DNA from: Ascidiella aspersa
Lineage: Eukaryota
Assembly: GCA_963924565.1 (NCBI GenBank)
Contig: OZ004608.1
Location: 9,858,001-9,922,000, forward strand
Length of the DNA: 64,000 bases
Direction of reading: 5' to 3'
The notes below the pieces were generated by a model. That model saw only the letters and a list, made by a program, of their open reading frames with translations, was not told the origin of the DNA and did no database searches. This document shows, piece after piece, positions 1-64,000 of the stretch. Each line of letters opens with the position of its first letter. Positions within the stretch are counted from its first letter, which is position 1. The translations under genes were made by a program, and so were the position numbers.

Positions 1-3000
1 CAATTGGCGGAAAACCTAAGTCGTTTCGCTCCAGGTAAGCCGTAAAAGCGAAGCCAAGTCGCCGTTTTTTGCGAAAGCATCTTGAAAGCGGGTCAAAGGC
101 GTAAACAAGCGAACGAAGACCTGTTTGGGAAGTTGCGATTGGTCACGGTGCTGATGTGTTGGTGTGCTTGAAGAGGCGGCAGTTATTGCACTTGTGAGAA
201 TGGAACCGCCGTGTCCGCCAGCCCACCGCCCGTAAACAATATTTTGCGTTTGTTTAAGTCCATTTACGAAGAACAGGCTGGCTGGTTCAACTACGGGCTA
301 AGCCCTCGTCAGCTATTTGTTTTCTATATACAGGTGGCGCGATGTGCGAAAACAGCAGAGCGAAACCTTAATTAGACTTTTCTCTTTGTACTGTCAAAGG
401 CGTCCTCTGTCCGCATTATGCATGAGGATTTCGGTTTCAGCTAATGCGTTTTGCAATTTGGACTATTTTCAGAAGCGCCCAAGAAAGGCTGCGGTCGCAT
501 TTGCCGTGCGTTCCAAATGTCACGGGCGCACAATTTCGCCCGCTTGCCATCGGGCTCCGTTGCGAAAACTTCGAAAGTCGCCTTCTCCGTTCTGATTGGC
601 TGAGCTCTTGAAGGGGCCGTTTCGCCCTTTCTCCTCGGGCGCATTAACCGTGACTTCAGCGGTCGCGGCGCTCGAATGTTTACGCTACCTGCTGGCAAAT
701 CTCGGCTTATCAAACGTCGAATCGGACTTTGGCGAGGTCCGTCGCACGCAAGGCTAGACCGCCGAACTTGCCACGCGGCAACAAATAAGCGGCCGCGGTT
801 AGTTTTTCGGCGATTTTCGGCGGCCGAGAAAAAACGCTTTATTTCGCGTTTCTTGCTAAAACGACCTTTCGACAACGGCTTTGCTGATTGTATCGGGTCT
901 GTGTCGGGCGGCCCATATACGTCAGTAAACGGCGCTTAGCAAGTTCGAGCACCTTTGAAGGGCAATTTTGCTGATCAACATTACACCCTTCGTTGTTCGT
1001 TACGTAATTGCAAAGCTTGTTGATGTTGCAATGAAAACGCAATTTCAATTAATAGTTTTGTGACGAAACGTTTAAAAGCGAGTTTGGCTTGCGAAACGTT
1101 GCACGAAGGCACTTCACGCATCTCTCCATCTATCGTCACGCTAATAAAATAGCAATATTCGGCCAACAGTTAATGCTATCGTACAGTCATTTGCACGACA
1201 ATAACGCAATGGGACATTTCACTGAATCTTAATTGACTTTGGTTTTACTTTTATAGAGATGGAGTAGTTGTCTGATAGCTCACTAGATAAGTACCGTTCA
1301 TTTTTACTGGGCAATTTTAAATGGCAACCGAAAAAAATCCTCGCTTTTAAGGAATCAGCTCTTATCAGCGTTTGCTAGGAAAAGGGGAATCCCCGATGAA
1401 ATTGAAAGCTAAAAGCTGGTTTGCACTGTAAATCGAGGAAATCGATTTCGGTGGAATCAGACGATCGATTTTGCTCGAAACAAGCTGTCACTTAATGGAC
1501 TTACTTCCGCGGGAAAACGACTCAACCGAATTACGTTACCTTATCGAGTAACTCGCCACCCAGGATAAAGAGTAACACAATTTACAACCGGAAGCCCGTT
1601 GAATCTTAATTGTGTTTTCTTTCTGCATCTTCAAGCGCAAAGAGATCAGAGTGGCTCATAAAAAAGTCGCGTCGGATTTGGCCTCGTAAAAACCATTACG
1701 CAATGCCGCTACTTAATTGCCACCTCCCGCCCGCCATATGTCTGTAATAAAAATTCATTAAGTACTTTAAGGCCAGACAACCCCGATTCCGACATGGGCA
1801 TTTCAAAGGGGAAACCGTAATTATACAAAACCCGTAAAACAATCAATTCATTATGCCCGCGAAACGCCTAAGACGCACTATCTTGATCTTCCACTTTGTT
1901 TTTCTTTTTTCTCTTATTCCTCATTTTCTTCTCCCTTCCCCTTATCTCTCGAACTTTTGCCCGCCTTGTGTTAGCCCAGGGCTACAAATATATTATTCCC
2001 GTCTGTCAACGTTTATCCGCTGTCGACCTGCGAAGGCCGCTGTTGGTGTGCGGTTTGGAGGTCTGCAGTGAACTATGCAACCCCCCCAAAAATGCAACGT
2101 TTTTTCAAACTTGTGAAAAAAGCTTAGTTTTTTCATTTGTGTTTGCTTAATTATAAAACCTTTTTTATTATGACCCAAATGTATGTCTTATTTATTGCTA
2201 TGTACCTAATTGTGTTTTATATGATTATTCCTCGCAATTGTTTTCTTCGCAAATTCAATCTTTAAAATATTGCTAAAACAGAAGGGTCAGTCTCTTTGTA
2301 TAACAGCTTTTGGTGTTAGGCTGTTCCTTCCTCTAATCCGGTGACGTTAAGTACTTTCCTATTTTGCGTGTGCATTGCATTGGCCGTGGATCAAGAGAAA
2401 AAATAAATCTTAAAACTCGAAACTTTAAACCGTAGACTAGTAGTTTGCATGACCGCTTTAGGTACACCCGGCTCCATTTTCCCGACCCTTGGGGCCATTT
2501 TCGCACAACAGAAAGCTGCCACGTATAAGCTTGCCCACTCCACCAGACCGCCGCTTATATCCCCGACATGTTTAAGCTTCTACCGCGAGAAGCGCAGTTT
2601 CGATATTTTAAGGCATGACGTAACATATTTTCGGCGCAGGTGATTTGTCAGTTGGCCCAGCACTGACATTTAATTGGAGGCTGCGGCTGCGAAGCGATTA
2701 CAAATCGCGGCGTTTACAGACGGGATTTGGCAATCATTTTGCTGTTATTGACTCCGTAATTGTGAGAAACCCGAGTGACCGCGGGTCAATTTCGCCTTTT
2801 CCTGTCCGCAAATTAATGTCGGTTCGTGACACAATTTTAATTGTCCAACTTTCGATTATGGTTTTTCCTTATATGGCTAATGTTGGACGATAACATGACG
2901 TGTCTGTTGAATGTTTTGCCGCGGTCTTGTTGTCTTTATAAAATTAATTTTCGTCGCATCTTTTCGATTTCAATCTAAAAGGTACTCGGAAAATTTGAAG

Positions 3001-4155
3001 ATATTTCTTTGAATTTTGATGACAAAAATAGTTTTGCAAATACATAAAATTTGAACATTTATGCTTTTGAACGACACGCCCCATTTAAAACGTTTGTTTA
3101 CTCGCAAATCGTATATCAAGTTGTCCAGTCGACTGAAATTTCAATCACCATGAAATTGCGTCAACAAGCGCGAAATAAACCAATTAAAAGTGATCTAATA
3201 CTATTTGAGTCATTTTTCAATCAGCATCACGACTTGTCAGTCGCCATTTCGCCCAAATCTACTGAGAAGACAAGAGCGGTATAACGCGAATTATAATTCT
3301 GTCAACAAGCGTATCTATAGCCAGCCATTGGTTGAAACGAAAGCTCTTGTCGTCGACCAATACTCGCTTGTATATAGGAACTATTAATCGATCACCGTGA
3401 TCGTTATCAATGCATCAACGCGCATTCGGGACACAAATTCGGCGAATTTTCGAGAACCGCTTCCACCTTCTACTGGCGGGAAAGCAGAAATTCAACCCTA
3501 AAATGGGTTCGTCGTGAACTTGAATTGTTTTTTGAACTTGGTGTGAGCTAAAACGGCTTGCGTTAAATTACAGCCTCGTTGTGGTTTTGTACTTCAGGTA
3601 TGACCGGTCGCTCACCTTTTCAAATGAAGGTTTGCCGCTTGAAATCAGCAAAACATAAATACTTTTTATCAGGGTCTGCCATATGTTAAACACAATCCGA
3701 CTATAGCAAGTACTTTTGTTGCTGAAATAAGTTGTGAAAACGCCTAACAAAATTACGCTCTTATTTTTATTATCATCCTTATGTTACGGGTTACCGCCGT
3801 AGCCTTGTGTTCATGTAGCCTATAGAAAAAGAATGTGAGAAAACGCATTCGCCTTCGAATTCTAAACACAGCTCAGGTTTATTCGAAATTTTATAGCTAA
3901 CGTTGTGATGCAACATTTGACGTCACGCTTTAACATTTTGCTGCCCTCCTCCCTTAAAGGAACTTCTGGATCGACCATAAAAGCCCACGCATTTCTCAAT
4001 TTAAGTGTCTTTCCGAAAACTGACAATATACAGCTTTACTTGAATCAACAAACCAGATGCTTTTTCAGCTGTTTAGATAAACCAAAATCAACATCGCTGT
4101 TTTCTTTTCGAACTTCCTTGAAAATCCCATGACGTGAAGTTTCCGACAGGAAATG

Positions 4156-4233
4156 TTTATTTGGGTACACTATGCACGAATCTGTAATGTAGCTTGATAA
4201 TAAATTTCAAAGCCAAAAAGGTCGAGTAAATCG
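4156..4233. repeat. ~75-bp interspersed repeat, copy 1
   Basis: ACACTATGCACGAATCTGTAATGTAGCTTGATAATAAATTTCAAAGCCAAAAAGGTCGAGTAAATCG closely matches 16088-16166 in direct orientation. Confidence 0.8.
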
Positions 4234-5611
4234 TCAGAGTTTTTTAGGACGATATATGAAAGTCCGAAAACAATATGCTTTGGCAACATATATTGAAAGG
4301 TAATCGCCATAACAAATTAACCGGTAGATTAACGGTTGTGAAATGGCAATAATAAAACCAACAATATTTATTGCTCATAAATTTTGTAATGGTAAAACGA
4401 TCGGCTGTTTGATGAAAATCTAGCGCAGGAAGTCATTGCATCTAAACCACCGTTAAGTTACAGAGATGATTTTTATTTCTGCCAACCGTTCGTTTATGGA
4501 GGCTCCATTATCTTGTGGCTTGGTTTTCTTTCAAAAAAACACACGAAAAAGCTATACACCAGCTTCAATCGCAGGTGTGGATAAACATTGCTTGGAAGTC
4601 ATCGCATTTGTACCACTTCTGAGTAATTGCTATACTTTGTTGTCAGTCACTCAAGCATGTATAAGGGCCGGAAGCAATTTATAAACGATTTTTTTTTGTT
4701 ATGGGTGAACTAATTTAATTTCATTTTGAAAGGATTAATTAAACGTGCACTTTCTCGGCGATGTTTTTTTGGTGGCCTACGTCATTACATTTTGAATTTG
4801 TTAAGGATTCTGGTCTAATAGATTATTTGTTTAGTTTTAGTTGTTCCATGCAGTGTTTTTACTATTCTGTAATAATAGAACTTTGGTTGGGCTACTATTT
4901 TAACAGCTGCTGTTATAAGCAATAGCTAAAACTATTTTACCTATGACAAAAACACATAGAATATTTCATTTGGATAATAATTTATTCGCTGAAAATTTGC
5001 AACAAGAAAAAGCGGGAAAAAAACAAAACAAAAATGTATTGCGAAAAGAACAGAAGCGCTGCCGTGAAGCCTTCAACAGCCGTTGTGTGGCTGCGGCGCA
5101 GCAAAAATAACAACAAAGCACTTGTGTGTGTGTGTAAGGCCTACGTCTGTTACACAGTCGAACAATAAGAACAACGAACGCACGAGGGTGCGCTGAAATC
5201 AAAAACACGTCGCGCTAGGAGCACGTCACTTAGGGTTTACTTTTCTAGTTTAGTCCGCATTGGCGGATCGTGTGGTTTGGTTAAACGCTATACGTTGGCT
5301 ACAGGTTTCGATTGGCTACAAAGGCACAACTATAGTTCTTTCGTTATCGTGTGAAACACAAAACGAGTCGTGGGCGACAATCATAATAAATCCTCTAATC
5401 TAGAGAGCGACTAAAGTGAAATAAAACCATTTTCTCGCATTTACGTGACGGCAAAAGCAGTAGTACAGGCGTTTGACGGCGCCGTGTGCTCTTTCATCTT
5501 TTTCAGTTGGGTCCCGGCGTCTCCAGGCGCCCTCTAGGCCCGACTGATGCGCTTAGCAGCAGCTGCAGTGTGGTGCTGACCGGTGGCGGATTAATATATT
5601 TCGCGACGCGC

Positions 5612-8600
5612 TTACGAAAGCGGGGTTGGCAGAATGAAGGCGGTGCGAGCCCCATCAGTTCTGGCCCCACCCTTGGTGAGAACCGGGAGGGTCAGGGTCG
5701 GGGTGGGGGGAGGCGGCGAGGTGAAGAAGAGGGTCGGTTCCGGACTGCCGCTGTTGGATTCCTGGGGAGAGTTGGAGTCGCCAAGGCCGAGGGTCTTCTC
5801 GAAGTCGAGCAGCTGGCCCATGAAGTTGAAGTTGGGCGACACGTTGCTCTTGCGCTGCTTTACAAAGTCGTAGGCGTCGTTGAGCGACCAGCGACGCTTC
5901 TGCATCAGGTAGGCGACGGTGACAGTGACTGATCGGCTGATGCCGGCCAGACAGTGCACGAGGACGCCGCAGTTGCGAGAGCGGGCTTCATCTGTTGGCA
6001 GAAAAAGAGCGTTTAATTTGACTGACAACGGAGAAAGTCCCGGCAAACAAACATCGTCTATAAATAGGATTTACACTAGAGATATTCGGGGAGAAAGAAA
6101 ATTGCCGGTCGTGCCGCTTCCCACACGTAAATCATAAACAGTCGCCCGCCCTAAATCGACTTTTGATTTGATTAAAGTCCTTTCCAGCGAGAAAGCTCCG
6201 CGTGCCAAAGTCCGATGTCGTGCCGCCGAAAAATAGCCGCCGGGCCAAAGCGGCTCAGAGCCGGGCGCTCGCACGACATCTGGGCCCAGGACAAATAAAC
6301 AAACTCGGAACGTCAGCGGCGATCTTTATCGCGGCATTAGCGCCTCTATGAGCTTCCCTAATCATCGCATTTACATGCTGGACGGACTTAGCGCGGAACA
6401 ACAACATGGAGCCTGTTTATGCTGTTTTGGGAAGATTTCTGCCCAGTCATCGCGCCTTGCGTGTCAAAGCGAGTGCGTGAGTGATCGCAATTTAGGCTCG
6501 TTCACGGACAGCGCCCCGTAATTTGCCCCTCGTCAACCTGACAGCGACGAGCGGCTTTTCTCACAAATCTGAATCACACACAACCCCGTTTGCCTTGCGC
6601 TACTGTCGGCGGAACAATAGAGCTTTTTTCTGCAGTAGCGGTTTGCGCGTGAGAGAACGACGTTCGACCTAATTTTGGCGTCGCTCGATAACTTCCGACG
6701 GAACGCATGAAAATACTCGCGGGCGGAGACCGGGCGGCGTCGGGCTGCCTAAGCTAGGCCGGTGAAAACGCTGAAAATCCTCCGACCAGCGGGGCTGCAC
6801 CGGAGATTCCTGGCCCGCTATAGCCGTGGGAAACGCGTCAAATCCACTTCCAAGTGGAATTCGACTCGTGCGAGCCTGGCGCTACGGCAAACAGGCCAAT
6901 CGAACGCTCCAACGATCGCCAAGGGCCTGGGTGCCGGGCGTTTACGACTTAAACTCGGATCTGTGTGCACCGTAAACCTTCTAGTGTTGTCTGTCTGACT
7001 GCGAGGCGAGCCCTTGCCATTGTCGCTGCTCGCTCGACTGCGAACCAAACAACGGAGCTCGGGTTATTTTTACCCCAACTCGCCGGTTATATTTATCTGG
7101 CTTTGGCACGCCATCTTATTTTTATTCTCTCGAAAAAAGAAGAAGACGTGGCAGTTTAGAGTGCGGGTTGGTTTTGAACTTAAGCGACCGATGTCTAAGA
7201 GCTATCAGCGTAAGCCGATTGCCTGTTTACACGAATTCCAAGTTTCGACAGGGTTGCGCCGGTTCGGCTTTTACGAATGCGCGCGATTACTGGGTCGCTA
7301 ATCCGTTTCCAACAAGTGGCGTGGCGTTGGTTTTTTCTAGAAATTTCTTCAGACGCTTTCCTTTAAAACGTCGCGAATCGCTAGCAACGCGAACGGAGCC
7401 GAACTCGTGTGTCCGTCATAATCGCATTACTTCGGCCAGAGCAGAACACAATCGACCATTGTGTGAGTTCGGAGCGTTAAAACGCGGAGTGAATTACTTG
7501 AGCGATAAATCCCAGGAGACTGTACCGATCGAAACGCCTGCCAAGTTTTCCGTTTCGCGTATGCCACCCACAATAGCTGGCGCAAAGTCCAAAACGTGAC
7601 GACCAGTCAAAAACACACACATGGCTGATACAAAATCTTGTTTTGTTTTTCGGCACAGCGCGAGGCTGCCACGCATCTATCGCTATTCCCTCGACGGGCG
7701 GCTATTTATGACCGAATATTTCTAGCGCTTCGTCACTGCTCTTAAGAGCGCGCCAGATAAAGTCGGACGTTAATTGCCGGGTTAGCGAAAGTGGCATTTT
7801 ACAGCGGAGCCTGGCGCAGGCTGGTACCGTGAAGAGATGGGCGGACGGAAAGGGCCGCAATTAAGGCTGTTTTCTAGGCTCTATTGGAATTTGTTGTTAT
7901 CCGGCGGCGGCAAGCGTTACGTGCGGTGCGCGCCGGTCGCCGACAAGACTTTGGGACAACGCCCTGAAGTGTCAGTTTGGAAATCACGCCTCGAAATTAC
8001 AACCGAAGATTAGAGCGCGACTGTTGTTATTATTTTTCAAAAATCAAACCGCCGAAAGAACTGCCCTTTTTACTCGAAATTGCCTCGCTTTGTCGAAGCG
8101 GATTTGGCAGATCGAGCGAGGAAACGCGCGGCAGCTGACACAACACACACGCAGATTCAATAAGCGCTTTCTCCTTTAAGCCGCATAACTCCTCGCGTTG
8201 GTGGCACAACGGGACCTTTAGAGATCTCCCAGTAACGCGACCGTACAGCGCCATTCATCCGCTTCGCTTTAATGGAGTTTACGGCCTTTTTACGGCAGGT
8301 GACTGGGCTTTGTGCACCCAAGTGCGCTGGCCAGACTCCATTGTGCGCGGCGCGATTTGGAAAAGAGGCGGGAAAAGGACAATTGCCAGCAACGGTAGTA
8401 AAAAACGTCGACGGCAGACGGGCTGCGTAGCGTTGGGAACGAGAGATAACAAACTATAGTGTCGGGTCTGGAGCCAAAACGAAGGCGCGCCAAGAATTAA
8501 ACAGCCGTTGAGAGAAGGGGAATCTTGTTTACTTGTAACTGCGCTAATCTCGTAGACTTTGCACTTTTGGGCCCCGAGGCATGACACAAACCGCCTTCTT

Positions 8601-11600
8601 GGCGAATTTAAAGCTTTCAGGTCTGCGTCGAGCGCTTGAAAACTAACCCGCGAAATTACTTGGTCATTAACGCAATGAAGAGGCCCAACTTGAAACGAAA
8701 CCGCGCTTTGTTTATCGCCGAAGCAAATCGACGCGTTGGCATCTCTGAGGACGATTAGCTCGAACTCTACCACGCAAATAGCGTTCACTTAACAAGCTTT
8801 GGGAGGAAGAACGGCACGACCTTTCACACGAGAGGAGAGTGTAATCATGTAATGTAACGCTACCGTTGGGATCTTAGAATCAACTCACCGATAAACTCGA
8901 TGGCTTCGGGAAAAAACTGGGAGAGGTTCTGGCTCCAGTGGTCGGTGATGGGAATCTGCTTGTAGTTGTAGCGCTTGTCGCCCTCGAACTTGTTGGGCAG
9001 ATTGGGTGTAACGTTGAGGATGTAGCTGATGTTGAAGCGCGCCAAGGTGTCGGCGTTAGAGGCGTCGTTGGCGCAGCCCAGAAAGAGGCCGGGCAGGATT
9101 TCGGCGGGGACCGCGGCGCCACCGTACAGGGGGTGTCCCGGGGACGGCGAGGGGCACACAGGGGAAGGGGACTTGGCCGAGGCGCCTTTGTCGCAAGTGC
9201 AGCAGGCTTGCCGAATGGTGAGGGGCGCCGGTTTACGGGAAAGGTTCGTGGTGTTGCCTTCGGTGGAGGAAAGGCTGTTGGCGCTGTTCGGGTCGTCCGA
9301 CTCGCCTTCGCTGTTGAAGCGGTCGCTGTGCTGAGCGCATCGGTTCGCTCTGTGGTTGTCGAATCTCGGTCCTGACCTTTTTCCGCGCAGGTGGAAGCCG
9401 TTGTCCAGGTGATCTTCATCTTCTTCGTTGTTGTTGTCGCAGGTGATGCGAAGTGATCCGAGTCCAAGGATGGAGGGCGTGAGTCCCAATGGAGTCATCG
9501 GGGAGCATCTTCCGCCAGCCGGTGAGGAGGAGGCGGAGTCGTCGCTGCCGCATCCTTCATCGTCGGCGTCGCTCGAAGATCCGTTTGCTTTGGTGCAGAA
9601 GTCCGGGTGGCCGACTTGGAATTTCGTGTAGCCCCCTGAGAGAAAAAGGTGAAGAGTTCACGTTACAGGCTTCTGGCTCGTCTTGTCGCGAGTTGTGTTA
9701 CGCAGGCGGGGCGTCCTACTTTCTATATGTATCGGCGTCGTGCCGTTACACGAGCGCGGAATGCGTAACAGCATGTCGAGCAATAGACCGCTTCCGGCTT
9801 GCTTGCCTGAGAGCGAGCGCCGCTCCTATATGCGAGTCACCTCTAACGGGTTTATATATAGAGATAAAATAATGCGCGAGCTCGCTGTCGCAGCACGTCC
9901 GGCGCTAGTCATTCACAATTGTGGCCAAAGCGTGAACAGCAGATACGCAAGTGTCGGCGCTTGCTCATCGTCTATCGAGCTGGCAGCGGAGTCTAGTCAT
10001 GAATCGCAACGCAAGAAGGCTTCTCGAGTGGCCTTAAGCGTAAATCCGCCGCTCTCTGGGGAGCTTAAACCAGCAAACGGCTCGAAAGCGTTGCGTGAGT
10101 CACTGCTCAATCGCCCGAAACTCAACTCACGACCGTGACCGGGCAAGAAACTTTTCCACTTCGAAATACAATCCGCTAGTTTTTTGTCCTTTCGAGGAGC
10201 GCTGTTTTGGTGACCCTAGTAAGGGCGACGTTCGTTAAACTAGCCATAAAAGCGGCACACGAGGTCAAAACACTAACGAACGCGTGCGTTTTTTTAACGA
10301 ACGTTTACGACAGATGTAAAAGAATCGCAAAACGAAAAAAGCAATTTTAAGGCATTTCTCGCTCTTCGATTGCCTTATGGGAACCGCAAATCGCACACGC
10401 ACAGGTTACCGATTAACAAATACCGCACACGGTGGATTTTTTCGCCGCGTGTCGACAAAGCGGCCGAAGGAAAATTTACTCGAACTCGGCGCCGGGGTTG
10501 AGGCGGTGTCCCTTACACCGGATGAGCTGTGTGTTTAGTAAGCCCTGCCGTAAATCACGATCGCACGGTTATCACCGCTCTTCGGGCGCTGCTCGCTCTC
10601 GCATGGCAAACAATTCGAGAAGAGAGGGATTCCCTCGCTGGCGAACCCGGCTCTTATCGCTGCACCCAGAGGCGCCCGTTTACCGTAACTCGATATTGCG
10701 AGCGGCCGACTGCGCCGCTTCAGACGACGCGCAATTGCCCCCTAAACATGTAGTTTTAAAACCGCGAAAACGAGCGAAAATTTCATGCCGAAAACGAAAA
10801 TCGGTCGCATTTTCAACGCGAAATAGCTTTTGCGGTACGGTAAATTCGCTTGCACTGCGAGTTATATCAACACGCTGTTTTGAGGCGAGACCCGGGGCGC
10901 CTAAACCGGTTTCGGATTACCTTAACCCAGAGTCTATACACGGGGCTTGAGCTACCTATGGGCGGCTGATTCACGCTTGCGAGATTTTCGCCGCCTGTCG
11001 CCGCACACACCTGATGCGCGCGAGATTACCGCGTGCGGCCAAGCGTAGAACATCGCGTGAGAAGGCCGCCAGTCGTTCGGGTTGATGGTTAACCTCGGGC
11101 AAATAGCAGGCCGGAAAATCGACGGCTGAAGAGAATCTCGCGGGCGCGCGCTCGCGCTATTGAGACGGCCGACGGTGATTCACGCTCGTTTTGTTTGTCG
11201 TGCAAAGACCGTCGGTCCGACTTATTCCTCTTGGTCGCTCGTTTGCCGCTGCTGTTGACACGGCGCAAATACGGGTTTCGCGATTACACGTTGAGCCCTG
11301 TGTTTGCCCTTAAGTGCACTCTCTACAATGGAAAAGCGAGACAGAAATCGCTCGAAAAACCGCCGGGTGCTATTTTTAGAGCTTCGCCAACCAAAAAAGC
11401 GATTTTCCCTTTTGCTAAGTAAACAACGGTCCCGGGCAATCCGGAAAATCGCGATCTAACGATGTTTAATAAGCGGGAAGGCTTTTACGACTCGCACTTA
11501 CAAGAAATTCCGGATCTAATACGAATTCTGGGCTTTCGATAATTGGAAGCGGTTGTCCCCCGCACGCGGATTATTACGTGACAGCTATTGTCGTCACGTC

Positions 11601-12340
11601 TTATACGGCGCTGCGGCCTGATATTAAAGCCACATCCGGCCTAGAGTGAATGGTGTCATGATCCCAGCGTGACTTAGCGGCCCAGTCACCATGCGCGCTG
11701 CTGGTAACACTGGCTGCTGAGCTGGCACTTAGGCGAGCGAGTGATAAGCCGGTTCCCACCAAACAGACCAGTATACTGTATTTTGGTTTTACTACTCGAC
11801 GCCGAAGCTTTCGTTACGATTGCCCGCCTGTCAAGTAGGTGCGACAATACCAACAGCGCGATTCCCTAACTCTACCAAGCGAACACCAATAGGGCGGCTG
11901 TTTTTACAATCACCAACCTTTCACGCAAAACACAAGCTTTCTTAGAAAAAAACGTAAGGCTTACCTTTGAGCACGATCACGTTGCAGCCCTCGTTGGCCA
12001 TGCGGTTGTAGAGCAGGTTCAGCATCGAGGTGTCGTTGTTGTTCAGCTCGGCGGTGAACTGGTCGTAGAGCACGACTTGGAAGGTGGTGCACTTTTTAAG
12101 GAAGGCTTCCTTCTCCTGGCGAAAGTTGGGCGGCACAAGGCTCTTTAGCGAGAGCTTGTTGGCCTTGAGACGTCGCATCATTAGCTGGGGAAGTACGATG
12201 TTGTGCGAGCCGCTGATGTGGCCGTAGCGGTATTCTTCGTTGGAGCGGCAGTCGAGAAGCAGAACGTCTTCCTGGCGGCAAAGGCGGTCTCTGAGCGCAT
12301 CGCAGGTCACAAATTCCTTGGTGGCCATTGTAATCTTCAT
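5612..12340 (-). CDS. DUSP6: Dual-specificity MAPK phosphatase, DUSP6/7/9 (MKP-3) family; 3 exons, ~500 aa
   Basis: Exons 12340-11965, 9635-8889 and 5991-5612 join in frame with GT-AG introns (1503 nt). Features: rhodanese/CH2 domain (VLLLDCRS), KIM ([12 protein letters not shown]), junction LKG|GYTKFQ, NES-like [32 protein letters not shown]|DEAR, catalytic [10 protein letters not shown] and [14 protein letters not shown]. Probably co-orthologous to DUSP6/7/9. Confidence 0.96.
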
Positions 12341-12659
12341 TACTGTGAGATTTCAACGGGTGTTGTACGGGTATGTCTGTATGAATTCTTTAGTTTTTTT
12401 CAAGCTTGTAACGGTTCTTGGCAGGTAGCACGAACGCGGCAGAACTTGTTTGTAAGAGCAGGTCGAACAAGTTTTTTCACAAAAAGCTATATATCTCTGC
12501 AAACAGACGAGACACAAAACGTTAGATACAGTGCAAAACCTTATACATAACACTTCATTGAAACTATACTAACTGCAAAACCAAAGCACACACCAGGCTA
12601 TGACTACTCCAAGTCTGCGACCCAGTTAAGGTCGCCTGTCTTAGACAGGCAGCCGATTG

Positions 12660-13020
12660 AATTAAGCTGCTATTAGAGCAAACCACGAGTGTGCTGTGTT
12701 ATATACGCTCAGACTTGTAAGCCGACCACGCCAACTGCTCGAGTATGATTGGAAGCGAAGGCCCGCCACGGTTTTGTGGACCAACGCGGAGCGGGAGGAA
12801 AAATAGCGCTCTGGCTTTTTCTCTTTGGCTCGCGCCGACGCTCAAGGCGCGAAGAAAAAAAGGCGCCCGCTCTCCGAGTAATTGGCAGCGCGCAAGGGCG
12901 ATAAAGGAAATAACGAGTCGAGCGCGGCACAAGAGGTTGCTCTCATTCCCCGCCTCGATTGCCCAGAGCGACTCAACGTTACAGTTGACGCTTCGCTTGG
13001 CGGGGGGCCGGAAGTTGAGG
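12660..13020 (-). promoter_or_regulatory. Putative DUSP6/7/9 core promoter with TATA box and ETS site
   Basis: TATATAA on the - strand at ~12699-12706, about 360 nt upstream of the ATG. A perfect ETS site CCGGAAGT lies at 13008-13015 in CpG-rich context. Vertebrate DUSP6 is an established FGF/ERK-ETS target. Confidence 0.5.
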
Positions 13021-14047
13021 GATTGAGTGACAAAGGCGCGGACACTTGTCAATGCGAGTGAGTGCGGCGTCATACGCGCATCGCTTGTTATTACTATCAT
13101 GTCGCCCTATCGATTCTACGCCTCTTATTGAATATTGGCCCGGATTTTACAACGCCGTGCGCAGTTTCGCTCGGTTTGGCGTTGGCGCTTTGTCAAGAGC
13201 GTAAAAGGACAAAGCCCTGTCCCCACTTTTCGTTACGCAAGGGTCTTTACCGATTTTCACTTGCCAGGTATTCGATCCCCACACGGCGAAACGACCCCCG
13301 CCACAGAACGCATTCCAACTTCACACAGCTGTATTGATCAAAGCGTGCGCTTTAACGGGAAAAGCAGCTAAATCGATTTCATCCTAATTTTAGGCTGTAG
13401 TTGTGCCGAATACACTATCTTTAAATCGAATTTTGCGCGGAATAGACTGACTCCTACGTAAGACAAAGACAATGCTGAAAAGGTTCGACCGCTGAAAACG
13501 AAGCTATGCTGAAAATATTTTCGCTCCATTTGCTTCACCGAGGGAAATGGAAACATTTACGACCGGGAAACCGTTGGCACTCCTTCGGTATTCGGAATGC
13601 GCAAAACTACGCTTGCTGACGAACGCGGGGCCCTTGCTTATGAAACCGAACAAAACGCAGCATTTCGGCAGTCAGTCAACACGGCGACGCCTATCCCCTT
13701 ATCAGAAGGACGTCCTTCGCCTCGCGCAGGCCTCATTGACAGGAAGGAGCTGTCGAAAATTGTTTATCAATTGAAAACACGCGGGTTAGGGACGGGGGTT
13801 AATTCTTCTTAAATCATCTCGTATGCAGGAAACACTTGTCGCCGCCCTCCCGTTGTTCGAAGCCACAGCGCCGCGTATTTCCGACATTCGCGTACCGCGC
13901 ATTCCTTTTCTTTCGTTCGAAAATAAGCGGGAATCTTGCGGTGCGAACGGATGCATTGCGAAACTTCCCGGCGCTGATTTCATAAACTGGCAACATGTAT
14001 CGGCAAGCCCGAGCGTGGGAATGTAATACTTGAGGAATCACGTTTCT

Positions 14048-14338
14048 GTGCATTTGGCGGACAATGTAAAAATCGGCGCTATAAGCTCGGCGGCCTAAAA
14101 CAAATAGGAAACAGGGAATATTCTACAAGTCATAACTGTTCGTCGATTGCCACTAGTGTTTAAAGTACGCTCGCGAATGACCTGTGCACAGCCCATTCGT
14201 GCATTTGGTATACAATATGAAAATCGGCGATATAAAAGCGGCCTAAAAAACAAATACAAAACAACTATTTAAAAGTCATAACTGTTCGTCGATTGCCATT
14301 ATTGTTTGAAGTGCGCTAGCGAATAACCTCCACACAGC
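14048..14338. repeat. Diverged tandem duplication, ~150-bp unit x2
   Basis: Units start at 14048 and 14199 (GTGCATTTGG..ACAAT..AAAATCGGCG..TATAA..GCGGCCTAAAA..AAGTCATAACTGTTCGTCGATTGCCA). Confidence 0.85.
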
Positions 14339-15384
14339 ACCAACCCAACGGGCTGACATTTTGTGAATGGCGATGTCGTAGCGACGAAGCCGATTCGGCG
14401 ACGAAGTTGAGCAAGTGGTCCACCTAGTGGTAAAATAAGGAGACACTTCACGTAGCGAAAACAAAATCGCCGTACTACAGGTACTGTTGTTATTAAAGGG
14501 AAGTGGCAGTAATTTATTTGGCTAAATCGCAAAGCAATTATACTCATTGAATATGATTTACAAATGTGTTGTTCTTTAAACCTCACTTGGTATTTCTCAA
14601 TATATTTCGGGGAACTACCCAAAAAAAAACATCAAAAACAGTTAAGAGTGGAACTTTTGACCGTCTAACAGGGTCAGTTCTATTCAAATTAATTTATTAA
14701 ACACGCTCTTTAATGAACTCGGAACATAATCATACCCAAATGATACAGGGGGTAGGTTTTGCTAAACACACATGTGACGGTGATTAGAATCCGCATCACG
14801 GTCAAAGTTAGATGGCGGCGGCGCGCCGTATGATTAGAACTCGCTTAAAACTTTTAGCGGGCGGCGAGGCGGCCTTAATCGTGGATTTCGCAGCGTTGAA
14901 GGCAGATCGACACCAAGTATCAGGGTTTAGAAGACGCGACGCAAATACGAACTCCAAATCTTCTAATTTAAACTTCCATCTAGAATTGTTACAAATAGTC
15001 TTAAGCTTCAAGAAAGCTAATAAAATAGTTAGCTCTAAAAATGTACAGGGAGGGTCGGTAAAACAACAATCGTGTATCTTTTATTAAGAGACTATAAAAA
15101 AAATGTATAGCAACCTTTTTGGAAAAATCGTACTACGACTCGTGTGGAAACTTGAATCTAACAACTTTGCAAAAAAGTAATTAGTGGCAACAGTACAAAC
15201 AAACAAGGAGCGAGTTTCCGGGCTGGGGGCCGCGATAACAAGCACCCCGTCCAGCGGACAATTAACGCGACAATGGCCATTGTTGCCAACTGTTTCAGGT
15301 GATATAATCGTTAGAGGAAGCGCAAGACGCTAATTACTCTTCGTGGGAAGTTGGGCTGTAAGGTAAGGAAAGGGGCGTCTATAG

Positions 15385-15703
15385 CAGCGGTGCTCAACTA
15401 GTGGGCCATGGCTCAACTGGTGGGCCATGGCAACTTTTTAGATGGGCCACAGACCAATATAGAAAAGCTAGATTTATTGAAGAATTTAGTTTCATTTGTG
15501 TCACTATACCTAATTTTACAGGTATAATGGCTTGGGGAGGAATTAAGTTGGAATGTAAATGAAACGTAAATTTATTGTTATATGCTCCACTATATTTTGT
15601 TCTAAACATTTTTACAGTTTGTCCATTCATAGAAATTTATTGGGCCACAAAATTTTTGTGCAACGAAAATGGGCCACGAAAGAAAAAAGGTTGAGAACCA
15701 CTG
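15385..15703. mobile_element. hAT (Charlie-like) MITE with perfect 8-bp TSD
   Basis: TIRs CAGCGGTGCTCAAC ... GTTGAGAACCACTG. TSD GTCTATAG at 15377-15384 and 15704-15711. An inverted sister copy lies at 45005-45331. Confidence 0.92.
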
Positions 15704-16087
15704 GTCTATAGGGTTGGTTGGTACGTTGCCGGAGAAATCGAACTGCAACGGTGCGGCGGCGAAAAGGCAAATAGAGAATTTGATTCGGGTGAGAGTTTCG
15801 CCGCCCGTGTCCCTCCATTAGTTGCACATTAACGTGGTTTTACGCCCAGCGTCGCGCCTCGTTTAAATTCAAATTTGGGAGAGCGTCAACAATTAAAGTA
15901 AACAGCAAACCACGGCGGGTGATTTTGTGTAAGAACTTGTGAATAAATCTTTTAAACCATTAAATTTTAAACACTATTACAGATAAATAGTTATTAAACA
16001 GACCCAATGCTTGACGATGTAAAGCGCACGCTCCAATGTGGTATAGAAAACAGATTGACAACGAAAAATATAATTTAATTAATACAT

Positions 16088-16214
16088 TTTATTTTAGGCA
16101 CACTATGCACGGATCTGTAGTGTAACTTGATAATGAATTGCAAAGCCAAAAAGGTCGAGTAGATCGATATCACCTTGATTAAAACGTTTCGATACGAGCT
16201 TGTATTATCTTCAG
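16088..16214. repeat. ~75-bp interspersed repeat, copy 2, with an adjacent Penelope-like ACGTTTCG...TCTTCAG motif
   Basis: Matches 4156-4233 and is followed by AAAACGTTTCGATACGAGCTTGTATTATCTTCAG. Confidence 0.7.
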
Positions 16215-17307
16215 TAAATTTTATTTTACAACAAGAAACTCGAAAATAAAATTAAAAGCATAAATACTTTTTATTACCAAAACCACAATGGCAATTATCC
16301 AAAAAAAAAAACTAAATCATCGGTTTTAAAACCAAATCAAAATGGCCGATTCGAATTAAAATATCTTAAATTATATTTAAAAGAAAAAAACGTGTCGTTA
16401 GACAGCGTTCCCCGACAGTGCTTCGAAACATGACGTTTGCAGTTGGCGCAACACCGGAAACACACGCAACGTTTAATTAAAAAAACAGAGGAAAACGACT
16501 TTGTGTGTCGCAATAGCGTCCCAATAATGCCAACTCACGTTACGTAACGGTAAAATATTGCGTTGCACCAGGGTCACGTGATCGATTACGTCATATTGTC
16601 CAACCCCGAACAAATAAAATCCCACGCATAAAAGGTTTTGTGTGTTGACAATTGTCACCGAAAAGACCACGCAAAACCACACTACATGTTTTCTGTACAA
16701 ACTAAACTGTTGGGAAATTTTTAACGACCTGACTGTGATTTTAATTTTCCCTTTTGTGAAAAGCTAGGTATTGACTTTGTATCTATATTCGTTTTTAAAA
16801 TGAAACTAAACAAAATAAATATGAAACTTTGAGGGCCAGACGGTGTGACGAATTTAGAACTTACATAGGGTAATTTGCCGTAATAACAAAGAGAAACTGA
16901 AAAAAGTTATAAATGTGGATGGCACTAAAACTCAAATTGACCACATACGTATATTCATGTGCTGACAAACTTTATGTCATGCCCCGAGCCCATTTCCAGA
17001 CGTAAACAACACGGCCTGCCAAAAGCAAATGCACATGTGACGGTGCCAAAAACGACTCGGGCTAGCATTAAGTCATCAGCGACCAACAAAAATAGGATTT
17101 TTAACCTAATTATTCAACTCGCATCACGAAATAAAGGCAAGGCTGCCACATCGAATTGTAAGATCTGCATACAAGTATTGTTAAGACGGAGACGTTAAAT
17201 GTTACTAAAAAAATTCGAAAGCTCTAACTTATAATTGCGATTGCGCGCACCGAAGTATTTTTTTTATGAAATTTACATGCCGTTACAATATACTTTACAA
17301 TTATATA

Positions 17308-17520
17308 CAGAGTAGGCCTAAAGTAGGCTTACAGTTATTCCACAGCGTTTGTTTGTAAGAAGAGGTAGCATCGAATGGCCACCACGCTCACCTGACCTGA
17401 CACCAATGGATTTCTTTTTGGGGGGTGTTGTAAAGAACAAGGTGAACCCCAAACAATAAATTTACTTTGAGACCCAAACCCTACTTTTTATGACTGTAAG
17501 CCTACTTTTGGCCCACTCTG
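17308..17520. mobile_element. Tc1/mariner-derived MITE (internal deletion derivative)
   Basis: 28-bp TIR CAGAGT(A/G)GGCC(T/A)AAAGTAGGCTTACAGT with TA flanks. The interior retains a transposase relic, W-PPRSPDLTPMDFF..G..K. An inverted sister copy lies at 36760-36955. Confidence 0.9.
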
Positions 17521-20428
17521 TAGATTCGAACTATAAGCAGTCCATAAACGACGTAAATGATTTACCGAACGCAAAAACGAAGTAAGGTTGTTTGATGGCG
17601 CAATGCATTTGAATAAACCACAAGTTTTAAACTCCGTATTGCAACGGCACGAAAAAAACAAAAAAAAAGTGCGTGAGAAGACAAAGTCCCAAAATATTTA
17701 TACGCGTGAAGACCAGGACAAATATTAATTGCAAAATAATTCAGAAATCGTCGCGACCCGGTTTCAATCATTCAAAGTCTACGGGCTTACGTGCGCGTTT
17801 AAAAATAGCAGAGTGCAGAACCTACACAAAGGCCTTTCGCCTGAGCGCTGACAAACTGACATGGGCGTAACGATTGTAGCGTCGTGGAAGAAACGGGTTG
17901 GGCAGCCGTGTTCGATTTGTTGACAAGACCGCAAAGGCATAAGTAACATGGCCCATCGATGACCAACGCCTCGATCCAAAGGCGGATCAAGCGCTAAGCA
18001 AAACAAGACGCTTAGCGCAAAGGGCACAGTATAACGAAGGCCTTGTGCAACTGTATCGACCTGGATGGCAGCGTATGATGCGTGATGGCATCCCTTCGCA
18101 ATTGGCTGCAACCTTTCCGATTTTTACGCGCTTACCGCGAGAAGGTGGTAGTGGGTGCGCTGCTATAATCTGCGATCTGTCATGAACCCGTAATAGAGCT
18201 AAAAGTGGCCCAGCTGGCGACCTTTTTTAGTGTATGTACACAGTATTATAAGTTATAACTTAATTAGGATTCCCAGCCCTTCTAACAGCTTAGACTAGAT
18301 CAAGGTTTCTCAACCGGGCTTCCCCTTTGTCCTGTCCTTATGTTACATGAGCAAGTCAAACTATTTTTAATTTTTCTAGTATTTATACTTTAGGATTACT
18401 TTATTACACCTTATGCAACACTATTAAACACTCGCATGTCATCTTATTTCAAAATACATCAACTTTATACGTTAATTTGAAGAAAATGCTCGTTGTCTGG
18501 CGAGTTTAGTGTATGTGTAACAGGTATCGTTACTTAAAATAAGATTCGCAGTCTTTCTAACAGCTTTTTTTATCAGACCAGTTGTTTCAAAACCTTTCAA
18601 AAAATTTGATTGGAGAACCCTTTGCAATTTTTTAGTAATTCACGGTCTCATATTAGCAAAAATACTTCAAAAAGTTTAACGATAATTGCAAAAAAACTAT
18701 ATGTAAAAAAGACCAAAAAAAACATATATTAAGACTTTATAAAAGCAAACTTTAAAGAGGTGGGTTCATTCCATTGGCTTTGTTTCAATCATTTTCAACT
18801 ATCTTCTTTTATTAGAAGTTTAAGAAATATTTTGGTGAATGTCCTAAAACTATACTTCACGCACCCTAAGTTATTAACTTATTAAAACAAGGGCACTTTA
18901 GAACCACTTTAAACCATAATCTTTTTCGAGTAGTCAGCAATTGATACAATCATAAACATGTGTTATAATTGGATTCTTGCCCAAAGTACACGGAAAGGTT
19001 TAGTGAATCAATTTACTGATTTCTCTTCCCTAAAGACACCGATATCGAGTCAGCAATTGCTTCAAATTAGGGAGTGGTTAAATTTACCACACTCCTACTT
19101 TTTATGCAATAAATACCAATTCGGATTCTCTTTCTAATTGTCACGACATATTAGGCAATACAGGATACACGATTTGCATACTGTTTACCAAGCGAAAGCA
19201 CCCATGCAGCGGATACCCACAGCGGAATAATAGCATTTAACTGCTTAATTTTTTAATTGTTCTTGTGCTTGTGCTAGGAGTTCCTGTCATAAAATCGAGC
19301 TTTCCGGTTTCACAAGGAAAAAAAAAAACCTTAGTGATAGGCTAACCTTTCACAGAATTACCAGCGATCTAAAAACAATCTCTCTTGCCTATATTCTGAA
19401 AATAAATTATCGCCTTGTATACGTTATACCACCACTTAACAACCGATTGGTTGCGAATTTTTTACAGGTGGGACTTTTAGTACGCTAATTTACTTTTGTT
19501 GAAGGCGAAAACACTTTAACCTGTTCGACATTCCTATACAGTATATTGTAGACCAGTTTCGCGTTAAAAGTGAATTGCAATAGTTCTTTGTGCTAATTGT
19601 TCTATGCCGCCACACCTTATTGATACGTACTAAGTAATACCAGGCGAACGACTGAGAAGAACTGCATTACATCATAGGCCCACCTTTAAGTAAAATTATC
19701 CTTAATCATAGCACTACTCTTCTAAAAATCTCATTTCCACGCATTACCTTTTCTAAAAAGTTGCCAGCGCAATAGCACGGTTTCGAAGCACGCATAAATC
19801 AGCTAAATTTGCAAGCTAGGTGCGTGTCTGTTTTGTTACCAGCGATTGTCACCCAATGAATATAATATCATTTAAAAAAAGCACTGTTTATTTAGCAAAA
19901 TTGTGGTTATAATACAAAAATTTTAAAGTACTTTATTAATTAAGCTTTTCAACAAGATCACCCAAAGTTAACTTTTAAATTATAATTTTTTTTAAGTGTT
20001 AAATGCAAATAATGTAACAGGTAAAAAGCATGTTACAAACACACCCTAAAATAACTCTAATTAGAAAATTTTGTTATGCAACTTCTATATTTGAGTAGGG
20101 TAAAAGGCGGTTATAACGCAATTCGTTTTCGATAGGAACAGAAAAACTTTCCGGTCTCGTCAAATTATTATCGCATCACGATTTTCGATCCATGCGATTC
20201 CCGCAACATTTCGGGATCCGTTAGGCGTCTGCCCATAGCAGCAGTTGATCACCCCAACGACTAATGGCCAATCCTTGTTACCACAAGTTTCCGACATGTG
20301 CAGACTCGGCCAAATTTAGCACCTACAGTCCTTTGCTTAACCTTTCGATCATTAACATGCGACGAGCTGTTTAATGAAACGTTATTCGAAATCGTTATAA
20401 AGATGATGTCCTCCTTGTGGATGAAACG

Positions 20429-20789
20429 CAGTGTTTTGAATTTGTTTTTGGATAGAGTACCACCTGGTTTTGAACCAATGTGTTTAAATATAGGCTTTAA
20501 AACAAAAATCTTGCTCTTTCCGCCAATTGCATATTTAGATTGTGGGTCAATTAAAAGTTACAAAGAGAAAATATATCTTGCGTAAACTTATAACTGACTG
20601 ACTTTGATTAAGACAGGAAAGTCTAAAGAATGTTTGCTCCCATTTGAAGTTATTGTCGTCAATTACGAGTAATGGCTAGGAGATATCTTCTTATTTACGC
20701 ATTCTGAACACCGCATAACACCTGAAAGCTGATATAGCGAATATAGCATCTGAAAACCCTTGGCGTGTACCACAGCTTAAGAACCACTG
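20429..20789. mobile_element. Degenerate hAT-like MITE
   Basis: CAGTGTTTTGAA start and TTAAGAACCACTG end. The TSD matches only partly. Confidence 0.4.
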
Positions 20790-23700
20790 AGTTAACGGAT
20801 CAAAAAATAATTTGAAAATAATTTTTTTTGTTTGTTCCTTTTGTAACAGCGTCTAGCTTTCACAAATGCGATTTTCAACACAAAATCATGAAACCCTAAT
20901 GGTCGTTAATTTACACACTGAACGCAGCACTAAAAAACACCAGAAAAAACTTAACCTGATTTAACAGCCATTTTCGAAAATTTACGTTTGTGAAAGGCAA
21001 CATTGAATTGTAGAGAAAAATATTTAATGAATCAATATTCAATGAATCAACGCATCGCATAAATGGTAATCGTTTCAAACGGAAGAGTGATTAATTTTAC
21101 TGTGATGTTGGTGAAATGCGCAGCCAAAAAGTCAAATCGTGCATTCAATACAATAGACCGATCGACTGAACTATTAATTTATCACCAATATGGCAATTGA
21201 AGTCGGCTTTCGGGCGGGGGGCTTCGGCATGAATTGACAGTTTAAAGCGGGGCATTTTACATGTTTCGGGGATTAGAAAAAGACGCGTGACAGGCCCAAT
21301 TATTTTACAAGCCCAATCGACAATACCGCCATTTTGCCACACAGCGCCATATAAGGCCTATTGACTCCAAATTCGGCGCAAAGCAGGCGCATGGAGGACG
21401 GATACCAGCGCGGAGAATGCCAGCACGACAAAAGAACACGCTCGCGCAGTTAGAATGCGGAAAGGCGCATGGTCATTTCGGAGCTCACGGGAAAACGTGC
21501 TTTAAATTTAACCCGGGTTACAATAAGCTCACGCCCATCTGCCCGCCCCGCCCACCACGCTGAAAAACCTATAAGCTTTCGACTTTGCGAGAACGGACAC
21601 ATTGTTATGGGCGTGACGTCACGATTGCCATTGTGACGCACGCGGCATTTGCGCAGCGTCTAAACGCGGGAGAATGGCCCCGGAAAATCGCCGTTTATCT
21701 GGGCCGCGAGGAGGCGATTTGAATGGGTCACGTCCACCGCAGCATCACGCCGTTTACCGGTCGCTGTGTCGTCACGAAATGTTTCCCGACTCACACGATA
21801 TAGAGGAGAAACCGGAGACGCGCCGGAAATTTGTTTGTTTACGTGTACAAAGGTGGTTCTCGAGCCTTTTTAGCTCATTGAAACAAAAATAATCGAGGCA
21901 TACTTTTCGTACGAGTTAAAGTTGATTTTAGAATGAACATCAAATATCTTATTCAGAAGCATAAAATAGGTAGCATTTCGTTAACGTTTTGAATACTTCT
22001 TTATTCATTTTGAACATCTAACGTTCGATGCGTTCACAAAATGCTAGCTATATATACTTCTTTTTGGGTTTGATATTCATTCTATACGTCTAACTATACA
22101 ACCACCAGGCTTTATGCTCCAAAGGTTGCCAGTCATCTCCGTTTTTAGAAAAAAAGTTGCCTTTGTAATACAGATATTTCACTGGCTCTAAGGACATTTC
22201 TAAAATTACAAAAAGCGCCTTATTTCGTGTCACGGCGCACATTTTGAAAACAACTGGTTCAGAGGAAAGCACCCTGAACTTGGTTGGCCCTTTCTTAGGT
22301 TATCAACGGGAATTTTGAGGCGTTTCTTTTCGCTGATCGCTTTTTAAATCGAATGGCAATTTTATTCGCATCTAAGATTTTCAATCTTAAACTTAATCCG
22401 TTTATCAAAACCCTGGGTTGCGCTTTAGAAAACTAAAATGCTCACATTGTTATAAGCTATTTATAAATTTCCGCATTTAGTTGAAAGAAAAAATTAAGTT
22501 TGCCCGACCATTTCGAAGATTATTTTAGGCCGTGGTATTATTTTTTACGCTTTCTTCGGATGAAGGTGGATAACAAGCGTTGTAAAAATTACAACTTACC
22601 AAGAAAACGTCTGTCACCCCAATGAAATGATATGAAGAGAATGGCTGTTTGAGGAGAAAATAATACCATACTATTGTCAACACGAACCTCGCAAATAAAT
22701 TAACCAGTAAACATGATTCCATGGTTGAAATAACTTCATTACTTTGAATTTAAGGGCATTTTATTTAAAAAGGTAAATATTTCACTCCAACGTAGTTGCG
22801 TCGCCTAAAAAGGATTCATAAACGAAATAATTTTTGCGCTTCTTTAAAACGAACACCCCATAAAAAACAAGTATGACTTCACTGAGTAAAACAACGAGAG
22901 TGACGTCCTTTCGGCAACAACGAAATACACGGGCGCCCGCAATAACGACGCACTATTATTTTCGTTACGCGCTTAGAAAGCAACCAACGTCATTTGCACT
23001 TTGCGAGTCCGGCGCAAATACGGAAGAAAATATCGCAAGCTCAATTTCTTGACGGAGGTCAGCGCGCAAATCGCGTGGCAGAAATGGCTTCCTCTTGAAG
23101 GTCGTGCCATTGCGCAAGTCATCGACGCGCAGACCGGGCTCATTTAGGGGATGACGAACGACACGGCTTTAAGAAATAGCCGCGACATTTACGAAAGATC
23201 GGTCCCATCTACCTGTTGTGTGCTGACGATGTAGCTGTCGGGTTTTGTTTTTTTGCTGGACTTGAATCATCAGGATATCGTGTCGTTTTTGCTAGCCGCA
23301 TGGGATATTTAAAAACTTTTTTTGTTTCGGAAAGATAAAACAAATGGCGATACCTTTAAGATTTCCTGGTGGAAACTAGAACCATTTACTAGAAGTACAA
23401 GAAATATATAGAAGAAATATATACACCTTTATTGTCGATTTATTTATTGTAAAAACGCAGCCTCATTTTAATACTGTACATTTAATATGCCTTTTAATAA
23501 AAGTACTTTCGACTCAAAATTTTATAAGGTTTAAATTGCGTACTTTTAGCAAAGTTTTTCATTATCCATTAAAAATCCGCATATGGTTCGTGATTAATTA
23601 CGCTTCTCACCTTTTCGCGCTATTATGGAACGCGAAATTAGCTTCCAGTGCCAGATCACGACACATGCGAATTGTGAATGGAGCGATGTTTGAACTTAGC

Positions 23701-25432
23701 AGTTTGACGGGTCAGATGCGTCGCGAAGAACACTTTATTGATGAGAGCGTCACTTTATTGATGAGAGCGCACTATCACGGAGGCAGATATTCGCCGCGGA
23801 GGTTTGATTTATGGTTAACAGCAGCCACTGGCGTGCATTGTGAGAAATGTCACACAAGTTTTGCAGCTGGATTTAAGTTTTTCCCCTTGGAAGCATTTTT
23901 TGCTTAAATGTTCTACGGTATTGCTATTTTAACGGTTTCTGTAAAATGCAAGTCATTTTTAACAATTAACAATAAGTTACCCATTAAAGGCCAGTCATTA
24001 CTTACCCCCGTCAAGTCCTAATCCAAGCGAATAGCACCACAAAGTCTGTCAGAAAACAAGGCTGCGTGAACCAACAACAATCTATAACCTTTTAAATTCC
24101 TTTATATGTTTTTGCCGGCTGATAACTGCATCGGGTGGCTTACTATTACAATTGCGCGGGTCAGTAAGTCATGAATTTCAGCAAAGCTGTAGACAAAGAT
24201 ATGCTGTAAAAAACGATAATGGACGCGTTTTATAGCGGAAAACAGTTTTTTAATCTCATAACAAAAAAGGGGGCAAATGAGGAATGATGCCGGTTTAATA
24301 TTAAGAGATAGGAATAAATACACTAACAGTGATAAGTTAGTTAATCACTACCTTCCCTGGTATACTCGTAAACTACACCATTGGAAGGGGTAACACAACT
24401 AACCTAAACCCTAACCTTTTAAAGTGTATGTCGTTCCAACAGTTCTATTAATTCAGGACGAAAACTCCGCCAAATCAAATAACTTCACAAGTTATAAATA
24501 ATCATGAAACCGGGTCTACAGCCTAAAGTTCCGTTAAGTTGGGCGATAGGTTCTAAACTTTCTCATTTCACACTAGACTATACGCCTACAATTTAAACAA
24601 AAACCGCCACAACGAGCGAAAATCCTATAATTTTATAGACTATAATTTTGTCTATTTACCCCAGACTAACGCTTAAACAATCTCGAATACAACACTAAGT
24701 ATTGTTACATCATAAAACTAAATAAAAGAGCTTATTTAATCCCATCTACAGTGCTTTAGTTTTATTACAGACAGTTTTATTTTAATTTTAAACTTTAAAA
24801 CGATATGGAAGTTAGACAACAATGATCTAGGTCAAAATTTAACTTTTTTTTTCTTTTGAATGAAATGACCAAGCAGTTAAGCGTTTGCAATAGAAGGGAT
24901 CGGCATAAAATGCAATATATCGCGCAAACAGTATTTAGTAAACTTATTTACAACTTCGAAAAACATAAGTTTATAGAAAACATTTGAGTGCACTTGTCTT
25001 ACTTGTAACAGTCTATAGCAGCTGAGTCACTAAGCGTTTTTCGTAGAGGGTCGAATAAGTCCAGGGATTGGTGGTCGCGGTCGACTATAAGATTTTGCAA
25101 ATAGGCTAGGGTAGCCATACGTCAGGATTTTTCCTAACATGTCAGGTATTTTAGTGTTGAAATCTGCATCAGGGAGAAATATCAAATCTCCTTATAATTC
25201 ATGAAGTTATCGTTTAATTTCAAAATGCAAGTTTTAATTTGCATCCAACAAGTATTTCGGTTGACAAAATATTAATAACCGTATTTTACGTTTGTTGTAG
25301 AATATGTCGCAAACTTGGAATAAATATACCAATGGACGGATCCAGTCCACTAGCCGAAAAATATATATATTATAAATTATAATTCTTTTTATTTGGCCCC
25401 ACTTTGCTATAGCTTACAAATCCAGTCCATAC

Positions 25433-25736
25433 CATTGGTCCCAACCGCAGTTCCGCGGCACACCTGCTGCTGAAGTGTCAATTTTCAAACTCAAGGGTGC
25501 CAAAATAGATTTTAGATATTAGGATTGCAATTTCTGTTTTGGTAAGCTTCTTAAAGCAATTATTTAAAAAACAAACTTGACTAAAAATTTTTTTTTTTAA
25601 ATCGTACTTTGTCGGTGTGTGATGGTATTTCTTTATGTCACCATCACAGTTAGGTACTAAACGAAAATGCTGGTTAAAGTGCCGAAACTTATTTATTATT
25701 TCTGTTGGCGTAAGCCAAAAAGGTTGGGAACCACTG
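25433..25736. mobile_element. hAT (Charlie-like) MITE
   Basis: Degenerate left TIR CATTGGTCCCAACC and right TIR GGTTGGGAACCACTG followed by TCCTAGAC. Confidence 0.6.
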
Positions 25737-27925
25737 TCCTAGACAGTGAACACAAAACAACGCTGTACTTCCGCAATATGTCACGTCGCGTTATTGCAAC
25801 ATCATGCTGATGCTGATGTCACCAACAATAAGAACAATGGAATAATGGACTGAGATCTAGGATTTGCGCAAGCAACTTCATAACTATTCAGACTTCTTTA
25901 CATTGTTATTTCAAACCAGCAGTGAAACCAAGCCGGAACAGTTTTAAAATAATTAATGTCGGTACACCACACTGATAAAAATATGTTATATACCAATTCA
26001 AACCCAAGTAAGAAGGTTTGCTTCTTGTAACTGCTCTATCGCCATCTCCCTCAATGTATTTATACTTATTTCTCAATTGCATCTTAGATTTAGCTTCAGA
26101 CTTTTTTTTACGTCCCATTACGTAGTAACTATGTAAAGTGAATGTTTAAAATTTGTATCAAATTCGGTAAAAAAAATATTCTACTTTCACCCTTGTTTCG
26201 AACTTCGAACATCTTTCATTCAATTTTTTAAAACGTTTAACTCGACAATTTTATCAATATGCAAGTTTATAAACGTTCACAGGTCCTAAAAAAATTTGGC
26301 CGCTTTTCCCAGAAAACTTCCCCCGTTGGTACTGTCACTGTAGCCTAACGAAGAAGTGCAAATTAACCAGACGCTTTTTGGTCAATCAAACCTTCCAATC
26401 AGTCACTAAGATAAAAAGCAAATTATTTTACGTATAAAATAAAATAAGCTAATCATACCATTCTATGTAAAGCACAAACCTCAGTACTGCACTTCAGTGT
26501 AAAGCAGGTCAATGAAAAAATATTCTATTTCGGTGAAAACTATAGCGTAAAACACGGTAAACACTCACGGACGCTTAAAAACTGTCAGGTGTCGAAATAA
26601 AATGCTACACGGCAAAATCAGGGGTGAAAAAAAAACGAGAAAGAAACAGCCTTAGTTACATGGAACGCTAGCAAAAATCGTGTCCGCCAGACGTCCTTGA
26701 TACGTTTTGTTACTCGGAAACTGCAACGTCACCAGAATTCACGGAAATCTGTTGGTTTCTGTTATGTCAAAACGCATATGCCGAGCGTTTGGGTACTTGA
26801 AACACATTCACGTTACTGGAGCTTAAACAATGTACCTTTTATCATTGTCTTTCACGTTATGTGACGCCGTAGCGATATTAAACTGTGCATGACTGGTAAA
26901 GGAATATTGTCGTTCTAAAATTGCACCCAAACATCGGACTTGGATTCTCGCAAAGATCGAAGTTAAATGTCCTTTTCGTTACTTAGCAAGGCGATTGCCA
27001 TATTTGCTAATTGCAAAATGCCGAGCGATGCGCAAAAAATATAATACGGGCGTGCGTACAATATAGGACGCTCGGGTTCGTGCGACAAAAATCCCTCGCA
27101 GAAGGCAAAGTCGACCAGGCGTCTGGCAACATTGAATGCGAACAACCACAAGAGCTAAGAATATCTTCATATATAGCCGCAGCCGAGACCCTGGGCGGCT
27201 TCCTTCGATTGTGCAGCGCACGCTTCAACCCCCCACCGCCGACGGCGCCTCATTTATGGTTTTTGAATTGATCCAGTAAGAAATTTCGGCTTTGTAGACG
27301 CGTGTTCATCACATCAATGAAAATTTGGAACGCACATAATGAGTCTTGGTGTCGATTTACCACACTTGCTTATATGAGTTATAGGTCGTTTAGGTTTAAT
27401 AAAACGTGCAGTTCAAGTGACTGCAAATTCACTATGAATAGGATAAAAATGAACTCGAATAGAATGGGAACTGGTGGATACCCAAAAGGTAATTGAAAAT
27501 ACAGCCCGCGTAAAAATAGTGTTTGAGTGGTGTTGAGTTATAACAGGTTTGGCGAAATATTTTTGTTAAAAAATATACATATATAGAATAGATATATATT
27601 ATAAAATTGAATCGATTTTCGGGTCGGGTAGGAGGCCAAAAAATAGCTGGTGATTATATGATAACTAACATGAGAAAAAAAACAGCGGCCAGAGTACGCA
27701 ACATTTCATATTGAGAAAAATAAATAAAAAAGGGTTAAACACAAATGTGCCGACGCTTTTAATTACTGAGCAAAACAATTTCCGACGTCCTAATTACAAA
27801 CGACGCGAATTTAAGTGAACCAACATTGTGGTCGCGCTTGAATTAAGGCAGCGGAATCGTAGCCACATCTACAGCGCCTTCTAGCGGTAATAAAAATAAA
27901 AAACACACGCTCGAATTTGCGTTTC

Positions 27926-30900
27926 TCAATCGGTGGGTCGCACTTGCAGGGTGATCTTCTGCTGGTTGTCCAGGCAGTCTTTCAACTTGTCTTCAGTCAT
28001 GCTCATCCGTTGCTCGAGAATCGTCATTGTCTGTTGTCACGTCACAATTTGATTAGGGAAACAATTTTGTTTTCAATTGTTTTAATTCTTAACTATGGAG
28101 TTTTCTTGCTTTAAGAACTTGAGTTGTATTTTTTTGCAGTTTTAGTGAAAAACGACCAAACTAAGCAACCTTCTTATCAAAAAATCTCAACAGGGTCAAC
28201 TTATAAGTTTGCCTTTTTTGTTCGGCAAATAGAGGGTTCAACGAATATAGATTTTGTGTTACTGTTGGAAAACATTTTCTGGGAGCACTAAACTGAAAAA
28301 TTAAAACCAAAGGTATCAACCATTGAAATTAAAATATTTAGGACTTTAACAGCATTTTTTTTTTATTCGAAATTTTCTTCTAAGAAAAACAACCTCATTG
28401 AACGCGAAAGGTAAAAAACAACCCTTTTTTAACTTTTTAAACTCGTTTGGCCTTTTCCAGGAAAATTGCTTAGAGCTGGCTGGCGGCTAGACATTGACCG
28501 AGACAGTTTGCTTATTTTATCCTGTAAACAAATTCCGGCGCCGTGCATTACCAATTTAAGGCGTTTTTTGGCGTTTTTGGCGTTCGCGCATTGCCGCAAA
28601 AACATTAGTAGGTCATCGGGCCCGTGAAAAAACGTGAAAGCAGTTCGAGGACCCGTCTAATTTTAAACGCCAGCGATTTCTTAACACAGGTTAAGGCACG
28701 AGCACCGTGCCTGGCGGGTTTATAATTAAACGTGGCGGGAGACGCAAAAAAACTTGGGACAAAGACCAAGCGTTTATCTGTGCGGTTATATTTAGCGATG
28801 CACCAGCGCACTCATTGTTCCGTCTATCTTGTGTAGTGCAAGGCGCGAAAATAGACGCACGGAAAATTAGGTATTATAGGAAGCGCATGTGCGTCGGCGA
28901 AGGTCAATCGCTACACGTGTTTCGCGGTGGTTGTGTTGCAATGCGTGTATTTTCGACTAGGAGAAAAGGTCAGAGCGTTTTAAAGCTATGCGTATGTCGT
29001 GATAAAACGCTGTGGAACACCACGGAAACGCAGTGCTTGAAATATTGCAATATGATGCAACACTCCAAACTTAAATTTGCAAACCGGCCGATTCATGTTA
29101 GTGTCGAGATTAGGTCTTGCCACGTATTACATCTAGATAAATTATACTTGCGAATTTTCAATCGGTAAATGTAATTACTTAATTGTGCGATTGCAACGTA
29201 TTTTGGAAGCACAAGGCGATTTATTGTTCAATTTTGTTTAACAAAAAGCCCGGATTGGCAGTGACCCCAAAAGAGCAAATAAACATATTTAACAACCAGA
29301 ACAGTTTGGCACTAAAACAAAACAATTGCTATCGATCGCTGGCTTCTGTCATATACGATCGTACGGTCCTATTCTTTTTTTTGTATTTTAGTGAAAGTGC
29401 TTTATGACTAAATTTAATTGGGTAAATAATCTATTACTTGCGGTCAAGCGGTCAAAGGTAACCGCGCAGTAAGCACATGTTGCCTTGACATTGCAGCTGT
29501 CGTCCAGTGTTACTACCTTTGTCGTAGATTACTCTAGTTCCAACCTTTTTAATTACTTCTAAGTGCTTGGCAATAATGTTTAACTTACACCGATTGCTGT
29601 TCCTCTTCCAATAACATTGTTTGCTTTCTATTTAATTAAGGTGTGAATCCACTTGAGCCATAGTGTGTTATTAATAAAGGTCAATGATAAGTCTTCAATA
29701 TCGGATCCGGATACACTAGTTTTCTTTAGGATGGAAGTAACAAACCTGTGTGAGCATGTCGAGCTGGCCGACGATCTGTTCCAAGGTGGCGGCCAGCTTG
29801 GGGGGTATTTGGCGTTCCTCGAGGGGTGCGGTCACGCTGGTTCCGAACCGGGACAGGTCGGGGTCGCTGGCGGCGCGCTGGGGCTCGCGGAGCCTGGTGG
29901 GTGACTCGAAGTGGGGCTGGGGGTGTGGGTGTGGCTGGGGCGAGTGAGGGGCGTGGCGCGAGTGATCTGCCAGGCTTCTGCGGGCGCGACTTGCCTGGTC
30001 TGCCGAAGTCAGGTGAAGCTCCTCCAATCCACCCTGTATGTGAAAATGCCATTATTTTTCTGGTTGTGAAAATGTGTGCTAAAGGGTCTTTAAGTCGTTT
30101 TTAAGTTTAAGTATAATATATACTTTTCCTAGATTGGTTACTCAGATAAAAGGTCTTTAAATTTTGTTTACCGCTTTAGAAGATTGGGTGCAATATTATG
30201 TTTAGGTATATATACTTATTCATTTATTTAGATTGGGGACGATTTTAAGTTTTATAAATTTGTTTATCCATTATCTTTCGTTCAAATTTTTGTTTATATA
30301 TTTATTTTTTTATTGGGGCAATATTTAGTGGGATAAGGGAGATCCGAAAGCGACTTGTCCTAATAACAAGGCCAAACGCGTTCTCTTGATATGAATTTAT
30401 TTGGTTCTGTTATCGAATGTTTTGTATATGGGGGCTTAGGGGGTAACCTTAATTTTCTAATGTTGGTTTAGGCTCAAGGCTGCATTAGAGAGATTTTAGG
30501 CCCCATTCAACAGCAAGAGCGGCAAGCGATATAAACAATTTCTATGCTACATGCGAAAAAATGATCATATTTTGAAAGTTCACTCCGATTATTTTAAAAT
30601 TACAATAAATTTGGTCGATGCAGCAATGGCTAAACACTTAAACAGTCACAAAAATTCAAGCCTACGCCTGTCAAATTGTCTGCATTCCGAGGCAAGTTGT
30701 AGATTGACGGCATATACAGCTTCACAAGGTTAATAGGTAACTCAAAACATTCGGGACACATTCAACGTGTAAAAGTATAATTATTTATCGAGTGGTCAAT
30801 TTACTCACAGCAGGTTCGGAGAACATCGCCGGACCGACGTCCATGACGTCAATGTTCGAAGTGGCCCGGATGTTGCGCGGTTCAGAGGGCAAGGTCATCG

Positions 30901-33900
30901 ACTTTCTAGCCGGGGACGTCTTGGTTCGGTCGGCGGCGTTCGGCTTCAGTCCCTGGTTGCCAGGGAAACCGCCGTTGCACTGCGCATCGTTGGTGCGCAG
31001 GGTTGGTCGCGAATGTAGCGACTTTGTGACGTCGACGCTGTCGAAGTTTGTCTTCCAAACAATGACCTTCAAAAAGGTTTAAATGTCAGCGGTTATTAAA
31101 TGGTTTACTGAAATCTGCTTTCGGATTCTAAATTTTAGACAAACGGGAGTAAAAATACTAGATATTTATTGAAGTATCAGAAACCGATATATTAGGGATG
31201 GTATGCATCACAAAAGTTATTTCCGATTGTAATAAGTTTGGTAGAAAACAATCAAGTTTTTATCTGGTGGACTTTAACCAGGAAATAATAGTTTAAGATT
31301 CGCCGGCTTCGATTTTCTCCTTAAATATCGTAATAAATTACCAATTATCGACTGGGGTCTGGGACATGTCTATTAATAAATAAAACAATGCCATGTTGAA
31401 GCCGATGCCTGATTAGTGATTACCATTAGTTGTTCGTGTCATACGAAGATCCTAACCTCACGTAGACTTTTTTTAATTTGCAAAACAAAATAGAAGATTT
31501 TATCTTTAGCATTTGCTAACATTTTCTTGTAGTATGAAACATGACACATGAAAACTACTAAATGTGTCAATCTATGTTTTTGTTTCTTATTTGCCACTGG
31601 TTGCACATTATTGGCTTAAATATCTCTTTTCAAAAGTTTATGCATTTAACTTACCTGCTCATCAGAACCACCAGACGCGAAGTATTCGCCATTTCTTGAA
31701 AACGCTGTAGCGGTTACCGGTTCCTAGAAACGGAACATTTAGCACAGGTTTAAACAACGTTAACTAGAATAGCACGGATGTAAATTAAACCCACAGTAGG
31801 TTGTTACATTGGTAAAACTCTAGTTAGAAAGTCACCTGGTGTCCATGAAGTGTGAAAAACAGGCGACCTTCAAGAAGGTCAAGTACTTTCAGCGTGCAGT
31901 CGTTTGATGCGGTAAGTAGATAATTTCCGTTCGGATGGAAAGACACTTGGTTCACAGGACCACTATGAACTAATTAAAACAGTGGTTGATTAACATAATC
32001 ACATGGAAAAAAACTTTCATTTCTGTTTTAAAGAAAAAGCAGAGTTTTTTTCAAAGGGATCTTTGAAAAATAAAATTGCAAAATTTTTACATGTCATTTT
32101 AAGAGTGCCAGTCCCTTAGTTTAAATCTACTATACTGGACTAAAAATAGGACACTGACTAAAATAATTGTTTACATATAAAGAATGCAGTAGTTATTTAG
32201 AAAGCTTTGGAATCTTTAATACTAAAAATACTCCTGCTGGCATAACAGCAAAAGTGTCAATACACTTGAAGTTAACAAATGAAAACATACAATAACTACA
32301 AAAGCAACAATGATGGTACTTATTTTACCTTGATAGTGCTGTAGAAGTTTATTGGTTCTAATGTCCCAGATCTTGCAAGTTGCATCGGTGCCCGCAGCAG
32401 CAATACATGTTCCACTTGGATGGAATGCAACATTATTCACAAAGCCTCCATGTTGAAAGAAAGTATGAATGCACTCTTTGCTGTTCCTGTAAAATAGGTG
32501 TCACTATAGGTCATATTTCTGAGAATAAAGTTATTTTTTATCATGATGATAAACAAAACCTTGGTATGTTGCAAAGAATATGACTGAAGGCCATATTAAA
32601 TCAAATTACAGTTAACCTTGGTCTGTCATAGGATTTTTTTTTATTTTTAATAAGAACAAAAATAGTGACATTATTACTAAACTATGTGTCAAATGTAAAT
32701 ACAATGATTAGTTTGTTTCTTCTAAATAAAAGTTTTTTCTTTCATAGTACCTGTCCCATAGCTTTACTGTCTTATCATCACTACCAGAAACAATCAGTCG
32801 ATTGTCAGGTGAAAATCTGTCAAACATTAAGCACACTTTTTGAACAAATGTTGAATTTGGTAGTTTTATTTATATTATTTTTATGTTATCTTAGTTTAAA
32901 TGTAATTAATAGGTCAGGTATTTTAGCATACACAAACTTCTAAAAATGTATTGGTATAAAAAGGTTTACACTTGTTTATATAAAAAACACTGTGCTAAAT
33001 ATATTACAACATTAAAACATATCATTGGTTTGACATTAAGGCTAATAGCTATGACATACTTTGCACAGCGGACCCAATTCATGTGTTGGGTAAGAGAAAA
33101 TTGGAACTTCTGTCGGTGAACTGACCACATTTTAATGGTTTTGTCATCAGAACAGGTAAGGAGGTTAAGGCCATCACTTGAAAAGTCAATATTTCGAACG
33201 GTGGCGGTATGAGCTTTGAATACAGTTGATTCCCCTTTCCTAAAAGTTTTTAATTAATAATTACAATATAGTAAACTTGAAATAAGGATAAAGTTGTATC
33301 ATTTGAAATACAAAACTTGCATCTTCTAATTTAAGTTTAGTACATAAGACAAGCTTTAGATAGTTAACTTCAATTAGACATTGTTAAAGTTTAATTATAT
33401 ACATGTTTACATTTCAGCAGACAGCGTCATGAAAAAGGTCATGACAATTCAAGATGTTTATAACGAAGGTTATCTAAAGTTTTAATCAGAAAAGTGTAAC
33501 AATTAAACACTAAAAACAAAATGATAGAATAAGTAAAATGACTTATTGGACCCTAAAATTTTTAATTAAAATACACAATGCCATGTAATTATTAACGGAC
33601 ACAGGCTGGTTTGAGGCAAAAGTAAGATAATTTAATAGTTATCAAAATTAGATTATTCCCCTATAAAAATACAGCACTTACACGCTTGGAATCCATAACC
33701 TTACTGTCTTGTCCCTTGAAGCTGACGCTACAAGATGTCCAGATGGAGAAAATTGAACCGATAAAATTGCATCCTTTTATAAAACAGAGTTAAAGTAAGT
33801 TTTTTCAATTGGTGTAAAAGTAATTTACCAATCTTACCTTATGCCCAACAAATCGATATGATCGCATATTTGGTTTAAAATTCCAAATCATCAAGCAGGA

Positions 33901-34574
33901 ATCCATTGAACCAGTAGCTGTGAAACATTACACATTTAAAAAAAGTCTAGTGTATTACATTTTTCTTCACATTTTTTGTAGTAACTTGCTATAATAGCCA
34001 AAAAATAATAGAAAACAATACAGAGTTTTAACAAAACATGGGCTGGCAAAGAAAATTGAAATGCTTATGTGACACACATGTGTTGTTAACGGTTTCAAGT
34101 TAAACAAACTATGAATTCACTATTATAAAATACTCAAAAAGTCATTTTTACCTAATTGCTTCATGTTAGGATTAAAGTCACAGCTTGTGACAGTGTCCCT
34201 GTGTCCTTTGAATTGTCTTTCCAAAGTGGGATCCTCCTTTAAACAAGAATATTATGCATTACTTTATCTATTTATAAACATCAAACATTACATAAAATAC
34301 AATTTAATTAAACAGCTAATATTTTAGCCAATACAACTTTAAATAGCAAAAAAGACATTTTCCATGCACAATTTAAACTCAAACTACAGATCTCGAACGT
34401 TTTTAGCTGTTAAATGTGACATTCTTAGTTTTATTGCGGTAATTTTAATGTGTGAGACATCTATCTAGTATATATTACCCAAACTTTGGGCGTAAATTCG
34501 TATCTATAAAATTAACGTTATTCTGCAATTAAAACATTAAACCAATCGTAACAACTTACCATTAGAGCTGACAT
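27926..34574 (-). CDS. POC1: POC1 centriolar protein (WDR51); 12 exons, ~509 aa
   Basis: Exons 34574-34560, 34236-34152, 33917-33838, 33773-33682, 33239-33060, 32816-32751, 32486-32329, 31969-31836, 31723-31655, 31066-30809, 30033-29746 and 28030-27926 total 1530 nt in frame. It begins MSALM|[14 protein letters not shown], has seven WD40 repeats, and ends in the Poc1 coiled coil [13 protein letters not shown]|[24 protein letters not shown]. Confidence 0.96.
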
Positions 34575-34742
34575 TTTTATAAAAGTTGCACAAAATAACT
34601 GCTGTTTTTATGTGACTTCACTGTCGTTAAGAGAAACCTAAATTGAACCCGGTAAAGTACGAACTATTAACCTCTCAGTTAAAACGAGTTTCAAAACAAC
34701 GTTCGTTACCCGCGTTTGCAAAAACAACCTTGGCTCTCTGGC

Positions 34743-34756
34743 GTTTGCGTGGCAAC
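34743..34756 (-). promoter_or_regulatory. Candidate RFX X-box in the POC1/BCH bidirectional promoter
   Basis: GTTGCCACGCAAAC on the - strand, ~170 nt upstream of the POC1 ATG, 2 mismatches from GTTGCCATGGAAAC. Confidence 0.5.
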
Positions 34757-35329
34757 GTCTAAAATAAGTTTCTCGTCACCCCAGCGTAAATTAATATAAG
34801 GGAGTGATAACGAATCTCCTTCTTGCCATTAAAAATGTTTTACAAGCTGTAGTCTGTTCGCGTATGATAACATAACAAATTACTGTAATCTTCTCCGAAA
34901 TTGTGCGACTAACTTAATTGAAAAGAGATTGTAATTTGGGAAAGTAACCGCACAATGGAGTTGTATTGTGATTAGCAGATTAACGTCTTTTCACAGAAAA
35001 GGCTTAGTACGTGTTGTCGGTCGTCACTGGTTATTCAACGTTTCGGGCCAAAGAGACGCTTATTAAGGCGGAAGGCAGTGAGTAAACAACTGATATGTTC
35101 AATATTATTGCTGCAAAACGTATGTATTAAACGTATCGATCGAGAATAAAAAAGCAGTTCAACAAAAGGATGGTGAATATACCATTGTTTGTTTACTGCA
35201 AATTGTTTCTTGATTTATGAAATTTTATAAGCAGTAAGATAACCAAATCACGTTATTTTAGGTTAGCATTTTTCAATATATTAATTTATATGTTGTTGTT
35301 GCAGATAATACTTGTTATGGACTGAACTG

Positions 35330-36421
35330 ATGTTACAAAATATGGCATCAGAAACACCACCACTGCATGAAGACAGTCCTGTACACCCAGACAGCTTTGG
35401 CCGAAACTCCAGTTCTAACAGCACCCCCCGAACTCGACTCAGCAACACATCAGGCGAAATCACATTCGAGGGAAATTGGGAGGAGGATGATTTGGTGGCA
35501 CTGTCCGGTGTTGCCGGCCAAAGTTTTCACAAGATTCACACTGGCTCAAGAAGCAACAATTCTGCCGGTTATGACCAAGCTTACCGTCGGAAGTTGAAAG
35601 TTGATCGAGAGGAAAATTATCCTGACGATCTTGATTTGTCCGGGTCAGATTTGGACGGCATTATGACCCCGGAGGAACTGTTGACACCTGATGACATGGA
35701 TTCCTTCGTTGATTCGCCACAGCACAATTCTGGCATTGATTTGGAATGGGATAATGACACTCCAATTGTGAAACCAGTTGACAATACTGAGCCTGTTCCT
35801 GTCACAATTCATGGTTCTATGTGGAGGACTGTTGTAGTTGGGGACAACAATTACAAACTCGACTTAGCCGCAGTCAACCCATACCGACAAGTTTTATCGC
35901 ATGGGGGTTATTATGGTGAAGGATTGAATGCTATTGTTGTGTTCTCGGCTTGTTATTTACCGGATTCTGAAGAGAAAGAATACAGATATATTATGGACAA
36001 CTTGTTTTTGTACGTGGTCAGCACTTTGGAACTGTTAGTGGCTGAAGACTACATGATTGTGTTTTTTAACGGTGGCTGTCGCCGCCGAAACCTCCCACCT
36101 CTTAAGTGGTTAAAGAAGTGTTACCAAATGATTCACAGACGCTTGCGGAAAAACCTGAAGGAGCTAGTCGTAGTGCACCCCTCGTGGTACATTAGACTGC
36201 TGCTTGGCTTCTTCCGACCATTCATTAGTTCGAAATTCAGCAAAAAGCTGAAACTAGTTCGGAATTTGCATGAGCTTGCAGACGTTGTCCCAATTGAGAG
36301 TGTCACAGTGCCCGATGCTGTTCAGTTGTTTGACATGAAACTCCACAAGTTGCAAAAGGACAAAACGACAAATAGTGACTTGTCTGGTACCAGTGGCTCA
36401 TCCTCAGCTTCAGAAAGATAA
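35330..36421 (+). CDS. BNIP2/caytaxin (ATCAY)/PRUNE2-family BCH (CRAL-TRIO-like) protein; intronless CDS, ~363 aa
   Basis: Single ORF with first in-frame ATG at 35330 (alternative 35342). Contains LTPDD and the W-acidic motif DLEWDNDTP, then BCH motifs PYRQVLSHGGYYGEGLNAIVVFSACYLP and YQMIHRRLRKNLKELVVVHPSWYIR..RPFISSKFSKKL. Probable 5'UTR intron 35078-35304 (GTGAGT...TTGCAG). Confidence 0.93.
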   Translation: MLQNMASETPPLHEDSPVHPDSFGRNSSSNSTPRTRLSNTSGEITFEGNWEEDDLVALSGVAGQSFHKIHTGSRSNNSAGYDQAYRRKLKVDREENYPDDLDLSGSDLDGIMTPEELLTPDDMDSFVDSPQHNSGIDLEWDNDTPIVKPVDNTEPVPVTIHGSMWRTVVVGDNNYKLDLAAVNPYRQVLSHGGYYGEGLNAIVVFSACYLPDSEEKEYRYIMDNLFLYVVSTLELLVAEDYMIVFFNGGCRRRNLPPLKWLKKCYQMIHRRLRKNLKELVVVHPSWYIRLLLGFFRPFISSKFSKKLKLVRNLHELADVVPIESVTVPDAVQLFDMKLHKLQKDKTTNSDLSGTSGSSSASER

Positions 36422-36759
36422 TATCAAATGACCAGCACTGTGGCCTGTACAGATGCAACGCTTGATCAGCCGTACTATTTTAAGTGTATTGTCTTCATGT
36501 TCCATTTGTAGGTGGAGTTTTATTTCCAGTGTTATTTTGTTCTGCTTGCTTTCACTTTACTTGTCGCTGTAGTGTCGTTATACACAATATCAAATGAAAC
36601 ACAAATCTTCAAGCACACCTTGCACAAGTTTTAGGCTGGACAGACAAACACCACTCAACATTCCAACAACTATATATATTTATTTCATGTTTTAGCTAAT
36701 TTATTTTGTTACATCACCAACTGCCAATACTCATTAGTACACATTAAACCACCTATATA

Positions 36760-36955
36760 CCGAGTGGGCCAAAAGTGGGCTTACAGTTATAAAAAGTAGG
36801 GTTTGGGTCTAAAAGTAAATCTATTGTTTTGTAGTTCTTCTCATACATTCTTTACAGCACCCCCAAAAAAGAAATCCATTGGTGTCAGGTCAGGTGAGCG
36901 TGGTGGTAAATTCAATGCTACCTCTTCTTTCTCTTCCAACTTTTGGCCCACGCTG
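36760..36955. mobile_element. Tc1/mariner-derived MITE in the probable BCH gene 3'UTR
   Basis: TA|CCGAGTGGGCCAAAAGT ... ACTTTTGGCCCACGCTG|TA. The - strand encodes LPPRSPDLTPMDFFFGGAVKNV. Same family as 17308-17520. Confidence 0.88.
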
Positions 36956-37966
36956 TATATATACATACAACTTATTGTTTTATGAATGTTCTTGTTTTTC
37001 TTTTCTTGTAACATGGCAATACTTTTTTTTGTAATCTGATAAATGACCAGAAACAAATATGTTTAATAAACATATCATTTTTTTTAACAAAACTAATCTA
37101 TCTGGGTTGTTTGGAGAACAATACCATGAAGTCAAACTACTATAACTGCTCTGACGTTGCACTGTATGTTTACCACACATATCTTGTTTTGGAATGCATT
37201 GTATTTATACACAAGCAATTCAGCACAAGTGAGATTTATTTCAATTTAGTATTCACTGTTACCTTTTGCTTCCCGTGTACTTGTAGTTAGCCTTATAACA
37301 AATTAGAATTTTAATAAAAAAAAAGTATGTAAAAAGACTTGTATTTAAATAAAATGCTTAGAAGACGTATTTTGTCAATTAGAAGTTCTGCTCGAGTTGT
37401 ACAAATGTATTATTTAGATATGCACACAACACAATAAAGAAAAAAACCCAAACACCACACACTGTGATAAAGTTAAAATACAACTTCGCCATTTAAAATT
37501 CTTCCACCAGGAATTTTTGCTTAATGTTGCTAATTGAAGAAAATAATAAAAGTTTTGTTACATGAGTAAAACAACGGTCCTATAAAATTAGTCAAAACAC
37601 TAAACTAAATTTAAAATTAAAATAATGATTTTAGTTACTAGGACAGTAGCGTGTTTTATTAAATTCTTTGAGAGAAACATTTACTTAAATTAAAGTGTTG
37701 AAATACGATTGTTATTACTAACTGGCAAAGTAAATTGGCTCTTGTTAATAAAAAGCCCCCCAAAAAGAAGTTTTGGTATAACTAGTGCAAGTTGTGCCAT
37801 AGCAGTCAAACGTAACATTACAAGAAAATTAGTTTTTGGCTGAGGAGAGATCTTTTAGACCTCCCTGGTGCCCTAAACAAATAATTACAGGTTCTAACTC
37901 AAATATGGAGCAAAGCAAAAGTGATAAACAATAAGAGTTTAGTAAGTTCTTTATGTTGAAAGAGCC

Positions 37967-40900
37967 TTAAATGACAGTGGATTGGTTGCTTTCATCCTCT
38001 TCTTCTAAAAGAGCCTTAAATGGAAGTTTCTGATGGGTTGTGAGGAGAAAGTGGAGTCCATCTTCAGGGAGTTCTCCGTCGAAGGTCAAATAAATGGTCC
38101 ACTCAACAATGGTCTTTCTGCCAACCTTGCTCTTGGTCATCTCTAATTTGTTGATTTTCCTCACACCTTCGAGCTAAAACATAAAAGAAAATCAAAATCG
38201 AGTTGAAAATTAGTATAAAAAGTTAGTCCAGATCTACCATTATTTTCAGGACTGTGAGTAGAGACAGTTACACCAGTAATATATATAAACTGAAACAACT
38301 ATATTTAACTGAACAACTTAACACCAAAAAAAATCAGTGAGAAGACTCCTTAGTTGTGTCAAGCAATTGTTTAGCGAAAATAATGTTAAATGTTAGTAAT
38401 AAATGTATCTCTTAAGTAAGCTTTTCGTTGAATCTAGACCAGTAGTTCTCAACCTGTGGTAAGCCACCACTACTAGGGTCATAATGTGATATGCAAGCAG
38501 CTTGTAGGCCTAATGCAGAGTTTAGAAAAGTTAACACACATGTGATATTGAGACTGCCGTAAGTTATATGTTCTCTTTTTGGTATCAACCTATAACTTGA
38601 AATTCTCCACTAGCACTGTTCATTAAGTTAAATAATCATAAAATTTTTAGCAAAATGGTTTATTTGAAACCAAGTGGACTGTATAGAGACCCCAAAATGC
38701 CACCACTATGTGATGAGATCATGGACATAAAAATTGAGAACTATAAAGATCTGACTTACCTTAGACAGTTGCTCAGTAAGTTCCCCCTCTGTAATCCATT
38801 TTGTTTTGCAATTGGAAACCTCAATGTCCGATTCATGGAGTTTTAACACATGGACTGGGTCCTCAGATGCTGGTTCTTCAGTACTTTCTTCAGGTGCTCC
38901 AGTGGTTTCTACAGTTAATTTTGTTAAGAAGTTGGAATTAGTTGCAATACCTCTGGATAAAATAAAAAAGGTAAAAAATTAAAAAAAGTATTTTGTGACA
39001 TTTGGCACCTGACAAACATGTTCATACTCCAACTAAGTTTGTTTCTGTTGTTAAATATTTGTTTGATTTGAATAGGACATTTTGCCTCATCTAAATAGAA
39101 ATTATTTACTATACAAAATTGCTAATTAAACGCTATTCGAATGTGCTACCTGAAATGGTATAAGTAGCAGTTTACTGTCGAGTATTTTATACGACAATTC
39201 ATTTAACTGACTCCTGCTTTAAATAAACAATGTTTCAACAACTCTTTACAATTTTTTGCAGGCAAATTTAACCTATAGGTAATGTTGTAATAACGCCATA
39301 ACTAGCAACATTTTGACTGATGTCTGTTTTAATTAAAAACAATGAGACACTTTCATTAGTAAAATAATACCTTCTGTAAACAATTTTTAATTGTCAGTAT
39401 CCGTTTAGTTTTGCTAAATAAACAACTCTGTCAAGATAAAAAAAACATCTAATAATATTTTTTTCTGACTAAATAATCTGAATATTGGTTTGTTTTAAAA
39501 AGAAACTTCATCTGGTCAAAATGGTCAGAAAATTCTCATTAAGAACTCCTTATTATTTTTTAATCATATATTTCAATTAACTTATTGCGTAATGGACCAT
39601 TCAAGAATTCATACACAACTTTTGTACTCCTCTGGTATTCTGTGTTATACTAGTTTTAAAAGGAAGCTTCGATTAACTATAACTAACTAAACTTGCAATT
39701 TAAAAAAAAACAAAATGAAGACAGACTTGGAACACATATAAAAACATTTTGGTAGTAATATTTGCCCTGAATAAAAAAATGTCTTAAATTATGTTCAAAA
39801 TGTAACATTTAGAGAAGAAGCCAACGTGTATAACTGTCCATCAAAGCATCGTAGACAATACTAACTTTAAAAACTTCTAAAAACGGATTTACAAATAAAT
39901 TAATTCTTTACCCAAATATTGGACTATATTCTGACAATTCTAACAGATAAAAAATTTGAAATCACATTCAGATCCGTTCTCTCCTCCATACTATTGCCTC
40001 TGGTTTCTGCCATTAAAACTAAGTAATCCATTATTGTTTATTCAACTCGATCTATTTCGCTTTTTCTCTTAACCATTTTGACCAGTGAGTGAAGCCCTTC
40101 TTAAAAAAACAGCAAAAAAATCTCTTCCTTGAAATGCTCAACTGCCTAAACCTCCTGGAAAGCAAAACTGCAACCCACCAACACCTGTCATCGACTCATC
40201 AATGCCAGTCTCCTCTTTACTTTGGTCGTCTGTCTCAGCGGCTGCTGCCGTTTCTTCCATGAGCACCTGTCAGAAGCGAAACAAGCAATTAGCGGAGTCC
40301 GGCTACTGCCAACACACATTCCGCTAGAGGGCACCACACCCCCGTGCTGTGAAATAAGCCACGTGCCATGTTTTTGGGCAGATGCCTGGTTTCGTGCAGG
40401 GTTTTGTTGCTAAATGAAAATAAACTGAAAGCGATAAACAGAAAATTTTTAAAAGAATTACCTGCTTACCTAAAATAGTAGTTTAAATGTTGCTACAACA
40501 ATGTTACCAATAAGTAAATTCTATGTCCATTAATGTTCTAGACATCAAACAGAGGTTAAATTTGGAAAGGAATTGCATCACTATTTCCCATTATTAAGGC
40601 GGATAAAATCTGATTAATGTTTCCTTTGTGTGTAGTAATCCTGTTCTCACTGGCTGACGGACACAAACCTTTTCCAGTCGCTTGAGCAGCAAAGTTTTAA
40701 GCCCGGTGGATTTCAGGCCTCGCTTTTCCAGGTTTGCCTTCAGCTGATTCACTTTCATCTTTCGCAAGTTGTACAATGTGGCTTCGATGAAACCTAAAAA
40801 GTAGAAAACAAACAAGTTGACCAGGAAACCTCATATTCAATCTATATATATAGTTCTGCTAGAGTTTCTTCAGTACTTTAAAAACATGTACCTACAAAAA

Positions 40901-43900
40901 GTTGACCTAACTTTTTGGGTAGTTATTTGGCAAAATCAACACAGCATAACAATGCTAACTAGTAGTGGGATGTATCATCAATAGGTACAATGGTAAATGA
41001 CATATAAAAGTAAGGTAATAGTGGACAACACTAAAGGTGGTATCTTCAAGGAAATAAATAGACATAAAGCTTTTCATTGCATGCCAAGTGTAGGTAAAAA
41101 GTAAACAGAACGAGCATAAATTACCTTCAGACCCTTTCTTTGTTTCTGGCGTGATTAGAGCATCACTGTCAGAGTTATAATCCGACTGCTGGCATGCTTG
41201 GCCATTTTCCTGGGATTCTGTTTCAACCTTAAACATTATTGACAAACAAAATCAAAAAATCATGTTTTATGAACAAGTCAGTGATATTTCTGTTTTGAAA
41301 CATTACAAGCATGTTAATAAAAGTATTTTATAAGGTGCCTTTTTATAGTATTTAGCCAAAACACTTCTTCTGATCATTGTTACCATGATACAGCTCTACT
41401 GAACACTGTGCAAGCCATAAATTAGTCATTTTAAATAGAATCAATGCTAGAAATTACACCTTGACATTATTTTCCACAGCTGTATTAACCTCCTCAGTGT
41501 TCTCCTCTTTAACCTCTTCCAGTGTAACTTCTTCCTTTATTAGAGTAGGTTGAGATGGGTCGTAGGAATCTACAAAGCAAAGAATTTGAAATAGTTTTAA
41601 TAATTATAGCATTTCGGCCTTCTGACTCCTGAGTTTCCAATCATAGACTAAAGTGTGAACTGACTTCCTTCTGTGACCTTGTTTACAAGGTAGTGTGTAA
41701 ACATTGTATTGGCCAAAATTTAAGTCCATGATTTATCTTGTAATAGTAGGAACCTACCTTACCTAAACCTATATGTAAATATATATTAAAAACTTGAACA
41801 TTTTCAGAAGTAGGAAACTTTCCACAAGTAATAAAATGTTAATAAATTAAAAAATATTGATAAAAATATTTTCTTATAAAACACATCATTTTAAGTAAGA
41901 TTAAACTAATAACGGCTTTAACCATTAAACTTTACTTCCATCGTAATTCGTAACAACCTTTTTCACTGGTAGTGGGTTCTACATTTTGAGAAGCTGAAGA
42001 ATGATTTGTGGCATTTTTATCCAGAACTTCCACTTTGATTTGCTTGGCTGGAGGTGGTTGCAGAGATTTATCTTCTAGTTTGCTGTTTTCACCAGCGTTT
42101 GCAGCAGTTTCAGCCTGGCGTTTTTTCATTAGAGAGGCAACTTGTTTTTCCGATAGCCATTTCTACATTAAAAAAGGTTGGTAGCCATTCTATTATCGAC
42201 CAAAGACATACTTTTTGCCATTACAAACTGCCTAAATCCATTTTGTTATCATTTTACAAAATTTGTGTTACCAAAAAATATTAACCAAAATACTTGTGAC
42301 GTTTGTCACTTGTGATCCAGATAAGATGCTTACAGAAAATTTTTCGTAGTGATTCTTTGACTTGCAATGTGTTATTTTTGCTGAAACCTCAGAGTTGTAA
42401 AACTTGTGACAAATCTTGCAGAAGAAGCCGGACACAGCAATCACATACTTCTGGCCTAAAAAACAAGACGAACATCAAGAATTATGGAAAATAATTTCCC
42501 GGCAGTTAAAGTGTCCTGTAAGGCTGTTACCTAGAGCAACTTCTGGATCATAAGGTGGAAGATCAAAGTTTTCAATCACTTCTTCTTTTTCTTCGCCAGG
42601 ATTAAAAACTGCATCCTCACCCTTTAATAAAAACAAAAGTTACAAGTACACATTAAAACGTTGGGAATTATTGCAAAAAATGCCACTCCGAATGCAATTT
42701 TGGCAAGCTTTTTATCTAAAAATCTACCAAGATAAAACAACTGGCCTTAGCACTGCATGTAGGTTTAAAATTGGCATTTTTTAATGCAAGTGGTTGAGCT
42801 TTTTTTCCAAAATATAGGGTACACTAAATCTAACAGTACTGACTAATGAACACCTGCAATAGACTTTACTCTGTCACCACTTCAGTTGTGGTAAAACTAT
42901 CAATGGGAACAATGTTTGGTCCACAGTGTAATACGCATGAACTTTGGACATATTTGGTTTAAGTGCCGATCTGGATACACATGTTTGGCCTGCCAGTTTA
43001 AAAGGTTGCACAATGCACACACCTGCACTACAGTGAGATGTTGTGCAAAAGATAAATTAATGTGACTTATAGGACTTAAATTGCTAAAAAATGTGAATGA
43101 CTTTGACACGGCTTAGATAATTTTAAAACTACTTGTTCACCACACTGCTAAAAAATAATACATCATACTTTTCCATTTGTCGGATCCAATTTCTGAACTT
43201 CGGCGACTGGGGGGACAGGAACTAAAAATAAATTTGTACAAAGACATGTAAGGTCAAAATCATAAGATCATAGAAGTTAAACTTAAAATTAGACTTACGT
43301 TTTGCTGGTGGAGCTTGAGTAGGGGCTGGCAGCGCATTATGAATCTGTTTTGGGGGAGAAGGACGCCTCATTGGACCTGGAGGACCTTTTTAAATATTGA
43401 GGCAACGTTTTCAAACTTAGATAATAACATATATACAGACTTGTTAATCATTTCCCACAAGCAAATTACTTTTTATGTGTCATGACAAACATCCGTAATG
43501 TTAGTACCTAAGCTCGTACAGAAACAGGTAGCATATTTCGAATGTTTTAAATAATTCTTTGCTTATTTTTAACATGGTAAAGAAAGCCTAATCAGGGTTG
43601 TTCCTAAGCAAAAATTTACACTCGCCAGTCGGGAGAGCGGCTATCCATCACCACTCGCCCGGACAAAATATCACTCGCCAAAATTTGCTGGTACGCTGTC
43701 TGCAAATTTCCATCCTAGCGCGGCCATTTCTTCTTGGATTATCGTTATTCTGGCTTGTGGTTTTTATACAGAAACATTAGTTTTTATAAAAGTCTAGTCG
43801 TTTATTTCCATGCACAGATGAACAAATTAATGACCCATAAAGCAGTTGACGCCTAAAACAATGTTTTTTAGCGAACACTGACAATTTAGTAGCCACGGCC

Positions 43901-46900
43901 TGCCTGTTTACCATTTTTCTAAAAAACCTCGCGCTCTCTTTTTTTGTATTCTGTTTTTTCTGTGCTTGAAGGACGTCTTAGCGCAGGTTGTTTAACGCCA
44001 CATATTGCCTAGCACTATAGTTACTGGTTTAACAGCAAATAATGTCAAATAATTGTAAATTTACATTCATTCGAAAAACATGCACCAGAGGTTATGTGCT
44101 GCGCGACGCCCTATAGTGGGACGTTTCAATTTTCCAAGGGCGTCCGCAAATGTTTCCACTTATGCCTTTACATAATTGCGATATAAAATATTCACAAACA
44201 GTTGTTTTTTAAGCTTTGTCTTGGTTGACCGCTCTGAACTTTAAAAATATCGCAAAAACATACTTACGTAGACTAATTGCTAATTCTCAGCTGTAGTTGC
44301 ACAAGTAGGCGATATTTTCGGTCCCTCAAAACATCAAAAAAAAAACACTGCTTACAAATATTATTATAAGACATTTGCATTCAAACTTATTGTTAGCAAA
44401 AACTGCAGCAATTGCTCTTAATTTCCTAATAAAAACAATTATAAAAATACAAAAAAAAATAGAATTATTATCCTGGGTACATCTCAAGTCCAATAAACTT
44501 TTCCAAAGGCGTCAACGACTGGGTTAAAACAACGACTGGGTTCATTTAAAAATTAACCATGTTTAAGTTAAACGATAAACCTTATAACTATTTGCCACTG
44601 CAGCAATAACGTCTTTGATTGTTTGCCGGTAAACAAATTTTTTTAAACAGGACAAAGAGTCTTTATTACGAGCTTCGAACGTAACTTCAACATTAACCTT
44701 ATTATTTGTGTAGTGTTGAAGGTATTTGCGTCTTAGTGTTTAGGGAAATAACTGGCGCTAAGTAATATTTCGCTTAGTAGTGGTGCTTAACACAAGTCGT
44801 CCTACACCAACTAATTAAATTTCTCGCCGGAGCCTCTCGCCAGTCGGGCGAGTGGGTGTCAATCAGCACTCGCCGGGAGCAATTTGCACTCGCATTGGCG
44901 AGCGGGCGAGTGTTTAAGGCCAACCCTGCTAATGAATTAAAATATGCTACCTACTTCCATATGGGCTTTAATATTTGTTCTATGCTTAACTACAGCCCAT
45001 AGACTAGGGTTCTCAAACTTTTTTCTTAAGTGGCCCATTTACGTTGCAAAAAAATTCTGTGGCCCAATACATTTTTTATGAAAGACAAACTGTAAAATAG
45101 GTTTAGAACAAAACACAGCAGAACATATTTCAAAACAGATTATTTATTCAACCGTGCATAAGTGAGATACTTGCGGCTGAACAATGAATTTACATTCCTT
45201 TTTAATTCTTCCCTAAGCCATTATTCCTGTAAAATTAAATATCGTGACACAATGAAACTAAATCTAGCTTTTTTAAATTGGTCTGTGGCCCACCTCAAAT
45301 GTTCTTATGGCCCACTGGTTGAGAACCGCTGCCCTAGACATTGTGCTCCTAAATTTGCAATGATATTTTTAATTATCATAATATGTTTTCCTCATTAACT
45401 TCATAAGCACTGTTTCCACAAAATTTCTAACAAAAATACAATACAAAAAATTCTGTTACCTGGACGTGGTGGCTCCCATCGTCTATCAAATGAACCAGGA
45501 GGAGGAAGTCCCCACCTTGGAGGAGACTGCCTACGTGGAGGCGGACCCCTGAACCTGTCCCACTCAGGGGGTGGAGGACCCCAAGATCTCGGAGGACTGC
45601 GACCACGGGGAATGTAATGGGGTGGAGGAGGACTTCTTCGAACCCAATGCGGAGGCGGACTCCGCTCTCTTTTTCTCCATTCAGGTGGAGGTGGATGGTA
45701 TCCATGAGGAGGTGGAGATCTTCTTCGAAAATCCCAAGGACTAGGTGGTCTTTCCCTTCTGGGGCTTGGGCTTCTGGGTCTATGCAGTGGAGGGTAATTT
45801 AGTGGGCTCGGAGCTCTTATTGGAGATCTTCTGCCCGACTGTGGCCTGTCGTTGTGGGGACTTGGCATTTTCTGAGGAGGACTCCTCGAACGCTTTGGTG
45901 AATAGGAGCGGGTCGGCGGGGCTCTTGGGGGGCTTATTCCACGAGGTGGACTGCCTCTGGGTGGGCTACGGCTGCGATAGTAATCACCCCACTTGTTTCT
46001 GTCATCACGACCTGGTTATGTTTTGCACATGATTATCAAGCGAACACAAAATGTTAAAAACAACAAAATGAAGTAGGAATAATAAATACCTGGAGATCTT
46101 CTATCTGAACTCTTAGGCATTGGAGGGGGCCCAGCTGCAGAGCCTATAATAAAGTAATGAGAAAAGAGCAGCAATTTATTTACAAATTATAAATAAGGTG
46201 CAATAAAAAAAATAAAACTTAAATAGCCTATTTAATACACATTTACAATAGGGACTTATTGTGCTGACATGCCTTTACAATATTAGTTAACAAAACCTTG
46301 TTAATGGCTGAATGTAGATTAATAGCTGAATGTAAATTAATAGCTGAAAACGACATCTACAACTTTTGAATTTCTTTAAAGAACATATTTTAGGCTTAAA
46401 AATCATTCTATTCACCTTGGGAGATATACCATGATCCAGATCTCGGTGGTGAACGACTCATATCTTCGAAGAACACTTGTTCATTAGTTTCTACAATACA
46501 AAGAGGCCCGATATCTGTTGAATCACTGCCGTTTGGAGTCTGTTCTGGAAGCAAGATTTAACTGTGAGAGGACAACTGCATATACCAGCAAACCCAATCA
46601 GTTTGAATATAAAACTCTACTCTGAGAACTGTCTATTTTTTTATTAAATGTCCATAACTATACTAAGTGATCCTATTTTCCTATGAAAGCACCTTCAACC
46701 TAACTTTCTACACAAAAAATCAACTGCTATTGTTATTCTATAGTTGCACACTAACTTACAATATGTCAAACTAAAGATAAGCCATGAAAACCAATCTGAA
46801 TAAAAAATGTTATAAATAATGCTGCAGAACTGGTTATAGGTTGAAAACTTCTGTTTAAGATTTAGTTGACCTCACAGGGACATATACTTACTTATGGCCT

Positions 46901-46958
46901 GGCCTTCCGCATTGCATATCTTTCTAATTGTGCAAACATTTCTTGAGATCCTTTTCAT
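37967..46958 (-). CDS. Putative nuclear RNA/chromatin-binding protein: RS/Pro-rich region + matrin-type (U1-like) C2H2 zinc finger + SAP domain; 15 exons, ~711 aa
   Basis: Exons 46958-46892, 46544-46416, 46143-46090, 46011-45460, 43385-43299, 43221-43169, 42621-42531, 42455-42334, 42162-41958, 41569-41460, 41227-41125, 40793-40669, 40266-40185, 38908-38760 and 38173-37967 total 2136 nt with consistent phases. LPPYDPEVALGQKYVIAVSGFFCKICHKFYNSEVSAKITHCKSKNHYEKF matches the matrin-3/ZNF638/CIZ1 finger. LRKMKVNQLKANLEKRGLKSTGLKTLLLKRLEK is a SAP motif. The start is uncertain (alternative ATG at 46461, MSRSPPR). Confidence 0.82.
43510..44967. mobile_element. Older small inverted-repeat element interrupted by the 43593-44928 insertion
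   Basis: AAGCTCGTACAGAAACAGGTAGCATATTT (~43510-43538) is the inverted repeat of AAATATGCTACCTACTTCCATATGGGCTT (~44940-44968), 23/29 identical. Confidence 0.6.
43593..44928. mobile_element. 1.3-kb non-autonomous DNA transposon with 5-bp TSD (hAT5-like)
   Basis: Termini CAGGGTTG...CAACCCTG. Exact TSD CTAAT at 43588-43592 and 44929-44933. Multiple subterminal CACTCGCC/GGCGAGTG motifs at both ends. Confidence 0.85.
45005..45331. mobile_element. hAT (Charlie-like) MITE, inverted copy of 15385-15703
   Basis: TAGGGTTCTCAA ... TTGAGAACCGCTG. Flanks CCATAGAC/CCCTAGAC (7/8 match). The interior aligns with the reverse complement of 15385-15703. Confidence 0.88.
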
Positions 46959-47682
46959 GTTTACTCACATGTTGGACTTTCCATGTTAACAAAAAGGGTT
47001 TTGTATAAAACTGTCTAAATAAGTCATCCCACTCAGTTGCATAAAAACTTTACAATTCAGCTGTTTAAAAGTGACTAACCATCAATAAATTTAAAAATAT
47101 TCAATGCGAAACTAAAACAAAAATTTGCAATTTCATCCAAAACTATAAATATAAAATTTAAAAGATTTCTTGTCTAAACTAATTGTCGCCAATTTCGTTA
47201 CATTTCCTTCGGGATATTAACTAAATATCATAAACTACAACTCCGCAACTATAGTGTCAAGCAAAGGTAAACAATGTAAACACGCAGTTCAAGACCTTAA
47301 GCGCGTTGCTCAAAAAATTGACATTTTGTGTCTCTTTATAAAACATGCAACAAGTTTATTTCAATTTATAACTTGATTTTATTTTGTTTTTACAACTAAA
47401 TAGAACAGTATATAAATTAGTAGAACTTCTAAAACTATAGTATAATTTGAAACAATTGCAAAATCGAAAGACGTAAAAAAATTGATCAAAAATGGACGTT
47501 AAATAGGCATGTTGGCAATGACATAATCTTTTAGCAACGCGTGTTGCACAATTCCCACTAAATCAATAAAGTCGTAGTATTTTCAGATAAAAGCGGGGAG
47601 TCGAATAGGACCCGAACGGAATTTTATAAATTGGTTTTGGCCTATTTTTTAGAACGTTTCCCTAACCAAGGGTAGGACAACG

Positions 47683-47927
47683 CAGAGGCGTAGCCAGGGT
47701 GTTTTGCGCCCGGGGGCAAACTATAAAATTGGCGCCCCCTCCTTGATGTTTAATCACATTTTGTATTACATTAGCATAATATACCTTAATTTATAGAAAA
47801 AACAATTCAAATTTTAATAGAATATTGTATTTAAAAAAGAAGCAGCCTCATTTTGGCATTTGTAAGCCTCATTTTTGCGCCCTTGTACCTTGGCGCCCGG
47901 GGACATCTCCCCGTAGCTACGCCTCTG
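47683..47927. mobile_element. hAT-like MITE
   Basis: 12-bp TIR CAGAGGCGTAGC...GCTACGCCTCTG, internal GCGCCC motifs, 8-bp flanks GGACAACG/GTTCAACG (6/8 match). Confidence 0.8.
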
Positions 47928-48830
47928 GTTCAACGTTTTCATAGTCTCGGGCCAAGCAAGGTCTCAGCGGGCCACAATAAATTTTCACCAGCAGTTTAAT
48001 TTTGTTGTTAAAATTTATATAATTACACTCCACAACGCCGTAACGAAGGTGCATTGAAGTTGAGAAATCTAATAACAGCACACAACGAAAATGGGTATAA
48101 GTTACGAATATCGGATATATCGAATAGTGGCTAGATTTTTGCTATAGTGTTCACGGTTCTATATCTACCGGTATCTGGTACTATTTTCAAAGATTCCGGT
48201 AGGCCCGTGATCGCACTTTACGCCGTCGCCTTTCTGTTTTGCACGCTAAATGATAAACTGTGACAGAATATAGTTATAAAATGTAGGCTATCAACCAACT
48301 CATGGTTGGGCTGAATAATGAGTTGATCGCTAGTCAGATATAAAATGGGGTGTGTTTTATAAAAATTGTCGTTTACCTGAAAATTGCACCAAAATTTAGT
48401 TTAAACTTGATTTCAGCAAAGTTTTACTTTACTAAACTCCTAATAACCGTCGATAAACCATAATTTTCGGGGGATATATTCCGCTGAGGATTATTTACAT
48501 GCATGGTCTTAGTTTACTAAACGCTGAACTAACTGAATGTAATAAGCAAGACATGAACTGGTTGTTTTGTAGCCGTACATCAGCAAGACAAAGAAAAAAA
48601 AAACGGACTCCCGTAGTGAAGCAAAATTGAAAAAATAATCTATTTTTCTGTAGGCCTATATACAGCTTTTTAAGGTTGTCGAAAGATTGAATTTTCTAGA
48701 CAATTCTTCGCGTTTTTAAAAGGGGGGAGAATAAAGGAGAGAAAATAGCATTTTCTGGTTTGATATTGCAGTGGACAACGTGCTGATAATTCACGTCGCC
48801 AACGCTATTATTCGACGCCATTGCTGAAAC

Positions 48831-49727
48831 CAGGGAGTCGGACTAGGGACTCGAGGAGTCTGTTTGTTTTGAGTCGGACTCGAGTAAGACAACGTAAAAT
48901 TACTCCCCAGTCCGACATGTATCAAATTTTAAAACTGATATGGCCGCCAATTGGAAATTGTAAAGGTTTAATAGCAAATAGTGGAATTTTGTCCAACCAA
49001 GTATTGTGGATGGATGATTAAGACACCCCTATAAGTGGATTGCTAAAGTTCCACGTTATTTTAGTTACCTACCTAAATTGGCGGATTACAGGCTGTAGAA
49101 TCAGGCCTGGACTCAGGACACGAAATCGCACTTTTGACCGGAGTCGTACTCGAGTTATTTTTAACCGATTCCGCTGGCTGAAATAACACACAATCCTTTG
49201 ATTCCAAAAACTTTTGAGACTTGTTTGTGCTGCGGTTTGAGCTGAAACTCATTGAAAGAATATAGGTCGAATTTATCAAATCTTAATTTACGTTAGTCAG
49301 TGTTCGTCTTTCCAAATATACAAGAGCAAGGAATGTGATTCTTGTTCTCCGACTGGTTAATACTTCAACACACTTTACAGAGATTATGCCCTGACAGATT
49401 TAGAGGGGGATGTGACGCATTGAGCACAGATAAAATATGTGCATTTCTTGATATGTTGGTATGGATCAAGTGATTGGGGAAATGTACATTCGCATTTTTA
49501 AGACGGAATACACTCTATGAAACGCAAAAAATCGATTAACAAATTTTAGGCTGAGTTTGACGAATTTTCTACAATGCAGATAGCGACTTTTGTCTGTAAG
49601 ACCCTCAAAAAAAGCACGTGGAACTTATTTGCTGGAGTCTTAACTCGAAACTGCATTTTATTTTCTAGGCCGGAGTCGGTTCTTAAGCCTGAATCTAGGT
49701 GTTTTAAGGCGACTCTGCAGGCCAGCT
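48831..49727. mobile_element. Degenerate DNA-transposon remnant with GAGTC/GACTC subterminal motifs
   Basis: Begins CAGGGAGTCGGACT, contains repeated GGAGTC/GACTC motifs, and ends near CGACTCTGCAGGCCAG. Boundaries are approximate. Confidence 0.4.
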
Positions 49728-51060
49728 TTGTACATAGGATAGGTGTTAGTATGTATAAATTGTAGAGATTAAATAACAGAATGTTAGTTAAAGAATTCTA
49801 ATTGGTTAAAACGCTTTAGAGTTCTAGATAGACATTTAGGATCTTTTCTCTATTTTCCGTAAAATAATTTCAAGTAGGATACATTATGAAGGGGCTCGCT
49901 TTGAAGTTATAGAAAGCCAACGTTCTTTAAATAACATAATCCTCATATGTTAGAACATATTTAAGGGTCATATTAGACTTACTTAAAAAAAACATAGAGG
50001 ACACAAAAAACATTAACGTTCACATCCTAATTGGAAACAAAATTGGCCAAAGAAGCCAAAAGGTAAACCTCTGCCTCAATCATCACACATTCTCCAGTTT
50101 TTCTCCTTATGCAGTAAAAATGCAAGTCCACTTCCATTCCAATTTTTTATTCCCATAACAAGGTCGCTGAACTACGTTGTCCAAAAAAAGCGATTTCCAT
50201 AAACTCTTGCGTGTATTAGAATAGAAAGTAAAAGGCATCAAAGGGGACAACTATGCCGAACGCTGTTTGTTAATTTAAGTCGGGGCCGTGGTAAAATTGC
50301 ACTTGCGTTCTCTACACTACACTTTGATGGTGCGACAACACGCATAAGAAACGATTGGCATTTCTATAGATAAACCATCAGGTTGCTCATAATTACTTGT
50401 AAAAAAGGCTTGCAATGCGCGCCGACGCCCGGCCCGAAATTTACAATAAATATTTTCGGGGGCGTTTGGCAACAACGAGAGGCAGCGTCAACCGATTTCT
50501 TAGAACCGCAAAAAAACGGGGGCCAAGAAATTTTGGTCGCACACCCTACGAACAACAACCAACCTGTAACGCCTCGGTATAAATCTATGTACAAGAGAAA
50601 CGAACGGTGCCGACCAAATTTTGACACGGGGAGATCGTATTAGAGAATTTGTGGGCGGGTGCACGCTACTACGCGCACACAAAATCACACAAGGTTTAAA
50701 GGCGACGCGAAACGTGGACAAGGTAATAAAAAACACCGCTTTAGTTATTTTACGCAAACGCAGCAACGACACGACAGACAAGGGTGACACTGACCCCCGA
50801 GAGAGAGGGGGCAGTACCTCATCCTTTAACAGGCGCGCGTGCGCGTAAACACACACACACTCGCTGCCGGCCGCTAACACAATAAATTTTGTCGGCAAAT
50901 CCGAATCAAAGGATAAAAAAACGACGACGGTTCGCCTAGTGCTGATATCAATGTTGTTGTTTTTTGGTGATTTCGCCTGCGCCGCAAAAAAGCAGCAGCA
51001 AGCAAAAAATTCCAGCACAGAGGACTGCATCGAAGGAAAGGAGAGAGGCGGGACTCCGTA

Positions 51061-55954
<4,894 letters not shown>

Positions 55955-56157
55955 CTTTGCGTGTCTGTTTCGTTTCCAAGTCCGTCAACAACAAAAATTA
56001 TTTACTGTTCTGGGGGGCTTACTCCAGTTTGGGGAGGAAGCGACGATATAAAGTGACGTTTTAACTACTGCAAATGCGCTTAAACTGCCAGCGTGTAAGT
56101 AACGTCTAAAAAGAAATTGAACTCGTTCTTTTGCTGAAAACCAGGCAGCGTAGCGAA

Positions 56158-56200
56158 CCACGTGACCTACACATACACGTCGACGGCTACGTCACGTCGC
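56158..56200. promoter_or_regulatory. ACGT-core (UPRE/CRE-like) cluster upstream of SEC61A
   Basis: CCACGTGAC, CACGTCG and TACGTCACGTCG give four ACGT cores in ~40 bp, ~200 nt upstream of the ATG. Confidence 0.55.
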
Positions 56201-56770
56201 GCTTGAGTAGTTGGCGACCGGCGAATTGTCGTGATTCGCCGATGCGTGATGAAAAATAGGTCAATTTATTTATCTACTTTAGGGTTTTTGAAATTTTTTT
56301 AAACAAAAACTTGAAAAATGTTTTACATAACACGAAATTTTGACTTGTTTGAGTTTTAAAACGTAAAAAAAAGAACATAATTTTACGGTATGTTTACGAT
56401 TTGAAATTTTGCACACTTAAAAGTAGTTTAAACTTATCCTTTATTTACGGCAAATACTGTAATCAAGGTAAAATGTTATTACATGTAGAGAAATAACAAC
56501 TTAATTTTTAAACACAAAACCCCAAATATAAAAAATAAATTAAGATTTCGTAAAGATTGCTAAGTATACGAAATCAAACAAATTTTTTCCATAGTTGGGA
56601 TATAATTTTTAACATTTTATTTGACTTTATTTGAGGAAAACTTTAAATCAGATTTATCACAAATTATTACTGCAAACGAAATTCTTCAAAATCATGAATC
56701 AAAAGGTGACTATTCTTAGTTGTGCGTAGATCAGTGTATTATTACTACGATTCAGCAACGTTTTAAACAA

Positions 56771-56890
56771 GTCAGGATGGCCGAGTGGTCTAAGGCGCCA
56801 GACTCAAGAGCGATTGTTCTTCGCCGCGTTGCGGTGATTGGGTGTTCTGGTCTCCGAATGGAGGCGTGGGTTCGAATCCCACTTCTGACA
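56771..56890 (+). tRNA. trnL-CAA: tRNA-Leu(CAA) with 36-nt intron (56809-56844)
   Basis: GTCAGGATGGCCGAGTGGTCTAAGGCGCCAGACTCAAG-[intron]-TTCTGGTCTCCGAATGGAGGCGTGGGTTCGAATCCCACTTCTGACA. Intact A and B boxes, long variable arm, and a Pol III T-run terminator at 56895-56899. Confidence 0.97.
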
Positions 56891-59800
56891 CATCTTTTTC
56901 TTTTCATTTATTTTAATGTAATTTTCCAAATGCTGAAATAATGAAACACGCCAACATTATTTAAAACTTGAATATTTATATTTAAACATAAATTGAAGTT
57001 AGAATTGAAATAACTATATTACAATCATTATTCTTAAATCTGTTTTTAGTTTTACGCATTTTGTCCATATTAACCAGATATTCAAAATGTACTAGTACAA
57101 TAGACACCAATTTAACGATTTTGTCCTAAGCAAGTCCCGATTATGGGGCAGGTGCAAACCCGAGAATGTTTTAATGCGATTTGTATGTACACCTGATTAG
57201 TTAATTGCACACCTAGATTTCAAAAAAGAGTTGTGGTAGGATGGATTCCGAACCCAGATGTGTAACTTGATCGCAACAAAAATGTTAGGCTGTTGTTGTT
57301 AGTAAAAGTTTTTAGGAAACAACTAGTTAAAATAGGCAAAGTAACTCATCTGATGTATTACATTGAGCTGTCAATAATGATCAGTTACCGAGAGAACTAA
57401 GCAAAATTATAAACAAATATTTTTTATTATATTGATTTGCTAGTCTAGTGAGTTATTATAACTTATCATTTTTATTTTAACCTACAAAAAAAACTTTTTA
57501 ACTTTATTTTTATCAAATTTTAACTTTAATTTAACCTAACGAAATTGCCTGTTTGTAGAGGCCACGGTTTTTCCTTGAATTAATGCCAGTTACCCAAACA
57601 TAATATTTTGTCGATTTCAGACACAAACGTAATATTTTGTCGCAAAGTCAAGTTGTTTTATGGATTATAAAAAGTGCATCGGTTTTTTTGGCGATAGATT
57701 TAGCTTGCTTAGGCATTTTTGTATTACAGAATGTCAGTAGGCTATTTCTAAAATCCAAATTGTTGATCTTCGAAAATACCACGTTTATGAAGATGAAGTA
57801 TTTTATAAGAATTATTGAAATACGTAACAATAAATAAAAAAATTGACAATTTGCGATAAAAGTTACCTCTGATCCGAGTGGGCATTGTGACATTTGCCTG
57901 CTTTTATGGGTTGATATGGTTTAATTGTGTCGCAGTTCCTGACTAACAATGCTTCCACGACGATTTTTACAAAAATTACTCTCAAGAAACACAAAAACTT
58001 TGTCAAAAGCCGTAATTTGACAAATTTTGACTTTATTAAAAAATTTTAACTTCATTAACTTTATTTTGATCAATCAACTTCTTAGAAACAGCCCCCTAGG
58101 TGCTGAAAACAACTTTTTTATTTGATTCGTGGACAGACGAGATCCTTAAAATTTTTTAATTTTATTGACTTTTGCGGGCCCTACTTATCAGTCAATCAAC
58201 TGTAACCTACTGTATTTAGTGTTTGTCCACAAACAGCCTTCACACTTGGTATAATGATTAGTTATGTTGCATTTGACAACAAATCAAAATGTTTTATGAG
58301 AAATGCGATTACGACGTACTGCAATTAAAGGCAAGCGAATGTAGATACAACACACGGTGACATTATATTACGCACGTATTGCACAGAACACAGTTGTGGC
58401 CCATTATCGACAACTTTTGTGATGGAAATGTGGTGAAATCGATTAAAACCATGGGTTGAAGGAACAAAAAATCTATACCACAACAATCGATTGGTAATTT
58501 TTAAAGATTTTTTTTTTTCAACATTTTTTTAAAAACGCACGTATACTATCAGCTAACGAAATAGCCACGTTAAAATGGTAATCTACTAATTACCACAGTC
58601 ATAAAGTAAGTTTACTTTCATAAGAATGGGTTTGTCATCAAAGGAGATTTGTGGGCGGTGTTTAAATTTTGTTTTAAATTACCGGATAACAATACATATG
58701 TCCTGAGGCATGCCACTGCGGTATAATTGCATGCCCGGCGGTCATCTCACAAATCGTAGAATGGTTTCAATAATTGCGTGACAAAATAACTAATAATTAT
58801 AAACACAATGGCAACAAACAAAGCCTTGTCACACTGGCCGGCCATGCAAAAGAATAGGCAAGGAGAGAAGGAGCCATTTATTTAAAACACGTCTCCCCAG
58901 GAGATGTGTCAGTAAAATCACTGTGAAGAGTACTTTACACTTGCAGAGCAATCTCGAAACACATATTGACCACAACTTGACACAAGTAGCTAACAGCTCT
59001 TTGTCAGGATTTCGCAAATAAGTTTCTATACAACCAACGATAAAAAAACATTCACATTGGAAATACCCAACTCTTTTAACAGCAGGGTTAAGATTAACTG
59101 CCAATTATTATTTTTAATTAAAAAAAAAAATTTTTTAAATTAAAAAAATTACACTCTAACAGCATATTGAGCGATGCCTAATATTGAATATTAGACAACC
59201 TGCCAAGCGACGGCTTATCAATCTAGCCAACAGTGCTTCGACGGAAATACAAGTTATGACGCCAACACTGATAGAAAGGAGTTGGGGAAAGGCTGACGCC
59301 GAATTATTTGGCAACACTGAATTTGCACAGCACGAAAACCAACAAGAAATAGTCAGACCGGTTAAAGAATCACCGAGGTTTGGTGAATGGCCGTCTTCAA
59401 AGTGAACAAACCCTTTGGCCGAGTTCTACGAGAATATTGACCTTAAAAAACAAACAAAAACGGGGACTTTGCTAATATTAACAAACGCATTAAAAACAGT
59501 TAAAAAATAGAGTTCGCTGTTTTAAAAATAGAGTTTAATCGACTGACGACAAAGATTGACGCCTGGATTTTCGGGTGTGGCTCTTCGCAGCACCGCGAAT
59601 AAAATATCTGTCAATTGCATAACGATTTTGCAGCTCGTGGTAGGTTACTAAGCAAACACTAAAAGCAGTTTACAGAAGCTACTCTACGGAAGTATTGATA
59701 TTCACTTGTCGGGATAATAGTTTGTAGGGCAGACACAAGAGTTATAAACAAAAGATGGGATGATTTTGAGTTTCCACAGCAGCCCAGTTATGATATATAT

Positions 59801-60135
59801 ATTGAACGACTGTGTTTTGACAATACATTGTTTTGATTGTGGAAGACGAGATTTTTTGTCAGGACGAGAAAATTAAAGAATCATCACAAAGGTTTAGTAA
59901 AATCTGACAGCCTTGAGTAAAATCTTTAACATTTTGCGTAAAATATTTAGGCATTTCGTTAACAGCTTTACATAACTCAGAAACTCGCAAATTTTCCTTG
60001 CCTTTGATATCAAATCGACTCCAGTCCCAGTTTGGCAACATGATCCGAAAGTTCCACAGTTCAAACAAAAGACGCAGCAACTCGTCGAACAGAAGTGAGC
60101 CGAAAAAACGTCTAAGCGGCGGGATTCGAACCCGG

Positions 60136-63100
60136 TCAGCTTGCCACCAGCAGTTCGTCGAAGCAGCGTTCGCAGACGCGCACAGGGTTCTTGGACGAGG
60201 CGACGGTGGCTGATCGCGCAGAGCAGTCTGAACAGAAGATGTCGCCACAGTGCCGGCAGTGATGACGTCGAACCGTCATGGTGAAGGCGCGGGAGCAAGC
60301 CTTGCACTGATTGGCTGTGCGATCGTCGGTCCACTGGCGCGAGATCGTAGTGGTGTGCTTGACCTGGGAGTGAACAGGTTTTAAATAAAGTCGCGCGTTA
60401 GCTGGGAAAGTGGTACCTCCTAATTTTTGAATAATTTGAGAATGTATTAATGACTTAAGTAAAAAAGTTGACTTTTACAATTATTTTAATTTTCGTAAAA
60501 ATTGGTTAGTTATCCTGATCTATAGACGTAAAATATTTGCTTGCTATTGCTATGACAATAACTTTGACTTGACTAGTGTTATATTAAAAATGACCTAACC
60601 CGGACTTTTAGTTTGCAAGTTTATTGACCGGGACTTACAGTCATTTTGAAATGACTTCAAAACACTGATAAATGTCAAGAAAAGCCGCCTAAAACAAAAC
60701 TACTCAAAACGAAGATCTATGGCATCTAAAAAACGCTTCCGATTCCCCCTGAACAGCAAAAGTAACGTCACCTGTAGAGCCTGGTTCTCGCGTCCCAGCT
60801 CATGCATAGCCGAGTGTGCGTCCTCCAACTTTCGCTGTAGCTCACCCAGCTTGGTTCTGTGTTGCTCAACCTGCTGCTCCGAGTTGAGGCAGCGCTCCAG
60901 TAAGGCGCGACGCTCGTCCGCGTTGCTCTGCACAGTCGCCTACACACATAAAGTAATGGGGTGTTATATGGGAATGCTGATAGCACTGTTCTGTTAACTA
61001 TCGGATGCCCGGTATTATCGAACCGAAATCAGGACTCCAAGTTATAGTATCGGCGCTCGTCCGATACCAAGTTAATCTGTAAATCTCAGCGATGGTTTTT
61101 ATTTCTCGCAGCAAAATAGTTAAATAATATTTTCTAAGTAGCAAATAGTTAATAATATGAACCATCAAAGAAAATAGGCTTTCCAAAGCTTCAGCAAATT
61201 TTGGCGTAAAACCAAAAAACACTGCATTCTCACGACTAATTTGTTTTAACTTTCTCATTGGATATTTGTCAAACAATGACTGGCCAGTGAACGGCAACCG
61301 AAGCAACTTTCTGATCCCAAAAAAATATTGGCTATGAACCGCCCCGCCTGTAGACAAGGTGTGTGTGTGGAAAGAGGGGTAGATGCAGTAAAGAGTAAAC
61401 CAACGCACGATATCCAAACATGGCTTTTTGGAGATTATTGTTGCGATTTAAAATAGTGGCACTAGATAAAAACATTTAAATATGTTGGTCATTGCCATCC
61501 CGACGGAAGTCACACAACAAGAGATTTGCTTCCGACATGGGTAGCATTGTCTATGGAGAACAGCACAGAACGCTATTCACACACCAGGACAGATTTCTAC
61601 ATTTAGGATACACGCCACAACTTTAAAAACATTTAAATATGCTCTTCTTGTCATATTCGCTTTCTATTTTTTAAATATTCGTAAAGTTATTTTCCCCTTG
61701 TTATTGACAAAACTAGGAGAGTATTTTCACTGTATACTGTTGGTCTGAATAACCCTCAAACAGTTCGTAAAGCCCGTGGAAACTAGCGAACTCTGGCTAA
61801 GAGTCTCTGGACTGAATTCTAGTGCAAAAGAAGATTCTTCATAGCTTTCCTAATATTATCAAGCACGGTAATTCGAGCTAGCAATAGTAAGTAAATTATA
61901 ACTCTAAATAAGATTGGTTAGGGCGAAAAAAATGACCTAAGAAACACAAACTTAGTTCGTAAACAACTAAACATACTTCAGAAATTTTTTGCAGAACGCG
62001 ATAAATCATATAATTTCGAGTCTATTTTTATTATAATTTTGTGTCTACGCACGTAAATAGATTTTCACTTAATGTGCAACGTTCGTTTATACATTTAACA
62101 ATCCATTTTTCCGCATACTACATCGGGACAAACAGCCAAGCTCATACCTCAAGCTGCATGATCTTTCCCTTTAGGTCGGCCTTCTCCTGCTGAACAGCAT
62201 CGAGCCGTTGCGTGCTGGTCGCCCACTCTGAACGAACGCTACCAAGGTTGGTTGAGAGCGCCTTGATCTCAAGCTGAAGTCGCGATTCGCTAACGACTCG
62301 CTCCGCGTCCTGCTTCTCCATTTCTCGCTTGGTCGTCTCCTGGAGGTTGAATACGAAAATATTTTGTTTTTTACATAAGTTCGTATCGCGAGATTTACTG
62401 CTTGTTAGATAGGGCAGTTTTAATTGGCATGGTTAACTTCTTGCTGTTTTTACAGAGAAAACAACCTCTTGGTATTTCGTTAATCACCGGTTCATTATTT
62501 AAAAAGTAGCATAAAAAAGTATATCGATTACTACATAACCGTACAAATTTCAGTTAATCTTTTCTCCAAAAGGTTTATATTCATTTCCAAAATATTTGCT
62601 TTCAATAACGCAGGACACCAAAATATAAAAAAAAAATTAAAAAAGTAAGATCACAACAAAATCCTAGTCTTTTTTATTTTTAGTACTTTTTTAGCCAAAC
62701 TTTTAAATATTACTCGTGTTGGCAATGAACTCTGGGGTGCCGACTAGTTAATGATTATCTGCCCAAATTATAAGGTACGGCAGTGGTTCCAACACTTCTA
62801 AAAATAATTTGCATGACGAACCCCTGGCTATTTATTTAGTTATTCGCGAGTCGATACTGTAATAATAATATAAATAGCCACAAAATCGCCACAAAAATAC
62901 CATGCAAAATGAACAAAACAAAAATCTTTCGCGGACTCCTAAACAACTTAATTAACTTCACTTTTTGGAAATCACTAAGGTAAGGAATCCCCAGATGAAT
63001 TTTTTTAATGTATTAAAAAAACTTGTTTGAAATTGAACTACACGACAACCAAAAAAAATATACTCCTGACTTTACAGAAAAAAATACCTTACAAGTAACG

Positions 63101-63462
63101 TCACTAGCCAATAGAGGTGGGAATAGAAATGTTACAGTTAGTCGCCAAAAGAATAAATCTACTTTAAAAAGAAATAATCGCCAAAAGATTAAATTTACTA
63201 ATTTAAAAAAATAGTACAAAGCTCATATTTATAATAAAGTTTTCCAAAGTAAGCACGAACCAGTTGTGACGTCAAGTCAGCAAGTCGCTCTTCCTTTTCC
63301 TTCACAGCCGTCTGAAAGCGCTGCTGGGCCTCCTCGTGACGTAGCTGGTCACGTGACACCTTGGCTTCCAGCTCGTCAAACTTGGTCTGCAGCTCCACCT
63401 TGTGGCTGTTGAGGATCTCCTCGGCAACGTTCATGGCGTTGATGCGACCTTCTAGGCGGGAT
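60136..63462 (-). CDS. EEA1: Early endosome antigen 1, last four exons (gene continues beyond the window)
   Basis: Exons 63462-63261, 62339-62148, 60939-60772 and 60363-60136. ATVQSNADERRALLERCL...ELQRKLEDAHSAMHELGRENQALQ|VKHTTTISRQWTDD and the FYVE finger (WxxD, RRHHCRHCG, RVC) match the EEA1 C-terminus. Confidence 0.94.
62781..62976. mobile_element. Degenerate hAT-like MITE in an EEA1 intron
   Basis: Termini CAGTGGTTCCAACAC ... TTTTGGAAATCACTA resemble the other CAGTGGTT elements. Confidence 0.4.
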
Positions 63463-64000
63463 CTGTCGCACAACGCACATGTTATTTGGTGTACAACAAA
63501 CAGGGGCGCTGCCATTTTCCAAAAAAGTAAGACGAATTGTAAAATTGTATCTAATGTTTATTTTTCTGTGTCTGGACTTGCGCATTGTAGTGTTCTAAGT
63601 CGAATTAATTCAATTTGGCAGTTGATGTGTTATTTCTGGTCAACAGACTTGACATTTGACACTTGCGTTGTTTGTGTTACCTTATTAATGTGGTAGGAGC
63701 TTCACCTTCTTAGAATCGTTTCTTCAGCATATTTATACGGGTTATATAACAACAGTGCACTGTGCTTGTTTATACCAGTTTAAATAAATTGTAAACAAAC
63801 TAAATAATAATTTTGTGCTATAAAAAATGTGACACTAAGTTAGCTAACTGGTTAGACTTCGATGAAAAAAATTGATTTAGGTTAAATTCAATAGCGATGT
63901 TTGCTGTAAACTCACAAATGCGATGTTAGCTGAAGTATTCCGGACGCATTGCCCCAGTTTAAAATGTCATAATTGGTTGATAATGAAGTTGTTTTGGGAT

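Follow-up and report, generated by a model that had tools for sequence, protein, structure and literature searches.

Gene structure and domain architecture of the ZnF-SAP locus

We analyzed a window of 64,000 nucleotides from the genome of the ascidian Ascidiella aspersa, in whose coordinates positions are given below unless a genomic location is named. Its minus strand carries a gene for a protein with an Arg/Ser/Pro-rich N-terminus, a zinc finger, a SAP domain and, at its C-terminus, a domain of 95 residues (henceforth the ZnF-SAP gene). The Arg/Ser/Pro-rich repeats lie at 45460..46461; we derived their exon limits from tblastn and the sequence itself, and the start codon is probably at 46461. 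They are followed by three exons ahead of the finger (about 43387-43299, 43221-43169 and 42621-42531; RNA joints), the Matrin/U1-type C2H2 zinc-finger exon itself (42334..42455; Pfam zf-U1 and orthologue names), three linker exons (42162-41958, 41569-41460 and 41227-41125; RNA joints), the SAP domain exon (40669..40793), an 88-nt exon for an acidic linker (40179..40266; RNA joints and boundaries), and two terminal exons, 38908-38760 and 38173-37967, the latter ending in a stop codon at 37969-37967. RNA joints in run X4, which was chosen by species label and of which about 6% was examined for splice joints, connect every exon from 43299 downward, and 12 loose read ends at 43387 run on into the 45460 side. 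Joined by their RNA coordinates, the exons yield an open frame of 446 codons up to the stop at 37969.

The peptides quoted in an earlier note on this DNA are indeed encoded on the minus strand by the two terminal exons, which have GT-AG ends, and the 38760/38173 joint that it singled out is crossed by 9 reads with 7 starts. RNA likewise bears out its proposals that an intron splits the C-terminal domain (38174..38759, minus strand, 586 nt, phase 0, GT-AG, placed after helix 1) and that the domain exons are spliced to the SAP exon: reads join the latter to 40266-40179 (4 reads), and this exon in turn to 38908 (6 reads, 4 starts), with a single frame kept to the stop. A further joint leads from the SAP exon directly to 38908 (4 reads, 2 starts). 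Inclusion of the 88-nt exon preserves the frame into the domain, whereas skipping it shifts the frame to a stop at 38845, 86 nt ahead of the last junction, with loss of the domain; it is possible that this skip form is coupled to NMD or represents a domain-less isoform. All six annotated isoform records that were checked retain the domain, and three of the four read variants checked in the two domain exons alter a residue.

Convergent with the ZnF-SAP gene is an uninterrupted 370-codon frame on the plus strand (35309-36421) with BNIP2 and CRAL_TRIO_2 domains, and the opposite-strand RNA reads of the two genes meet near 37215-37429. At 37911-37944, a 32-nt stretch of the 3' UTR with non-canonical ends is missing from four RNA reads, probably reflecting a deletion allele. 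The intron at about 43400-45400 contains very high-copy repeats, with summed contig depths of 10^4-10^5 in two runs, and upstream on the same strand, at about 51060-51890, lie 3' exons that we take to resemble Sec61 alpha. Other Matrin-type finger genes occur elsewhere in this genome, at C7:24224890-24224985 and C1:25099193; the finger of the C7 gene is 50% identical, and an exon upstream of it looks RRM-like by eye and has no Pfam match.

The SAP domain is recovered by PF02037 at 33.1 bits, above the curated cut-off of 23.9, and was also found with Pfam in all five orthologues; its closest solved counterpart is that of hnRNPUL1/E1B-AP5 (E 7.5e-5). The zf-U1 match of the finger exon is weak (E 0.006; 16.7 bits against a cut-off of 22), and Pfam assigns no family to the last two exons. 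Source databases label the orthologues 'Matrin-type domain-containing protein', uncharacterised, or SRRM1-like. Matrin fingers bind RNA, SAP domains bind chromatin DNA, and RS/Pro-rich tails contact RNA-processing partners; given these domain functions, the ZnF-SAP protein is likely to be a nuclear RNA/chromatin scaffold.

A conserved C-terminal domain in ascidians

When the finger exon was used as query, full-length relatives came to light in Clavelina, Styela, Phallusia and Ciona intestinalis and in one unnamed record, five in all; a domain profile search additionally retrieved C. savignyi. The relatives share a layout of RS/Pro-rich N-terminus, finger, SAP and C-terminal domain, with the N-terminus missing in the shorter unnamed record; the C-terminal domain is thus kept in orthologues from five named ascidian species besides unnamed records. 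Mean amino-acid identity across the ascidian orthologues is 0.83 for the finger, 0.76 for SAP, 0.51 for the C-terminal domain and 0.31 for both linkers. A HMMER search over 1.84 billion representatives gave 17 domain matches at E<=0.001, all orthologue-like and 15 of them without a source name; they are 43-56% identical to the Phallusia row over the aligned parts, and many are exon fragments that break at the same intron position. Judged on the named sources, the domain appears to be restricted to ascidians, with unnamed records also matching. It has one copy in the A. aspersa genome, where no host or donor paralogue was found. Single copy, in-frame splicing and conservation across species, three of the properties by which domesticated TE-derived exons are judged, are seen here, and the last two exons encode a real, unannotated and conserved feature, beyond chance.

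The earlier note had the domain spanning 37967..38908. The exons are right; the domain itself begins near 38858, and 38908-38859 codes for acidic linker. Its first part (38760..38858, minus strand) comprises predicted strand 1, a long conserved loop and helix 1, and its second part (37994..38173, minus strand) predicted strands 2 and 3, a loop in place of helix 2 and two short C-terminal strands. The AF2 model, with one helix and five strands, predicts an RRM/ferredoxin-like fold devoid of the second helix, in the same element order as a model of a Tx1-type ORF1 pre-knuckle domain. The domain model nevertheless matches solved RRMs far more poorly than the modelled Tx1-type ORF1 domain does. 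Its top Foldseek row, the RRM-like domain of UPF3, is not significant (E 0.06, TM 0.47, 11% identity), and the solved L1 ORF1p RRM is absent among the best 50 fold matches both for the domain and for the ORF1 control. Other searches gave little: the Pfam RRM family (PF00076), to which the domain is consequently not assigned, was not among the matches of 7 or 21 domain rows; PDB sequence searches with the exon and two domain profiles returned no match at E<=10; a word-index search with the last exon had no match; Foldseek against viral models returned none at E<=0.001; and Atlas feature searches gave nothing or phage rows below 0.8.

Invariant surface motifs (ESD.E, N.K..W, V[ED]W and [ST]HQ) mark the domain, and the canonical aromatic pattern of RNP1/RNP2 is not evident in its alignment (A6). 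Given the absence of this pattern and the retention of the surface motifs, the residues conserved make it more likely that the domain binds a protein partner than RNA in a canonical or sequence-specific manner. The domain is followed, in A. aspersa as in the orthologues, by an acidic tail with which the protein ends, in agreement with the earlier observation that CCHC knuckles are absent. A 15-nt direct repeat (38022-38008 and 37973-37959, minus strand) brackets this tail, its second copy providing the stop codon.

Comparison with LINE ORF1 proteins

Type I LINE ORF1 proteins, as characterized in PMC4120745 for the I, Jockey, R1 and Tad1 clades, contain one or more RRMs directly before CCHC knuckles. 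The sea-squirt domain, with a genomic copy number of 1, has no such knuckles and is not part of a repeated element with a following APE-RT ORF2, and it therefore falls outside this class; the claim that remains is one of descent. That no ORF2 is nearby, as had been noted earlier, agrees with a search in which none of 11 LINE protein queries matched the window at E<=0.01. The Pfam models PRE_C2HC, RBD_ZCCHC3_2nd and DUF4283 found nothing above cut-off in the A. aspersa genome, and they missed real ORF1s too; since Pfam leaves ORF1 domains themselves unnamed, its blanks for our domain are uninformative.

The LINEs examined in the A. aspersa genome have ORF1s only of the Tx1/L1 type. Such knuckle-bearing ORF1s cluster at about 14.2-14.8 Mb of C7 and about 5.2-5.4 Mb of C3, some of them arranged in tandem and some retaining an intact ORF2. 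These ORF1s do not match the domain, and a control between two ORF1 groups failed likewise. A set of 79 metagenome RT loci contained no usable ORF1. A knuckle motif scan gave 35 loci, and we retained the 12 whose ORF1-like frame is long. We take these to be I-group-like from motifs of that group; nine of the 12 have an endonuclease downstream of ORF1, and their pre-knuckle domains display the pattern given in the earlier note. The frames come from bacterial genome assemblies, of which several belong to animal symbionts, and are likely to be host contamination. Enlargement from 19 places added six new sequences, for a set of 18, or five for a trimmed set of 17, one having an internal stop.

Profile comparison by hhalign yielded a weak likeness to these ORF1s. 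Against the 12 pre-knuckle domains the domain profile reached E 0.044 with context pseudocounts, and 0.13 (21-row profile) or 0.24 (8-row profile) without them, the last score being equalled by 61 of 200 shuffles. Against 18 ORF1s it reached E 0.0039, and 0.0085 with an 8-row full-length profile, whose score none of 300 column shuffles equalled; such shuffles are a lenient null because they destroy amphipathic periodicity. The 17 trimmed ORF1s gave E 0.00063 at a probability of 28% over 49 of about 95 columns, a smaller query (A2) gave 0.00079, and eight divergent ORF1s gave 0.0048. All these are single-pair values, not significant across about 10^4-10^5 families, and they overstate the case since the pattern was chosen among many families.

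Each of these alignments has the identical register, running from helix 1 to an F...P motif past strand 3, the F and P of which do not vary within the ORF1 set and align with the F/Y-G-x-x-P of the domain; strand 1 and the last strands lie outside it. Control profiles scored lower, at E 0.12 for host RRMs, 0.25 for the upstream (first) RRM of the same ORF1s, 0.08 and 0.28 for Tx1/L1-type ORF1s, and 0.34 and 0.17 for an RT/EN decoy, while I-group against Tx1-type ORF1s gave 0.064 and the host RRM profile against the larger ORF1 set 0.13. A HMMER search of 11 genomes with the domain HMM missed all the ORF1s, although 10 of these genomes contain them, and when single sequences were scored by HMM the values did not rise above noise. 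The likeness to the ORF1 pre-knuckle RRM proposed in the earlier note is thus upheld in part: the register is constant and the E-values (6e-4 to 5e-3) are better than that of host RRMs (0.12), but the HH probability is 28%, helix 1 to strand 3 alone is aligned, HMMER is negative and the fit to solved RRMs is poor.

Origin of the C-terminal domain

The weight of these comparisons suggests, rather than proves, that the domain may derive from a LINE ORF1, which is our leading reading: we give slightly less than an even chance to an origin in the RRM that precedes the knuckles of an I-group ORF1, acquired before the ascidian orders diverged. The earlier note's capture by a host protein is borne out as to splicing to SAP, conservation and lack of knuckles and ORF2, but descent from a retrotransposon is not established. 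Under this proposal, an I-group LINE copy would have been exonised in the ascidian stem, extending at its 3' end a host gene for a Matrin-type zinc-finger/SAP protein; the fragment would have lost its CCHC knuckles and ORF2, acquired an intron and then become fixed as a constitutive-looking conserved domain. The fuller scenario, in which the exonised RRM also came under an exon-skip switch that removes it, we advance more tentatively.

A plausible rival, though we lean against it, is a host RRM whose helix 2 was lost and whose sequence changed past recognition in ascidians, from a source such as a SAP-linker-RRM protein of SAFB/Acinus layout, a Matrin-3-family member or an atypical RRM of UPF3/ARS2 type; its ORF1 likeness would then be one of shared RRM periodicity. 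In SAFB and Acinus the SAP domain is followed by an acidic linker and then an RRM. The sea-squirt protein has this order too, with an RRM-like domain behind its acidic linker, and it shares the SAP domain with hnRNPUL1, whose SAP is the nearest solved one; unlike in these proteins, its SAP lies close to the C-terminal end, and the domain behind it gives no detectable match to their RRMs. The UPF3 domain, an atypical RRM that binds the protein UPF2, heads the Foldseek rows, but without significance as noted above. Similarly, Matrin-type proteins such as MATR3, RBM20, ZNF638 and CIZ1 share the Matrin/U1-type finger and RS/Pro-rich region, but the ascidian orthologues have no Pfam RRM ahead of the finger and instead have SAP and the unnamed domain after it. 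Against a host source, no Pfam RRM match or donor paralogue was found, and in the same run the host RRM profile was weaker than the I-group ORF1s (E 0.12 versus 0.044), this profile consisting of 27 canonical sequences (30 minus three near-duplicates), with the UPF3, ARS2 and Acinus types outside the set.

We consider it unlikely that the domain is unrelated to both RRMs and ORF1s, whether as a different ferredoxin-like module (HMA-, ACT- or Rep-like) or as one acquired horizontally or from an unknown source. That the exons are a recent non-functional repeat fragment or a mis-joined annotation might be argued from the frame-shifting skip form (4 reads, 2 starts) that loses the domain and from the three of four variants that change a residue; however, the RNA joints, the single copy, the about 51% identity between orthologues and the presence of the domain in 6/6 isoform records make this highly improbable, and we reject it on conservation and splicing.

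Relation to known co-options and significance

To return to the proposed ORF1 origin, the domain resembles Type I ORF1p in the weak profile match from helix 1 to strand 3 with its F...P and in the predicted one-helix, RRM-like element order. It differs in being single-copy, intron-split and fused to host domains, with no knuckles or ORF2; it also has a conserved, long loop and motifs that were not observed in the ORF1s, and it fits solved RRMs less well than an ORF1 model. According to the Discussion of PMC12129022, LINE fusion proteins are few, and the cases covered there are of vertebrate L1: Lyosin, an isoform of MYL4, and three other fusions. L1TD1 is a further co-option of L1 ORF1 (PMC12129022; PMC4161310), and ORF1 co-option is also described for a fungal effector family in PMC4641428. 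As in Lyosin and L1TD1, where according to these accounts an ORF1-derived part is retained by selection, either within a host gene or as one, the sea-squirt domain would be a retained ORF1 piece; those cases, however, involve vertebrate L1 of the coiled coil-RRM-CTD type and were recognized by L1 sequence similarity, whereas ours concerns a proposed knuckle-type I-group donor, an invertebrate chordate, a constitutive C-terminal piece and borderline homology. Our literature search, from which most subscription literature lay outside, found no publication on the ZnF-SAP gene or its domain.

If the proposed origin is true, it would extend ORF1 co-option to a LINE group outside L1, in a chordate and across ascidian orders. 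It would also indicate that captured ORF1 domains can decay to the limit of detection and gain introns, so that many such captures may be missed. Even if it is host-derived, the domain represents an unnamed, ascidian-restricted module, predicted to be well-folded, on a protein resembling a nuclear scaffold, for which Ciona offers a tractable model.
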